Positions 1 through 64,000 of a stretch of DNA of 64,000 bases are shown in pieces; the stretch's first letter is position 1; each line of letters starts with the position of its first letter. The notes under the pieces are model-generated. The model was not told where the DNA came from and did not search any database. It worked only from the letters and a program-made list of their open reading frames with translations. The translations under genes were made by a program, and so were the position numbers. This stretch comes from Candidatus Poribacteria bacterium (lineage in GTDB: Bacteria > Poribacteria > WGA-4E > WGA-3G), in contig OZ242029.1 of assembly GCA_965205015.1 (NCBI GenBank), positions 256,001 to 320,000 of the forward strand, read 5' to 3'.

Positions 1-194
1 ACCTGCTATTGCACGGCTCTGAACCGAATACCTCAGATCGACGCCGTTGCGGATTGACGATGCGGTTCGTGCCGCCTGAGGTCCGCGCCGCAAACGATTG
101 GAACCAACGCGCAATTGTTGCCAGAGGCAGCGATCCGAGTGGGCATTGGGTTCACAATCCACGTCCAGATGCGGATAGCATCCCAGAACGATAA
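1..194 (+). CDS. Phytanoyl-CoA dioxygenase (PhyH) family protein, C-terminal part (5' truncated by window)
   Basis: Frame from nt 3 reads LLLHGSEPNTSDRRRCGLTMRF, matching the H-G-S-x-x-N-x-S-x-x-x-R C-terminal motif of PhyH-type Fe/2OG dioxygenases. Confidence 0.75.
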   Translation, partial: LLLHGSEPNTSDRRRCGLTMRFVPPEVRAANDWNQRAIVARGSDPSGHWVHNPRPDADSIPER

Positions 195-219
195 AATTTT
201 TGAAGGACAATCCTACATA

Positions 220-1476
220 ATGTTTCCACGACGACTTATCTATGCTGCGATCTCAATCAGTAGTGCCGCCTGTTTTGTGCTATTCGGTTATGAATTTATC
301 CGTTCCGTGTCCTCCTCCCTGTTTATTGAAGCGTATGGTGCCGAGAATCTTCCGCGGGGTATGGTGGCGGTCCCACCGAGTATGATCGTGATGCTGTACT
401 GCTACGGTCGACTGCTCTCATGGATGGGAGCGACCCGTGCCTTGGCAATCACCTCGCTTTTTTCTGCTATTTTAATCCTCGGATGCTACGCTGCGCTGTC
501 CCGCGGTATGAGTTTCGCCGCGGCGATCATCTACGTGTTCCGCGAAGCCTATATCGTAATCATCATCGAGCAGTTCTGGTCGTTTGTGAACAGTGTCCTA
601 ACGACCGAACAAGCGAAACGCATTAATGGACCTTTCTGCGCCGTTGCCTCTGTTGGATCGTTTCTCGGTGGTACGCTTGTGAGCAAATTGGCAACCGTGT
701 TAGGTACCGAAGCGTTATTATTATTCACAGCAGGGTCCCTCGTCCCGACGGCGGCCCTTGGTGTGCTTGCCTACAAGTTTGGTGGTGAACCCCAACCCAG
801 TGCAGAAGAGACGGGTGGTAGACTCGGACACATCGGCGTAAAAACGCTCTTGCGTTCCAGATACCTGATTTTCATCGGGGTATTGATCATAAGCACACAG
901 ATAGTGTCCACTGTGCTGGATCTGCGGTTCAATGCGTTGGCTGAAATGGAGAGACCTGATACGGATACACGGACCGCATTTTTCGGCTCGGTCTACGGAA
1001 ACCTCGGATTGGCGGCGGGTATTTTGCAACTGGTCGCTGTGCCACTCGCCCTCAGATTCATCGCACTCCGTTACATTCACCTCACGATCCCGATAGTCCA
1101 CTTCGTCAGTAGTCTTATATTGACGGTTTCTCCCTCACTCCGAACCGGGACAGCGGCGTATGTGACGTTTAAAGCCTTAGATTACTCGCTTTTCCGGGCA
1201 GGCAAGGAACTGTTCTATATGCCGCTCTCTTACGATTCTCGGTATCGCGCGAAACAGGTTATCGATGCTTTCGGGTACCGCTTCTCAAAGGGTGGGAGTG
1301 CAGGCGTGATTGAACTGGTGAGATTGGGCGTAGAGACAATCGCGGGTGTCGCATACTCCATCACGGCTATGGTGGTAGCAGCATTGTGGGCACCGATTGC
1401 CTTCGGTCTGGTGCGGATGTACCAGAAGTTGGAGAAGGTTGAAAAATCAGGAGGCACAACGTCCGAAACGCTGTAA
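220..1476 (+). CDS. NTT/TLC-family (Npt1/Npt2-like ATP/ADP or nucleotide) MFS transporter
   Basis: About 12 hydrophobic segments; motifs QFWSFVN..A.R, YSLFRAGKELFYMPL, RYRAKQVIDAFGYRFSKG typical of TLC-family carriers; ATG at 220 preferred over ORF-track start 115, which overlaps the upstream gene. Confidence 0.75.
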   Translation: MFPRRLIYAAISISSAACFVLFGYEFIRSVSSSLFIEAYGAENLPRGMVAVPPSMIVMLYCYGRLLSWMGATRALAITSLFSAILILGCYAALSRGMSFAAAIIYVFREAYIVIIIEQFWSFVNSVLTTEQAKRINGPFCAVASVGSFLGGTLVSKLATVLGTEALLLFTAGSLVPTAALGVLAYKFGGEPQPSAEETGGRLGHIGVKTLLRSRYLIFIGVLIISTQIVSTVLDLRFNALAEMERPDTDTRTAFFGSVYGNLGLAAGILQLVAVPLALRFIALRYIHLTIPIVHFVSSLILTVSPSLRTGTAAYVTFKALDYSLFRAGKELFYMPLSYDSRYRAKQVIDAFGYRFSKGGSAGVIELVRLGVETIAGVAYSITAMVVAALWAPIAFGLVRMYQKLEKVEKSGGTTSETL

Positions 1477-1482
1477 TTTGCT

Positions 1483-1716
1483 GTAGGTTGGGTTGAACGG
1501 AACTGATAAGCCCAATGTTAATATCCCAGATACACGTCAAATCCAATACACCGTCATATACACGCAAGGACAGAGTGAAACCCAACGCATTCTTACACCT
1601 ATAGTTTAAATTGTTGGGTTTCGCTATAGTCCATCCATACCAACGGGACATGGAAAAGCGGAGTCCTCCATGTAAACGAGATAGATGTTTGTCTTTTACC
1701 GCTCAACCCAACCTAC
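1483..1716. repeat. GTAG-type REP/REPIN-like palindromic element between convergent genes
   Basis: Ends GTAGGTTGGGTTGAACGG and CCGCTCAACCCAACCTAC are inverted repeats; inner inverted pair GAAACCCAAC / GTTGGGTTTC. Confidence 0.75.
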
Positions 1717-1723
1717 GAAATCT

Positions 1724-2707
1724 CTAAATTTCATAACGCACAAGTTTCCGTGCTGCATCCACAATCTGCTCGGCGTTGGGAATAACAAAATTCTCCATCA
1801 CCGGTGCAAACGGAACAGGCACAGGCGCAGCTGCGACTCGCTCGATGGGCGCATCGAGATAGTCAAACGCCTCTCGCACGACAAGCGCGGCAATCTCCGC
1901 ACCGAATCCTGCCCGACCGACCGCCTCGTGTGCGATGAGCAACCGGTTCGTTTTCTTAACAGAGTCGAGAATGCTGTCTTTGTCAAGCGGCATCAACGTC
2001 CGCGGATCGATAATTTCAGCAGAGATACCTTCAGCGGCAAGCGTGTCTGCGGCGGTGAGGGCATTCAAGACCATTCGTGACGTCGCAAGAATTGTAATAT
2101 CTTCACCCTCACGCTTGACATCCGCGACACCCAACGGAATTGTGTATTCCTCGTCAGGGATCTCACCCTCCTCTGTGTAGAGAAGTTTGTGCTCAATAAA
2201 CATGATGGGATTGTCGTCTCGGATGGCTGTTTTCAGCAAACCCTTCGCATCATAGGGTGTAGAGGGCATCACGACGAGTAGCCCTGGGATATGCACGAAC
2301 CACGCTTCAAGGCTCTGTGCATGCTGTGCTGCCGAGGATCGCCCCGCGCCGCCCTGGGTCCGAATCACGAGTGGTACATCCAGCTGTCCACCCACCATAT
2401 AACGGATCTTGGCGACTTGGTTCACGATCTGGTCCATGCCTACCGCCGTGAAGTCGATGTACATCAACTCCGCAACAGGACGCATCCCTGTGACCGCCGC
2501 GCCGAGTGCAGTCCCGATGATAGCGGCTTCCGAGATCGGTGTGTTTCGGATTCGGTCTTTCCCGAATTCTTGGAACAGTCCATCTGTGACTTTGTAGGCA
2601 CCGCCGTATTCAGCGATATCCTCGCCCATCAGAAAGACGGCATCATCGCGTTCCATCTCCTCTACGAGTGCTTCCTTGAGCGCGTCGCGATACGTAATTA
2701 TTTTCAT
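1724..2707 (-). CDS. 2-oxoacid/acetoin dehydrogenase E1 component beta subunit (PdhB/AcoB-like)
   Basis: Motifs MGEDI, NTPISEAAIIG, RPVAELMYIDF, AQHAQSLEAWF, TPYDAKGLL, transketolase C-terminal domain. Confidence 0.93.
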   Translation of the reverse strand: MKIITYRDALKEALVEEMERDDAVFLMGEDIAEYGGAYKVTDGLFQEFGKDRIRNTPISEAAIIGTALGAAVTGMRPVAELMYIDFTAVGMDQIVNQVAKIRYMVGGQLDVPLVIRTQGGAGRSSAAQHAQSLEAWFVHIPGLLVVMPSTPYDAKGLLKTAIRDDNPIMFIEHKLLYTEEGEIPDEEYTIPLGVADVKREGEDITILATSRMVLNALTAADTLAAEGISAEIIDPRTLMPLDKDSILDSVKKTNRLLIAHEAVGRAGFGAEIAALVVREAFDYLDAPIERVAAAPVPVPFAPVMENFVIPNAEQIVDAARKLVRYEI

Positions 2708-2739
2708 TTTTTTAATTTACCTTAAGATTTCGTTTAAAT

Positions 2740-3117
2740 TTAATGGGTTAGCGCGATAATCGAGACAATGAGTGCGGCAACCGCACAGATCGCTACAACC
2801 CAATCCTTGAGAACCGAGAATCCCGCTTTCCGTCCTCACAATTCAGCGATACCTGTCTCAACGCCTCGGAGCCGCGTATCAATGTCATCCAATCGCTGCG
2901 TATGGCGCGCATCCATATCATCTAAACGCTGGGTGTGGCGCGCCTCCATTTCATTCAATCGCTGGGTGTGGCGCGCATCCATATCACCCAGCTGCTTTGT
3001 GTGGCGCGCATCCATATCACCCAGCTGCTTTGTGTGGCGCGCATCCATATCATCCAATCGCTTAGACAACTCATCTAATCGCTTAGACAACAGCTCATAC
3101 AACTCTTGAATCGTCAT
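2740..3117 (-). pseudogene. Coiled-coil repeat protein with C-terminal membrane anchor, interrupted by in-frame TGA at 2836-2838
   Basis: MTIQELYELL...(DARHTxxLxDM)x5...IAEL*GRKAGFSVLKDWVVAICAVAALIVSIIALTH*; frame stays open after the TGA and encodes a TM helix; GAGG upstream of ATG 3117. Confidence 0.6.
2887..3060. repeat. 33-bp tandem coding repeat (about 5 copies)
   Basis: Unit GTGGCGCGCATCCATATCACCCAGCTGCTTTGT and variants; encodes 11-aa repeats on the minus strand. Confidence 0.9.
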
Positions 3118-3230
3118 TTCTATATTTTCCCTCATTTTTGGTATCCCCTTGTGAAGTGCTAAAAAGCAGGTGCCCTGCCAAGACCTCGCGCCGATACGCT
3201 GAAACCTGACAAACACCATGATACCTTTTT

Positions 3231-4586
3231 TTATCCGTTTGTCAACGCTTTCTCCGCCTTCAGCCACTCAAGCGTCTGCGCAAACGCTGCGACTGTCGCC
3301 GTGACATCTTCCGCCGTGTGCGCCGCGGTCGTCATTCCACCATTACTGGCGAGATCAATCCCGTTGAGCAGTAGACCGCACCGGAGACGCATCAGCATGT
3401 CGGCGTCGCTACTCCCTTTCAATTTCCGATAATCCCATGCGTATGGATCGAAATCTGAAGTCCGCATCCCCTTTTCACCGTGTCCGACGAGCAGTTTAAG
3501 CCCTGAAAATTCACCGTAAACGACCCAATCCAGCCCATAGTCATCAATGACGTTGTTCAGTTCGGTGCGAAGACGTGCTGCGGTGTGATTCGCTTGTTCA
3601 TGCGGTTCGCCTGTCTTGATGATGTTGAGCATGGCAATGCCAGCAGCCGCGGAGAGGGGATTCGCATTAAAGGTGCCGGGATGCGGCATCTTTAAGCCGT
3701 CGCGTTCTGATTTCATGGAAATGAGTTCAAGCACCTCCGTTTTGCCTGCAAGCGCGCCACCGGGAAGCCCACCCGCCAAAATCTTCGCGAGCGTTGTCAT
3801 ATCCGGCGTGACGTTGTAATGCGCCTGCGCGCCACCGGGTGCGACCCGGAATCCCGTAATAACTTCATCGAAAATCAGCAGCACATCGTGCGCCGCTGTC
3901 AATTCACGCAGCTGCTTCAAAAATGTGCCGTTTGTAGGGACAATACCGAAGGATGCGCCTGTCGGTTCAAGGATGATACAGGCGATGTCTTTATCCGTTT
4001 TCAAGAGCGTTTCAACGGCATCAATGTCGTTCGGTGGACAGAGAAGCGTTGTATTACGCACCTCTTCTGGGATACCGGGGACGTTCATATCAAAAGGTGG
4101 GTATGCGCCTAAGATGACGCTGTCATGCCAACCGTGGAAATGCCCGGCAAATTTCAGCACCTTATTCTTACCGGTATAGGTGCGTGCAAGCCGGATCGCC
4201 ATCAGTGTCGCCTCTGTTCCGGAACTGACGAATCGGACGCGTTCCGCTGAGGGGACCAGTTGTGTGACGAGCGACCCCCATTCCATCTCCAACGGGTGGC
4301 ACGCGCCGTAGTGCGTTCCTCGATGCATCTGTGCTGTTACGGCTTCTACGACCTCCGGCGGATTATGTCCGAGGAGGAGGGCACCGTGTCCCGCCCAATA
4401 GTCAATAAATTGCTTGTCTTCGAGTCCCCATTTCTTCGAGCCATCGGCACGCGTGATATAAACCGGAAACGGCGACATATAGCGTCCATCATGCGTTACG
4501 CCGTCAGGAAATAGATGATTCGCGGCATCGGACATCTCTCGATCTTTTGCAAAAGTCTTTTGGTAGCGTTCTAAAATGGTGTGCAT
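3231..4586 (-). CDS. Class III PLP aminotransferase, glutamate-1-semialdehyde aminomutase (HemL)-like
   Basis: VRFVSSGTEAT, GHFHGWHD, LIFDEVITGFR, TTLAKILAGGLP (PLP lysine), PGTFNANP. Confidence 0.9.
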   Translation of the reverse strand: MHTILERYQKTFAKDREMSDAANHLFPDGVTHDGRYMSPFPVYITRADGSKKWGLEDKQFIDYWAGHGALLLGHNPPEVVEAVTAQMHRGTHYGACHPLEMEWGSLVTQLVPSAERVRFVSSGTEATLMAIRLARTYTGKNKVLKFAGHFHGWHDSVILGAYPPFDMNVPGIPEEVRNTTLLCPPNDIDAVETLLKTDKDIACIILEPTGASFGIVPTNGTFLKQLRELTAAHDVLLIFDEVITGFRVAPGGAQAHYNVTPDMTTLAKILAGGLPGGALAGKTEVLELISMKSERDGLKMPHPGTFNANPLSAAAGIAMLNIIKTGEPHEQANHTAARLRTELNNVIDDYGLDWVVYGEFSGLKLLVGHGEKGMRTSDFDPYAWDYRKLKGSSDADMLMRLRCGLLLNGIDLASNGGMTTAAHTAEDVTATVAAFAQTLEWLKAEKALTNG

Positions 4587-4689
4587 CTTTTTCTCCCCAC
4601 TTTTCTCGGTGTTTGTGAAAATTATATCATATTTCCATTTTATTTGCGAAACGAATTTTCAATGTGGCTCCGTAGCTCTGTTAAAATAT

Positions 4690-4718
4690 TTGACAAATTT
4701 CGCATCCGCTTCTATAAT
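4690..4718 (+). promoter_or_regulatory. Perfect-consensus sigma70 promoter
   Basis: TTGACA(4690-4695)-N17-TATAAT(4713-4718). Confidence 0.85.
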
Positions 4719-4768
4719 AGGATTTATACAATTTTTCCATACGCTAAAATCGACTGAAGGTGCCAAGA

Positions 4769-4936
4769 ATGCAGCACAATCGCACCGCTCTTAACATCGC
4801 CAAACAGATTCTACGGACACACCAGATAGACAGCGTGCCTGTCGCGCCGCGCGGTACCGTGTGCCTCTCAACCACGCGTGTTGCGAACACACTGTTAACA
4901 CCGCCGACCTGCCCCCCCCCACTTTACAAAAATTAA
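4769..4936 (+). CDS. 55-aa leader ORF with C9 tract encoding CPPP (below ORF-track cutoff)
   Basis: GAAGGTG RBS, ATG 4769, MQHNRTALNIAKQILRTHQIDSVPVAPRGTVCLSTTRVANTLLTPPTCPPPLYKN, TAA 4934-4936; C9 at 4912-4920. Confidence 0.6.
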   Translation: MQHNRTALNIAKQILRTHQIDSVPVAPRGTVCLSTTRVANTLLTPPTCPPPLYKN

Positions 4937-4992
4937 GCATTACACGATACAAGCCAACACCGACTTTTATGGTGTCATGCTGTCTTTTTCGC

Positions 4993-5039
4993 GCCCATGC
5001 GTGCTGTTGCTAAACGGTAGCACGTTATGGGCTATTTTT
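4993..5039 (+). terminator. Intrinsic terminator-like hairpin in the leader of the 1205-aa gene
   Basis: GCCCAT-GCGTGCT...AGCACG-TT-ATGGGC stem followed by TATTTTTG. Confidence 0.6.
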
Positions 5040-5125
5040 GTTGCCGTCTCGATGATCTACCGAAAAACCTTCCCATTCAGCAAAGGGACCCCTAACCATA
5101 AAAACGCGAGAGGTATTTTCAAAAA

Positions 5126-8100
5126 ATGTTAAAATCTGTCTACACCTTTTCTGTCTGTTTCATTCTTTTTCTCACATTGCTCCATCCAGCAAACGCAGCC
5201 CCAACTGACCCTGTGAACATCTCCGACGCTGCCCTCCGGGCTGCCATCGAAACCGAACTCGGCAAGAATCCCGGAGACACAATCACCGAAGCGGATATGG
5301 AGCAACTGACGAATCTCAAGAAAAACAACCTTGACATTCGGGAGCTAACGGGTTTGGAGCATGCCATCAACCTCACTGAGCTGCAATTAATTCGCCCGCA
5401 GCCCCGAACTCAGGCAGAGATAGACGCACGCCCTCGTTGGGATCTCACGCCCCTTTCAGGCCTAACGAACTTGGAATGGCTGAACTTTGAAGGTGTTGTA
5501 ATTTTCGACATGAAACCCCTGGCGAATTTAACAAAACTTAAATTCTTATCACTTAACTCTACTTATGGCATCAGCGAGGTCCCCGACCTATCGAAACTCA
5601 CAGCGTTGGTCCACCTAAGACTTACCAGAAATCGCCTCACGAACATAGCAGGGGTCAGAGGTCTCACAAATTTGAGAGACCTAAGTCTTGCGGTAAATCC
5701 GAACCTCTCGGATATATCGCCCCTGACGAGTTTAAGCAATTTGGAAGTTTTGTTCCTTGATGGGACCGCCATCACCCGCGAATCTCTATCAGCCGTGCTA
5801 CCCTCTTTCTCAACAGAAATTGATCAACAGCAAATAGAAGAAGCATACCCTTCTCACAGCATTAAATCGGGGCAATTAAGTTTTGAGAATACCAACATCT
5901 CCGACCTCTCCGTGTTAGACCGCTTACCCAACGTGTTCTTGGAGAGGCTGCGTATGAAATACATGGGCACCGTATCTAGCGGGACACTCTTTTTCCATCT
6001 GACGGATCTCACCCCTTTGGTGGACCTCATGAACAAGGGAAAAGTCATAAATAGCAATACCAATATTTATTTGAGGTATAACCTCGGGCTCGACTATGAG
6101 TCCCTCTACGAAGACATACCCGCACTCTTAGCCGGTAGTGGAGACTTCCTATATACGGAACCTAACCCTATGCTTGAGATAGAACCACCCCCGCCCCCTA
6201 TGGTTGAGATAGACCTTCAGGAAAAGACAGAAGCATCCTACAGGGGGTATCCCAGAACACGCTACACGTTTAAGGTGCGTGCCGTTAATGAACATTCCGT
6301 CCTCTCTCCAGCATCGTTCTTGACACCACGCCTCATGCGAGATGGTGACGACAACCGGCAATTCGAGAAGGTGCCTGTCACCTTTACCGTTACCGCGCCT
6401 GATGGCAGCAGCGAGATAATGGATCCTGTCAAAACAGGACCCGATGGATTGGCATCCGTCACCATTACCCTTGGAAATGAGGGCGAAACGCATACCGTGA
6501 CAGCAGTCGTCCCAGAAAAGACGACATCCGTCGCTGAACTGTTACATTCCGAACTCAGCGTGCGTTTCACCGTCACAGCAGATGGGACAGTCGAACCGCC
6601 GCCGAGACCGCCACAACCGCCCTCTACTCCTAAACTGACGGTGACCTTTGAGGACTACCCCGAAGAGAAGCCGATCGATGAATTTACGCTCACGATCAAA
6701 TTCTCTGAACCCATCATCGGTTTCGAGACGGAGGACCTCACGGTAGAGACAGAACTCACCAGCGGGAAAGGGGACGCAACCGTGCTAGACTTGACCCCCG
6801 AAACACCAATACACCCCGATAGACCCGACCCTGACCCCATACAGACCTACACCGCAACCGTGGAACTTCCGTCCCGCGCAAGAGGCACCGTGACGCTCAT
6901 CGTCCGAGAAGATGCCGCAACCACCCCAGCAACTGCCCCTGTGGAGAAGAGAGGTCCCGCTTCAGACACCCCCTCCGACCCTATCGAGTTCGGACGCAGA
7001 CGTGTGATCGTCTGTCCACCATCTGTCGTGCCTATGGAGACAGTCATCTTCAACGAATTTCGAAACGCTGAAAACGACACACACGACTGGATAGAACTCA
7101 AGAACATCTCCGATGAAGACATGTCCCTCGCCGAATGGGAGATCAGTCTTGTCGTCCCGCACGCCATCAGTCCGGCGGCACCGCAACAGGAAATCTTCGC
7201 AATGGATCGGGATGTCGTCGCCTTTGGAGACTATACACTCCCCGCAGGGGGTATCCTGCTGATCGTCAATACCCACCCCAGCGAGACGGATCTGATACGC
7301 GGGCAGGACATCGAAAATCCCAACCGCAACCCCGATCTCCTCCCCCACTATCTCATCGCACCGGAGATGAAGTTGCCGAGTACCCCCTATCTGCTCATCC
7401 TCCGGAGTGTGCGCGATAAGAACGGTCAACACGAAGGCTTTGAAGACCTCGCAGGCGATTACCACAAAGACGATGTCAACTACGCTACCAACATCTGGCC
7501 CCTGCTCTGTACCCCTGTCTATACCGGCACAGAGGCACGGTTCACCGTAGGCGACATCTATCAGCGGGTCATGGTGCCAAAGTTTTCGTCGAGGACCCTG
7601 AACACCACGCCACAGCCGGAGAAACGCGGCTACCTTGAGGGTGCCTGGATGTTGAGCGACTCTCATAGTGGGTTAGGCTATGACCCCGAGGCACCCCCTG
7701 ACAAGAGTCTCGGCACGCCGGGGTATCCGCTGCCGGGACAACCGACTGAAAAGGGATGGGGAAACATCAGTTTTTCTGAGGTGATGTATGCGACGAACGA
7801 TAACGGAGGACTCTCGCAGTGGATAGAACTCTATAACAACACCTCTGAGATCGTGGACCTCACGGATTGGGAGCTCATGATTGAGGCACGCGACAGCAAA
7901 ACCGTCCGACGTTGGACATCGCTTCGGTTCAAACCGCTACACATCAGACCGAACGCAACCGTGCTACTGGTGGGGCGGAACGCCCGAACCTCAGGGAACA
8001 TCCCTGCCGATCGGATTTACGATCTCTACCGTCGCAACATTGCGGCGTTTCGGCGGCTCGGCGAGGGTGCGAACCGATTCCTCGGATGGGAGGGGTTTGC

Positions 8101-8743
8101 GCTGCGGTTGTTCTCCCCCGACGGCACTTTGGTGGATGTTGCGGGGAACCTCGATGGACGGCAAACGCACGATAAACCGAAGTGGGAGTTGCCCGACGGC
8201 TGGACGGAAACCGGGACCCGTACCTCGTTGATCCGGGGGTATGATGCGCGTGTGCCACGGTTAGGGACGCTGCCCGGCAGTTTCGTACGGGCGGCGGATA
8301 CAGCGTTGCTCAAGGGATATTCGTATTGGGGACTTCCGACAGATAATGGGACCCCGGGGTATCGGCGGGGGAGTCCCCTGCCTGTAACACTGTCGAGTGT
8401 GCGTGCGGATCGTGCCGAGGGCGGGGTCGTAGTGGACTGGACGACGCAATCGGAGATGGAGAACGCCGGGTTCTATGTGCTGCGAAGTCAGAACAGCAAA
8501 ACGGGATTCGTGAAAGTGAGCCCGACGCTGATTCCTGGAGCAGGCACGACTGCCGAACGGAGCACGTATACCTACCGAGATACCACGGCGCAACCGAATG
8601 TGCCGTATTATTATCGGCTCGAAGAGGTCTCGCTATCCGGGGAGCGTCGTGTTTTGGCGACCGTGCGGCTACGCGGGCATCTCTCCGCTGCGGGAAAGAC
8701 GCTTTGGAAGTGGGCGGATGTGAAATCCGAGATTTCCCCTTGA
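5126..8743 (+). CDS. Large secreted surface protein: internalin-like LRRs, Ig-like domains, two lamin-tail-like domains, PLPVTL domain and C-terminal GKxxxxW motif
   Basis: Signal peptide (..HPANA); DAALRAAIETELGK cap and LxxLxL repeats; Pro-rich linkers; 'IFNEF..DWIELKN' and 'FSEVMY..QWIELYN' lamin-tail motifs; ends LSAAGKTLWKWADVK. Confidence 0.85.
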   Translation: MLKSVYTFSVCFILFLTLLHPANAAPTDPVNISDAALRAAIETELGKNPGDTITEADMEQLTNLKKNNLDIRELTGLEHAINLTELQLIRPQPRTQAEIDARPRWDLTPLSGLTNLEWLNFEGVVIFDMKPLANLTKLKFLSLNSTYGISEVPDLSKLTALVHLRLTRNRLTNIAGVRGLTNLRDLSLAVNPNLSDISPLTSLSNLEVLFLDGTAITRESLSAVLPSFSTEIDQQQIEEAYPSHSIKSGQLSFENTNISDLSVLDRLPNVFLERLRMKYMGTVSSGTLFFHLTDLTPLVDLMNKGKVINSNTNIYLRYNLGLDYESLYEDIPALLAGSGDFLYTEPNPMLEIEPPPPPMVEIDLQEKTEASYRGYPRTRYTFKVRAVNEHSVLSPASFLTPRLMRDGDDNRQFEKVPVTFTVTAPDGSSEIMDPVKTGPDGLASVTITLGNEGETHTVTAVVPEKTTSVAELLHSELSVRFTVTADGTVEPPPRPPQPPSTPKLTVTFEDYPEEKPIDEFTLTIKFSEPIIGFETEDLTVETELTSGKGDATVLDLTPETPIHPDRPDPDPIQTYTATVELPSRARGTVTLIVREDAATTPATAPVEKRGPASDTPSDPIEFGRRRVIVCPPSVVPMETVIFNEFRNAENDTHDWIELKNISDEDMSLAEWEISLVVPHAISPAAPQQEIFAMDRDVVAFGDYTLPAGGILLIVNTHPSETDLIRGQDIENPNRNPDLLPHYLIAPEMKLPSTPYLLILRSVRDKNGQHEGFEDLAGDYHKDDVNYATNIWPLLCTPVYTGTEARFTVGDIYQRVMVPKFSSRTLNTTPQPEKRGYLEGAWMLSDSHSGLGYDPEAPPDKSLGTPGYPLPGQPTEKGWGNISFSEVMYATNDNGGLSQWIELYNNTSEIVDLTDWELMIEARDSKTVRRWTSLRFKPLHIRPNATVLLVGRNARTSGNIPADRIYDLYRRNIAAFRRLGEGANRFLGWEGFALRLFSPDGTLVDVAGNLDGRQTHDKPKWELPDGWTETGTRTSLIRGYDARVPRLGTLPGSFVRAADTALLKGYSYWGLPTDNGTPGYRRGSPLPVTLSSVRADRAEGGVVVDWTTQSEMENAGFYVLRSQNSKTGFVKVSPTLIPGAGTTAERSTYTYRDTTAQPNVPYYYRLEEVSLSGERRVLATVRLRGHLSAAGKTLWKWADVKSEISP

Positions 8744-8768
8744 TAATCTCTCCAAGATACGGTATAAT
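8740..8768 (+). promoter_or_regulatory. sigma70 promoter (probably the original argJ promoter)
   Basis: TTGATA-N17-TATAAT. Confidence 0.65.
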
Positions 8769-8786
8769 TAGTGCTACACTATTCCC

Positions 8787-8829
8787 CAAGGAGCGTTTTA
8801 TGAAACAGATAGATGGCGGGATTACAACG
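8787..8829 (+). repeat. Degenerate duplicate of argJ RBS and first codons
   Basis: CAAGGAGC-N5-ATGAAACAGATAGATGGCGGGATTAC versus CAAGGAGC-N5-ATGAAACAGATAGAAGGCGGAATCAC at 9781 (MKQIDGGIT versus MKQIEGGIT). Confidence 0.85.
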
Positions 8830-8905
8830 CACTTATTGTTACCGACCCGCCAACGACTGTGCTTGAAAACAGCGACGATGCCGCGGATAGGTATGGAGAG
8901 GTTTG

Positions 8906-9751
8906 ATGTCTACTGACAATTCAAAGGCAGATCGCGATTTTTTAGACCCTGTTTTCAAAGAGGTCATGACGTTTAACTTCGCTCAATTGGCTCTGCCTGT
9001 CGAAACGCAAGTGGAAATTAGTCGCCTTCCTCGGACGATGGATGCTCTTATTGTTCTTGAACAGCCCCTTGAACGTGAGAAAGTTCGTGAGCAAACGGTT
9101 TTCAATTACTTCCGGGTCTACAATCAGATTGAATTCAAAGGGAAAAACGATCCGCTCACACGGGACGAGTATAATCTCATTCGAGGGCGAAGCTATCTTT
9201 ATCTTGGGGAAAAGAAGATCTCCGCGTCTTTAATGACAGTTACAATCATTTCCGCCCGGCAACCGAGGAACGTCCTCTATCATTCCACTCTCGACGTGAA
9301 ATGGAAATCGGAAAGCGCAGGACATTACAAAAGTGTAGACCTCTTTCCAGTTCACCTCTTTGTGTGCAACGAGCTTGAACTCACCCCAAAGAATTACCCG
9401 CTCCTTCTGTTTGCAGCATCAAAGGAGAAGTTTCGTCAATTTGTTGAGCAAATTGTAGGCGAGGACAATATAACTTACATCTACTATGCTTCGCGTGTTG
9501 AACCAACAGTCACAAAAGAGGTTTTAAAAATGGCAAGAAAACAGAATTTATACGAAAAACAACTTCAGCGAATCGTTGATAGCATGGGGGCGGATCTGCT
9601 ACAAAAAATGACCCCGGAAGAACGTATGCATGGATTGACGGTTTCTGAAAGGTTAGCAGGACTCAGCCCAGAAGATTTACGCGCTTTGGACCCGAAAGTG
9701 AAAGCAGCACTCTTGGAGATGTTGAATCAACCAGACGAAACGCAAGTTTAA
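8906..9751 (+). CDS. Rpn-like / PD-(D/E)XK nuclease-family protein with C-terminal ERLxGL repeats
   Basis: D..FK N-terminus, D(ALIV)...IEFK catalytic-like motif, tail PEERMHGLTVSERLAGLSPED; GGAGAGG RBS. Confidence 0.6.
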   Translation: MSTDNSKADRDFLDPVFKEVMTFNFAQLALPVETQVEISRLPRTMDALIVLEQPLEREKVREQTVFNYFRVYNQIEFKGKNDPLTRDEYNLIRGRSYLYLGEKKISASLMTVTIISARQPRNVLYHSTLDVKWKSESAGHYKSVDLFPVHLFVCNELELTPKNYPLLLFAASKEKFRQFVEQIVGEDNITYIYYASRVEPTVTKEVLKMARKQNLYEKQLQRIVDSMGADLLQKMTPEERMHGLTVSERLAGLSPEDLRALDPKVKAALLEMLNQPDETQV

Positions 9752-9793
9752 AACGAAACTTATCTACCCCCATTTTTTTACAAGGAGCCGTTC

Positions 9794-10999
9794 ATGAAAC
9801 AGATAGAAGGCGGAATCACCGCAGTCGCCGGTATCCGCGCAGCGGGTCTCCATGCAGGCATTAAAGCCGCAGATGCCAAGGACGTGGCACTCATCGTTAC
9901 CGACACCCCAGCGACCGCCGCCGGGGTTTTCACAAAAAACAGCGTCACCGCAGCGCCCGTGATTGTCTGCCGCGAGCATCTCAGCGACGGACGCGCACAA
10001 GCCGTTATCGTCAATAGCGGGAACGCCAACGCCTGCACCGGCGAGGTCGGCATGGCGAACGCACGACGGATGGCTGCCGCAACCGCCGAACAGATCGGTA
10101 TAGACGCGAACCTCGTTCTCGTCTCTTCTACAGGTGTTATCGGACAGCAATTACCGATGGACACAATCGAAAATGGAATCCAAGCCGCCGCAAGCGCGCT
10201 GAGTCGTGAAGGGGGTGCCGATGCCGCCGAAGCGATTATGACAACGGATACACACCCGAAATCTGTCGCCGTAGAGATCGAAATCGGCGATACACCCGTG
10301 AGGATCGGTGGGATCGCGAAAGGTTCGGGGATGATCGCACCCAATATGGCGACGATGCTCTCCTATCTGACAACAGATGCCCGAATCAACGCCGAAGTGC
10401 TTCAAGCCGCCCTCAATCGTGTCGTAGACGACACCTATAATCTCTTAACCGTTGACACCGATCGCAGCACAAACGATACGGTGCTGATCCTCGCCACTGG
10501 ACATGCCGATAACGCCGAGATTGTTACAGCAGATGGGAAAGATTACGAAGCGTTTTGTGAAGGACTTCAGTTCGTCTGCACCGAATTGGTGAAGATGCTC
10601 GCCCGCGACGGCGAAGGTGCGACGAAACTCGTTGAGGTGATCGTCAAACACGCCAAGAATCGGGACGACGCTGAAAAAGCGGCGCGTGCCGTTGCGGAAT
10701 CACCGCTCGTCAAGACCGCCGTTTTCGCTAACGATGCAAATTGGGGACGGATTATGATGGCGATCGGGAAATCGGGGGCGGAATTTGACCCGTATCAGGT
10801 GGATGTCTGGCTCGCCGATTATCGACTCGTCAAAAACGGAATGGATGCTGGCTATGATGAAGACAAGGCGACCGCGCTGTTCGCACAAGACCCCGTGCGT
10901 ATCACGATTGACCTCCGTGCCGGTGACACAGAAATAACGATGTGGACATGTGATTATTCCTATGACTATATCCGAATCAACGCCGATTACCGGACATAA
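9794..10999 (+). CDS. argJ: Bifunctional glutamate N-acetyltransferase/amino-acid acetyltransferase
   Basis: NSGNANACTG, IMTTDT, AKGSGMIAPNMATML, DRSTND, RDGEGATK, NWGRI, YIRINADYRT. Confidence 0.97.
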   Translation: MKQIEGGITAVAGIRAAGLHAGIKAADAKDVALIVTDTPATAAGVFTKNSVTAAPVIVCREHLSDGRAQAVIVNSGNANACTGEVGMANARRMAAATAEQIGIDANLVLVSSTGVIGQQLPMDTIENGIQAAASALSREGGADAAEAIMTTDTHPKSVAVEIEIGDTPVRIGGIAKGSGMIAPNMATMLSYLTTDARINAEVLQAALNRVVDDTYNLLTVDTDRSTNDTVLILATGHADNAEIVTADGKDYEAFCEGLQFVCTELVKMLARDGEGATKLVEVIVKHAKNRDDAEKAARAVAESPLVKTAVFANDANWGRIMMAIGKSGAEFDPYQVDVWLADYRLVKNGMDAGYDEDKATALFAQDPVRITIDLRAGDTEITMWTCDYSYDYIRINADYRT

Positions 11000-11024
11000 A
11001 GTTTAAGAAAAAGGAAAATCAAAA

Positions 11025-11438
11025 ATGAGACACACAACTGAAATCAAACTCGTAAATTTAGGAGATCTGCATGCCGTCAGATTAGGTGTTATGGATCCTG
11101 AAGATGTAAGGAGACTCACTGTTGAGGATGCCCTTGTGGATACCGGTGCTACGCGTCTCTGTCTACCGACATCACTCATTGAGCACCTCGGTCTCACACC
11201 TGTCGACACGCGGAGTGCCCGAACGGCTACTGGCATTGTGGAGCGGACACTCTATTCCGAGGTTGAATATACCCTGTTAGAACGAAGCAGCACCATCCGA
11301 GTAACCGATTTACCTGAAGGTTCACCAGTACTCATCGGACACATGCTCTTGGAAGAACTTGACCTTTGTGTTGATATGAAAAGGGGACTCATCTACAATC
11401 CCGCACACGGTGATGATTGGATTGAAGAGCAACTCTGA
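11025..11438 (+). CDS. Clan AA (retropepsin-like) aspartyl protease
   Basis: ALVDTGAT catalytic motif, TATG flap, VLIGHMLLEELDL. Confidence 0.85.
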   Translation: MRHTTEIKLVNLGDLHAVRLGVMDPEDVRRLTVEDALVDTGATRLCLPTSLIEHLGLTPVDTRSARTATGIVERTLYSEVEYTLLERSSTIRVTDLPEGSPVLIGHMLLEELDLCVDMKRGLIYNPAHGDDWIEEQL

Positions 11439-11498
11439 GGATTCATCAAGATTTTTTGACAAAAATTCAAATTTTTGCTGTTTTTATAGAAAAATAAT

Positions 11499-11527
11499 TT
11501 GACTTTCACTTGCAGGTATGTTAAACT
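11499..11527 (+). promoter_or_regulatory. sigma70 promoter of tRNA operon
   Basis: TTGACT-N17-TAAACT with extended TG and AT-rich upstream region. Confidence 0.6.
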
Positions 11528-11577
11528 ATATACGTTTTGAAATTCGTCGATTTTTCTGCGCGAATTGCCAAAACGAT

Positions 11578-11652
11578 GCGGGAGTAGCTCAGTGGTAGAG
11601 CTCCACCTTGCCAAGGTGGAGGTCGCGAGTTCAAATCTCGTCTCCCGCTCCA
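11578..11652 (+). tRNA. tRNA-Gly(GCC)
   Basis: GCGGGAG/CTCCCGC acceptor stem, anticodon loop TTGCCAA, GTTCAAAT T-loop, encoded CCA. Confidence 0.96.
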
Positions 11653-11660
11653 TCTTCTAT

Positions 11661-11735
11661 GGTGGCGTAGCCAAGTGGTAAGGCCAGAGTCTGCAAAACT
11701 CTTATTCGTCGGTTCGATTCCGACCGCCACCTCCA
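11661..11735 (+). tRNA. tRNA-Cys(GCA)
   Basis: GGTGGCG/CGCCACC acceptor stem, loop CTGCAAA, GTTCGAT, U73, encoded CCA. Confidence 0.96.
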
Positions 11736-11749
11736 TTCTTTTTTTCGAC

Positions 11750-11823
11750 GGGCGGTTAGCTCAGGTGGCTAGAGCGTTTGCTTGACATGCAAGAGGTCAC
11801 TGGTTCAAGTCCAGTACCGCCCA
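11750..11823 (+). tRNA. tRNA-Val(GAC)
   Basis: GGGCGGT/ACCGCCC acceptor stem, loop TTGACAT, GTTCAAGT; CCA not encoded. Confidence 0.94.
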
Positions 11824-11862
11824 TCCTTCCCCTCTCTCTCGACACTGAAGGGCACCGCACCT

Positions 11863-13944
11863 CTATTCCCTAAAAAGCGTGTAATGACATGGGAATCGTT
11901 TGTTCTCAGGCCAGTACTTCTTGAACGTTCTCATATCCACGTTGAGTGCTTCAGAGGCTTCAGCATGGTTCGTGTATAAGTAGGGTGCCCGGCGATAAAT
12001 ATTCCATTCAATTTGCGAAAAGGTCATGCCGCCGAAATAGATACAGCCATGATCTTCAGCCAACCGCTTAGAGAGCACTTTCAAAGTGAGATGCACACTC
12101 CGTATCTGACCACTCACATTTTTGTTCCGCCATGCTGGACGTGAAAAATTCTCCAAGATGAAGAAGTTGATCGGTTCTTTGAGAAGTCTTCTAATCTCGC
12201 CGCGAGAAAACCGTTCGAGCTGGCTCGAAGGTGCTATAGATGTCCAAAGTGAGTCCTCATCTTCTCCCCAATAGGATAACTGTCTCTCAAGTTTTTCAAG
12301 AGAAATACGCAATTCTCTCGCAGCATTTCCTTTGCTCCCCCCATGTTCCTTTACGATCTCGTGCAGAACCGCAGTCAGGCTACCTCTATGGGTTCTTTCT
12401 TTTATACTGACGGGTTCCGCTTCCTCTATGGGTTCGACTCTATGTCGAAGCTTTGATAATTGAGAGATAGCCTCGTCAATGACCTGCCGAATACGTCTGG
12501 ATAAATCAGGCACCGTTAGCGAACGTGCATCCCATTCGTACTCCCAATTGGCAACTTCGCGTTTGGCTCTATCGGCGCGGGCACGCCCGTCATTCGAGAA
12601 TTCTTCCCACCACGCTGTGATTTGGCTGTCAGCGCCACCGGATCCCACATCAGAGAGAAACTGACAGAACACCGCCACCGGCAAATCCAGCAGGTTCTTA
12701 TATATCGGTGTTTCTGGGGTTCCCGAAGATCGCATGCCTACCGGGTTTCCGTTGCCCCCTGCATCGCCTCTATACAGCTGGATGGCTTCCGGGAGGTCTT
12801 CCTGCAAAATCCCCTCACCTTGCGAATTGACGATCGCGCTTTCGAGGCATCTCTCTAACTCTCGAACGTTGCCGGGCCAGTTATAGGCTTCGAGCAATTC
12901 CATCGCTTCTTCAGAAATACCGTGCATGGGTCTCCCATTTTCTTCCTCAATCCGTTGTAGAAAGTGCGTGGTGAGCAACGAAATATCCTCTGTCCGTTCT
13001 CGCAAGGGGGGCAGGTCGATTTGATAGCCACAGAGACGATAGTACAAATCTTCTCGGAAGGTCCCTTGCGCCACCATTTCCCGCAAGTTCTGATTCGTAG
13101 CACTGACGACCCGCACATCCACGCTGCGGGTCTGCATTCCGCCAACGCGTAGGACCTCTCTTTCTTGCAGTACATTGAGAAGGGTCTCTTGTAGGGCAGG
13201 TGTCATATTGCTAATTTCATCTAAAAACAGGGTCCCACCATCCGCCAACTCAAAGCGTCCGGGTTTACCTTCGGGCCTCCCCCCCGTGAAAGCACCCCTT
13301 TCATACCCCAGCAGTTCACTTTCACGCAGTTCGTTCGGGATTGCCCCACAATCAATGGAGATAAACGATCCCGCTGCCCGTTCACTCTCTTCGTGAATTA
13401 AGCGTGCAACCAGCCCTTTCCCAGTGCCTGTTTCCCCCTCAAGCAGCACTGAAACGTTAAGGTCGGCTGCAAGTCCAATTTTTCTATTCAGGTCAAACAT
13501 GACGTCACTTACCCCAACGAGAAAAGACTCGTCCTCCGGCATTTCTCCGTCAGGCATCAAGAAAGTGTTGCTTCGGTCGGTTCGGACAGAGATCCGGCTA
13601 AACGCCCGCTCAAGAGACCGCAGGATATCTTCCATATTCAGGCGTCGAGACAACACCTCTAATGCGCCGAGACGCGTTGCCTTTCTCGCCGTTTGGACGC
13701 CTGCTCCGATCACAATTACAATGACCTCCGGGTGTTCGTGCTTAATGCGTTTCAAGGCGTCCCACCCTCTTTCCGCTGATAATATCACATTGAGCAAGAT
13801 AACTTTTAGATTCTCGGATGCGTGAATATGTCGCAACCCTTCGTCAACGGTGTCAACGCTGATAGGGGAATAGCCTCTATCTGTTAGGAAAATTTCCAAT
13901 TCCTGTGAACTTTGATTGTCGTCAATGATGAGGACGTTTTCCAT
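11863..13944 (-). CDS. sigma54-dependent enhancer-binding protein (NtrC-like) with pseudo-receiver domain and long C-terminal extension
   Basis: Walker A GETGTGK, ESELLGYERGAFTGG, Walker B LFLDEI, FREDLYYRL, WPGNVREL; receiver has LLN in place of phospho-Asp; two HTH-like segments (NAARELRIS, EASEALNVD). Confidence 0.9.
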   Translation of the reverse strand: MENVLIIDDNQSSQELEIFLTDRGYSPISVDTVDEGLRHIHASENLKVILLNVILSAERGWDALKRIKHEHPEVIVIVIGAGVQTARKATRLGALEVLSRRLNMEDILRSLERAFSRISVRTDRSNTFLMPDGEMPEDESFLVGVSDVMFDLNRKIGLAADLNVSVLLEGETGTGKGLVARLIHEESERAAGSFISIDCGAIPNELRESELLGYERGAFTGGRPEGKPGRFELADGGTLFLDEISNMTPALQETLLNVLQEREVLRVGGMQTRSVDVRVVSATNQNLREMVAQGTFREDLYYRLCGYQIDLPPLRERTEDISLLTTHFLQRIEEENGRPMHGISEEAMELLEAYNWPGNVRELERCLESAIVNSQGEGILQEDLPEAIQLYRGDAGGNGNPVGMRSSGTPETPIYKNLLDLPVAVFCQFLSDVGSGGADSQITAWWEEFSNDGRARADRAKREVANWEYEWDARSLTVPDLSRRIRQVIDEAISQLSKLRHRVEPIEEAEPVSIKERTHRGSLTAVLHEIVKEHGGSKGNAARELRISLEKLERQLSYWGEDEDSLWTSIAPSSQLERFSRGEIRRLLKEPINFFILENFSRPAWRNKNVSGQIRSVHLTLKVLSKRLAEDHGCIYFGGMTFSQIEWNIYRRAPYLYTNHAEASEALNVDMRTFKKYWPENKRFPCHYTLFRE

Positions 13945-13969
13945 GAATTTACCTCTTTCTTTGAAAAGT

Positions 13970-14227
13970 CTCTGCGGTTTTTTGCAAAACTTTTGTGGTT
14001 TCTTACAAAGTTTGTGCTGGCATCGCTATTTTTTGCCCAAGATAAGTATATCATACATCATAACCGATTTTAAGCAAGTTTCAATCGCTTTTGTAACATG
14101 CGTAAGTTCTATATAACTTAACACGCACCACGAGAAAAAAGTTTACAAGACCATCCATCCGATTTTCCCGGCAAGACTTGTGCTGTTTCTTACAAGACCT
14201 ATGCTGTTTCTTACAAAACTTGTGCTG
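13970..14227. promoter_or_regulatory. Two clusters of 21-bp-period direct repeats, candidate activator binding sites
   Basis: Units at 13970, 13991, 14012 (partial) and 14178, 14199, 14220 (partial); core TG(T/C)-N8-ACA, e.g. TGTGGTTTCTTACA, TGCTGTTTCTTACA. Confidence 0.7.
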
Positions 14228-14267
14228 AAATCGCCATTTTCGCGCCGAATCCTTGGCAACATTGGCT

Positions 14268-14283
14268 TGGCATGAATCTTGCT
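14268..14283 (+). promoter_or_regulatory. sigma54 -24/-12 promoter
   Basis: TGGCATGAATCTTGCT (GG-N10-GC), divergent from the bEBP gene. Confidence 0.8.
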
Positions 14284-14420
14284 TTTTTGCTTCCTGAGCT
14301 CATGTCAGAGGTACCTCTGTTTTTGAGCTGTGGACACCCAAACCCGCTACGCGGGTGTGATGTGGGGTCACTCTCGCGGCAGGCGTATTCATTTTCAGAT
14401 TTCAACATAAGGAAATTTTG

Positions 14421-14897
14421 ATGAAAACAAGTTTGGATATTATAAGCATAATTTTAATTAGGGTGTGTTTACTTTGTTTGTTTTTTGTTTCAATTACAGG
14501 CTGTGGTGAAGATGAAACTATCCGCGAAGTTACCCCTGTGAAAAAACTTACCCCTAAGGAAAGGCTAACGGGAAATTATTCGCTTCTCAAAATTGAAGCC
14601 GAGGGAATCACTCTGGAACCGCCAGTTGTATACGGAAACTTGGATCTCAACTCCGCAGGTAATTGGTCGATGCAGACAGCCTGGGATCCAAAGTTTAATG
14701 GGGGTAATCTATCAATTTCAGGTACTATTTGGACCGCAGATAACAAAGAACTTACTTTGGCATTATCAATTGAAACGATCGATGAGGCCCGCCACATACC
14801 CTACACGCTAAGGGGGAATACATTGGTCCTTATGTTTGATGCATTACAAGAAGAAGAAGATGGGATTTCTACATTGTCTTGGAGCAAACAACGGTAA
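14421..14897 (+). CDS. Lipoprotein, lipocalin-like beta-barrel domain
   Basis: AAGGA RBS; lipobox-like SITGC; LTGNYSL..., YTLRGNTLVL motifs. Confidence 0.65.
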   Translation: MKTSLDIISIILIRVCLLCLFFVSITGCGEDETIREVTPVKKLTPKERLTGNYSLLKIEAEGITLEPPVVYGNLDLNSAGNWSMQTAWDPKFNGGNLSISGTIWTADNKELTLALSIETIDEARHIPYTLRGNTLVLMFDALQEEEDGISTLSWSKQR

Positions 14898-14912
14898 CAC
14901 CTCGCAATTCTT

Positions 14913-15045
14913 TTATAGTAGATCCCATAATTACTTACACACTCACATCGTTATGTGAACTTGTAAATGTGTGCCTCACGGAGGCACAGGAGACCAACGG
15001 TTTCCTATGCTACAAGTGTAAACTTATTTTTACAACCTACTATAA
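14913..15045. mobile_element. MITE family A (TTATAGTA...TACTATAA ends)
   Basis: About 30-bp imperfect terminal inverted repeats shared with 28461-28587 and 36758-36876; internal segment GCACAGGAGACCAACGGTTTCCTATGCTACAA recurs near-identically at about 22700. Confidence 0.7.
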
Positions 15046-15170
15046 TCAAGGGTCTCTTTCTCTTGTAAATGCGGAGAATTCCCTTGTCAAAAGGGTAAGG
15101 GAATCGCAATCCGTGGGGAGACAGCAGATTTCTGTCTCTATGTAAGTCCTGTGAAAACAAGGAGAAAGTT

Positions 15171-17657
15171 TTGAAAAATATAAATATATCTCAATTGATA
15201 ATTGGAATTGCATTTCTCACACTTGTGTTTTCAAGCGTGGGGTGGAGCCAATCCGCCGACATTGTCCTGATCATTGACAGTTCATCGAGTATGGGAGGTA
15301 ACGATCCAACTGACCTCCGGAAAGACGCAGCGGAGCTGCTCATCGGTTTAGCCGCATCCGATACGCAATCCGAGGTCCAAATCGGGATTGTTGATTTTGA
15401 TGGTTGGGCAGTAACGCTTGCCCCACTTACCGTGGTTAATCCTGCTGGACAGGTTCAATTAGAGGACGCGGTCGATCAAATTAACTCTGATGGCAGCACC
15501 AATATCGCTGGTGGGCTCCATCAAGGATTTGAGGTATTATCTGCGGGTAGTGATCCCGACGTAAGAAAGGCGGCAGTCCTGCTCACCGATGGCGAAGATA
15601 ATTCGTATACGGACGACATCGTCTCAAACTACGACGCGAAGGCCTGGTCAATTTACACGATCGGCTTAGGTTCCGGTGTTAACCAAGCGAAATTACAGAA
15701 CATCGCGAGTGCGACACCAGAGGGCGAATATTATCCCGTAGATTTAAGCAAGATTCATGAAGTCTACAACAGTATTCTTGCCAAGGTTACCCGGAGGACC
15801 ATATTCGCAAGTCATGCAGGTTATATCAATCAAGATCAGGAGCGCACGCAAAATGTTTTGGTTGATAGGGACGTTAGACAGCTCAATTTCTCGGCGAATT
15901 GGATAGGGAGCACCATTGAGATGGCACTCGTTGATCCCAGAGGCTTTGAAATAACGCCAGATATCGCTGCCACCCAAGGCATCGGTTATCAAGTTGCCCC
16001 GACTTTTGTTATCTATACTGTCGATAACCCGATGGCGGGGGAATGGCGGATGAAGATAAAAGGGACAGATATCCCACCGGAAGGCGAACCGTACAGCCTC
16101 GTCGTTACGGGTGACTCGGATTTTGTTACGAATTTCCTTGCCTTCGAAGCGAGTTATTCTGTCGGGGACACCGTGCGCATCGGCATCCGCATCCACGAAA
16201 AAACCGGAGACATCTCACATCCTGTGTTAGGTGCTACCACCTCGGCCGCCGTTGTCCGTCCAGATGGCCGCATTGAGACGCTAACGCTGTTTGATGACGG
16301 TCTCCACGACGATAGCACAGCCGGTGATGGCGTTTACGCAAATAATTACACCAATGTTGATCTGTTGGGAAGCTACCTTATTCGGGCTTCTGTCCAAAAT
16401 GGGTTTTCCCGTAAAATTGAGAAGCAGATTGTCGTAGGCAATATTGATAACGTCTTCGTCGACGGCTCCACTTTGACCCCCGCAGCGGGTGCAACCCTCA
16501 GCCAGGTGCCAAGGCGTATCAGTGCGGTGATTTCGGGACCTGCGGGTAGTATTGACAGGGACACAATTGTGCTGAGAGTTGACGGTGCCATTGTCCAACA
16601 CGCCTACAATGCCGTGAATCAACTCGTTTCATTTGAACCGGCACAGTTATCCCGAGGCACGCACACAGTCTCTTTAAGTGTTAATAACACTATTGAGACA
16701 AACTGGTCCTTTACGACTGAGTCGGGGGTTGTATCGCGCTTCGCCATTTTGATGGTTCTTCTTGATAACGAGCTCAACATGCTCGCAGAACGCAACATGC
16801 TTGCTGTCCCACTCATCCCTGAAGTGCCTTACACAGGGAGCCCCCTCAGTGAAATGTTAGCGGCGACCCTTGTCATCAGATTTGATACAGTCAAACAAGC
16901 ATACACCGGCTACGTTGCACCGGGGGCAACTGACAGTTTTGCTGTTGCGGATGGAAAGACCTATAGGGTCAATATCCCCGCGCCCAGAATGCATGCGTTC
17001 ACACGGACAGCACGGACGAATCCGCAAGTGGCTGCCGCCCCCGGTCTCAGGACTCAAGCGGGGACCAGGATATTTGTTGTGAGCTGCGATCTGCGAGGCA
17101 TCGACGCTGATGCTCGCTACGCTCTGACGGTGAAAAATCTGCGGACCGGCGCAGTCGCTATTTCTGGGGACGCTGAGACTCCCAAAGCAGTATGGGCAAA
17201 TGTGAACCGCAACAGTGCCGTCCAAATCGGGGACATACTGGAGGTGGTATTACGCGACGCGTATGGAAATATCGTCGCCGGTCCACGCCTGCAAACGGTG
17301 TCCGCTACAGATATTCACAACGCGTATCTGCGGGTTCAGTTGACGGGCAGAGATATACAACCGAAAGATACAGTCCTGGCGCAGAACTACCCGAACCCTT
17401 TTAACCCTGAAACGTGGATTCCGTATCAACTGAGCGATCCCACCGATGTTTCAATTCAGATTTATGATAACTCAGGTCGCTTGGTCCGGACGTTGGCAGT
17501 TGGGTTGAAGGCAGCAGGTATCTATAGGACGCGTTCGCGAGCGGCGTATTGGGATGGTAAGAATGAAAGCGGTGAGTGTGTGGCGAGCGGCACCTATTTC
17601 TATACACTCCGGACCCCCGAATTCTCGGCTACGCGCCGGATGATCATTTTGAAGTAG
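15171..17657 (+). CDS. Secreted vWA-domain protein with Ig-like domains and C-terminal sorting (T9SS-A/FlgD-like) domain
   Basis: Signal peptide; MIDAS DSSSSM..T..LLTDG; LFDDGLHDDSTAGDGVY motif; [16 protein letters not shown]...ATRRMIILK. Confidence 0.88.
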   Translation: MKNINISQLIIGIAFLTLVFSSVGWSQSADIVLIIDSSSSMGGNDPTDLRKDAAELLIGLAASDTQSEVQIGIVDFDGWAVTLAPLTVVNPAGQVQLEDAVDQINSDGSTNIAGGLHQGFEVLSAGSDPDVRKAAVLLTDGEDNSYTDDIVSNYDAKAWSIYTIGLGSGVNQAKLQNIASATPEGEYYPVDLSKIHEVYNSILAKVTRRTIFASHAGYINQDQERTQNVLVDRDVRQLNFSANWIGSTIEMALVDPRGFEITPDIAATQGIGYQVAPTFVIYTVDNPMAGEWRMKIKGTDIPPEGEPYSLVVTGDSDFVTNFLAFEASYSVGDTVRIGIRIHEKTGDISHPVLGATTSAAVVRPDGRIETLTLFDDGLHDDSTAGDGVYANNYTNVDLLGSYLIRASVQNGFSRKIEKQIVVGNIDNVFVDGSTLTPAAGATLSQVPRRISAVISGPAGSIDRDTIVLRVDGAIVQHAYNAVNQLVSFEPAQLSRGTHTVSLSVNNTIETNWSFTTESGVVSRFAILMVLLDNELNMLAERNMLAVPLIPEVPYTGSPLSEMLAATLVIRFDTVKQAYTGYVAPGATDSFAVADGKTYRVNIPAPRMHAFTRTARTNPQVAAAPGLRTQAGTRIFVVSCDLRGIDADARYALTVKNLRTGAVAISGDAETPKAVWANVNRNSAVQIGDILEVVLRDAYGNIVAGPRLQTVSATDIHNAYLRVQLTGRDIQPKDTVLAQNYPNPFNPETWIPYQLSDPTDVSIQIYDNSGRLVRTLAVGLKAAGIYRTRSRAAYWDGKNESGECVASGTYFYTLRTPEFSATRRMIILK

Positions 17658-17732
17658 GCATATCGGGTATAGCAAAACCCTTTTTGTCTGGGTAAGCGAG
17701 TTTGTGGCAGCCACAAGAACTGAGGAGAAGTC

Positions 17733-19520
17733 GTGAAAAACAGTGCTACGTTCATAGCAGGTTTCGGCGTGCTAACGCTCCTGCTGCTGATCCCAAATAC
17801 AGGAAATACAAAGCCAGATGATGTCCGTTATTCGGTCCTCACGAATCAGGGGCATACCATTTTAAGCGCTGCTTTTAACCCTCGCGACATTCACATGCTT
17901 GCGACTGGGGGCTCTGATGGCACAATCCGGGTATGGAATACAAGCACGCGCGCACTCCTGTACATCATTTATTACGATAAGGATTTGATCCTCAGTCTCG
18001 CATTTAGCCCTGATGGTAGCGTACTGGCGAGCGGAAGTGCCGATGGCAACGTGCGATTATGGAATGTCGGCACAGGGAAACTCCAGCATAAGCTCAGTGA
18101 GCACACGGACCTTGTAACGAGTCTCGCTTTTAGTGCTGATGGCAGCGTACTCGCCAGTGGCAGTGAAGATGGGACGATCCGGCTGTGGGATCCAGACACA
18201 GGACAGCAGCAGAACGCCCTCACGGGTTATGATGTCCCCGTCCTCAGTCTCGCTTTCAGTCCTATTGGAAAGGTACTTGCAACCGGGCGAGCCGACACCC
18301 GAGTCCGGGTGTGGAACTTGGAGACGGGCAGACTCCAACACACGCTTGAGGGCCATAAGGATCTTGTCCTCAGTCTTGCATTTGGTCCTAATAACGGCAT
18401 GCTCGCCAGTGGCGGGGCTGATGGCAGGGTGTTCCTATGGAAAACAAGCCCAGGGGTGCTCCTGAAAACCTTCACCGCACATACGAATTGGGTCAACACC
18501 GTTGCGTTCCATGGAACAACGCTCGCCAGTGGCAGTTTCGATAAAACGATCCGCTTGTGGAACGTAGACACGAGGACCCTCCAGCAGACGCTCACGGCGC
18601 ATACCCAAAGCGTCGAAAGTCTTGCCTTCAATACGAACGGCAGTCTCCTGGCGAGCGGGAGTGCCGATGGCAAAGTGTTGCTATGGGAACTCACAGCCTC
18701 ACAAACAGCCTCACAAATCCTGGCAGATGTTAATGGAGACGGTGTCGTCAATCGGTTGGATTTGGAGGCAGTCAACACACGCTTAGGCAGGAGTGAGCGG
18801 TCTCCTGCGGATGTCAACACCGATGGTATCGTCAATATTACCGATCTCGTTTTGGTTACGAATGCAATCGAGGCTACAGCCGCTGAGCGGAAGGCCCTTG
18901 TGAGCGGGAGGACAGATGTCAATAACGATAACGTTGTAGATATGTCGGATTTGGAGGCGATTGACGAGCGTTTGGGGATGACAGGGCAGTCTCCTGCGGA
19001 TGTCAACATTGATGGTGTCGTCAATATTGTTGATCTCGTCTTGGTCGCGAATGCCATCAATCTTGCAACGGTAGCCGCCCCCGCTTTCCACAATCGGGTC
19101 ACAGCATTGATTACAGCCGAACGGATCCAAGGGTGGTTGACCGAGGCCCGGTTATCAGAGGAGCCCTCTCTTGCCTACCAGAGAGGCGTGCTGGTGCTAG
19201 AACAACTCTTGGCGATACTGACGCCCGAAACGACAGTGCTACTGCCGAATTATCCGAATCCGTTTAACCCAGAGACGTGGATCCCATATCGGTTGGCAGC
19301 GGCTACGGATGTAGGGGTGCGTATCTACGGTGCGAACGGCACACTGGTAAGAACCTTGGAAATGGGGCAGCAGCCAGCGGGTCTCTATGAAAGCCGTGCG
19401 CGAGCCGCGTATTGGGATGGCAAAAACGAACTTGGGGAACCCGTAGCAAGTGGCCTCTATTTTTATACACTCACTGCCGGGGAATTCACTGCGACACGGA
19501 AGATGCTGATACGGAAATAG
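17733..19520 (+). CDS. Secreted WD40 beta-propeller with two dockerin-like domains and C-terminal sorting domain
   Basis: 7 WD40 repeats (SLAFSPDGSVLASGSADG..RLW); four DVNxDGxVNxxDL loops; CTD. Confidence 0.9.
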   Translation: MKNSATFIAGFGVLTLLLLIPNTGNTKPDDVRYSVLTNQGHTILSAAFNPRDIHMLATGGSDGTIRVWNTSTRALLYIIYYDKDLILSLAFSPDGSVLASGSADGNVRLWNVGTGKLQHKLSEHTDLVTSLAFSADGSVLASGSEDGTIRLWDPDTGQQQNALTGYDVPVLSLAFSPIGKVLATGRADTRVRVWNLETGRLQHTLEGHKDLVLSLAFGPNNGMLASGGADGRVFLWKTSPGVLLKTFTAHTNWVNTVAFHGTTLASGSFDKTIRLWNVDTRTLQQTLTAHTQSVESLAFNTNGSLLASGSADGKVLLWELTASQTASQILADVNGDGVVNRLDLEAVNTRLGRSERSPADVNTDGIVNITDLVLVTNAIEATAAERKALVSGRTDVNNDNVVDMSDLEAIDERLGMTGQSPADVNIDGVVNIVDLVLVANAINLATVAAPAFHNRVTALITAERIQGWLTEARLSEEPSLAYQRGVLVLEQLLAILTPETTVLLPNYPNPFNPETWIPYRLAAATDVGVRIYGANGTLVRTLEMGQQPAGLYESRARAAYWDGKNELGEPVASGLYFYTLTAGEFTATRKMLIRK

Positions 19521-19588
19521 TATCATAAGACCTTATGAGTGCTGGGATGCTGACGTTTATTAGCTTCTCAGCGAAGGAGTCTCAACAG

Positions 19589-22500
19589 ATGAAAAACAGG
19601 ATCATATTTCCACTATTGCGTATAGTGTTGGTCTCGCTACTTTTTTCAGCCACTGCTTTCTCAGAGGATACAGTTGTGCGTGTCGCGTCCCGTCTCTTGG
19701 CGAGTGGTGCGGATCCCTCCGTAGTAGATATTGTTATTGAGAATGGACAAAACATTGCGGGATACCAGGTGATGCTTCAGTTTGACAGTGACTTTCTTGA
19801 ATATAAGAAGATCGAACACGGTGCCTATTTGCCAAAGGACGCATTTCGGGGAGAACCGCAAATTATACCTGATATAGATCCTACGGATGATTCACTTCAG
19901 GCGATACTTTTTGCGGCGGTTTCTTTGAGCAGTTCGGGCAAGGGGGACGGTATTCTTGCTACACTCACGTTTACGCCCAAAATAAAACGGGGGTCTTCCC
20001 TCGTCTTACTTGACAAGACGGTTTTGTCCAATAAGAAGGGGGAGGTATTGCATCCAATTCTTAAACACGCAAAAACATATCCCAAGATTGCTTCTGATTT
20101 AGCGATTGGATCGGTTCAGGCGATCCCCAGAAACACCACGGCGGTGCGGCATGTCTACAGCAAAGGAGATGAGTTTCAACTCCGTACGACTGTCAGGAAC
20201 AGGGGCAATGTGGCATCCGCCGCGGCACAACTCATATTTTATGGTCCCGCTACCACAAAGACGAATAAAGGCGGTGCGTTGGGAAGCGTCAATATAGCAC
20301 CGCTGGATCCGAATGCCGCAGTCGAGATAACGCTACCTAACTTTGTTACTGTCTCCGATAATTCCGGCACCTACTATTACACTGCATGTATAGGGAGCGG
20401 TAATTGCTCTGAACCCCTCAAAATTGAGGTAGGTGCCCCGGACCTAAGGGTTCCGGACTTAGTCGTTGAATCCACTACAGTATCTCGACCCAACGATAAT
20501 GTGAGACAGGACCCCATGACCGTGTCGGGTGTATCTACGGATTTTTCCTTGATCCCTCCAAGGACTGAGACAGTCCAATGTGTTGCTTATAGTCCGGACG
20601 GAACCCTCCTCGCAACTGCTGGCAATGACAACAAAATCCACTTGTGGGACTCAAGTACCGGTGTGTTTCGTCGCAATCTTGATTTGGATGGAGATGTCTA
20701 CAGCATTGCCTTTAGTCCAGATGGCACCTGGTTTGCGAGCGGAACTAGAAGAGGAGCGCATCAACTCCTCGTGTGGGAGACAGAAACCTGGGTGGTAAAA
20801 GCCAGATTCGGACCGGGGAACGCCCGGGGTGTCGGTTTTAGTCATGATAGCCAATTTCTTGCGTGTGGGACAGATAGCACGGACGGGGTGTATGTGTATA
20901 AATATTTTAACGATTCGCAAGCGTGGAGAATCTTCGACGAAGAATGGGAACATCCTCATAATGTGACGAGTGTGGCTTGGCATCCTAAACGGCATGTGCT
21001 TGCCAGCGGGTGTGATGACACAAGAGTGCGAGTGTGGGACTTATCCGGGCAATCCGAAGAACTTGAAGGGCATAGAAACAGAGTTCACTCCGTAGCTTTT
21101 AGCAGCAATGGTGACTTCATCGCAAGTGGAGATTCCACCGGGCAAGTAATCTTGTGGAAGAATATAGGCGGGAATTGGGGGGGTCAGGAACTTAAGGAAT
21201 ATAACAATACGGTTCACAGTGTTGTTTTTCATCCGGGTGGAGATTTGCTGTTAAACGGTGCGAATGATGATACGATTGATATGTGGAATGTGCACACGGG
21301 AGAGCATCTCACCAATATCGACCTCTCAGAAGTCAATATCAACGCAGACAAACATGCATACATCCGTAGCATCGCTTTTAATTCTCAAGGCAACGCCATA
21401 GCGATTGGCATTCTTAATGGCAAGGTCCGACAAGTCACCGTAAACCCACATACAGGGGTCGGCTTGAAACTTCCACCAAATCTCATATCAGATGTGGCAC
21501 ACAGTGAAAAATACACCTACTTTGTTCTGAATCCTGTTTTTCCACTGGTGACAGTGACGGGGATACCAAATGCAAATGAACTACAAGAATTACTATACGA
21601 GGGCAAGAATAGGAACAGCCTCGGAAAGTGCATCATTACACTTGATACTAACAAATATGATTATTTTGCGTTCCCCTTAGAACCTGGTACAGATGAAGAA
21701 GTATATGATGCTTTGAAAAGTGCATTTAATATTATTCTTTCGGGAGTTGGCTTCGTAAAATCGGTCAAAATCATAAAACCGGGGGTCGAACAGAGCAGAA
21801 AGATAGTTAAAGGCATTCAGAAACTGGGGGAAGTTTTGAGTGCCCTAACTATTTTCGTGGACTCCGTAAATATTCTGGATACGGTGGCTGATGTTGTAGA
21901 GAACAGTGAGGAGGAGCAGGATTTCGCAATGACAATAGAACCGATACAACCCGAGGGACCCGGTTGGGGAGAAATATTTCTTTACAGTTTATTAGATTTT
22001 GTGGATCTTGCGGACGCGGATACGCGATTCGTTGATTATCCTGTCCTTTTTCGCATCTCAGGCGGCTTACACAGCTTACCAAGTATAGGCATTAAGGTAA
22101 CGCAAAACTACAGCATCGACGCTTCAGATTATGCGGTGACATATGAAGGGACGTGGGACCTGGAAAATAGCACCAGTGCGGCACCAAGCGCACAACCAAT
22201 GTCACTTGCGGATTATCCGCCATTTCAACAGTTATCACCGGAAATGCAGGAATATCTGCTCCGGTATTTCGATGAGTCTAAAAACACTGAGGCTACAACT
22301 GCCGAGGCATGGCAGGTTCCAGAGGCGACATCTCTATTAGCCAACTACCCGAACCCGTTCAACCCGGAGACGTGGATTCCGTATCAACTCTCTGAACCCG
22401 CGGATGTAACGTTGACCATCTACGACCTCAACGGGCATGTCGTGCGGGATTTAGATGTAGGGCATCAACGCGCAGGGATGTATCAGAGTCGGGCGCGGGC

Positions 22501-22615
22501 GGCGTATTGGGATGGCAGAAACGCACAAGGGGAGCCTGTGGCAAGTGGCCTCTATTTCTATACGCTCACAGCAGGCGAATTTACCGCAACGCGTAAAATG
22601 CTGATACGGAAGTAG
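19589..22615 (+). CDS. Secreted cohesin + CARDB/Ig + WD40 protein with divergent helical region and C-terminal sorting domain
   Basis: AAGGAG RBS before ATG 19589; cohesin-like [21 protein letters not shown]...[10 protein letters not shown]; CARDB-like TVRNRGN; WD40 repeats; CTD. Confidence 0.85.
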
Positions 22616-22625
22616 ATTTTTCGTA

Positions 22626-22753
22626 TAAGACTTACGCAATTTTGACGATAGCGCGTTCTGTGAGATGAAAATGCCTAAAAAACGCAGATGCTTTCTTGGC
22701 GCAGGAGACCAACGGTTTCCTATGCTACAAAAGAACAACGCGCATAAATCCTA
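22626..22753. mobile_element. Degenerate MITE family B copy
   Basis: Left end TAAGACTTACGCA, degenerate right end CGCATAAATCCTA; contains the repeat also found at about 14984. Confidence 0.5.
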
Positions 22754-22768
22754 TTAAGGAGAAATTCA

Positions 22769-23212
22769 ATGAAAATAATTTCAACGTTCCACATTTTGGG
22801 ACTTTTCATGGCAGTCCTGATGTTCAGTACACCTTTTGTCGCCCTCACACAGCAGCTACCTGTACCAGCCGTAATCGATGCCGAAGCCGATGCGAATAGA
22901 GATGTAAACAAACCTTTATGGTTTGGAGCAGGTGTTCTGCTTTCTGGTGCCGCATTTTTGCTGAAGCCGTATGGGTACGTTATCCTTCCACTGAGTCTGG
23001 GCGGTTATCTCTATCAACCCGCACCGCCTCCTTCACGGTTGATTGGGAAATCGCCTGAATATGTAACCGCTTACGTATCCGCCTACAAATCAAAAGTAGC
23101 GGATATCCAAGGGAATATGGCCGGAATAGGTTGTCTCAGTGGTTGTATTGTCATTGCGGTTGCGGGTGGAGGTATAGGTTTTGGATTAGGATCCCTAGCG
23201 GTAACACAATGA
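22769..23212 (+). CDS. Hypothetical exported membrane protein
   Basis: AAGGAG RBS, signal peptide, hydrophobic hairpin and Gly-rich hydrophobic C-terminus. Confidence 0.7.
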   Translation: MKIISTFHILGLFMAVLMFSTPFVALTQQLPVPAVIDAEADANRDVNKPLWFGAGVLLSGAAFLLKPYGYVILPLSLGGYLYQPAPPPSRLIGKSPEYVTAYVSAYKSKVADIQGNMAGIGCLSGCIVIAVAGGGIGFGLGSLAVTQ

Positions 23213-23240
23213 GAAACGCACTTAACCTTTAGGAGGCTGA

Positions 23241-23657
23241 ATGATGAGATACTATGGGATTTTTCTAATATGTGCTTTGGTTATTGGCTGCACAGCACTT
23301 CTGACTGAACAGACATACGTGCGTATTGACGCGCCAGTAACAATTACGAAAACCCCCCACGGCGTCGTGTATGCCTTTCCGGAGAAAAAATTGATTCGGA
23401 AAATTCGTATCGTCGGCGAAGGGACGCTTCAAAATGTAAGACTCGGGGTGCGGGATGACGCATCAAACTGGGTGCGGGTGAAAACGATGAAACAGAGATT
23501 TGCCCTTCCAATTGAGATTCCTATCACTTGGGCTTTGCCCACAGATGCCGTTCGGATACAAAGAACGAAGGCTGCTATTCCGACGAAAAAAGGCTGGGCT
23601 TCCAGGGGGCAAATTAATACCGTTGAATTTTACACAACCGTGTCAGGAGGGCAATAA
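23241..23657 (+). CDS. Hypothetical lipoprotein
   Basis: AGGAGG RBS, lipobox-like VIGC; stop overlaps next start (TAATG). Confidence 0.7.
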   Translation: MMRYYGIFLICALVIGCTALLTEQTYVRIDAPVTITKTPHGVVYAFPEKKLIRKIRIVGEGTLQNVRLGVRDDASNWVRVKTMKQRFALPIEIPITWALPTDAVRIQRTKAAIPTKKGWASRGQINTVEFYTTVSGGQ

Positions 23658-24940
23658 TGAAACTACGGCAATTCGGATTTTTGTGCCTCATTTTATGCCT
23701 CTCTATTACCAACGCAATCGCTCAAGATTTTGGAATCTTGGCACCCAGTGGGGACATCCTTGAAACCGTATTTGACCATCGAAGCATCGCCATGGGTAAC
23801 ACAGCGGTCATTACGCCGAGAGGCAGTAGTGCGATGTTTTCAAACCCATCTATCCTCGCGACATTCTCTAAACCGCAGATACAGATGGGCGGAAAACTTC
23901 TGTACGGAACAATTACAAATGAAGCGGGAAGCGAGAACGAACTTTACGAGTCCTCTAAAGCCGAGTATCCACTGTTCCCCAGCCGGTCGTTCTTCACGTT
24001 TGCAATGCCCTATCGGCTACCGAACACGGACTTAAAGCTTGCCTTTGGCATTGGGTATCAGCGGAACGAAGGCGTAAAGTGGGAGTCGGAGGTGATCTGG
24101 GTGGAGGAAGAGCGGTCAACAGACACGGGTGACCTTGTGAATATTCGCAGGACCTCAAATTACACCAGCAGAACCCAAGGGCATTTGAGCACCCTCACCC
24201 CCGGAGTTGCCCTGAATCTTCAAGACAGATATTTCTTCGGTCTGACACTCAACCGAGCGTTTGGTGCAATTATCTCCACCCAAGAACGGAACCTTTCAGA
24301 TCAGCAAACGAAAATAGATTCGGATCAAAAACAATCCGCAACGTTTCTAAGACTCGGGGCACTTGCTAAGGTAACCCCGATACTCTCTGTCGGTCTGATG
24401 TACCGTAGGGGGTTCACATGGGAATGGGGTGATAAAATTACGAAAACCTATGAAGCGGGTCAGCTGGATACAGTGAGAGATCAACCCTTCCTTGCGTTAG
24501 CGATACCGACTGTGTGGGGGCTCGGTGCGGAATATAAGGTTTCCCCTAACCTCGTTGTCGCCTTAGAAATCCAATCCCGTCCGTTCGCTGAACTTCGATG
24601 GAGTAGCGATATTTATCAACAAGCATTCGTTGAAGACGGTCTTAACCTTTCCGTGGGTGCGGAGTATTTAGGGGCTGGCGTTCCGCTTCGTTTTGGGACT
24701 TTTCGAGAGGTGATCCCGATTGTAGACGAAAACGACACCGCACCCGTGAGTTTTGTCGGACTCACTGTGGGCATGGGTTCCAGCGGTGACACAGATTTTT
24801 CTTGGGATGCTTCGGCACTCTTCGGGACCTGGGAGCAGGTCAATAATGAAGGACAGAAATATTCAGAAAACCTCATCCGTGCGGGGATTTCGGCGACTTA
24901 CCGCTTCAATACGGTTCTCGGCACTACTTTCACAAGATAG
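23657..24940 (+). CDS. Outer-membrane beta-barrel, PorV/FadL-like (paralog 1)
   Basis: Signal peptide; RSIAMGNT...SAMFSNPSIL plug motif; amphipathic strands; last strand GISATYRF. Confidence 0.75.
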   Translation: MKLRQFGFLCLILCLSITNAIAQDFGILAPSGDILETVFDHRSIAMGNTAVITPRGSSAMFSNPSILATFSKPQIQMGGKLLYGTITNEAGSENELYESSKAEYPLFPSRSFFTFAMPYRLPNTDLKLAFGIGYQRNEGVKWESEVIWVEEERSTDTGDLVNIRRTSNYTSRTQGHLSTLTPGVALNLQDRYFFGLTLNRAFGAIISTQERNLSDQQTKIDSDQKQSATFLRLGALAKVTPILSVGLMYRRGFTWEWGDKITKTYEAGQLDTVRDQPFLALAIPTVWGLGAEYKVSPNLVVALEIQSRPFAELRWSSDIYQQAFVEDGLNLSVGAEYLGAGVPLRFGTFREVIPIVDENDTAPVSFVGLTVGMGSSGDTDFSWDASALFGTWEQVNNEGQKYSENLIRAGISATYRFNTVLGTTFTR

Positions 24941-25122
24941 GTGTGAAACCAAATTCACACCATAGGTGTCAATTCAGGAAAATAAAATCTCATACCACTG
25001 CGTGAGCGTCTTCTCTACGGCGGTGATATCCAAGGGCTGATAGAGAGAAGAACAACCAACTTTTGAAGGAGGACGGTGTTGCCTCCCGACCTTGCGAGGG
25101 AGGTTCCGTGCCGGGATTTTTA

Positions 25123-26535
25123 ATGAAATTATTTAAACTTGGATATCTGTTTTACGACTTACGCAGTGAGGCGATAAATCGACTCACTACGAACCGAAGG
25201 ACCTTGAAAATACGGGCTTTTTCAAAAGTAGCGCTGTTTGTAGGAGCGCAATTCATTGGGCATTACGTAAGTCCGGTGTTTGTGACGCTACTGATCCTTG
25301 TTCACTACAGCAGTGCCGAAAATCTTGGGATCTTAGAGCCGAGCGCAGAAATCATCGAAACAGGACTTGACAACCGAAGCCTCGCCATGGGGAAGACCCC
25401 AACGACAACTTCGCGAAGCGGCAGTGCGATCTTCTCAAATCCATCGATGCTCGGCACCTTTGCCAAATCACAGGTCCAAGTGGGTGGAAAATTCTTGTAT
25501 GGGACAATTACGAATGAAGCCGCACTTGATGACAACACCTATGCGTTGTATGAAGCCAAGTATCCGATTTTTCCGAACAGGTCCTATCTCGCGGTAGCGA
25601 TTCCTTATCGGTTACAGCACCGACACTTACCGCGCCCCCGGGACTGGCAAATTGTTTTTGGGATTGGTTACCAGAGAAATGAAGGCGTGAAAGGGGAGAT
25701 TCAAGCCCTTTGGTCAGAAGATGGCGGGGCAGCGTTAAAAGGTAAGTCGGCGAGCATCCGGGGGAGGCGGTGGGGGGCTCTGAGCACGATTACGCCAGGC
25801 GTTGCCCTGAATCTTGGAGATAGATATTTTTTCGGGTTAGCGTTCAATCGAACCCTCGGTGCGATTAACTACACAAATGAGTTGGAAGGACCAGGGCGTC
25901 AGACGCAAGTAGATACGGAGCAGGAGCAATCCGCACTGTTCCTCAGAATGGGTGGCTTAGCTAAGGTCACACCTGAACTCTCTATCGGCTTGATGTACCG
26001 CCCAAGTTTTGATTGGGAATTGGGAAGGACAACCACGAAAACCTACGTGGACGGTGAACTCGAGACAGATAGGGATCAGATGGCTGCTCAGTTGACAATA
26101 CCGACTGTGTGGGGGCTCGGTGCGGAATATAAGGTTTCCCCTGACTTCGTTGTCGCCTTAGAAGTCCAATCCCGTCCGTTCTCCGAACTGCAATGGAGCG
26201 GAGATGTTCAGCAGCATGTATTTGTGGAGAATGGGTTTAATTTTTCCGTGGGTGCAGAGTATTTAGGTGCCCCCTCGGCGTTTCGCTTCGGGGCTTTTCG
26301 GGATGTAATTCCGTTTGTAGATGAAGATGACACGGCACCCGTGAATCTTGTCGGATTCACAGCAGGCATCGGTTCTGATGCAGAAGCGGATTTCTCTTGG
26401 AACGCCTCCGTCCTCTTTGGCACATGGGGGCACTTTAACAATAAAGGGCAAGAATACTCGGAAAACCTAATTCGTGCCGGGATCTCCGCCACGTATCGCT
26501 TCAAGACGCATGCCGGCTCATCCAGCACAAACTAA
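25123..26535 (+). CDS. Outer-membrane beta-barrel, PorV/FadL-like (paralog 2), with in-frame MITE in signal peptide
   Basis: RSLAMGK...SAIFSNPSML; clearly paralogous to 23657-24940; removing the insert restores a 22-aa signal peptide. Confidence 0.75.
   Translation: MKLFKLGYLFYDLRSEAINRLTTNRRTLKIRAFSKVALFVGAQFIGHYVSPVFVTLLILVHYSSAENLGILEPSAEIIETGLDNRSLAMGKTPTTTSRSGSAIFSNPSMLGTFAKSQVQVGGKFLYGTITNEAALDDNTYALYEAKYPIFPNRSYLAVAIPYRLQHRHLPRPRDWQIVFGIGYQRNEGVKGEIQALWSEDGGAALKGKSASIRGRRWGALSTITPGVALNLGDRYFFGLAFNRTLGAINYTNELEGPGRQTQVDTEQEQSALFLRMGGLAKVTPELSIGLMYRPSFDWELGRTTTKTYVDGELETDRDQMAAQLTIPTVWGLGAEYKVSPDFVVALEVQSRPFSELQWSGDVQQHVFVENGFNFSVGAEYLGAPSAFRFGAFRDVIPFVDEDDTAPVNLVGFTAGIGSDAEADFSWNASVLFGTWGHFNNKGQEYSENLIRAGISATYRFKTHAGSSSTN
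25153..25276. mobile_element. MITE family B inserted in-frame in a coding sequence
   Basis: Ends TACGACTTACGCA / TACGTAAGTCCGG; 5-bp direct repeat TGTTT at 25148-25152 and 25277-25281; internal GTAG/CTAC REP pair. Confidence 0.8.
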
Positions 26536-26658
26536 GGAGAATTTCATACTGTAGACGAAAATAACTTTGCTGCTATTGCTGCTGTTCAGCCTTTCTCTTT
26601 ATCAGTCATGTATATCTGTTGATGTGTCTGATATTTTAAGCAGCATCGTAATTTGTAC

Positions 26659-26687
26659 TTGATTTTTTTCGGAAAATTTTGTATGAT
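26659..26687 (+). promoter_or_regulatory. sigma70 promoter
   Basis: TTGATT-N17-TATGAT. Confidence 0.6.
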
Positions 26688-26694
26688 TATGAAC

Positions 26695-26783
26695 GGACGT
26701 TGGGGAGGGATTGCCAGGGTAGATCCCTCTACCCCCGTCTCCACCCAACTGGCAATTGGGTATGCGTCTGAGAATACAACGTC
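26695..26783 (+). ncRNA. Candidate structured RNA (closing stem, two hairpins, complementary loops)
   Basis: P1 GGACGTTG/CAACGTCC; P2 GAGGGAT/ATCCCTC; P3 ACCCAA/TTGGGT; loops TGCCAG and CTGGCA are complementary; starts at predicted TSS. Confidence 0.45.
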
Positions 26784-27066
26784 CAAATACCACAATTTTT
26801 TGATACCATAAAAGTAGCGATGCTTACTGGCGATCTTCCCACGCCACGCTTTACCTTGATAGATCAGTGAACGTGAAATCCGAATGTTGTCACAGACGGC
26901 TACCGGACGGGAAACGAATCGTATTGCGGAAATCAATCCTCAAGAGAAAAAAGGTCTTGAAAATGCGAAAACGCCCCAGCAACGTTACAAACTTCTGCGC
27001 GGTTTGATGAAGATTCATTTTTGAACATACTATAAACGGCACGACGACAAGGAGGAAGAGGATCCT

Positions 27067-28200
27067 ATGCAACTCAGATACTTTTTTCTGACGATCCTAT
27101 TGTTTTCAGTTTCGGAATACTTCGGTTTCGCACAGCAATCAACAGAATGGACAGTGCCCAAAGGCACGATTGCGCATCTGGGCGAAGAACCAATAAATGA
27201 TATAGCGTATTCTCCGGATGGGGGGCTTCTTGCGGCGGCAAGTGGCAATGGTATTTGGCTCTACGATGGCGTAACGCATCAAGAGGTCGCGCGCCTCGTG
27301 GAACACAACGATTCGGTCTATAGTATTTCCTTTAGTCCGGATGGTAAGACGTTGGCAAGTGGGGATTCGGGCGGGAGGGTTTATCTATGGGATGTTGCAA
27401 CTGGCACGCTCCTATGGGGGCACAATCCGTGGTCCTCGGGATATAGAGCAAGTGTCTCTTTTAGTCCGGATGGTAAGACGTTGGCAAGTGGGATTCGCGA
27501 AAGAGTGTATCTATCGTATGTTGCGACTGGGGAGTATGATTTACTTCAGGATCTTCATTCTTTGAGGGTTGGCATCCAAAGTGTCGCCTTTAGCCCGGAT
27601 GGTCGGATGTCTGCCTTTGGCGGTTTGGACCAGACAGTTTATCTATTGGATGTTGCGACGGGCAGGCTCCGACATACCCTTGAAGGACACACCGATTCGG
27701 TCTTAAGTGTCGCCTTTAGTCCGAGTGGTCTGATTGTGGCAAGTGCGGGTTTCGACAAAACAGTGCGGCTATGGAATGTTATAACAGGCGAGCTCCGACA
27801 TACCCTTGAAGGACACACCTTTGATGTCAATAGTGTCTCGTTTCGTCCGGATGGTAAGATTTTAGCAAGCGCGGGTGACCAGACAGTGCGGCTATGGAAT
27901 GTTATCACTGGCAGGCTCCTACGGACACTTCACGGACACACCGGTTTCGTCAATAGTGTCTCGTTTTCTCCGGATGGTAAGACGTTGGCAAGTGCGGGTT
28001 CGGACGGGAAAATCCTTCTCTGGAGGGTCGGATGGGTCGCTGCCGATGTGAATCGCGATGATAAAGTCAACATTCTAGACCTCGTCATCATCGCAAGCGA
28101 ACTTGGAAAAATCGGCGAAACCGATGCGGATGTCAATGGCGACGGCATCGTTGACATTCGAGACCTCGTCATCGTCGCAGGCGCATTCGGTGAAGTCTAA
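27067..28200 (+). CDS. Secreted WD40 protein with C-terminal dockerin, lacking the sorting domain
   Basis: Signal peptide; WD40 repeats (FSPDGKTLASG, LRHTLEGHT); DVNRDDKVNILDL and DVNGDGIVDIRDL. Confidence 0.88.
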   Translation: MQLRYFFLTILLFSVSEYFGFAQQSTEWTVPKGTIAHLGEEPINDIAYSPDGGLLAAASGNGIWLYDGVTHQEVARLVEHNDSVYSISFSPDGKTLASGDSGGRVYLWDVATGTLLWGHNPWSSGYRASVSFSPDGKTLASGIRERVYLSYVATGEYDLLQDLHSLRVGIQSVAFSPDGRMSAFGGLDQTVYLLDVATGRLRHTLEGHTDSVLSVAFSPSGLIVASAGFDKTVRLWNVITGELRHTLEGHTFDVNSVSFRPDGKILASAGDQTVRLWNVITGRLLRTLHGHTGFVNSVSFSPDGKTLASAGSDGKILLWRVGWVAADVNRDDKVNILDLVIIASELGKIGETDADVNGDGIVDIRDLVIVAGAFGEV

Positions 28201-28244
28201 GCGGCACCTACAGGAGGTAGCATTTTATGAAATTGACACCTATA

Positions 28245-28439
28245 GTGGCGTTTCATGAAGTTTCGGAAAATAAATCGGTAATAGACGGGAAACCATGAAT
28301 GGTTTCCCGACTACAAACGGGGCTGCTCGTAGGGGGTTTTTGCTTGGGTATTTCTTCAGGGTTTCCCAACCCGTTTCATGCGATTTATCACACGTTGAGA
28401 AATTACCGAATTAAAAAGTTAAACTTCATCTAACCCCAC
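28245..28439. mobile_element. MITE-like element (family C) with internal REP pair
   Basis: Ends GTGGCGTTTCATGAAGTTT / AAACTTCATCTAACCCCAC are imperfect inverted repeats; internal CTAC..GTAG palindromes. Confidence 0.55.
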
Positions 28440-28460
28440 CGATGACGAGTTTAATTGCCT

Positions 28461-28587
28461 TTATAGTAAAACCCAAAAATAAGTGAACATTCGTAGCACA
28501 AACTGTCCAGTTTGTCCAGGGGAGGCACGCAAACTAACAGTTTGCGCTACAATCGGGGTGCCCAAGTAATTATTGACTCTACTATAA
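28461..28587. mobile_element. MITE family A with internal GTAG REP doublet
   Basis: TTATAGTA...TACTATAA ends; inner GTAGCACAAACTG / CAGTTTGCGCTAC. Confidence 0.7.
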
Positions 28588-28935
28588 TTCTCAGATTCAT
28601 AAAACTACCCAAGTTGTCCTCCCTGTAGCGGAATCTCCGCGGATAATGAACCTTCCTTAAAGCCCTCTTATCGGCACCGTTGCTTTTGTCTCTGGGTTGT
28701 GCGAACACGGTGGAAACCCTGTTCTCAGATCGCGGAATATAGCAAAGCACACCCCTCTTCCTGCCGAGCAAAGATGGCATAGAAATATAGAAAACCACAA
28801 TTAGGATATTTTCAATTGGCATTTCTCTACCGGATGGTGTAAAATTATTTCGTAAACGGTGTAGAAGAAAAGACGTTAAGTCTATTAAGACCAATTTTGA
28901 AACCCATCCGAATGGATATATGAGAGTGAATCGCA

Positions 28936-30723
28936 ATGCGTGAACCCAATCAACCTGAAGATTATTTACAACGCTTACGCCATTCGACCGCGCACATCAT
29001 GGCGTATGCCGTCCAACAACTATTCCCAGATGGCGAACGGACCGTTAAACTCGCAATCGGACCGCCGATTGAGAACGAGTTTTATTACGATATGGAGGTG
29101 CCGCGCCCCATCACACCCGAAGATTTCCCCGAAATCGAAAAGCACATGAAGGCGATGATTAAATCCAATGTGCCGTTCCAGCAAGAGACCTGGGCTTATG
29201 ACGATGCCCGCCAGTGGTTCGGCGAACGCGATCAGAAATTCAAACTCGAGCTCATCGACGGGATTTCGGATCGTGAAGTCAGTGCGACCGATGAGGGTGT
29301 TGACGCAGAAGGCGTCTCTATCTATCACAATGGTGATTTCACGGACCTCTGCAAGGGTCCACACGTCGAAAAAACAGGCGAATGCCGATATTTCAAACTG
29401 CTCCGCGTTTCAGGAGCCTATTGGCGCGGTGATAGCAACCGTGAGCAGTTGCAACGCATCTACGGCACAGCATGGGAGACCAAAGCCGACCTTCAGGCAT
29501 ACTTGACACAACGCGAGGAAGCCGCCAAACGCGACCATCGTAAACTCGGGCGCGAATTGGACCTCTTTCAGATGCATCCCGAATCCCCCGGAAGTGCATT
29601 TTGGCTTCCCAAAGGCACGCTCATTTACAATCTCCTCTCCGAAAAGGTGCGGAAACTCTACCACAGTGAAGGCTACCAAGAGGTGCGGACACCCCTCATC
29701 TACGATAGCAGTCTCTGGGAAACCTCCGGACATTGGGAACACTTTAAAGACGATATGTTTCTCGTCGAAAACGAAGAGGGTGAGGCAACAAGCGCGCTCA
29801 AACCGATGAACTGTCCCGCACACATGTTAATCTATAAAAGCGTCCGCCACAGTTATCGCGATCTACCCTATCGTCTGCATGACCAAGGGGTGCTGCATCG
29901 CAACGAAGCCACAGGGACGTTGACTGGCTTGTCGCGTGTGCGTCAACTCTGTCAAGATGACGGACACATCTTTGTTGAGGAGAAGGACATCGCCACTGAA
30001 TACGAGCGGATCCTCGGGCTCTTCCAACGTATCTACGGCACTTTCGATCTGCCGTTCCGATGCGATTTTAGTACACGCAACCCTGAGAAGTTCATGGGCG
30101 ATATAGAGGTCTGGAATCGCGCCGAAACCCTACTTGAAGATGTGTTGAAAAACAACCAGATTGAGTATAGTGTCGATCCTGGGGAAGCGGCATTCTATGG
30201 TCCTAAACTCGATTTTCAGGTCCGGGATTCACTCAACCGAGATGTCCAGTGCGCTACTGTGCAACTCGATTTCCAACTGCCGGAACGATTTGACCTCACC
30301 TATGTCGCACCAGATGGGTCTGAAAAGCGTCCTGTGGTCATCCATCGCGCAATTTGCGGGAGTTTTGAACGCTTTATCGCGATGCTGATTGAGCATTACG
30401 CCGGCGCATTTCCAACATGGCTCTCTCCCGTCCAGTGTGTTGTGATGACAATCAGTCAACGCTTCGTTGATTACGGCACAGAAGTCGAAAAACTTCTGGC
30501 ACAAAAAGGCTGTCGTGTCGTATTGGACAATAGCGATGATAAGATTGGCGCGAAGATTCGCCAAGCCCGTTTGCAACGCGTGCCCTACATGTTAATTATC
30601 GGTGGACGTGAACAGGAAAGTCGCACGGTCAGCGTCCGCAGTCGAGATGAAGGCGATATGGGGGCAATGGCACTTGATACTTTCGTCGATAAAATGGTTC
30701 AAGAAGCCGATCTGGATTTTTAA
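28936..30723 (+). CDS. thrS: Threonine--tRNA ligase
   Basis: RHSTAHIMA, DLCKGPH, GAYWRG, RDHRKLG, KPMNCP, GEAAFYGPK, IHRAICGSFERF. Confidence 0.98.
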   Translation: MREPNQPEDYLQRLRHSTAHIMAYAVQQLFPDGERTVKLAIGPPIENEFYYDMEVPRPITPEDFPEIEKHMKAMIKSNVPFQQETWAYDDARQWFGERDQKFKLELIDGISDREVSATDEGVDAEGVSIYHNGDFTDLCKGPHVEKTGECRYFKLLRVSGAYWRGDSNREQLQRIYGTAWETKADLQAYLTQREEAAKRDHRKLGRELDLFQMHPESPGSAFWLPKGTLIYNLLSEKVRKLYHSEGYQEVRTPLIYDSSLWETSGHWEHFKDDMFLVENEEGEATSALKPMNCPAHMLIYKSVRHSYRDLPYRLHDQGVLHRNEATGTLTGLSRVRQLCQDDGHIFVEEKDIATEYERILGLFQRIYGTFDLPFRCDFSTRNPEKFMGDIEVWNRAETLLEDVLKNNQIEYSVDPGEAAFYGPKLDFQVRDSLNRDVQCATVQLDFQLPERFDLTYVAPDGSEKRPVVIHRAICGSFERFIAMLIEHYAGAFPTWLSPVQCVVMTISQRFVDYGTEVEKLLAQKGCRVVLDNSDDKIGAKIRQARLQRVPYMLIIGGREQESRTVSVRSRDEGDMGAMALDTFVDKMVQEADLDF

Positions 30724-30726
30724 ATG

Positions 30727-30816
30727 GCTGTCGGTTCGCCTGCTGCACAGGCTTTCAGTTATCGGTTACAAGAGTTTCCTCTTTAACCGATAACAACCGA
30801 CAACTGACAACCGACA
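30727..30816. repeat. Inverted array of short 7-bp tandem repeats (hairpin/terminator-like)
   Basis: TTATCGGTTA.AAGAG / CTCTTTAACCGATAA followed by ACCGACA/ACTGACA heptamers; similar heptamers at about 49072. Confidence 0.55.
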
Positions 30817-30840
30817 CCTCTTAAAAAAGGAGCAAACAGA

Positions 30841-31473
30841 ATGCATAAAATTTTGACAGTCAAACCCATCGGATATAACCTTACAATTTGCGCTCTCCTC
30901 ATTGGTATCACAATTTTCAGCAGTTGCAGTGCCTCTAAGCAGGTCACTCGCGTCGATGCCGATACCACCATCGATCTGTCTGGACGCTGGAACGACACCG
31001 ATTCGCGCATGGTCGCCGATGACATCATTCAGGACTGCTTAACACACCCTTGGATCAATGATCACGGTATAAACAGCGGTGCGAAACCCGTTGTGATCGT
31101 TGGCGGTATCCGCAACAAGAGCATGGAACACATCCCCGTCGCTACGTTTATAACCGACATCGAGCGTGCCTTCATCAACTCCGGAAAAGTGCGGACTGTC
31201 TCAAGTTCAAGTGAGCGTGGCGAAATTCGAGAAGAGCGTGCCGACCAAGGCGAGTTCGCTGCACTCGAAACCGTTAAACGGATGGGACGTGAACTCGGTG
31301 CTGACTACATGATGACCGGCGAAATAAACACCATCGAAGACCGTGAAGGGGGAGACCAAGTCATCTTCTATCAGACGGATCTGACATTGACGAACATCGA
31401 GACAAACGAGAAGATTTGGATCGGTAACAAGAAAATCAAAAAGTTTGTCGGACGGGACAAGTTTAAAATGTAA
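30841..31473 (+). CDS. lpoB: Penicillin-binding protein activator LpoB family lipoprotein
   Basis: Lipobox FSSC; DLSGRWNDTDS, IRNKSMEHI, GADYMMTG, IWIGNKKIKK. Confidence 0.85.
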   Translation: MHKILTVKPIGYNLTICALLIGITIFSSCSASKQVTRVDADTTIDLSGRWNDTDSRMVADDIIQDCLTHPWINDHGINSGAKPVVIVGGIRNKSMEHIPVATFITDIERAFINSGKVRTVSSSSERGEIREERADQGEFAALETVKRMGRELGADYMMTGEINTIEDREGGDQVIFYQTDLTLTNIETNEKIWIGNKKIKKFVGRDKFKM

Positions 31474-31546
31474 GCAGCTCGCGAGGCTTCTGTTTGGGCG
31501 GGTCCCGTACCCGTCCGCTATGATCTTTTAAAATCCACAAAAACTG

Positions 31547-32884
31547 ATGATCAAAATACTCCCTTTTCTACTTGCCATCTCTCTGATGATAGGGTGTGGT
31601 GGCTATAAGTTTCAAGAAGTCATAGAATCACTGGAGAGCGGACAGCCAGAAACTGCTTATACCTACCTTCAGAAAAAGGCACCGAAAAAACCTGACATTC
31701 CGTTTCTGTTTGAATTGGGATTGGTTGCGCATTACGCCAACCACTCCCAAGAAAGCAGCGCAGCGTTCGATCAAGCCGGCGATATCGCCGAAGACCGTTA
31801 TACCAAAAGCGTTTCAAAAGAGGCGTTTTCGCTCGTCACCTCTGATCAGATGCGTCCATATCCCGGGACCCGCTATGAACGACTTTTGAGCCACTACTAC
31901 CGAGCACTCAACTACGTCTATCAAGCTCAGTTAGACGGTGCGTTAGTGGAATGTCGCAAGGCCACGGCTCTCATCAACTATTTCAAGGGTGAAAACGAGG
32001 ATTACGATTTCTTCGGCGCAGGTTTTCTCGCATACCTTTCCGGTGCTCTCTTTGAAGCCACAGGTGAATGGAATAACGCTTACATCTCTTATAAACAGGC
32101 AGCAGCATACTACCGAAACGCAGCGGAGAAAACCGGTGTAAAGATACCAGCGGACATCGGTGGTTCACTGGTCCGATTGGCGCGCAAACTCGGTTTCGCT
32201 GACGAACTGGCGCGGTATCAGGAACAGTATGGAAAGTTTTCGTCGCGTCCTGAAAACACCGGCGAACTGATCCTCTTTTATGAAAGCGGCTACGTTCCTC
32301 CGAAACGTGAGGAGGCTTTGACGTTTCCGATCCTCAAAACAGACAATGTAGACAAACCTGAAAAGTTTGTGCCGACGCTTATAGGACGGGCGGGAAGGGT
32401 GTATAAAGAGATTGAATTGGAATATCTCCTACGCGTTGCGATTCCGACAATTGACTCCCGCCGCCCGCTCCTCTCGGGGATCGAAGTCACAGTTGGAACG
32501 GTAAAAGCGGAGGGTATGCTTGTAGCGGATGTAGAGAACATCGCTATAGAAACTTTCAATGCACAGCGACCTATTATCCTTTTACGGACGTTGGGACGAG
32601 CCTTGCTGAAATACCTGGCGTACCGAAAGGCAAACAAGGAAAACGAAGTTTTAGGTCTCCTCACGAATCTTGCCGGTGTTTTGACAGAACAGGCAGACAC
32701 ACGTTCTTGGCAAACGCTTCCGAATCAGATTTTTATGGTGCGGATGCCCTTGCCCGCAGGCACACATACACTTAACCTTTCCTTTTTAGACACGAACGGG
32801 AGGGTCGGTGGACGCCATTCCGTACCTGATATCAAGATTAAGCCGAATCGGATAACTTTTTGGAATCACCGAACTTATAAATGA
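31547..32884 (+). CDS. COG3014-like TPR lipoprotein (commonly next to lpoB)
   Basis: Lipobox MIGC; YPGTRYE, ALVECRK, ADTRSWQTLP motif. Confidence 0.8.
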   Translation: MIKILPFLLAISLMIGCGGYKFQEVIESLESGQPETAYTYLQKKAPKKPDIPFLFELGLVAHYANHSQESSAAFDQAGDIAEDRYTKSVSKEAFSLVTSDQMRPYPGTRYERLLSHYYRALNYVYQAQLDGALVECRKATALINYFKGENEDYDFFGAGFLAYLSGALFEATGEWNNAYISYKQAAAYYRNAAEKTGVKIPADIGGSLVRLARKLGFADELARYQEQYGKFSSRPENTGELILFYESGYVPPKREEALTFPILKTDNVDKPEKFVPTLIGRAGRVYKEIELEYLLRVAIPTIDSRRPLLSGIEVTVGTVKAEGMLVADVENIAIETFNAQRPIILLRTLGRALLKYLAYRKANKENEVLGLLTNLAGVLTEQADTRSWQTLPNQIFMVRMPLPAGTHTLNLSFLDTNGRVGGRHSVPDIKIKPNRITFWNHRTYK

Positions 32885-32914
32885 GCACGCCAGATAGTAA
32901 GACGGACGAAAAAC

Positions 32915-34075
32915 ATGCAACGCATCTATTTAGACTACAACGCCACAACGCCACTTCGTCCCGAAGTCAGGGACACAATGATGCCGTACCTCACCGAAGC
33001 ATTCGGTAACGGTTCCAGTATTCACGCCTACGGACGCGAGGCACGCACTGCTATCGACACCGCTCGCGAGCAGGTCGCCGATCTCATCGGTGCCAAAAGC
33101 CCGAGTGAGATCGTTTTCACCGGCAGCGGCACTGAAGCAGATAACCACGCCATTAAAGGACTGACCGAATTACAAAAGAGCCGGGGCAAGGGAAACCATA
33201 TCATCACCTCCTCTGTGGAGCATCACGCCGTCTTGCATACCTGTCAATATCTGGAGCAGCGCGGTTTCGAGGTAACCTATCTCCCTGTAGACAGATATGG
33301 ACGAATTCATGTTGAACAACTTAGCGAGGCAGTCCGCGACACGACAGTGCTGATCTCCATCATGCACGTCAACAACGAGAACGGCACCGTCCAACCGCTT
33401 GAAGAGATATGCGAGATTGCGCAGGAACACGAAATCCCTCTCCACACCGATGCCGTGCAATCGGTTGGGAAGTTAGAAATGAACGTTCAAGACCTCGGTG
33501 TGAACCTCCTCGCGTTTTCCGGACACAAGATTTACGCCCCCAAAGGCATTGGTGTCCTCTACATCCGCCGCGGCACCCGACTGGCAAACCTCGTTCACGG
33601 CGGATCGCATGAACGCAACCGTCGCGCCGGATCTGAAAACGTCCCTGCCATTGTCGGCTTAGGCACTGCCGCCGATCTGGCAAAACAGGAGCAGAATACC
33701 TACGCGCAGCATCTCAACACCTTAACGCAAAGACTCCGCGAAGGCTTGGACGCACACATCGATCGCCTGCACTATAACGGACATCCTGACCACTGTGCAC
33801 CCGGCACGCTCAACGTCTCGTTTGAATCGGTAGAGGGTGAAAGCCTCATCTTACGCCTGGACATGGAGGGTATCTGTGTTTCAACGGGGTCTGCGTGTAC
33901 CTCCGGCTCAATGGAACCGTCGCACGTCCTCGCCGCCCTCGGCTTACCCCCGCGTTTGGCACAAGGCACCGTCCGCTTCTCCTTGGGTAGGAACACAACC
34001 GAAGCCGAGATCGATGCGGTCATCACCAAATTACCGAAAGTCATCCAGCAAATGCGTACCCTATATAGAGGATAG
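32915..34075 (+). CDS. iscS: Cysteine desulfurase (NifS/IscS group I)
   Basis: YLDYNATTP, SSVEHHAV, HTDAVQ, SGHKIYAPKG, STGSACTS. Confidence 0.92.
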   Translation: MQRIYLDYNATTPLRPEVRDTMMPYLTEAFGNGSSIHAYGREARTAIDTAREQVADLIGAKSPSEIVFTGSGTEADNHAIKGLTELQKSRGKGNHIITSSVEHHAVLHTCQYLEQRGFEVTYLPVDRYGRIHVEQLSEAVRDTTVLISIMHVNNENGTVQPLEEICEIAQEHEIPLHTDAVQSVGKLEMNVQDLGVNLLAFSGHKIYAPKGIGVLYIRRGTRLANLVHGGSHERNRRAGSENVPAIVGLGTAADLAKQEQNTYAQHLNTLTQRLREGLDAHIDRLHYNGHPDHCAPGTLNVSFESVEGESLILRLDMEGICVSTGSACTSGSMEPSHVLAALGLPPRLAQGTVRFSLGRNTTEAEIDAVITKLPKVIQQMRTLYRG

Positions 34076-34203
34076 ACTTTCTGTTTTCACCCAACCGCCG
34101 AAAATAGCCCCTTTTTGTGCAACCTAAAAAGACTACTGTCCTTTTTCGTGCAGCCTAACCCCTATAATCACACGGATCCCCCTAAATTCAGCACTTTTTG
34201 CGT

Positions 34204-34219
34204 TGGCACGGGAATTGCT
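34204..34219 (+). promoter_or_regulatory. sigma54 -24/-12 promoter
   Basis: TGGCACGGGAATTGCT, near-consensus, 44 bp upstream of ATG with GGAGG RBS. Confidence 0.8.
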
Positions 34220-34262
34220 CTCACCTCCATATCAACACCTTTGTTCGTTGGAGGTAAGACAA

Positions 34263-35732
34263 ATGCGCAAAAAAATAACCTCAGGTGCCCTGATGACTTC
34301 GTTGGTGCTTCACATCGTCATCGCGCTTGTTGCCGGACTCTATCTACTCGCGCAAACTGAGCAGTTTCGAGATATGATGGGTATCGAAATCCTCTATCCC
34401 AAAGAGCCACCGAAACCTAAAGTGGAAAGAAAATTCGTCGTGAAACCTATCGTCAAGCCGACTGTTCCAAAACAAAAAACCGTCGTCGGACAGATTCAAG
34501 TGCCGCCTCATGTAACGACTGTGCTTCCTCGCGAACCAAATTTTAGAGCGCAGACGGTCCTCAGATTTTCAAGCCAAACCGTCAAGGTCAAACCGCCAAC
34601 GGATCCGAACATACCCAAAAGAGTCGCACCAAACCCAGCAGCGCAGACAGATGTGATATACAGTGATTTATTCGTGTCGGATGCTCCCCATGCTTTGGCG
34701 TTCTCCGCGCCTATCGTAACGGTCCCCTTCTCTCGAACGAAAACCGTCTTTCGTGGTATCGCCGGACGGTTGAAGGTAACCCTTGAGCATCCACCGGGGC
34801 TTTCAATGGTTGAAAACGTCGGAGCCGCACGCGATGCCCTCGGCGATGTCGTTGAGAACATCACGCTTTCCAGTTACGTCGTACCCCCGCTTCCCAAAGG
34901 CGAACCGGGTGGGCGCGTCATCGGTAAAGGTAAAGATATCCGGGGCATTCTCCGATTTGCACGCGTCCGGCACGATCTTTCTGACTGGTGGGCGGATGCC
35001 TCCGCCCTCAACGCATTGACGCAATGGCTCAACGAGCGCACGAAAATCAAAACCGATATGAACGTTGAGGGAGGGGCGGTAAAACTCAACGATGCCAACC
35101 TCTTCAAAACACCCCTCGCCTTTATGACGGGTCATGATCCGGGACTCGTCCGTTCCCGGAAAATCTTTGGATGGAAGCACGGTACCGGCAGAATAGACGG
35201 TCGTCTCAGTGAGTCTGAAGCCGCGGGGATGCGCCGCTATCTCGTCGAAAAAGGCGGATTCCTCGTCTTTGACGATTGTGGTGTGAACGCCCCTTCACAG
35301 GCAATGGTCCGGCTCTTCCTCTCACAGATGCGCTACGTCATGCCGGAATATCACGTTGAACGGATTTCTAACAATCACGAAGTTTATCATAACTTCTATA
35401 GGATGGGGGGTCCCCCTGTCGGATTCGATATCTTCTGGTGGGGTACCCGTCCACCGAAACGGAACTATCTCGAAGGGATCTCCGTCGGCGAGAAATTGTC
35501 GGTTATCGTTGTCCGTCGGGATTATATGTGCGCGATGGAGACCGTCAGTTACCCGACGCGGAGTGTCCACTATTCCCCAGGCGTCTACCGTTTCATGACG
35601 AACGTTGTCGTGTATGCGTTGACGCACGGCTCGATTTCCGATTATTCCGGTTATGTGCCGGAGTCCGCGCTCATCAAGAAGGCACTCCCGAAGCAGGCAC
35701 CTGTTGCTGCGCAGATCGGTGGCTTTGAGTAA
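34263..35732 (+). CDS. DUF4159-domain protein with N-terminal TM and Pro-rich (TonB-like) linker
   Basis: SLVLH TM anchor; DWWAD, FMTGHD, YLVEKGGFLVFDDC, NVVVYALT motifs. Confidence 0.75.
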   Translation: MRKKITSGALMTSLVLHIVIALVAGLYLLAQTEQFRDMMGIEILYPKEPPKPKVERKFVVKPIVKPTVPKQKTVVGQIQVPPHVTTVLPREPNFRAQTVLRFSSQTVKVKPPTDPNIPKRVAPNPAAQTDVIYSDLFVSDAPHALAFSAPIVTVPFSRTKTVFRGIAGRLKVTLEHPPGLSMVENVGAARDALGDVVENITLSSYVVPPLPKGEPGGRVIGKGKDIRGILRFARVRHDLSDWWADASALNALTQWLNERTKIKTDMNVEGGAVKLNDANLFKTPLAFMTGHDPGLVRSRKIFGWKHGTGRIDGRLSESEAAGMRRYLVEKGGFLVFDDCGVNAPSQAMVRLFLSQMRYVMPEYHVERISNNHEVYHNFYRMGGPPVGFDIFWWGTRPPKRNYLEGISVGEKLSVIVVRRDYMCAMETVSYPTRSVHYSPGVYRFMTNVVVYALTHGSISDYSGYVPESALIKKALPKQAPVAAQIGGFE

Positions 35733-35809
35733 GTTGTGTTCACATTACCCCCGTTGTCTCTGTTTAGAGTAGAGTTAACTCCATTATTGTTTTTGAGAAG
35801 GTCATTGAC

Positions 35810-36754
35810 ATGTTCAAAATCCTCGTTGCATCGATTGTGAGTTTCTTCGCTGTTTACATCAGTGACTGTAGTCATAACGCAAACAAAATCCAAGAAGAGA
35901 TGCCAGTAAATCTCTTGTACGTAGATCCACCGAACGGTGGTGACGCTGAATCACTTAGCGCTATCACCCTTACTTTTGACGGTGTACCTACTGATGTTAC
36001 ATCAACTATGGGGACCGTTACGGTTTCTGGCAAAACTGTCGTGATCAGTGGATTCTTCATTTCACCACCCGGTTTTGTAGCGCTTGATCTCACCGTCACA
36101 TGGGCAGATAGAAGTCAGAAACTGAGTTACTATCATAAACTTAAATTGTGAGCAAAGACTAAGAAATCGCTGGATGCGATCGAAGTTGACGATATCCAAC
36201 CGCAACCCGGAGTACCCGCTCAATTTGTCAAATCAGAGCCAGAATTAGGGGCATCTGTTTTTGACGTTGACACCGTTATCATTTATTTTCATACCAGACC
36301 GACAGATGTCAAAATAACGAACGCCTCAACACAAGTTGAGAAGGCGGTTGTCAGAGGCAACACCGTTGAAGTCTCTATTGATCAACCCGCCTTGGGGCAT
36401 CATGTCAAGTTTACCGTCACGTGGGCAGATGGGGAGCGAAACCTGGCGTTCACTACCGAAGATACTTCGCCAGAGGTTTGGGATGTATGGCCAGCCAACG
36501 GCAGTTCAATTGTTGGTTTTAAGACCATCCGTCTTTTTCTTACGGGTATACCCAAAGACGCCAAATATTATAACCATGCCTCAGACAGTTTTGGTGAAGT
36601 TAGGATAATTAGCAACACCCTCGAATTTGATGTCCCTCACTTCATCAAAGGACCTTCTATCAGTTTTACCGTCTCATGGACCGGGAAAAACGGATCTGTG
36701 CAAAAATCAACGAAACTGACCTATACAAACGAAGATGTGGAACCCGAAGAATAG
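35810..36754 (+). pseudogene. Three-repeat Ig-like exported protein split by in-frame TGA at 36149-36151
   Basis: ORFs 35810-36151 and 36392-36754 share a frame and the intervening frame is open; repeated DPPNG/EPELG/WPANG...TVTW/TVSW domains; lipobox degenerate (ISDC). Confidence 0.6.
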
Positions 36755-36757
36755 AGA

Positions 36758-36876
36758 TTATAGTAAAGCCCGAAAATACTTGGACACTCTAAAAGACACA
36801 AAACCCCACTCGCTGGTGAGGTTTCCTAACCTCGCCACATTAAAGCGTCTAAACTTAATTGTGGGCTTTACTATAA
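36758..36876. mobile_element. MITE family A
   Basis: Perfect 14-bp TIR TTATAGTAAAGCCC / GGGCTTTACTATAA; inner palindrome CGCTGGTGAGGTT..AACCTCGCCA, similar copy at 57299. Confidence 0.75.
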
Positions 36877-36888
36877 ACAGCTCTCTTC

Positions 36889-36917
36889 TTGACGGTTTTT
36901 GTCAAACATGTTATCAT
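36889..36917 (+). promoter_or_regulatory. sigma70 promoter with operator-like palindrome over -35
   Basis: TTGACG-N17-TATCAT with extended TG; TTGAC-GGTTTTT-GTCAA inverted repeat. Confidence 0.6.
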
Positions 36918-37036
36918 CAATACATAGAAAACTTAGCGAGATGCCGTGAGCAAGCAACAACGGCGCTTGCGAAACCTAAGCGAGAACCGTTAAATCACCA
37001 ATCACGCCATTTCACGCTTGGCACAGAATTAAAAAC

Positions 37037-38140
37037 ATGAAAATTCGTTGTATCAACGCCTACCAAGTCGACCTTCCACTCTATGAAGGCAGTTACAATT
37101 GGTCGGGCGGAAAATCCGTATCCGTATTCGACAGTACCATCGTCTCAATTGAAACGGACGCAGGCATCACCGGCTACGGCGAGGTCTGCCCACTGGGACC
37201 GTTCTATCTCCCCGCTTATGCCGCAGGCACCCGTACCGGCATCGCCGAACTCGCACCGCATCTCATCGGCGAAGACCCGACACAACTGCTTCCACTCAAC
37301 CAACGCATGGACATCGCACTCAAGGGACACCCGTATGTGAAATCCGCAATCGACATCGCGTGTTGGGATATTCTCGGTAAGGTCGCAAACCAATCGGTCT
37401 GTACGCTTCTGGGTGGAAGATACGGATCGGATTTCATGCTCTATCGTGCGATTTCCCAACAATCTCCCGACGAGATGGCAGCGAAAGTCGCCACCTATCG
37501 TGCAGAAGGCTATCGCAAATTCCAATTAAAAGTAGGCGGTGATCCGAACACTGACATTGAACGTATCCGAGCGGTCGCCGAATTGATGCACCCCGGAGAC
37601 GTACTCATCGCAGATGCGAATACCGGTTGGTTAATGCACCAAGCCGCCCGTGTCGTCCAAGGCGTGCGCGATGTAGACGTCTATATCGAACAACCCTGTC
37701 TCTCCTACGAAGAATGCCTGGCTATCCGTCAACGGACAGGTCACCCTTTTATTCTTGACGAGACGATTGACAGCATTCAAGCGTTGTTACGCGGTTATGC
37801 CGACAGCGCGATGGACGTCGTCAACATTAAGATAAGCAAATTCGGAGGACTGACCAAAGCGAAACTCGCCAGAGACCTCTGTGTTGAACTCGGAATTGCA
37901 ATGACAATTGAAGACAGCTGGGGTGGGGATATTACCACTGCCGCCATTGCGCATCTCGCCCACAGTACACCGACAGCATTTCTTTTCACGGCAACAGATT
38001 TCAATAGCTACGTTACCGTTAGCACGGCGGAAGGCGCCCCCCAACGCACCAACGGCAGGATGGCAGCCGCAACACAACCCGGCTTAGGAATCACGCCTGA
38101 TATGGATGTGTTAGGTGAAGCAGTCGTTCATGTGGAGTAA
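37037..38140 (+). CDS. Enolase-superfamily (MR/MLE) enzyme, cis-3-hydroxy-L-proline dehydratase / proline-betaine epimerase-like
   Basis: [52 protein letters not shown]. Confidence 0.8.
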
Positions 38141-38144
38141 TCGC

Positions 38145-39110
38145 ATGCATATCAGAATCCTTTCTGCCGCCGATGTCCGGATAGCCTTGCCAATGCCGAA
38201 AGCAGTCGATGCGATGCGGCACGCCTACGGTCAACTTTCGGCAGGCAAAGTGACCGCGCCGCCACGACAACACCTCTCCACCGACAAAGGCGTTACGCTT
38301 CTAATGCCTGCCCACCTACCCGAGCGCAACGAATTCGGCATCAAAGTCGTCTCGGTTTATGACGACAATCCGAGCCTCGACTTACCCCGTATCACGGCGA
38401 CAGTTTTAGTGCTGGACCCAGCGACAGGACTCCCAAAAGCATTCATGGACGGTAGCAGTCTCACCGCTATCCGAACGGGAGCCGGGGGCGGCGTCGCGGC
38501 AGACCTACTTGCCCGGCAGGATGCCAAAACGGTCGGTTTATTCGGAGCCGGCGTGCAGGCGAGAGCACAATTGCAGGCAGTCATGGCGGTCAGAGACATT
38601 AAGCGCGTTAATCTCATCAGTCGAACACAAGCCTCCGCACAACAATTCGCCACTGAAATTTCAGAGTGGACGGATGCCCCGGAAGTCAATCTCGTCCCGA
38701 ACCCTCGACGGGTCGTAGAGGACGCAGACATCGTTATCTGTGCGACAACATCGGCAACCCCACTTTTCGATGGAAATGCCCTGCAACCGGGTACACACAT
38801 CACAGCCGTTGGCACGTTTGTGCCAGAAAAAAGAGAAGTTGATACAACGACGATGAGAAGGGCATCCCGAATTGTGGTCGATTCGCGGGAAGCCTGCTTA
38901 GAAGAGGCAGGAGACCTGATTATTCCCAATGCTAAAATTGACGCTGAAATCGGAGAAATCGTCAACGGCGACAAGCACGGACGCCAGTCAGACGACGAAA
39001 TCACGTTCTTTAAATCGGTTGGTGTGGCGGTGCAGGACGCAGTCGCAGGATCCGTGGTCCTTGCCGAGGCAGACACCAAAGGATTAGGCACTATCCTGGA
39101 AATAGCATGA
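38145..39110 (+). CDS. Ornithine cyclodeaminase/mu-crystallin family (probable pyrroline-2-carboxylate reductase)
   Basis: LMPA, GIKVVSV, LTAIRTGA, GAGVQA, FKSVGVAVQD. Confidence 0.88.
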   Translation: MHIRILSAADVRIALPMPKAVDAMRHAYGQLSAGKVTAPPRQHLSTDKGVTLLMPAHLPERNEFGIKVVSVYDDNPSLDLPRITATVLVLDPATGLPKAFMDGSSLTAIRTGAGGGVAADLLARQDAKTVGLFGAGVQARAQLQAVMAVRDIKRVNLISRTQASAQQFATEISEWTDAPEVNLVPNPRRVVEDADIVICATTSATPLFDGNALQPGTHITAVGTFVPEKREVDTTTMRRASRIVVDSREACLEEAGDLIIPNAKIDAEIGEIVNGDKHGRQSDDEITFFKSVGVAVQDAVAGSVVLAEADTKGLGTILEIA

Positions 39111-39177
39111 ACGGCTGTCGGTAGCAAGTTAGCACTTGACAAAAAAAGCAGATCGTATAAAATAGGGTATATATTTA

Positions 39178-39375
39178 TGAAGGGCGACGCTACGGAAACC
39201 AACGCTAATTACCAAACCCACCCCAACGAACCGCAAGGAAAATTAAGAAATGGAAAAATAGAATGTCCAAAAATCGCAAGCCCGTAATGAAATGGAGGGC
39301 GACTCTACGGAAATTACCTTGAACGACTAACCCACCTCAACGAACCGCAAGGAAAATTAAAAATATGGAAAAAAC
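39178..39375 (+). repeat. Direct duplication of leader, RBS and start codon (about 115-bp period)
   Basis: AGGGCGAC.CTACGGAAA...AACCCACC.CAACGAACCGCAAGGAAAATTAA...ATGGAAAAA twice; first copy gives the minigene ATG GAA AAA TAG. Confidence 0.8.
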
Positions 39376-40441
39376 GCATCTACTTCAGGCACCACACCTT
39401 CACGCAATCGCACGCAACATCTTCGTCGCCGCCGGTGCCTCGCGGCACATCGCAGAAGATGTCTCCGAAATCCTTGTCAACGCCAACCTCGCGGGTCACG
39501 ACTCACACGGCGTGCTACGTGTCCCAGCGTATCTACGCGGTATCGATGCCGGACAATTGGACCCCACTGCGGAACCCAAAATCCTCGCAGAAACCCCGAA
39601 TACCCTACGCGTTGACGGACAACGCGGCTTCGGACACTACGTCTCACGCTGGTCCATCAGTAAAGCCATAGAGAAGGCAAAAACCGCCGTCTCCTGCTCC
39701 GTCAGCATCAGCAACACCGGACATATCGGACGTTTGGGTGAGTACGCAGAGGCAGCAGCGAAAGCCGGATGTATCGGACTTATCAGCGTCGGGTCAGGCG
39801 GTAAAGGCGGGGGACCGACAGTCCCTTATGGCGGTGCACAAGGTACTTTCAGCACGAACCCAATCGCTTTGGGCGTGCCGACTGGCGACGACAGCCCCTT
39901 TATCGTTGACTACGCAACGAGCATGGTTGCCGAAGGGAAGATACAGGTCGCCCGGAGCAAAGGCATCGATTTACCAGAGGGCTGCATTCTCGATAAAAAC
40001 GGGAGGCCGAGCGTCAAGCCTGCTGACTTCTACGACGGTGGAGCACTTCTCGCATTCGGGAAACACAAAGGGTATGCACTCGCTATGTTCACCTGTCTCC
40101 TCGGCGGATTAGCGGGAACATTTGACACAGAAAGTGGTAGGATGGGCGGCACTTTCATGCAAGCCATAGATGTCAACGCCTTTACACCGGTTGAGAAATA
40201 CCAGAACGGCGTACGCGCCTTCTTAGATGGCATCAAATCCACACCGCCAGCACAAGGCTTCGACGAAGTACTCGTCCCCGGGGACTTTGAATACCGATTC
40301 CGCACACAGCGGTTAGTAGAAGGCGTTGAAATACCTGATACCATCTACAATCAACTTCAAGAATGCGCAGACAAACTCGGAATTTCCATCGGCGAAGACA
40401 CTATTGAGGCAGACGACAAGGCACACTACAGTCCGATTTAG
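39365..40441 (+). CDS. Ldh_2 family oxidoreductase (malate/L-lactate/DpkA-like), paralog 1
   Basis: ANLAGHDSHG, GHIGRLG, STNPIA, DYATS, HKGYAL, VLVPG. Confidence 0.9.
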   Translation: MEKTHLLQAPHLHAIARNIFVAAGASRHIAEDVSEILVNANLAGHDSHGVLRVPAYLRGIDAGQLDPTAEPKILAETPNTLRVDGQRGFGHYVSRWSISKAIEKAKTAVSCSVSISNTGHIGRLGEYAEAAAKAGCIGLISVGSGGKGGGPTVPYGGAQGTFSTNPIALGVPTGDDSPFIVDYATSMVAEGKIQVARSKGIDLPEGCILDKNGRPSVKPADFYDGGALLAFGKHKGYALAMFTCLLGGLAGTFDTESGRMGGTFMQAIDVNAFTPVEKYQNGVRAFLDGIKSTPPAQGFDEVLVPGDFEYRFRTQRLVEGVEIPDTIYNQLQECADKLGISIGEDTIEADDKAHYSPI

Positions 40442-40548
40442 AAATGGCAGTCAGCGGTCAGCAGAGAGAATGGAAGAATGGAAGACGGGGCACCCAACCT
40501 TCCAGCCTTCCGTCCTTCCAACCAAACGCCGCAAGGAAAATTAAAAAA

Positions 40549-41595
40549 ATGAAGAGGCACATATTTGAAGCCGCACACCTTCAGGCATTCACGAATAATC
40601 TATTTGTAGCGGCAGGCACACCACAGCACATCGCCGATAACGTCGCCGAGATTCTCATAAAAGCGAACCTCGCGGGACACGATTCGCACGGCGTGCTTCG
40701 GATTCCCTCCTACCTTGATGGCATTGAGGGCGGCGGTATCCGTCCCGATGCCGAACCCGATGTGCTACAGGAAACCGACAATACGCTCCATATCGATGGT
40801 GGGAACGGCTTCGGACACTATACCGCCCGCTACGCGATCCGACGCGCAATCGAAAAATCGAAAACCGCGCGGACCTGTTTCGCAACGCTCACTCGGACGG
40901 GACATATCGGTAGAGTCGGCGAATACGCCCAAGAAGCCGCTGAATCCGGGTATATCGGCATTATCACCGTCGGGGGCGGTTCAAAAGGGGGCGGACGTAT
41001 CCTCCCGTTTGGGGGTGCTGTTGGCGCACTCGGCACAAACCCCATTGCTATCGGTATCCCGACAGGCGATGACACGCCGTTCCTCATCGACTTCGCGACC
41101 AGTATGATCGCGAACGGTAAAACCTACGTCGCCGACAGTGAAAATCGAGATTTGCTGGAGGGATGTGTTGTTGACAAACACGGAAATCCCACTGTCAAAA
41201 CCGCTGAATACCGTGATGGCGGACATCTTCTCGCTTTTGGAAGGCACAAAGGCTACGCGCTTTCCCTCTTTGTCGCACTGATTGGTGGATTGGGCGGCGC
41301 ATTCAATACTGAAACTGGACAGATGGGAGGGCTCCACATGCAGGTGATCGATGTCAATGCCTTTACACCCCTTGAAGAATATCAAAAAGGGGTGCGTGCG
41401 TTTTTAGACACAATCAAGGCGACACCGCCTGCCTCCGGGTTCGATGAGGTGTTAGTCCCTGGGGATTTTGAAGCAAATACCCGAGCACACCGCCTCGCAA
41501 ACGGGATTGATGTTCCCGATACCATCTACCAGCAACTTCGCGAGTGTGCCGAAAAATGGAATGTCTCCCTTCCAGAGGAATCTCGTTTGCCCTAA
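40549..41595 (+). CDS. Ldh_2 family oxidoreductase, paralog 2
   Basis: Same motifs as paralog 1; ATG at 40549 after AAGG RBS (ORF-track start 40444 runs through a repeat). Confidence 0.9.
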   Translation: MKRHIFEAAHLQAFTNNLFVAAGTPQHIADNVAEILIKANLAGHDSHGVLRIPSYLDGIEGGGIRPDAEPDVLQETDNTLHIDGGNGFGHYTARYAIRRAIEKSKTARTCFATLTRTGHIGRVGEYAQEAAESGYIGIITVGGGSKGGGRILPFGGAVGALGTNPIAIGIPTGDDTPFLIDFATSMIANGKTYVADSENRDLLEGCVVDKHGNPTVKTAEYRDGGHLLAFGRHKGYALSLFVALIGGLGGAFNTETGQMGGLHMQVIDVNAFTPLEEYQKGVRAFLDTIKATPPASGFDEVLVPGDFEANTRAHRLANGIDVPDTIYQQLRECAEKWNVSLPEESRLP

Positions 41596-41651
41596 TCCCC
41601 GCTTTGAAGTATTTCTCCGAGTACCCCAAGGAACAATAGGATTACACCAAT

Positions 41652-41686
41652 GTCAATAGCACCCACACGCTAAAGCGTGGGGCTTG
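41652..41686 (+). mobile_element. Isolated IS200/IS605-type (IscB/HEARO-like) terminal hairpin remnant
   Basis: GTCAATAGCACCCACACGCTAAAGCGTGGGGCTTG resembles the GTCAA..CCC..CTAAAG..GGGGCTTG end motif. Confidence 0.45.
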
Positions 41687-41708
41687 CGCTTCATAGCAGT
41701 TCGCCTTC

Positions 41709-42596
41709 ATGAAAAAGGTAATAACGCTTACAATCCTAATCGGGATCCTCGCCATTTCTATGCTCGGTTGTGGCACAGATACCGAGGATACAGTCGAGGA
41801 AATTGCCGAAGACAAGGTTCCCGTGTCGATAGGGATGGTCCTGATTCCCGAAGGTCCCTTTGAAATGGGTAGCACTGCGGACCACGCAAACATCGACGAA
41901 CAGCCTGTCCATACCGTCTATGTGGACGCGTTTTACATGGATAAACGCGAAGTAACGGTTCGCGCCTATCGGCACTTTGTGGAGGAAACGGGACATCGCG
42001 CCCCCGACTGGGAGCAGGTCGCTCTCTATTCCCCCACCGATGACCACCCTATCGTCTTTGTGAGTTGGCACGATGCGATGGCGTATGCGAAGTGGGCAGG
42101 CAAACGGTTGCCAACGGAAGCGGAATGGGAGAAAGCCGCACGCGGAAATCTGGTAGGAAAGATATATCCATGGGGGGACACAGCACCGGCAGCAGCTGCA
42201 AAAGTAATGTGCAACTTCGCTGATAAGAACCTCACACATTATTGGTGGGCGGATAAAGAGGTCGACGATGGTTATGTATACACTGCCCCTGTGGGGAGGT
42301 ATCTCCCGAACAAATATGGTCTGTCCGATATGACAGGGAACGTTTCGGAGTGGTGTCTTGACGAATATGATGAAGACTTCTATGAAATCTCACCAAGCAC
42401 AAACCCTGTTTCAGGGTCAGACACTGTCACAGAGATAAGCAATACCTTTGCAAGTGTTCAATCGTATCGAGTGCTACGGGGTGGCTCTTGGCTGGTTAAT
42501 GCGTTGGGGGTGCGGAACGCCGTTCGGTTCACTCTCAATCCATCCAGCACGAGCAGCAGTGTCGGTTTTCGTTGTGCGAAGGACTTGGATTTGTAA
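41709..42596 (+). CDS. FGE-sulfatase (SUMF1/C-type lectin fold) domain lipoprotein
   Basis: Lipobox MLGC; FEMGS, EVT, RLPTEAEWEKAARG, DMTGNVSEW, RGGSW, GFRC; catalytic Cys pair not evident. Confidence 0.92.
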   Translation: MKKVITLTILIGILAISMLGCGTDTEDTVEEIAEDKVPVSIGMVLIPEGPFEMGSTADHANIDEQPVHTVYVDAFYMDKREVTVRAYRHFVEETGHRAPDWEQVALYSPTDDHPIVFVSWHDAMAYAKWAGKRLPTEAEWEKAARGNLVGKIYPWGDTAPAAAAKVMCNFADKNLTHYWWADKEVDDGYVYTAPVGRYLPNKYGLSDMTGNVSEWCLDEYDEDFYEISPSTNPVSGSDTVTEISNTFASVQSYRVLRGGSWLVNALGVRNAVRFTLNPSSTSSSVGFRCAKDLDL

Positions 42597-42666
42597 AATA
42601 AGTGGATTTCATTTTGATCAAACGTGTTTTTCAAACATATCCGTCGCAGGAGGTCTCCGATTGAAC

Positions 42667-45468
42667 ATGCGAGTCAAAGGTTTCTTTTTCGTACTCACTG
42701 TTTTGCTCGGTTTTTTGCCATCGGGTTTTGCTCAAGACGCTCGTCCAATAGTGCAGATCGTCTACTTCCGCCCAAGCGATATGCCACTCCCTCCCGGCGT
42801 AGATGCAGAAATCGATGCCATGATCAAGAAAGCACAGCGGTTCTTCGCGGACAAGATGGAAGACCACGGATTCGGCAGAAAAACTTTTCAGTTTGAAGCG
42901 GACGCAAACGGAAATGTTGTCGTGCATCATGTAAATGGGAAATTGCCCATCGCAGATTATGAGAATAGTAATTACGCCTGGGTCCCAGAGATTAACGAAC
43001 AGATTCACATACGCCATGAGCGTATTCCCGTCTATATGATAGAGAGAGGGCAAAAAAGAATAACAGTGGGTAGAGGATGCGGTGAAGGCAGCAGATCTGG
43101 AGCACATATCTACTGTTGGGGGTGGACTGTCGTTGCTCATGAGCTCGGGCATGCCTTTGGCTTACCACATGATTTCCGCACCAACACCTATATCATGTCT
43201 TATGGGATAACCAAACTTAGCTTGTCGAAATGCTCCGCTGAATGGTTGAATGTCCACCCATTTTTTAACGTAGGTCAAGCTGCTATGAGTGAACGCTCAA
43301 CGATTAAAATGCTTCCACCAACCCTCGCTTCTCTTCCCAATAATATTCATCTCCGCTTTGAGATAACGGATCCCGATGGGCTCCATCAAGCAAAACTTAT
43401 CTTACCGACTGATAATGAGGCCCTGCTCGATTGTAAACCTTTGAGTGGCGAAAGCAGTATTATTGAATTTGACACAACCGGACTGAGACCGACAGATAAG
43501 TGGATAAATCTTAGCGTTATTGATATACGTGGAGACATCACGTATCAAGGTTATTCAATTGATATTACCGCCCTGCTGCCGCCTCCCGAAGTTGTGTTAA
43601 TACCTGATAAAAATTTAGCAAAACAAGTCCGGACTTGGCTTCGTCTGGCGCCAGAGGAAACACTCACTACACACGCGATGCTAAATTTAAAGGTTCTTGC
43701 TGCAAACGATAGTCAGATAAGAGATATCACAGGCCTTGAGCATGCTTACACACTAAGGACGTTGAATCTTCGCGGCAACCCTGCCTTGGATATATCTGAT
43801 GTATCTGCGCTTTCTGGGCTTACACAACTGACGTATCTGGACTTTGACGAGAACGGGATTTCAGATATATCCGCACTTTCAGAATTTACACAACTCAGAA
43901 CGCTGTATCTTAGGCAGAACAGGATTTCGGATATATCTGCGCTTTCCGGGCTTACACAACTGACTTATCTAGAGCTTGACTACAACAATATCTCGGATAT
44001 ATCTGTGCTTTCCAGGCTTACACAACTGATAGGGCTATCGGTTGGTTCCAATTCTATCTCGGATATATCCGCGCTTTCCGGGCTTACACAACTGACAAGC
44101 TTGTGGCTTCCCAGCAATTCTATCTCGGATATATCCGCGCTTTCTGGGCTTATACGATTAGATGAGCTTTTCCTTAGGAGTAACAGGATTTCGGATATAT
44201 CTGCGCTTTCTGAGCTTACACAACTGACTTATCTGGTGCTTGACAGCAACAATATCTCGGATATATCTGCGCTTTCTGGGCTTACACAACTGGCCACTCT
44301 ATGGATTGAGGACAACAATATTTCGGATATATCTGCACTTTCTGGGTTGACCCAGCTCGCTTCTTTGAATCTCGGGAACAACAATATCTCTGATGTGTCC
44401 CCCTTGCGGGCTTTAAACCTAACACGGACGGAGTCGGACCTCGGGGGGTTGTATCTTCACGGCAACCCACTGAGTTTCGCCTCCATCAACACGCACATCC
44501 CTGCCCTGCAGGCGAAAGGCATTGCGGTAACGTTTGACAACGTCGCACATCCGGCATTCGTGAAAATCTCAGATGATACCCAAGAAGGTGCTGCCGGGGC
44601 ACTATTAACTTCTCCGTTTGTCGTGGAAATACAGGATGAAAAAGGACAGCCAATGAAAGATGTGCCTGTCACGTTCACTATCCACGCCGGCGGTGGGATT
44701 CTTAGTCCCACTACCACCAAAACCGATGCTGAGGGCAAGGCACGCACATTCTTGACACTCGGTTGGATCCCCGGTCCCTCCATTGTCCGGGCAACTGCTG
44801 ATGGGATTCCGTCATACGTGCAGTTTACCGCTATGGCCACCGTGCTAACTGATCGCCTCGCTACAGATGTTAACGGCGATAGTGCCGTTGATGTGGAAGA
44901 CCTGCTCCTCGTTGCCGCCAGTGTCGGCACACCCTTTGTCCCCGATGTGATGCCTAATACAGATGTCAACGGCGATGGAATCGTCAATCATCAAGATGTG
45001 CAATTAGTCTTAGCTGCATTGGAGAACGCACCCGCTGCACCGTCTCTGGATACCCACTGGACTGCGACGAGTTTACAGCGGTGGATCGCAGAAGCGAAGC
45101 AGCGTAACATAGGTGATGCCATCCTTCAGCGCGGCATTGCGGTGTTGGAGCGGCTGCTTGTGGACCTATTGCCGAAGGAGATAGCACTTCTCGCCAACTA
45201 CCCGAATCCGTTCAATCCAGAGACATGGATACCGTATCAGTTGTCAGAACCAACGGATGTGACACTGCACATCTATGCAGTAGATGGGCAGGTCGTGCGG
45301 CAGTTGACGTTGGGGCATCAACCTGCCGGAATGTATCATAGCAAAAGTCGCGCGGCGTATTGGGATGGACGGAATGAGCAAGGTGAACACGTGGCGAGTG
45401 GCGTCTATTTCTATACGTTGTCCGCTGGCAATTTCAGCGCAACGCGGAAGATGTTAATACGGAAGTAG
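42667..45468 (+). CDS. Secreted zinc metallopeptidase (HExxH) + internalin-like LRR + Ig + dockerin + C-terminal sorting domain
   Basis: AGGAGG RBS; HELGHAFGLPHD and IMSY Met-turn; 22-aa ISDISALSGLTQL repeats; DVNGD loops; CTD. Confidence 0.9.
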   Translation: MRVKGFFFVLTVLLGFLPSGFAQDARPIVQIVYFRPSDMPLPPGVDAEIDAMIKKAQRFFADKMEDHGFGRKTFQFEADANGNVVVHHVNGKLPIADYENSNYAWVPEINEQIHIRHERIPVYMIERGQKRITVGRGCGEGSRSGAHIYCWGWTVVAHELGHAFGLPHDFRTNTYIMSYGITKLSLSKCSAEWLNVHPFFNVGQAAMSERSTIKMLPPTLASLPNNIHLRFEITDPDGLHQAKLILPTDNEALLDCKPLSGESSIIEFDTTGLRPTDKWINLSVIDIRGDITYQGYSIDITALLPPPEVVLIPDKNLAKQVRTWLRLAPEETLTTHAMLNLKVLAANDSQIRDITGLEHAYTLRTLNLRGNPALDISDVSALSGLTQLTYLDFDENGISDISALSEFTQLRTLYLRQNRISDISALSGLTQLTYLELDYNNISDISVLSRLTQLIGLSVGSNSISDISALSGLTQLTSLWLPSNSISDISALSGLIRLDELFLRSNRISDISALSELTQLTYLVLDSNNISDISALSGLTQLATLWIEDNNISDISALSGLTQLASLNLGNNNISDVSPLRALNLTRTESDLGGLYLHGNPLSFASINTHIPALQAKGIAVTFDNVAHPAFVKISDDTQEGAAGALLTSPFVVEIQDEKGQPMKDVPVTFTIHAGGGILSPTTTKTDAEGKARTFLTLGWIPGPSIVRATADGIPSYVQFTAMATVLTDRLATDVNGDSAVDVEDLLLVAASVGTPFVPDVMPNTDVNGDGIVNHQDVQLVLAALENAPAAPSLDTHWTATSLQRWIAEAKQRNIGDAILQRGIAVLERLLVDLLPKEIALLANYPNPFNPETWIPYQLSEPTDVTLHIYAVDGQVVRQLTLGHQPAGMYHSKSRAAYWDGRNEQGEHVASGVYFYTLSAGNFSATRKMLIRK
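43790..44400 (+). repeat. 66-bp tandem coding repeats (LRR array)
   Basis: About 9-10 units sharing TCGGATATATC.GCGCTTTC.GGGCTTACACAACTG. Confidence 0.85.
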
Positions 45469-45678
45469 GAGGCACACCCCTTGAAGGGATACTACCGAAG
45501 AACGCGCAATGAATTGCGCTACTACAAACGAAAGACTGTCCTATTCTTAAAATCCGCGTTCATCTGTGTCATCTGTGTAATCCGTGATTCAGGCAACAAT
45601 TATGAGTTCCCTTACCTTAAAATAGTGCTATGGCAAACGGCATATGCTTGCTACTTTCAAAAAATAAGGAAGTGTTGA

Positions 45679-48180
45679 ATGCGATTCATATCTCTGTTTT
45701 TGGCAATAGTTGCTTCGTTAATCCTGTCACATATCGCTTTTGCACAGGAGCATACTTACCTTACACATGGCGGTGTCGTTCGCACTGTCGCGTATTCGCC
45801 TGTCAATGCTTCCGTCATTGCGAGTGCAGGAGACACTGGCGAAATAAAACTGTGGGATTTGCAAAACGATACTGTCACAACGTTCAGAGGGCACACGCAT
45901 CCAGTCAATGCCCTGACATTTTCACCGAATGGACGGTGGCTGATCAGTGGCAGTGATGACGCTACATTCAGAGTGTGGGACGTTTCACAGGGGATACAAA
46001 TCAGGAGCCTCCAACACATCAACAATCGGACCCCCTCACAAATCAAAGCAGTGGCGTTTTCACCGAATGGACAACTCCTCGCCACAGCGGGGGTGCATGT
46101 CAAACTTTGGGATACCCGCAGTTGGTCCGAGATAACCACACTTCGACACGACGAGTGGATCTGGGCGGTTGCTTTTTCCAGCAATGGCACGCTACTCGCC
46201 ACGGGAGATACCAGCGGACAGGTTAACGTCTGGAACCTTCAAAACCAACGTCCCGTTACGCAACTCCATGTTGGTTCCAATTCCGTCTATACCGTCCAGT
46301 TTTCCCCGAACGACCAAATCCTTGCCGGAGCAGGATACGAAGGGAATGTCAAATTATGGACAGTCCCGAATTGGAAACCGCATGGCACGCTGACCTCTAA
46401 CAGCACAATCTCCGATATTAGTTTTTCGCTTGACGGCAGCATGCTCACGGGCACCGGATATGAATCTGTGAATCTCTGGAAGGTTGACAGTGGCGAGAAA
46501 ATTATCACGCTCACAGGACACACCGGATGGGTGAAAGCCGTCGCCTTCTCTCCAGATGGCAGTGCACTGATGAGTGGCGGTGAAGACGAAACGCTGCGAC
46601 TCTGGGATGTCACGCCCTATCGTTCCATCCTTCCGGATATGGTGCGAATTGTCTACTTCCTGCCGCGCGATCGCAGCACGCAACCCGGTATCTGGACAAA
46701 GGTGGATACGCTCATAAGGGATGTCCAACGTTTTTATGCAGACCAGATGGAAATTAACGGATTCGGTAGGAAAACCTTTACGTATGAAACCGATGATAAC
46801 GGCGACCTGCGGGCGTACCGCGTTGACGGACAATTCAGAGACCGATATTACCATACAGACACAGCAAACAAGGTCTACGATGAAGTCGCCTCTCTGTTTA
46901 ACACGGAAAAGCACATCTATCTCATCTTTGCAGATGTCAGTAGTGAGTTCATTGGGGCAGAAGGTAAGTGTGGTATCGGGGGCGGCAATTGGTTTGAGAA
47001 TGAACTTTTGGTAAGAGCCCGAGGGGGACGCGCTGTGATACCCGCCTCCGGTGTGTGTTTCGAGGGTGCGTATGGCGTTACTGTGGCGGCGCATGAGCTC
47101 GGACACGCCTTCGGCTTAGAGCACGACTTTCGAGACGATGCGTATATTATGTCCTACGGCGCAGCACCTGACCGATTGTCCAAGTGCGCCACCAGATGGT
47201 TGAACGCAAATCGCTTTTTCAACACCGACCAAACCGCCTACAATGAGCCAACAACGATTCAGATGCTGACACCCTCAGCTTATCTTGCAAACGCGAGAAA
47301 CTTTACGCTCCAATTTGAAGTAACGGACGCAGATGGTATCCATCAAGCCCAACTACTCGTCCCGGTGACCCCGGCGGACCCAGCATCGGGGGTCAAGTTA
47401 CACAGTTGTAAGGATTTACACACCCACAGCAGTATCCTTGAGTTTAGCACCCCAACGCTAACGGCCCGCCACATTAATGACATCGTGCTCCAAGTGATCG
47501 ATGTATATGGAAACATTACACGGCAGAATTACACACTCACAGCAAATAACGCCTTACTCTCCCAGAACCGCGCCGATGTCAACAGAGATGGAACGGTTAA
47601 CATCCTGGATCTCGTATGGGTATCGTCCCATTTTGGGCAGACGGGGAAAAATCGTGCGGATGTCAACGATGATGGTCTTGTCAACATCGCAGATCTCGTC
47701 TTGATCGCGGGGGCGTTAGGAGAAGGGGCAGCCACTGCGCCTACACTACGTCCATCGATTCTTGAAGGACTTCCTGCATCGGAGATCCAATACCTGCTAA
47801 CGCAGGCGCGTCAAATGGCACTGACAGAGCCCGCGTATTTGCGCGGCATTGCCGTGCTGGAGCAACTCCTTGACCGCTTACTGCCGAAAGAGACAGCACT
47901 GCTACCAAACTACCCGAACCCATTTAACCCAGAGACGTGGATACCCTATCAGTTATCGGAACCTGCGGAAGTGACGTTGCACATCTATGCTGTGAATGGG
48001 ACATTGGTGCGGACGTTGACGGTGGGGCATCAATCCGCTGGAATATATTACAGCAAAAGCCACGCGGCGTATTGGGATGGCAGAAATGAACAGGGAGAAC
48101 GCGTGGCAAGTGGCATTTATTTCTATACCTTGTCTGCAGGAGACTTCACAGCGACACGGAAGATGCTGATTCGGGAGTAG
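45679..48180 (+). CDS. Secreted WD40 + zinc metallopeptidase (HExxH) + dockerin + C-terminal sorting domain
   Basis: Signal peptide; 7 WD40 repeats; HELGHAFGLEHD/IMSY; DVNRDGTVNILDL; CTD. Confidence 0.9.
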   Translation: MRFISLFLAIVASLILSHIAFAQEHTYLTHGGVVRTVAYSPVNASVIASAGDTGEIKLWDLQNDTVTTFRGHTHPVNALTFSPNGRWLISGSDDATFRVWDVSQGIQIRSLQHINNRTPSQIKAVAFSPNGQLLATAGVHVKLWDTRSWSEITTLRHDEWIWAVAFSSNGTLLATGDTSGQVNVWNLQNQRPVTQLHVGSNSVYTVQFSPNDQILAGAGYEGNVKLWTVPNWKPHGTLTSNSTISDISFSLDGSMLTGTGYESVNLWKVDSGEKIITLTGHTGWVKAVAFSPDGSALMSGGEDETLRLWDVTPYRSILPDMVRIVYFLPRDRSTQPGIWTKVDTLIRDVQRFYADQMEINGFGRKTFTYETDDNGDLRAYRVDGQFRDRYYHTDTANKVYDEVASLFNTEKHIYLIFADVSSEFIGAEGKCGIGGGNWFENELLVRARGGRAVIPASGVCFEGAYGVTVAAHELGHAFGLEHDFRDDAYIMSYGAAPDRLSKCATRWLNANRFFNTDQTAYNEPTTIQMLTPSAYLANARNFTLQFEVTDADGIHQAQLLVPVTPADPASGVKLHSCKDLHTHSSILEFSTPTLTARHINDIVLQVIDVYGNITRQNYTLTANNALLSQNRADVNRDGTVNILDLVWVSSHFGQTGKNRADVNDDGLVNIADLVLIAGALGEGAATAPTLRPSILEGLPASEIQYLLTQARQMALTEPAYLRGIAVLEQLLDRLLPKETALLPNYPNPFNPETWIPYQLSEPAEVTLHIYAVNGTLVRTLTVGHQSAGIYYSKSHAAYWDGRNEQGERVASGIYFYTLSAGDFTATRKMLIRE

Positions 48181-48189
48181 GAATTATGC

Positions 48190-48218
48190 TTGACATCGTA
48201 CTCCGAGCGTGTTATACT
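48190..48218 (+). promoter_or_regulatory. sigma70 promoter
   Basis: TTGACA-N17-TATACT with extended TG. Confidence 0.75.
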
Positions 48219-48277
48219 TAACTTCGTAAAGTCAACTTTGTAACTCCCGTCGTTTAACCGCAAGGAATAATTAAAAA

Positions 48278-49069
48278 ATGAATCTCGGACTCACGGATAA
48301 AATTGCAGTCGTAGGTGCCTCAAGCAAAGGACTTGGGCGCGCAATTGCCCTCGGGTTAGCACACGAGGGCGCGAAGGTCACGATCTGCGCAAGAGAGAGT
48401 GACACCCTGGAAGCAACAGCAGACGACATTCGCAACCAGACCGGCACTGACGTTTTAGCGGTACCGACCGACGTCAGTCAACCCGAACAGGTTGAAAATC
48501 TCATTCGCACAGCGATTGGACACTTCGGTGGTATCGATATTTTGGTTAACAACGCCGGTGGCCCCAGAGCCGGACGGTTTGATGACTTGGAAGCACAGGA
48601 CTATCAAGATGCTGTCCAGTTGAACCTGATGAGCACGATAAACCTCTGCCGCGCCGTTGTTCCGACGATGCAGGCACGCGGCGGCGGACGGATCATCAAC
48701 CTTACCTCTGTCTCTGTTAAGCAACCCGTCGACGGACTGATGCTATCCAATATGGCACGGACAGGCGTCATTGGATTTGCGAAGACCCTCGCCACAGAGT
48801 TAGCACCCGACAAAATCCTCGTTAACAATGTCTGTCCCGGTATTATATTCACCGACCGCATCCGTCAACTCGCAACTGTCCGCGCAGAAGAGGGTGGCAT
48901 TACGTTTGATGAGGCACTCGCAAATATGACTGCAGATATCCCGCTCGGTAGAATCGGCGACCCAGACGAATTCGCAACCTTAGTCGTTTTTCTTGCATCC
49001 GAACGCGCAAGCTACATCACCGGAACGACAATTCAGGTAGACGGCGGTATGGTGAAGTCCCTGCTTTAA
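48278..49069 (+). CDS. SDR family oxidoreductase
   Basis: GASSKGLG, LVNNAGG, NNVCPG, ASYITG..IQVDGG; catalytic YxxxK replaced by SNMAR. Confidence 0.9.
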   Translation: MNLGLTDKIAVVGASSKGLGRAIALGLAHEGAKVTICARESDTLEATADDIRNQTGTDVLAVPTDVSQPEQVENLIRTAIGHFGGIDILVNNAGGPRAGRFDDLEAQDYQDAVQLNLMSTINLCRAVVPTMQARGGGRIINLTSVSVKQPVDGLMLSNMARTGVIGFAKTLATELAPDKILVNNVCPGIIFTDRIRQLATVRAEEGGITFDEALANMTADIPLGRIGDPDEFATLVVFLASERASYITGTTIQVDGGMVKSLL

Positions 49070-49177
49070 GGGTTATCAGTTGTCAGTTATCGGTTAAGAG
49101 AGGGTTTGTGGAATTGACGCAATATACAACCGCCATACATTTTAACTGATACCCCTTAGACGGAGGCATGATGAACG

Positions 49178-49903
49178 ATGTTAATATCCGTAATCATTCC
49201 TGCGTTTAATGAGGAGCAAACCATTGAACAGGTCGTTAAGGCTGTCAGTTCGTTACCCATCGAAAAGCAACTGATCGTTGTCAACGACGGTTCCACCGAC
49301 GGGACCTACAAGGTCGTTGAGGAATTGCGCGCGACTTATGAACTGACCGTCGTGCATTGCCAAGAGAACAGAGGTAAAGGATTCGCAATTCGGAGTGGAC
49401 TTCCGCACGTGAAGGGAGAGGTAGTCGTTATCCAAGACGCAGACATGGAATTAACACCAGCGGATCTCTCTACAGTCGTGAAACCGTTTGAAAAGCAGAA
49501 CGTTCAGGTCGTCTATGGATCAAGGTTTCTAAACGGACAGGGAAACGCCAGTCTTCAGAACTTCATCGCGAACCGGATCCTTGCTACCTACACAAATCTC
49601 CTTTACGGATGTCGAATTACCGATGAATCGACAGGCTACAAAGCCTTCTCAACAGAATTGATAACACGTTTAAATTTAACGTGTGAAGGATTTGAATTCT
49701 GCCCGGAGGTCACAGCAAAGATTTTGCGGGCAGGCTATTGTATCTATGAAGTGCCGGTCTCCTATTTTCCGCGCACGAAAAAGCAGGGCAAGAAACTCCG
49801 ATTCTGGTCGGATGGATTTTTTGCTGCATGGACGCTTTTAAAATATCGTTTTATTTCAGAAACTGAACTTTTCAAGAATACAACGCACGGTGAATTGCAT
49901 TAA
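49178..49903 (+). CDS. Glycosyltransferase family 2 (DPM1-like)
   Basis: VIIPAFNEE, VNDGSTDGT, NRGKG, QDAD, VYGSR. Confidence 0.92.
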   Translation: MLISVIIPAFNEEQTIEQVVKAVSSLPIEKQLIVVNDGSTDGTYKVVEELRATYELTVVHCQENRGKGFAIRSGLPHVKGEVVVIQDADMELTPADLSTVVKPFEKQNVQVVYGSRFLNGQGNASLQNFIANRILATYTNLLYGCRITDESTGYKAFSTELITRLNLTCEGFEFCPEVTAKILRAGYCIYEVPVSYFPRTKKQGKKLRFWSDGFFAAWTLLKYRFISETELFKNTTHGELH

Positions 49904-49935
49904 CAGACAATATTTGGAGGTTGAATCGAAGAATT

Positions 49936-51552
49936 ATGTTAAAAAAAACCGTTTATTCTATGCTTATTCTTCTACTGGTGGGCGGCGTGTCCCTCTTTGT
50001 GTTTGGGCACGGCAATCTCCCTACCCTATTGGAAGACGTTAATAAAGACGGCGAAGTGAACATCCAAGACTTGGTGCTTGTCGCCGGTTCCTTTGGTCAA
50101 CCCAGGGATCGTAACGCCGAACAGGATCCTGATGTGAATCGCGACGGGATTGTCAATGTCTTAGACCTCGTTCGTGTGAGCAACAGTTTTGGACAAACCG
50201 CCCCGAGTGAAAACTCAGCGTATCACGAGATTCAGGAGGCAGTCTTTGATAAGAGCTGCGCGAGCAGTGCCTGCCATGCCGCGCCTGCAAATTCCCGCGA
50301 TTTGAATCTCACCTACGGTCTCTCCTACGAAGCGTTGGTTGGCGTCGTGCCACAGAATCCCACAGCGGCAGCAGCGGGTATGAAACTCGTTGATCCAGGG
50401 AACCCAGAGAACAGCTTTCTTTTGACGAAACTAATGGGACCGACAGACCCAGCACAAGGGGCACGGATGCCGTTCGGTGGCGGGGTTATCCATACGGCGA
50501 AGATAAATGCGATTCGGACATGGATTGAAGCAGGCGCGCCACAGACCGGGAAAATCGCAGGTATCGCGGATCTCGGTGTTCTCCGCGATCCTGACGAAGT
50601 CTTTGAACCCCCCGCACCGCCTGCGCCTGGCGAAGGGTATCAACTCCATTTGCCGCCGTTCAAAATCGAACCCCACACTGAACGGGAGGTTTTTCACGCC
50701 ACCCAAATTGAGGATGAAAATGGAAACCCGGTAGAAGGAGACATCTTTATTAATCGAGTAGAGATTTTCTATCCGGCTGGGAGCCACCACTTCATCCTAT
50801 ATCGACTTACCGAAGAAGGTTTAGCGAAAGGTCTTTTGGATAACGGGATAATCCCTGATATTGCCGTTAATCCTGAACATAGGTTCCGCGAACTGGATAC
50901 AGATCACCCAGATCCGGTATTCGGCTACTTCGCTGTTGACAGACTTTTCGTCGTCGGAACACAAACCGATGATACCCTCTTTGAGTTCCCAGAAGGTGTA
51001 GGGCTACGACTCCCGGGGAATACTGTCTACGACCTGAATTCCCACTACATCAATCTGCTCGGCGACGAAACGCTGATTGGCGAAACCTACGTCAATATCT
51101 ACACAATTCCGGAGGCAGAAGTTCAGTACGAGGCATTTGAGATTTTCTACTCTAATCGGTCAATTAACGTGCCACCCGGAACAACGCGTGTCGCTAAAAT
51201 GACACAACTTGTTAAAGACGAACTGGGACGCCGAGGACATGCCCCGGAGGCGACGATGAGTGTCTTTTTGCTGACATCTCACATGCATCGGCACGGTGAA
51301 TTGTTTGAAATTTTTCAGAAGTCAACAGGCAATTTGTTGCACCGGAGTATTGCTTACGACGATGCACCGATTGATCTATTCGATCCGGTTCTTCGCTTAG
51401 ATCCGGATGATGGTCTCAGTTTCCAGTGTACGCATAACAACTACGATACAGATAAGCCCCTCAAATTCGGACTTACGTCTGAAGATGAGATGTGCCTCAT
51501 CTTTGGCTATTATTATGTCCCGACCGGCAGCGCGGGAGATATAATTAAGTAG
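49936..51552 (+). CDS. Exported dockerin + c-type cytochrome-like + copper type II (PHM/DBH-like) monooxygenase fusion
   Basis: DVNKDGEVNIQDL / DVNRDGIVNVLDL; CASSACH with RMP; SHHF, NSHY, SHMH, DEMC copper-ligand motifs. Confidence 0.75.
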   Translation: MLKKTVYSMLILLLVGGVSLFVFGHGNLPTLLEDVNKDGEVNIQDLVLVAGSFGQPRDRNAEQDPDVNRDGIVNVLDLVRVSNSFGQTAPSENSAYHEIQEAVFDKSCASSACHAAPANSRDLNLTYGLSYEALVGVVPQNPTAAAAGMKLVDPGNPENSFLLTKLMGPTDPAQGARMPFGGGVIHTAKINAIRTWIEAGAPQTGKIAGIADLGVLRDPDEVFEPPAPPAPGEGYQLHLPPFKIEPHTEREVFHATQIEDENGNPVEGDIFINRVEIFYPAGSHHFILYRLTEEGLAKGLLDNGIIPDIAVNPEHRFRELDTDHPDPVFGYFAVDRLFVVGTQTDDTLFEFPEGVGLRLPGNTVYDLNSHYINLLGDETLIGETYVNIYTIPEAEVQYEAFEIFYSNRSINVPPGTTRVAKMTQLVKDELGRRGHAPEATMSVFLLTSHMHRHGELFEIFQKSTGNLLHRSIAYDDAPIDLFDPVLRLDPDDGLSFQCTHNNYDTDKPLKFGLTSEDEMCLIFGYYYVPTGSAGDIIK

Positions 51553-51589
51553 GGGCTGGGTTACCCAACCCCTACCCCGCAAACAAAGG

Positions 51590-51620
51590 AAGGCGCGCTT
51601 TTTAAGCGCGCTTTTCTCTT
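51590..51620 (+). terminator. Intrinsic terminator, preceded by a GTAG...CTAC REP at 51550-51576
   Basis: GCGCGCTT-TTT-AAGCGCGC followed by TTTTCTCTT. Confidence 0.6.
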
Positions 51621-51622
51621 AC

Positions 51623-53506
51623 ATGACTAACAACTCAGGAAAAAATAACTTCATGGAAGCCCTTGCACGCCAGATTCTGGTGTGCGACGGGGCTATCGGA
51701 ACCGAACTCCGCAAACGGATTCCGTCATATCTACCATGTGTCGATGCCTGTAATATTTCTACAGAACACGCCGAGAAAGTTGTATCGGTTCATCGCGCTT
51801 ATATTGACGCGGGTGCTGATGTTATCCAAACGAATACCTATCAAGCAAACAGGGAAGCATTGGCAATTCACGGCTTGGCTGAACAGGTTGAAGAAATTAA
51901 CAGAACAGGTGTGTCCCTTGCACGAGCAGCGGCACAGGAGACATGCTATGTTGCTGGTGCCATCGGTCAAATTCCGTTCCAAACCTTAGAGACGCCAGTC
52001 CCAGCCACCAAGATAATCCGGCGACTTTTCAAGGAGCAGATGGACGCGCTCGTCGATGAAGGCGTTGATCTGCTCGTACTCGAAACTTTTGTCTCTCCAA
52101 AACAGGCAGAAATCGCTACAAAGCAAGCACTCACCTATGGTGTTCCTGTCGTCGTTGAAATCAGTGGCGTTTCAGGGGGGACTGTAGGCACTGGGGTAGA
52201 TGTTCGCGTCTTTGCCCAAGAACTGGAACAACTCGGCGCGCATGTAGTCGGCATCAATTGCAGAGGACCCCACGATCTCGTTGAGGCAATGGAGCTACTC
52301 GCGCCTGTCATCAAAGTCCCTATTGTCGTGCAACCGAACGCTGGTAATCCGAGAATAGAACAGGGCGAAATTGCCGTCTCTTACACAGTCGAGGCTGAAG
52401 TTTTTAGTGACTACATTGGAAAGTTAGTCGACCTTGGCGCGAACATGATCGGCGGCTGTTGCGGCACAACTCCCACATACACGGCAAAAATCCGACAGGC
52501 TGTCGCAGGGCGAAAACCCGTCCAACGAGAGCGACGTATTTTCGTACTCCCACAGATTACATCAACGTCCAAATCACCAACCGATAATCCTATTCAGCAA
52601 GTCTTTGAAACGCGCGAACGCATTGTCAGTGTAGAGATGCGCGCCAATACTTTTCCGCAATTGCGAGCGATGTTGAAAGAAGCAAAAAATCTCGCTGCAA
52701 TCGGTGTCGATTTATTTGATGTAACCGACAACTCCGGTGCCGCCGTGAACATCGGGGCTATCGCCACAGCCTATCAACTCCAGCAGGCAACCCAGATTCC
52801 GACGCTTATCCATTGGACAACCCGATCCCGGAATCTCATCAGTATGCAATCACATTTGCTGGAGGCGGAGGCATTGGGGATCCGAGGCATTGTCGCCTTA
52901 TCCGGCGACCATCCGAAAGCGGGACCTTATGAGACTGCCAGCCTCGTGCCGGATGTTCGCGGTGCGATTCAATTGATGCGACTCATCAACCGACTCAATC
53001 AAGGCGAACTCGCCGACGGCTCGTCGATCGGTGAACCGTGCGGTTTCTATTACGGCGGCGGCTTCACGATTGCTGAGAATTTGCAACCACACGTCAAGCA
53101 TCTCACAAATAAAGTGGCACATGGTGCGAAGTTCGCCTACACACAACCCGTCTGGACCTATGAGGATATCGTACGTGCGCAGCAGGCGACGGAACATCTC
53201 GATATAAAGATTCTCTACGGCATCCTTCCGCTTACGAGTTTCCGAAGCGCATCCTATCTACGCGACAATTTGGGACTTTACATCCCGCAGTTTATCGTTG
53301 ACAAATTCCGAGACCTCGGAGACATCAACGGACATGAACTCGGTATGCAACTGAGCTTAGAATTGGTTCAGGAGATCCGTAACCACAATGAATCCGCAAT
53401 CGACGGTATCTATTTGATCCCTCCTGCTCGCATGAATTGGAAAAACAGAGCCAGGGTCATTTCAGAAATCGTTAAAACTTATAGAGATGCACCCCTACGG
53501 GGTTGA
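51623..53506 (+). CDS. yitJ: Bifunctional homocysteine S-methyltransferase / 5,10-methylenetetrahydrofolate reductase (YitJ-like)
   Basis: DGAIGTEL, AGADVIQTNTY, GINC, PNAG, IGGCCGTTP; MTHFR half DVTDN, RSRN, SGD, AYTQP. Confidence 0.85.
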   Translation: MTNNSGKNNFMEALARQILVCDGAIGTELRKRIPSYLPCVDACNISTEHAEKVVSVHRAYIDAGADVIQTNTYQANREALAIHGLAEQVEEINRTGVSLARAAAQETCYVAGAIGQIPFQTLETPVPATKIIRRLFKEQMDALVDEGVDLLVLETFVSPKQAEIATKQALTYGVPVVVEISGVSGGTVGTGVDVRVFAQELEQLGAHVVGINCRGPHDLVEAMELLAPVIKVPIVVQPNAGNPRIEQGEIAVSYTVEAEVFSDYIGKLVDLGANMIGGCCGTTPTYTAKIRQAVAGRKPVQRERRIFVLPQITSTSKSPTDNPIQQVFETRERIVSVEMRANTFPQLRAMLKEAKNLAAIGVDLFDVTDNSGAAVNIGAIATAYQLQQATQIPTLIHWTTRSRNLISMQSHLLEAEALGIRGIVALSGDHPKAGPYETASLVPDVRGAIQLMRLINRLNQGELADGSSIGEPCGFYYGGGFTIAENLQPHVKHLTNKVAHGAKFAYTQPVWTYEDIVRAQQATEHLDIKILYGILPLTSFRSASYLRDNLGLYIPQFIVDKFRDLGDINGHELGMQLSLELVQEIRNHNESAIDGIYLIPPARMNWKNRARVISEIVKTYRDAPLRG

Positions 53507-53570
53507 AGATTGAACAGTTCCCGAAACCGTAGCGCGTAATGAAAGAGAGAGCGGATACACGGAGAGACAC

Positions 53571-55514
53571 TTGAAACCCCTAACCCACCTCACCGAACCG
53601 CAAGGTAAAATTAAAACACGCATTACAGGGCGCTCGCTTCTCTTAGGGATCCTACTCATCCCAGTCAATGTCTATTGGATGACCCTTGTTGAGGTGAAGT
53701 ATTACTCCCTTGACGGTTCGTGCCTCCCCTTATTTATCCAACCTGTTTTCATCATGTTCGTCTGTGTTGTCGCTAACCTTGTATTGAAACGCATTGCCCC
53801 GCGACAGATGCTACAACAAGGAGAACTGCTCGCCATCTATATTATGGTCGCCATTTCCTGCACGTTTGCCGGACACGATACGATGCAAAATATGTTCGGC
53901 AGTATCGCGCACCCTTTCCGGTTCGCGACTGAAGAAAACGAGTGGCAGACCCTCTTTTTCCGGTATCTACCGGCGTGGCTCACTATTTCTGACGCGCAAA
54001 GTTTGCAGGGGTTTTACGAGGGAGAATCCACCTTCTATACGAACCATAACTTTACAGTTTGGACAAAACCGTTGCTGTTCTGGGGACTCTTTTTCCTGAT
54101 TATGATGTTTATGATGCTCTGCATCAACACACTCGTCCGGAAGCGGTGGGCAGAACAGGAAAAATTGGCGTATCCGATTATTCAACTTCCGCTCCGACTT
54201 TCGGAAGATGGCGGCATCAGTCTCCTCAAAAATCGGATGATGTGGATCGGATTCAGCATCGCTGTCGTCATCGGCGTGATTAACGGGGTTCACTACCTCT
54301 TTCCACAGTTCCCGGAGATCCCCTATATCAAACGGACAGCCGTCTTCCGAGACATCTTCACCGACCGTCCATGGAACGTTATTCGTGGCACTCGAATTTC
54401 CGTTTATCCCTTTGCAGTTGGCTTGGCGTTTTTCCTGCCGCTGGACCTTTCGTTTTCGTGCTGGTTTTTCTTTGTCGTTCGCTTAGCGGAATTCGTCATC
54501 GGGGCGGCACTCGGCACGCGCTATTTCCCTGCCCTCAACGAACAAGCCTACGGCGCATGGATCGCGCTCTTCCTACTCGCTGTTTGGGTCACACGACGTC
54601 ACCTGACTGAAGTCCTGAAAAAGGTGCTTGGGTTCAAATCGCGTCTCGATGATACAGACGAACCGATGCCGTACCGTGCCGCCTTCCTCGGAATACTCGG
54701 TTCGCTCGTCGCCCTCGGTGTCTTTTCCTCTATAGCCGGGATGTCTTTATGGGTGGCAGGCATTTTCTTTGGTATCTATTTCCTGCTCTCCTTTGCAATT
54801 ACCCGGGTCCGTGCTGAACTCGGCACACCTCATGAAATTTACTACGTCAATCCGCACGACATGCTGGCGACAGTCGGCGGCACTCGGCAGTTTGATACAA
54901 GCAGCCTCACCATCATGTCCCTTTTCTACTGGTTCAATCGCGGTTACCGGAACCACCCGATGCCGAATCAGATTGAGGCGTTTAAACTCGCCGAATCAAC
55001 GGGAATGGGTAACCGACGTTTATGGATGGCGATGCTAATCGCGATTATCGTCGGCATTCTGGTAACCTTCTGGGCAAACCTTGACATCACCTTCCGAAAC
55101 GGTGCGGTTGCGAAAGCAGGCGGGTTCAAGGGGTGGGTCGGCAGGGAATCGTTCAGTCGGCTGCAACGCTGGCTACATAACCCAACGGAACCGAACGTGA
55201 TCGGCATCGGTTTCATGGGCATTGGCGCGCTCCTGACGTTCGTGATGATGTATATGCGGATGCATTTCCTGTGGTGGCCCTTCCACCCAGCGGGCTATGC
55301 CCTCGCGATTAGTTTCGCCATGGATTACTTCTGGTTCGCCTTCTTCGTGGCATGGTTCCTAAAGTTGATGATTTTACGGCACGGCGGTTTACGGTTGCAT
55401 CGTCAAGTCGCACCGCTCTTTTTAGGACTCATCTTAGGCGATTACGTCATCGGTAGCATCTGGGCAATTATTGGACCTTCATTCGGTTTACGCACCTACA
55501 AAATCTTTATTTGA
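53571..55514 (+). CDS. Polytopic membrane protein (DUF6785/DUF6784-like, putative transporter); start uncertain
   Basis: Many TM helices; RKRWAEQEKLAYP, TRVRAELG, WWPFHPAGY, FLGLILGD motifs. Confidence 0.75.
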   Translation: MKPLTHLTEPQGKIKTRITGRSLLLGILLIPVNVYWMTLVEVKYYSLDGSCLPLFIQPVFIMFVCVVANLVLKRIAPRQMLQQGELLAIYIMVAISCTFAGHDTMQNMFGSIAHPFRFATEENEWQTLFFRYLPAWLTISDAQSLQGFYEGESTFYTNHNFTVWTKPLLFWGLFFLIMMFMMLCINTLVRKRWAEQEKLAYPIIQLPLRLSEDGGISLLKNRMMWIGFSIAVVIGVINGVHYLFPQFPEIPYIKRTAVFRDIFTDRPWNVIRGTRISVYPFAVGLAFFLPLDLSFSCWFFFVVRLAEFVIGAALGTRYFPALNEQAYGAWIALFLLAVWVTRRHLTEVLKKVLGFKSRLDDTDEPMPYRAAFLGILGSLVALGVFSSIAGMSLWVAGIFFGIYFLLSFAITRVRAELGTPHEIYYVNPHDMLATVGGTRQFDTSSLTIMSLFYWFNRGYRNHPMPNQIEAFKLAESTGMGNRRLWMAMLIAIIVGILVTFWANLDITFRNGAVAKAGGFKGWVGRESFSRLQRWLHNPTEPNVIGIGFMGIGALLTFVMMYMRMHFLWWPFHPAGYALAISFAMDYFWFAFFVAWFLKLMILRHGGLRLHRQVAPLFLGLILGDYVIGSIWAIIGPSFGLRTYKIFI

Positions 55515-55525
55515 GGGCGAAAAAT

Positions 55526-56548
55526 ATGAATCTGCCCGTTGGAAAACTAAAACACGATTTTTTAAAAGAACTTCTGCCCACACACGACAGAAATACAAGC
55601 GTGGTCGTCGGTCCACAACTCGGTGAAGATGCCGCAGTCATAGAATTAGGGGATAACTATCTTGTTGCCACCAGTGACCCGATTACCTTCTCGACCGAAG
55701 ATATCGGGTGGTACGTGGTATGCGTCAATAGCAATGACATCGCCGCGATGGGGGCTGTGCCGAAATGGTTGCTGGTAACTTTATTGTTGCCCGAAGATGC
55801 GACGACACCCGCAATGGTTCGCGACATCATGGCACAGATCACGCAGGCATGTGCGGCGTTTGACATCGCGCTCTGTGGTGGACATACCGAAGTTACACCA
55901 GCCGTCACACAACCCGTTGTCATAGGACAGATGATGGGGGTTACCCACAAAAATGTCTTGTTCACTTCAGCGGACGCTTGCATAGGGGATGTTCTAATTC
56001 TCACAAAAGGGCTCGGCATTGAAGCGACAGCAATCATCGCGCGCGAGTGCGAAGATCAGTTGCGCGAAAAGTGCGATGCTCAATTCTTGGAGCAGGCGAA
56101 GAACTATCTTATGGACCCGGGAATTTCCGTGGTAAAGGATGCCCAAATCGCAATCGCCACAGGCGGTGTACACGCTATGCACGATGTCACAGAGGGCGGC
56201 GTCGCAACCGCCGTCTATGAGTTGGCAACCGCCGCCGAGTTAGGGGTGACCGTCTCTTCGGATAAACTTTTAGGCTCACCCCTCCTGTATGGAAACGTAA
56301 CACGGACGTTATGCGATATGTTTGGGCTTAACCCGCTCGGTGTCATTTCATCCGGTGCCATGCTAATAGCATCGGAACCCGAAAAAGGCGAAACAATCTG
56401 CCAAGCCCTCGGTATGGCGGGTATCCGCGCAGAGATTATCGGACAGTTTCTGCCACCTGAGCACGGATTGTGGTTGAAAGATGCCACCGGCACACAACAC
56501 CCCCTCCCTATTTTTGAGACGGACGAAATCGCTAAACTTTTTATCTGA
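55526..56548 (+). CDS. AIR synthase-related (HypE-like) protein
   Basis: VGKL, GEDAA, SDPIT, NDIAAMGA, GGHTE, HAMHDVTEGG. Confidence 0.88.
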   Translation: MNLPVGKLKHDFLKELLPTHDRNTSVVVGPQLGEDAAVIELGDNYLVATSDPITFSTEDIGWYVVCVNSNDIAAMGAVPKWLLVTLLLPEDATTPAMVRDIMAQITQACAAFDIALCGGHTEVTPAVTQPVVIGQMMGVTHKNVLFTSADACIGDVLILTKGLGIEATAIIARECEDQLREKCDAQFLEQAKNYLMDPGISVVKDAQIAIATGGVHAMHDVTEGGVATAVYELATAAELGVTVSSDKLLGSPLLYGNVTRTLCDMFGLNPLGVISSGAMLIASEPEKGETICQALGMAGIRAEIIGQFLPPEHGLWLKDATGTQHPLPIFETDEIAKLFI

Positions 56549-56715
56549 ATTTCAAACCGTTGACCTGACCATAGAAGTTTTTTCTTCAAATTCTAAAAAA
56601 TTCTGAAATTTACCCTAAACTTTTCCAGTTTCATCTGTATAATTAATATAGGGGGCGTTTTACCTATCGTGAAAAACATTCATGTTTCAACGCCTGAAAC
56701 AAAAAGGGGGAACTC

Positions 56716-57069
56716 ATGCTAACTCTAATGCGCTGGAAAGGTGGTATCCCGATTGTGGAACCGAATCAAAAAATCATAGGAACCGCATCATCACAGTTGC
56801 GGGAAAGACTCGTTTCACAGATAGATGCTTCTCATACATCGTGCATTATCATCAATTTCGCTCGCGTTGACAAAATAGACAGTTCGGGGCTCGGGGCTTT
56901 GGTAAGTGCATATATTGTGGCGAAGCAAAAAAAGGGACGTATTGGGATCATCAATGTCGGGAGAAACATCAAAAGTCTGATTGTCCAAAGTTGGCTCATT
57001 AATACCTTTGAGCATTTTGAGGATGAGGACACTGCCGTGGCAGCATTGTCGGTCCCCACTAAGTTTTGA
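56716..57069 (+). CDS. STAS-domain anti-sigma-factor antagonist
   Basis: IDSSGLGAL phosphoserine motif; 117 aa; GGGGG RBS. Confidence 0.88.
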   Translation: MLTLMRWKGGIPIVEPNQKIIGTASSQLRERLVSQIDASHTSCIIINFARVDKIDSSGLGALVSAYIVAKQKKGRIGIINVGRNIKSLIVQSWLINTFEHFEDEDTAVAALSVPTKF

Positions 57070-57155
57070 AGGGAAAGCAGCCGGCTGGCAGTTTACTATG
57101 GTGAATTATCAAAATATGTGGACATCCCGTAGGGGTGCCCCTTGTGGGTACCCCC

Positions 57156-57241
57156 AAATTCACCGTTCATGTACCCTATAAATTCACCGTTCATGTACCC
57201 TATAAATTCACCGTTCACGTACCCTTAAATTCACCGTTCAC
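57156..57241. repeat. 24-bp tandem repeat, 3.5 copies, adjoining a GTAG REP
   Basis: AAATTCACCGTTCATGTACCCTAT x2, a 23-bp variant and a partial copy; no spacers. Confidence 0.9.
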
Positions 57242-57255
57242 AATGTCTAAGTAAT

Positions 57256-57348
57256 TAGAACTTACGCAATTTCTATGGAAGACCTACGGCCCACACGCCG
57301 CTGGCGAAGTTTCAAACCTCGCCAGCAAAGGATGCTGCGTAAGTCCTG
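57256..57348. mobile_element. MITE family B with 5-bp target duplication
   Basis: TAGAACTTACGCA...TGCGTAAGTCCTG flanked by GTAAT (57251-57255 and 57349-57353). Confidence 0.8.
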
Positions 57349-57393
57349 GTAATTCTAAAATCCACCATAAATACCCTCACCTCAAGATAAGTA

Positions 57394-57422
57394 TTGACTT
57401 CGCGCTGTAAAAATGGTAAAAT
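57394..57422 (+). promoter_or_regulatory. sigma70 promoter
   Basis: TTGACT-N17-TAAAAT with extended TG. Confidence 0.65.
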
Positions 57423-57507
57423 AAATATCAGATGTAGTGCCCCACGTTTTATAGATTTTGATAACTGTGTAGAAATCTGAATCTTTCCGGAAGTGGAGGA
57501 CAAATAG

Positions 57508-58158
57508 ATGGCTTTGAGATGTCAATTGGGCACTGTAAAATGTCCGTCGTATAAACATCAGGGCATTTTTCAACCAGATAATGAAACGGTGAAATCCTTT
57601 TTGCCGGATTTGAACCACTGTGCAACGTGCACAGCGGCTGCGCCGCCGAAACGCCCGGATCTCCAAGACGACCTACTACAAATTGCCGCACTGGCACTTC
57701 TTGAAAAGGGACCAGGGTTCGATCCTACCCATGAAAGTGGTGCGCAGTTCGGGAGTTTCATTCGTCCGCATATCTGTGGCGCTTTGACGAACGCGAAAGG
57801 CAAAGAACTCACCCATAGCAATCGTGAGTGCCTTGATTTTAATGGAAACGTATCCCCGTCCAAGGAAGCAGCGACTGAAATCAATCAGGATATTAACTGG
57901 CTGTGGGAGGTGCCAGACCCGGACGCTGCCTTTGAGGATAAACTCATCCGAGACCTCAGTTTTGCCGCTGCGTTGCCGGCACTCCTGAAAATCCTGACCC
58001 CCCGTGAACGAGAAATTTTCGGATGCATTCGTGAGAATCAGCAAAATTTTGAGATCGCCGAGGTATTGAAAATTTCTGAATCGCGCGTGAGTCAATTGGT
58101 GAAGCAAGTGACACTGAAATTGGCGGGGGCAGCACGAAAACTGGGTTTAGCAAACTAA
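57508..58158 (+). CDS. sigma70-family alternative sigma factor (FliA/WhiG-like regions 2 and 4) with Cys-rich N-terminus
   Basis: DDLLQIA...GFDP...FGSF region 2; LTPRERE...EIAEVLKISESRVSQL region 4; GGAGG RBS. Confidence 0.8.
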   Translation: MALRCQLGTVKCPSYKHQGIFQPDNETVKSFLPDLNHCATCTAAAPPKRPDLQDDLLQIAALALLEKGPGFDPTHESGAQFGSFIRPHICGALTNAKGKELTHSNRECLDFNGNVSPSKEAATEINQDINWLWEVPDPDAAFEDKLIRDLSFAAALPALLKILTPREREIFGCIRENQQNFEIAEVLKISESRVSQLVKQVTLKLAGAARKLGLAN

Positions 58159-58315
58159 CTATTTTTCGGAGGCAGTATCTTGAAAATAAGCATATTTCAG
58201 ACATAAAGGCGATTGTTGACCCCGGTAGTGATACTGGAGCGCAATCGCCTTTTCTCTTGAATGTGCCCCTTAACCTTTGCCGTAGCGAGGCAATGCAGGA
58301 AATGCATCTGACAAA

Positions 58316-58978
58316 ATGGACTTGCAAGATTACCCCCTCACCAGTACCGTCATCAAATTGAAAACCGGTCGGGTCCAACTCACCCTGATAGAAGAACCCG
58401 ATTGGTTCCTTGAAAAACTCAGTCAAGAGGACCACCAAGGCAAACTCTACCTTCCTTACTGGACCTATCTCTGGGAGTCTTCAATCGGTCTCGCCCGTCA
58501 TATAGAGAAAATAGGTACGCGCCTAAAAAATGCGCATATCTTAGAAATCGGATGCGGATTCGGACTGGCAGGAATTGTCGCCTGTCAGATGGGGGCGCGC
58601 GTGGTTTTCACGGACGCAGTACAGACGGCGCTCCGCTTCGCACATCACAACGCCGAGCAGAACGGGGTCAGCCAACGTGCCGATTTCGTCCAGATGGATT
58701 GGAACACCCCCTGCTTTAACCGTCAATTTCCATATATCCTCGCCGCCGATGTCATTTACGAAGAACCCCATTGGATACCGATCCTGACGCTACTTCAAGA
58801 GTACCTCAACCAGAAGGGTGTTGCCCTCTTTTCTGAACCGCATCGCAGCAACGCGTCCGGTTTTTTTAAACTGCTGACTGACAACGGCTTCGTTTACCGA
58901 AAAACCTCCTGCCCTGTCACATTGGACAGACAAACCTCTCAAGTCGGTATCTATTCTGTACGACGTGTGAGGGCATGA
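58316..58978 (+). CDS. SAM-dependent methyltransferase family 16 (METTL21-like)
   Basis: PYWTYLWESS, LEIGCGFGLAG, FTD, ILAADVIY. Confidence 0.85.
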   Translation: MDLQDYPLTSTVIKLKTGRVQLTLIEEPDWFLEKLSQEDHQGKLYLPYWTYLWESSIGLARHIEKIGTRLKNAHILEIGCGFGLAGIVACQMGARVVFTDAVQTALRFAHHNAEQNGVSQRADFVQMDWNTPCFNRQFPYILAADVIYEEPHWIPILTLLQEYLNQKGVALFSEPHRSNASGFFKLLTDNGFVYRKTSCPVTLDRQTSQVGIYSVRRVRA

Positions 58979-59032
58979 ATGGCATTGTCATTGTAATAGC
59001 CTCTCCAACCTTCCAATCCTCTTCTTCCATAT

Positions 59033-59182
59033 TGCCCAAAAAACAGGAAAAAACGCTCGTACTCTGCTAAAAAAATAGGCAAAAATTCGCGCGCCATGGA
59101 CTTTTCGTTGGGTTTCCGTTTGGCAGAAGTGTGATGCACCTTAGGAAAATCAATGTTCTATACTTTTGGCAAGGTTTTTGCT
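59033..59182 (+). promoter_or_regulatory. sigma54 promoter with upstream NtrC-like sites
   Basis: TGGCAAGGTTTTTGCT at 59167-59182; TGC-N11-GCA site at 59065-59081 plus a degenerate site about 30 bp upstream. Confidence 0.7.
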
Positions 59183-59256
59183 AATGCTATATTGAGGTTA
59201 ACATTCCTCGTTGTTTCAGCACATTTACGCGGAAAAAACTTGGGAAAGGGTGGAGA

Positions 59257-59865
59257 ATGGAAGCAGTCACCTCAACGACAAAGGGGCGAATTCTAATCAT
59301 TGATAACAATCCCGAGCGCGCACATTCGTTAATCCAGATACTGGAAGCAAGCCGCTACAAAGTCGCTGTCCCTGTGCGTCTACAGGAAGGTTTAACGGAT
59401 CAAGTTACACAGATAAAGCCAGACATCATATTGATCGGCGTTGACTTCCCGGGACAGACGATTCTCCGTTGGGTTGCAGCTCTGCACGAGAGCTACCCGT
59501 GTCCGACAGTCATGTTTTCACGTGATGAGCGATCGGAAACAATTCAGGCAGCGACGCGGGCGGGTGTCTCCGCATATGCCGTCGGGAAACTTACGGGTGC
59601 CCGAGTGAAAACCATCATTGAGGCAGCCGTCGCCCGATTCTATGAATACCGGGCATTGCAAGAAGAACTTGAAAAAACAAAAACAAACCTTGCCGAACGC
59701 AAAATCATTGAACGTGCGAAGGAAGTGGTCGCACAGCAACGCGGCTGCAACGAATCACAAGCGTATCAAATTTTGCGGAAGATGGCGATGAATCGTAGAA
59801 AACGGCTCGCAGAAATCTCACAAGATGTACTGTCTGTCGCCGATGTATTAACGAACAAATTGTAG
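59257..59865 (+). CDS. nasT: ANTAR-domain antiterminator (NasT-like)
   Basis: Pseudo-receiver with AGVSAY; LAERKIIERAK...AYQILRKMAMN ANTAR domain; upstream of nitrate genes. Confidence 0.88.
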   Translation: MEAVTSTTKGRILIIDNNPERAHSLIQILEASRYKVAVPVRLQEGLTDQVTQIKPDIILIGVDFPGQTILRWVAALHESYPCPTVMFSRDERSETIQAATRAGVSAYAVGKLTGARVKTIIEAAVARFYEYRALQEELEKTKTNLAERKIIERAKEVVAQQRGCNESQAYQILRKMAMNRRKRLAEISQDVLSVADVLTNKL

Positions 59866-59974
59866 AAGTAGTGCCTGTTCAAGGGTGAACAACATATTCA
59901 CATCAGCACTCCTGATTTTCTCAGAATACGCCTGATGTGTCCCGCACTACTGTGATGATACCGATAAAATCTAA

Positions 59975-60092
59975 CCAAAGGTGGAATGCAAAATAAAGGC
60001 AAATTGTGCCGCGATGGCATAATTTGGGTCTGGACACAGGTGTCCGTTCAGCTGAGCCTTATGCTCGCTGATGGATGCCTTTTTTATTTTTT
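59975..60092 (+). promoter_or_regulatory. ANTAR-target leader with overlapping intrinsic terminator
   Basis: Hexaloops CC-AAAGGT-GG (59975) and GGAC-ACAGGT-GTCC (60032-60045) with A1/G4; the latter overlaps the 5' arm of GTGTCCGTTCAGC/GCTGATGGATGC + T tract. Confidence 0.7.
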
Positions 60093-60119
60093 ACCACCGA
60101 ACCGCAAGGAAAATGTAAA

Positions 60120-61712
60120 ATGGTGAGCCCATCAAAAAAGAAAGCGACTTCCACACGCCGAGGGATGCGTTCAGCACCAAGTTTGAAAAGCGCAACGGTT
60201 TCCAAAAAAGCAAAGTCCAAGATAAATGCTGCGGAAGCCTTGAAGCAAGAGAAAAACGGACTTGAAGTCATCAATGACATCCCGAACTATATTCGGGACG
60301 GTTGGGAATCTATTCCCCCGAACGAACGCGATCGGCTTAAGTGGGTCGGTGTTTTTTTCCGAAAGCAAACCCCTGGCGCATTCATGATGCGGCTCCGTAT
60401 GTCAAGCGGTTTTAGCAATGCCGAGCAGCTTCGCGCTATTGCTGAAATCAGCGAAGCACACGGACCCGGATTCGTCGATCTCACGACGCGCCAGCAGATC
60501 CAACTTCGAGGGTTCGCGATTGAGAATGTCCAACATATCTGGAATCGGCTTGAAGAGGTCGGTTTAGGTTCACTCCAAACGGGTTTCGACAACATTCGCG
60601 GTGTCATCGGATGTCCCGTTGCCGGGTTGACACCGAATGAACTCTTTGATGCCTCGCCTGTCGGCAGGGAATTCACAAAACTCTTTGTCGGCAATAAGGA
60701 ATTCACCGATATTCCGCGGAAGTTTAATGTTGGTATCACAGGATGCTTGGATAACTGCACGCATACCGCCTCGCAGGATATCGCCCTCACACCAGCGGTC
60801 AAAGAGATTGACGGTGAAAAAACAAACGGCTTTAATGTCGCAGTCGGTGGAAAGATGGGCTCCGGCGGCTATACGCCCGCGCAACCCCTTGACGTGTTTA
60901 TTACGCCGAAAGAAGCCTCCATTTTGTGTGCGGATATTACGTTAATTTTTCGAGATCACGGACCTCGGACAGCTCGCAATAAATCTCGCCTTGCTTTTCT
61001 GATTGCCGATTGGGGGGTAGGAAAATTCCGAGAAGAATTAGAAAGGCGTCGACACAGAAAGCAGCCGCTCCTGACTGCGGGGAAAGAGGCACGCGGTAAG
61101 AAAAAGACGGATCACACCGGTATCTTCTCACAGAAACAGCCGGGGCTCAACTACGTCGGGCTTGTTGTCCCAGTCGGACGGATTACAACGACACAACTCT
61201 CCGAGGTCGCACGGATCGCAGATGCATACGGCAACGGCGACATCCGTCTTACACAAGGACAGAATCTGATTATCACGAATGTGCCAGACGCAAAAATCGG
61301 AGACCTCACCGCAGAACCGCTCCTACAGGAACTCCGCTATGATCCCTCGGAAGTTATGCGCGGCATGGTGAGTTGCACCGGCATCGACTATTGCCACTTC
61401 TCGCTGATTGAAACCAAAGAACGCGCCATGGAAGCGATCCGACATCTGGAGGCGAAACTCGGCAATACCAAACCGCTTACGATACACTGGTCGGGATGTC
61501 CAAACGGATGTGGCAATCACGCCGCCGCAGACATCGGACTCCTCGGCAAGAAAACCAAAATTGATGGGGTCGTCACCGATGCGGTGGACGTATTCCTCAA
61601 GGGGGATGCTGGAGCAAATCCGAAAATCGCACCGAAGGTCTTGGAGAATATACCCTGCGATGAACTACCGCAAGTGCTTGAGGGACTCGTTCCTTACCTT
61701 TCACGTAGATAG
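60120..61712 (+). CDS. nirA: Ferredoxin--nitrite reductase
   Basis: RLKWVG, FMMRLR, LTTRQQIQ, PRKFN, SCTGIDYC and SGCPNGC siroheme/4Fe-4S ligands. Confidence 0.93.
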   Translation: MVSPSKKKATSTRRGMRSAPSLKSATVSKKAKSKINAAEALKQEKNGLEVINDIPNYIRDGWESIPPNERDRLKWVGVFFRKQTPGAFMMRLRMSSGFSNAEQLRAIAEISEAHGPGFVDLTTRQQIQLRGFAIENVQHIWNRLEEVGLGSLQTGFDNIRGVIGCPVAGLTPNELFDASPVGREFTKLFVGNKEFTDIPRKFNVGITGCLDNCTHTASQDIALTPAVKEIDGEKTNGFNVAVGGKMGSGGYTPAQPLDVFITPKEASILCADITLIFRDHGPRTARNKSRLAFLIADWGVGKFREELERRRHRKQPLLTAGKEARGKKKTDHTGIFSQKQPGLNYVGLVVPVGRITTTQLSEVARIADAYGNGDIRLTQGQNLIITNVPDAKIGDLTAEPLLQELRYDPSEVMRGMVSCTGIDYCHFSLIETKERAMEAIRHLEAKLGNTKPLTIHWSGCPNGCGNHAAADIGLLGKKTKIDGVVTDAVDVFLKGDAGANPKIAPKVLENIPCDELPQVLEGLVPYLSRR

Positions 61713-61756
61713 AAACCTCCAACCTACCTCACCGAACCGCAAGGAAAATTAAAAAT

Positions 61757-63109
61757 ATGGATATAAAAAATAAAGCGACACAAATAAATCTTTTCAGTCT
61801 AAAAACCGTTCAGATGCGCACCTTCCATACCACATGGTTTGCGTTCTTTCTCGCCTTTTTCGGGTGGTTCGGCATTGCACCGCTCATGGCGATTGTACGC
61901 GAAGATCTGATGCTAACAAAAGCACAAATTGGCAACACAATTATCGCCTCCGTCGCAATCACAGTTATCGTGCGAATCCTAATCGGACCGCTGTGTGACC
62001 GGATCGGTTCTCGAAAGGCGTACACATGGCTGCTGATTCTCGGTTCACTGCCCGTTATGGGTATCGGTTTCGCCCAAAATTATGAGACGTTTCTGCTATT
62101 CCGATTGGCAATCGGTGCCATTGGTGCCTCGTTTGTCATCACGCAGTACCATACATCGACAATGTTTGCCCCGAATTGTGTCGGTACAGCGAATGCAACA
62201 ACAGCAGGCTGGGGGAACCTCGGTGGCGGTGTCACGCAGATGATAATGCCTCTCATCTTTACGGCTGTTCTCAGTTTCGGTGTGGACAAATTCCTCGGAT
62301 GGCGGTTGGCAATGATTGTTCCTGGGATCGCCCTGTTTATCACCGGGTTCGCGTATTATTTCCTTACCCAAGACGCCCCCGATGGAAACTATAAGGAACT
62401 TCGTGACCGCGGGGACCTCGAACCGGCGAAAGGCAAAGGCATGGAGTCTTTCATGCTGGCGATCAAAGACTATCGCGTCTGGGCACTTTTTGTCATTTAC
62501 GCCGCCTGTTTCGGGGTAGAACTCACCATCAACAACGTCGCCGCCCTCTACTATCACGACCAATTCCAATTAGATGTCAAAACCGCTGGACTCATCGCAG
62601 GATTGTTCGGTCTGATGAATATCTTTGCGCGAACCGTCGGCGGCGCTTTTTCCGACTTCTTTGCGAAAAAGATGGGACTCCGCGGGCGTGTCATGTTCCT
62701 CTTCGTTGTCCTGTTCGGTGAAGGGATCATGCTGATGCTGTTCTCACAGATGGCAGTCCTTCTGCTCGCCGTTGGAACGATGATTGTGTTTAGTCTCTTT
62801 GTGCAGATGTCTGAAGGGGCAACTTATGGGATCGTCCCATTCATCAATCGAAAGGCGTTAGGAGCCGTCGCGGGTATTGTGGGTGCGGGTGGAAACGCCG
62901 GCGCCGTCGCCGCGGGTTTCCTGTTCCGCTCTGAGAGCATCACGATGCAGCAAGGTCTGTTATATCTCGGCATAATGGTCGCGGTCGCCTCGGTTGCCAC
63001 AGCGTTGGTAAGATTTTCACCCGCAGTCCAAGACGCAGAAAAGAAAGCATTTAATGCAGCACTCGCAGAAAGACAACGCCTGAAAGCGGAAGCAGGTGCG
63101 TTATCCTAA
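61757..63109 (+). CDS. narK: Nitrate/nitrite MFS transporter (NarK/NRT2 family)
   Basis: AGWGNLGGG and GAGGNAGA nitrate signatures; FGVEL; 12 TM. Confidence 0.92.
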   Translation: MDIKNKATQINLFSLKTVQMRTFHTTWFAFFLAFFGWFGIAPLMAIVREDLMLTKAQIGNTIIASVAITVIVRILIGPLCDRIGSRKAYTWLLILGSLPVMGIGFAQNYETFLLFRLAIGAIGASFVITQYHTSTMFAPNCVGTANATTAGWGNLGGGVTQMIMPLIFTAVLSFGVDKFLGWRLAMIVPGIALFITGFAYYFLTQDAPDGNYKELRDRGDLEPAKGKGMESFMLAIKDYRVWALFVIYAACFGVELTINNVAALYYHDQFQLDVKTAGLIAGLFGLMNIFARTVGGAFSDFFAKKMGLRGRVMFLFVVLFGEGIMLMLFSQMAVLLLAVGTMIVFSLFVQMSEGATYGIVPFINRKALGAVAGIVGAGGNAGAVAAGFLFRSESITMQQGLLYLGIMVAVASVATALVRFSPAVQDAEKKAFNAALAERQRLKAEAGALS

Positions 63110-63261
63110 TCCTGAACTTTTACTGAACTCATTTGGACGATCCTCTGGGATTGCCCATTCATTACTTGAAAAAATTACCGTTTCATCACCTGTGTTCTTC
63201 AAACCAACCGAAACCCGACTTTGAAATCGGAAACAATCGGATCGGAAACCTAATAAAAAAA

Positions 63262-64000
63262 ATGGAAAATTCAACAGGAAAAGCGGTGTGTCCGTATTGC
63301 GGTGTCGGTTGTGTCATCCGCGCAACCGTCAGCGATAACAAAATTACGAAAATTTCAGCGGACGACGACACTGCTCCAAATTACGGAATGCTCTGTTCAA
63401 AAGGCGCACACCTCAAACAAGTCTTTCAAAACCACGACGGCAGACTGGCGTACCCTATGATTCGTGACCGCCGGAGTGAACCGCCACGTCAGGTCTCGTG
63501 GGATGAAGCCATCACCTTCACAGCAAATCGACTCCACGAAATCCAATTGGAACACGGCAAAGATTCTATTGCACTCTACGGCTCCGGGCAGTTGGACACA
63601 GAGGCTTCCTACGTTTTCAATAAATTGTTCAAAGGATTCCTCCGGACGAACAACGTAGATACGAACAGCCGACTCTGTATGTCTTCCGCAGTCGTCGGTT
63701 ATATGCAGTCGTTCGGTTCCGATGGACCGCCGACCTGTTACGACGACATTCAGCACGCCGAGGTCTTTCTGATTATCGGTGCGAATATGGCGGTAAATCA
63801 TCCCGTTCTCTTCCAGATGATTCGGAAGCGGCGAGCGATTGAACCGAATACACGGATTATTACCGTAGATCCCCGCCGCAGCAAGACAGCGGAATTCTCA
63901 GACATCCATGTACCCCTTGCCCCTGGCAGCGATGTCGCCTTCCTCCAACTCATCGCGAAACGTCTCCTTGCGATAGGACGGATTAATCAACGGTTCGTCC
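63262..64000 (+). CDS. nasA: Assimilatory nitrate reductase catalytic subunit (NasA/NarB), 3' truncated by window; missing from ORF track
   Basis: MENSTGKAVCPYCGVGC...GMLCSKG 4Fe-4S motif; YGSGQL; NVDTNSRLCMSSA Mo-cofactor motif. Confidence 0.92.
   Translation, partial: MENSTGKAVCPYCGVGCVIRATVSDNKITKISADDDTAPNYGMLCSKGAHLKQVFQNHDGRLAYPMIRDRRSEPPRQVSWDEAITFTANRLHEIQLEHGKDSIALYGSGQLDTEASYVFNKLFKGFLRTNNVDTNSRLCMSSAVVGYMQSFGSDGPPTCYDDIQHAEVFLIIGANMAVNHPVLFQMIRKRRAIEPNTRIITVDPRRSKTAEFSDIHVPLAPGSDVAFLQLIAKRLLAIGRINQRFV

Follow-up and report, generated by a model that had tools for sequence, protein, structure and literature searches.

Contingency loci whose poly-G or poly-C tract lies in the coding region or the promoter spacer are known from Neisseria, Haemophilus, Campylobacter and Bordetella fim. 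Another type of control is found in Escherichia coli pyrBI, where the leader ORF spans the terminator and a closely following ribosome blocks it; this leader senses UTP through polymerase pausing and its frame is fixed. The cwpV and flgB leaders of Clostridioides difficile are switched by site-specific DNA inversion and possess no leader peptide. ORF switching by poly-G is described in a report on C. jejuni (PMC11955535). The closest system known so far are the pil1 and pil3 loci of Streptococcus gallolyticus, in which repeats in a leader-peptide gene together with a terminator switch the pili (Danne 2014, PMC3894217). In that study, the short peptide of the pil1 leader stops 39 bp before a terminator of -18.7 kcal/mol, out-of-frame changes of the repeat put the stop within or after this terminator with a rise in transcription, and proof came from mutation of the ATG, added stops and deletion of the terminator (PMC3894217). 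In our literature search, most queries of which required all terms, these pili were the only experimentally proven case found of leader-peptide repeat slippage driving a terminator; no paper on phase variation in Poribacteria was found there, the two terms being mentioned together only in a review of single-cell methods.

Here, we describe a leader in a 64-kb stretch of Poribacteria DNA (the window). Judged from sequence comparison, it is a probable, convergent, homopolymer version of the known switch that appears to have spread within one family of surface proteins in an uncultivated phylum. It shares with pil1/pil3 a promoter, an ORF with RBS and ATG that harbours a slippage-prone repeat, a stem-loop and a downstream gene for a surface structure (PMC3894217). 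Repeat-in-leader-peptide attenuators of this type are a mechanistic class and not a homology family. Between the S. gallolyticus system and the leader of this distant phylum there is no sequence homology, the target here is a family of LRR and lamin-tail-domain (LRR-LTD) proteins, and the leader occurs in several paralogues and lineages. Moreover, pil1/pil3 were proven by mutants, whereas the Poribacteria leader is supported by sequence comparison alone. An earlier note on this DNA had inferred that slippage and attenuator are combined outside the target gene; since the joining of slippage in a leader-peptide gene to a terminator has already been published and tested for pil1/pil3, it is not a new principle (PMC3894217).

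The target gene (5126–8743, on the + strand as are all features below) encodes a protein of 1205 aa with a hydrophobic N-terminus and is preceded by a Shine-Dalgarno-like GAGAGG seen at 5108–5113. Pfam assigns LTD (8.6e-18) and LRR_4 (2.2e-9) domains, and the similarity of the LRR part to internalins stays below the curated cut-offs. The protein is a member of a large Poribacteria family (2594 proteins at E ≤ 0.001 among 8000 scored). Eukaryote-like repeat proteins are widely thought to mediate the contact between sponge symbionts and their hosts, so a switch in front of such an LRR/lamin-tail gene would give a variable surface.

The leader starts with a consensus sigma-70-type promoter at 4690–4718 (TTGACA 4690–4695, spacer of 17 nt, TATAAT 4713–4718) that scores 12/12 and from which transcription would be expected to begin at about 4725. 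An exact TTGACA-N16-18-TATAAT occurs only once in the 64 kb (mean in shuffled sequences 0.01, with a match in 1 of 100 shuffles), and the equivalent position in related loci carries a promoter of 11/12 (L016) or 12/12 (L011, L013 and L014). Between 4751 and 5126 no other + strand promoter-like site of at least 9/12 was found; on the same ground a separate main-gene promoter in the interval from the hairpin to the main ATG was rejected. A Shine-Dalgarno-like GAAGGT (4756–4761, core GAAGG at 4756–4760) is located 8 nt 5' of the leader ATG, and the CTGAAGG / CTGAAAGG block is kept in L016. The leader ORF, or uORF, comprises 55 codons (4769–4936, from ATG 4769 to TAA 4934–4936) and reads MQHNR...CPPPLYKN in its short frame. 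It includes a C9 homopolymer at 4912–4920, read as Pro-Pro-Pro, which is the proposed slippage site and the sole G or C run of at least 8 in the window, where about 0.12–0.21 C runs of at least 9 are expected. Each of these leader parts is individually unlikely by chance. A repeat search around the leader gave only short, chance-like pairs, and a scan for tRNA and tmRNA genes detected only a Gly-Cys-Val tRNA cluster far from the leader.

Behind the tract the three frames end at very different places. The C9 frame stops at 4934, the C10 (+1) frame would stop at TAA 5011–5013 in the hairpin loop, and the C8 (-1) frame would continue to TAA 5130–5132, which overlaps the main ATG at 5126 (ATGTTAA). 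Promoter, RBS, 55-codon ORF, C9, hairpin and the stops for C8, C9 and C10 had all been described in the earlier note, and each was recovered at the same position. In the window as in pil1/pil3 an out-of-frame change lengthens the peptide and moves the stop within or behind the hairpin, and the short-frame stop precedes the stem-loop by 56 nt in the window and by 39 and 33 bp in pil1/pil3 (PMC3894217). The window contains a promoter with a small ORF, a repeat that varies between relatives, a stem-loop after the short stop and longer out-of-frame peptides, as expected for this type. The repeat itself differs, being a GCAGA pentanucleotide in 13–22 copies in the described pil1/pil3 loci and in the window a C homopolymer that yields polyproline in every reading frame (PMC3894217). 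With classical contingency loci the leader has in common a homopolymer, about 9 nt long or longer and variable by slippage, that would turn a surface protein on or off. Unlike in those loci, the tract lies outside the target ORF (205 nt 5' of the main ATG) and outside the -35/-10 spacer (about 190–193 nt 3' of the -10 box), inside a separate small ORF.

The terminator-like hairpin at 4993–5032 consists of 17 pairs with one bulge and a CUAAA loop that holds the +1-frame TAA; its predicted energy is -23.5 kcal/mol (z = -3.0; 1 of 200 shuffles folds as well). It is bordered directly on its 5' side by a conserved U-rich block, CATGCTGTCTTTTTCGC (4976–4992), and directly on its 3' side by a U-rich tail, UAUUUUUGUUG (5033–5043), with the counterpart CUCUUUUGUUG in L016. 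A simple terminator scan of the window did not list this hairpin, presumably because of the bulge. As in pyrBI, the long-frame leader ORF spans the hairpin and a U-rich stretch precedes it; unlike the fixed frame of pyrBI, the frame itself is variable in the Poribacteria leader. The proposed phase variation through premature transcription termination in the 5' leader of a surface-structure gene resembles that of C. difficile cwpV and flgB, yet it would use repeat slippage and a leader peptide in place of inversion. Structure prediction gave no antiterminator that competes with the hairpin: the predicted long-range pairings flank it without invading it and are invariant between window and L016. 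Within the U-rich block, TGCTGTCTTTTTCG is predicted to pair with the AAGAAUGCAGCA start region of the leader; the segment is invariant between window and L016, so this pairing has no covariation. As concerns the codon runs typical of trp/his-type attenuators, the only run of one amino acid in the leader is proline, produced by the C tract itself.

Taken together, we hold it rather likely that this leader is a leader-peptide attenuator that serves as a heritable, stochastic switch of the LRR-LTD gene. Ribosomes would load at ATG 4769 and read across the poly-C. With C9, or another length of the same frame class, the ribosome would stop at TAA 4934–4936, well short of the hairpin, which together with its U-tail could then form behind RNA polymerase, so that most transcripts would end at about 5040 and the LRR-LTD gene would be low or OFF. 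If replication slippage added or removed a C, the ribosome would be shifted to either of two long frames, one entering the hairpin (stop 5011) and the other passing through it (stop 5130); the ribosome would thereby block the hairpin and transcription would enter the gene (ON). The anatomy of the leader, its conservation and the differences in tract length between close relatives are established by sequence comparison; we infer leader translation, hairpin termination, the identity of the ON frame and the switching rate. EF-P-dependent stalling at the CPPP run, which the earlier note had added, is pure conjecture.

The window (4752–5046) and L016 (3236–3535) are 74% identical (E 6e-44) over a stretch that reaches from the SD/ATG to the last position of the U-tail. 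Searches with blastn and nhmmer, in which the leader was compared with the window and with 23 loci, found L016 as sole homologue. The L016 leader precedes a 1488-aa LRR-LTD gene; its tract is C5-T-C5, and the upstream neighbour differs (a PMT_2 protein in L016, an aminotransferase in the window). Its hairpin contains two pairs with compensatory changes (U-A to C-G and G-C to A-U) and is weaker (z = -0.9; 41 of 200 shuffles fold as well). In other lineages the U-tail could be traced in long-frame translations as GLFLLS, AFFVAF, AFFVV or GSFVVG, and hairpin and U-tail are conserved between window and L016 and, judging by these translations, in further lineages as well.

The best conserved segment of the alignment is the tract with the next 20 nt (4912–4940, 27 of 29 positions or 93% identical), including the block ACTTTACAAAAATTAAGCAT at 4921–4940 that carries the short-frame stop and whose CAAAAAU would pair with the U-tail in the predicted fold; the uORF body shows 69% identity. 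Substitutions between the two leaders are distributed as 16/12/15 over codon positions 1/2/3 (p = 0.65), 24 codon differences are non-synonymous versus 4 synonymous, and no purifying selection on the peptide is seen between window and L016. A functional small protein was rejected because codon-position bias is absent in all six frames. As read from this alignment, the conserved property of the leader ORF is its frame and not its peptide, and thus the position of the ribosome would matter and not the product.

The same lack of peptide-level selection, together with the better conservation of tract and 3' flank than of the ORF body, would suit an element in which the ORF is incidental and the approximately 315-nt transcript from promoter to hairpin acts as non-coding RNA, either as sRNA or as RNA-level leader. 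Its unpaired C-rich tract and 3' flank would bind a G-rich RNA or a protein, and tract length would tune this binding. The unit has its own promoter and terminator-like end, C9 is indeed unpaired in the predicted whole-leader fold, and a variable leader homopolymer targeted by an sRNA is reported for H. pylori tlpB/RepG (PMC8295292). We nevertheless regard this explanation as unlikely. In independent lineages two long frames are open beyond chance and the third stops at once, a pattern without purpose for an RNA-only element, and SD and ATG as well as an ATG-to-tract distance of about 47–51 codons are kept across all lineages. Moreover, the whole-leader fold is unremarkable (z = -1.0), and a scan of 4300–5500 with the covariance models of Rfam 15 gave no match better than E = 0.33, the three matches listed being far below the gathering scores and none of them on the leader. 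The attenuator and the RNA view are compatible, as a terminated leader could also act as RNA.

The attenuator reading is supported by the openness of the shifted frames. Among 5000 dinucleotide shuffles of each leader, two frames as open as observed occurred in 0.18% (L016), 0.32% (L011), 0.02% (L013) and 0.4% (L014), far beyond chance, in agreement with the open shifted frames proposed at the outset. These comparisons demonstrate, at the level of sequence, that selection keeps the long frames open. The pattern of the window by itself stands out only slightly (it arises in 3.1% of 5000 shuffles; p about 0.03–0.10), and openness of the uORF body alone is not significant (24% and 13% of shuffles open); the weight of evidence, as the sequences stand, comes from the relatives and not from the window's own frame pattern. 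Natural long-frame forms that read through hairpin and U-tail are P0122, P0129, P0133-P0140, P0136, P0130 and L016. No frame of L016 reaches the main ATG, the long ones stopping 207 and 108 nt 5' of it. Translational coupling via ATGTTAA, which had been suggested from the stop/start overlap in the window, was therefore dropped as a conserved feature, the overlap being missing in L016.

The order of promoter, ORF with SD and ATG, poly-C at a depth of about 48 codons and early stop in one frame recurs before LRR/lamin-tail genes of other Poribacteria. Its recurrence before other surface genes, which the earlier note had suggested looking for, was found at LRR-LTD genes in L016 and in five paralogues of OZ241845, where 5 of 7 LTD-gene loci possess C10, C12, C12, C17 or C19 inside a conserved uORF. 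Three of these paralogues, L011, L013 and L014, are those with the 12/12 promoter. In these leaders of OZ241845 one frame stops 17–24 nt past the tract and the other two 101–198 nt past it. When every six-frame translation was searched with a peptide profile, the sole additional hits were OZ241845 leaders, among them a remnant in L012. Homology of window-type and OZ-type leaders is tentative at best (hhalign probability 26%, pairwise E 7e-4). Upstream of L001 (the closest genome-contig relative), L004, L006, L007 and L018 the leader is absent with upstream sequence present, and L002, L003 and L005 have too little upstream DNA to judge.

The hairpin is the part of the architecture that recurs incompletely: it was recovered, in weaker form, in L016, and the OZ241845 leaders have no convincing intrinsic terminator (a 5-bp hairpin in L011 only). 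Their consensus folding gave no terminator either, with 3 of 60 pairs compensatory. That these leaders keep tract and frame pattern without such a terminator fits a variant in which the same frame-switching uORF has a different output, and the intrinsic hairpin is secondary. A short uORF would keep ribosomes off a long C-rich, G-poor part of the leader and expose it to Rho termination (polarity), or the uORF frame would govern translation of the main gene by SD unmasking or reinitiation. The post-tract C/G ratio is 1.7 in the window, 1.9 in L016 and 1.4–2.6 in the OZ leaders versus 1.02 in the whole window, in the OZ leaders the main AGGAGG has a predicted pairing partner in a UCCU segment, and the C8 frame of the window ends on the main ATG. 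We consider this variant improbable, since hairpin and U-tail are kept beyond the window, the stop/start overlap is unconserved and the anti-SD pairing is without covariation support.

Concerning the tract itself, the variation in length expected for a slippage site was seen among near-identical relatives of different assemblies, with lengths inferred from translations and not from DNA, so that homopolymer assembly errors are possible, especially in long-read genomes. Where the flanks are identical, the proline run of relatives shows length differences of +1, +2, +3 or +4 nt. P0127 (..YPPPLYKY), P0121 (one extra Pro), P0122 (..YPPPTLQIL.., +1 frame) and P0129 (extra Pro, +1 frame) are identical in all residues before the run and the difference is confined to it, and P0131 (short frame) and P0136 (-1 frame, 107 aa) share their first 51 aa. 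From these comparisons it follows that all three frames occur in nature. Repeat number likewise differs between isolates in pil1/pil3 (PMC3894217). Among 24 distinct leader ORFs with tract, 8 are in the short and 16 in a long frame; relatives were sought by protein search, in which only ORFs called as genes are findable (an ascertainment bias). A protein search for leader ORFs of at least 98 aa found none, which is weak evidence, and when population variants of the OZ leader ORFs were sought by exact match, only the ORF of L010 was present, as a singleton. The genome of the window contains a second leader ORF of the same family, P0140.

A share of 8 short-frame leaders in 24 is also the expectation of random drift over three frames, as if the poly-C had no regulatory role and were a neutral hotspot or an assembly artefact in a long 5' leader, with ORF and hairpin coincidental. 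About 0.1–0.2 C9 are expected per 64 kb, which means dozens per 5.65-Mb genome, and homopolymers are error-prone in assemblies. Against this stand the occurrence of at least 10 C at the same place in the 5 of 7 paralogous leaders, with the other 16 loci nearly devoid of G/C runs of at least 8 (a single one, and two more in L015), as well as the conserved flanks and the non-random frame pattern. Sequencing errors do not typically produce differences of +2, +3 and +4 nt in sequences that are identical elsewhere. Absence of any role thus appears very improbable.

An independent homopolymer version in a distant uncultivated phylum would show the design to be of general use, and no mere peculiarity of streptococci. 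More speculatively, and with a low probability in our view, Poribacteria may hold phylum-wide poly-C leader switches, one per LRR-LTD paralogue, with EF-P stalling and possibly RNA-polymerase slippage as added physiological input. Since the tract is polyproline in three frames and reaches C19, EF-P stalling, and possibly polymerase slippage, could contribute such a non-heritable input. If this were true, each cell line would display a different, heritable and reversible set of eukaryote-like surface proteins, and the leader would be a hybrid of stochastic and responsive attenuator without described counterpart. At present, the leader ORFs are annotated as hypothetical proteins of 55–143 aa, a length that is set by the tract.

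The whole leader lies within a 540-nt intergenic gap flanked on one side by a divergent class-III aminotransferase gene on the minus strand (3231-4586) and on the other by the gene of a 1205-aa protein with leucine-rich repeats and a lamin-tail domain (LRR-LTD; 5126-8743). It is preceded by the promoter TTGACA-17-TATAAT (4690-4718, plus strand), the sole perfect match within 64 kb where 0.01 are expected. The leader ORF comprises 55 codons (ATG at 4769 to TAA at 4934-4936), with GAAGG 8 nt before its ATG, and includes a C9 tract (4912-4920) that is the unique G/C run of at least eight nucleotides in the window. Further downstream a hairpin of 17 pairs (4993-5032; -23.5 kcal/mol, z = -3.0) is followed by UAUUUUUGUUG. 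All these elements were found as the earlier note had described them and also its frame arithmetic is correct: one additional C shifts the leader stop to 5011-5013, inside the hairpin loop, and with one C lost the stop falls at 5130-5132, where it overlaps the main ATG. Between leader and main gene the promoter scan detected no further plus-strand site with at least 9/12 matches. An Rfam scan of the leader region gave no relevant family; a function as RNA-level element or sRNA is rather improbable and could coexist with a switch.

An exact precedent, tested by experiment, is found in the pil1/pil3 loci of S. gallolyticus (PMC3894217). There, GCAGA repeats in a leader-peptide gene alter its frame. 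Expression is low with the short peptide, whose end lies 39 or 33 bp ahead of a stem-loop terminator, and high in out-of-frame variants, whose end lies inside the terminator or past it; the mechanism was demonstrated with ATG, stop-codon and terminator-deletion mutants. The geometry is the same in the window, where the short frame (stopping right after the tract) ends 56 nt before the hairpin and the two long frames stop in its loop or beyond, but the repeat is a C homopolymer instead of GCAGA. Because of this shared geometry we read the locus, by analogy, as a probable convergent and homopolymer-based leader-peptide attenuator of the pil1/pil3 class. The C9 allele of the window would represent the low state; we infer the ON/OFF assignment of the frames, termination at the hairpin as well as the switching rate. 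The combination of repeat slippage and attenuator, which the earlier note put forward as an inference, is not new as a principle, since pil1/pil3 provide an experimentally tested case (PMC3894217).

The LRR-LTD protein of the window belongs to a large Candidatus Poribacteria family, and a 74%-identical paralogue apparently resides in the same genome. Among 23 loci fetched using the LRR-LTD protein alignment one (L016, from another Poribacteria genome) matches window positions 4752-5046 with 74% identity (E 6e-44). The alignment spans from the SD/ATG to the U-tail and the flanks on both sides are unalignable. In L016 the leader is located behind an 11/12 promoter and ahead of a 1488-aa LRR-LTD gene while the upstream neighbour gene differs, which means that the leader travels with the LRR-LTD gene; it is absent from the other LRR-LTD loci with upstream sequence (L001, L004, L006, L007 and L018). 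Identity is 93% over the tract and the 20 nt that follow, 75-77% from there to the end of the hairpin and 50% past it; the ORF body reaches 69%. Pairing of the hairpin is maintained in L016 via two compensatory changes; this hairpin has an internal loop and its stability is no better than that of shuffles (z = -0.9). The proposed ATGTTAA overlap of stop and start is not conserved. The segment CAAAAAUU (4926-4933) is conserved immediately after the tract, beside the stop of the short frame. Its sequence is complementary to that of the terminator U-tail (5032-5039), and this pairing is predicted in the window (126-nt fold, z = -4.0) as well as in L016 (z = -1.5).

A search with the 55-aa leader ORF retrieved called ORFs of other assemblies together with their cluster mates; such protein searches detect a leader only if gene calling had picked up its ORF, and the tract lengths of these relatives are deduced from translations. 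Four of them are identical up to the proline run, where P0127 (..YPPPLYKY) is consistent with n C's, P0121 (..YPPPPLYKY) with n+3, P0122 (..YPPPTLQIL.., 95 aa) with n+1 and P0129 (..YPPPPTLQIL.., 96 aa) with n+4. Searching 1.84 billion representatives with a profile yielded seven proteins at E<=0.001, to which cluster members were added. P0131 (..SAPPPLYKN, short frame) and P0136 (..SAPPPHFTKIK.., 107 aa, third frame) share their first 51 residues and are close to L016, the tract of which is interrupted (C5-T-C5) and in a long frame. P0126, an unrelated 307-aa protein that is clustered with the 56-aa P0121 at 90% identity, is probably a clustering artefact and was excluded from the counts. The 113-aa long-frame ORF P0140 points to a second leader copy in the window's own genome. 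All long-frame translations cross hairpin and U-tail (GLFLLS, AFFVAF, AFFVV, GSFVVG). The tract-length variability suggested in the earlier note is seen, at the level of translations, between near-identical relatives. PPP motifs are the basis for the EF-P-dependent stalling supposed at the leader polyproline run. L016 additionally has two T9 runs (3565-3590, CTCTTTTTTTTTCTCTTTTTTTTTA) between hairpin and main gene, whose lengths may also vary among relatives, as the end of P0136 suggests.

Between window and L016 the substitutions are distributed over codon positions 1/2/3 as 16/12/15 (p = 0.65), with 4 synonymous versus 24 non-synonymous codon differences; judging from this comparison the leader peptide is without purifying selection. 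Openness of the ORF body by itself is not significant.

The 23 loci, 280 kb in total, were scanned for G/C runs of at least eight. In the genome OZ241845, which has seven LTD-gene loci, five of these carry C12, C12, C17, C10 and C19, with the main ATG 293-442 nt further downstream, and outside those five only three such runs occur. These five leaders are mutually homologous, three of them (L011, L013, L014) with a 12/12 promoter, and share a conserved ATG ORF (MANRVVNFAVKAV..), about 45-50 codons of which precede the tract. Past the tract, a stop follows after 17-24 nt in one frame and after 101-198 nt in the other two; the current frame is short in L014 and long in the remaining four. In the sixth locus (L012) the tract region is deleted and in the seventh (L015) the leader is unrelated. 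This group may be homologous to the window's leader (hhalign probability 26%), and the N-termini resemble each other (MQHNRTALNIAKQIL vs MHNRGVNFAIKAVR).

In 5000 dinucleotide shuffles per locus two frames were as open after the tract as observed in 0.18% (L016), 0.32% (L011), 0.02% (L013), 0.4% (L014) and 9.8% (window); with the third frame also stopping as early these shares are 0-0.18% for the former four and 3.1% for the window. The post-tract frame structure is significant against shuffles. A selected stop position in an unselected peptide is the pattern predicted by a position-sensing leader. Given these frame statistics and the recurrence of the tract in the same position among paralogues, it is unlikely to be a neutral hotspot or an assembly artefact.

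Neither consensus nor single folds revealed a convincing intrinsic terminator in the OZ241845 leaders; L011 has a 5-bp hairpin with U-rich tail that is crossed by its long frames. Rho-dependent polarity or translational control may operate in place of an intrinsic terminator, especially in this genome, where the post-tract segments are C-rich and G-poor. Three of the five leaders (approximately L009 2145-2235, L010 2070-2160, L014 2210-2345) contain, between the promoter and the leader ORF, one or two inserted G/C-rich palindromic units of the CCCCCCGACCCCCCGCAAGCAGGGGGAGAGGAA type that look like small REP-like insertion elements; the units are missing in the other two. From tract to main ATG, L009-L014 show repeated modules of ~26 nt (AGGCTGTGCA..TTCGTAGCATAAC, e.g. 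L013 2700-2781) with copy number varying among paralogues, a conserved hairpin GGGGCUUUUGAAAGCCCC ~50 nt before the main ATG and a UCCU segment for which pairing to the main AGGAGG is predicted.

Elsewhere in the window a second strong promoter-like site (TTGATA-17-TATAAT, 11/12; 8740-8768, plus strand) overlaps the end of the LRR-LTD gene; the 282-aa ORF downstream of it (8903-9751) has no Pfam or NCBIfam match. For a 453-aa ORF (115-1476, plus strand) Pfam gives a match to the TLC ATP/ADP transporter family (E 3e-18); nucleotide transporters of this kind are known above all from plastids and obligate intracellular bacteria. Finally, tRNAs for Gly(GCC), Cys(GCA) and Val(GAC) are tightly clustered at 11578-11823 on the plus strand.
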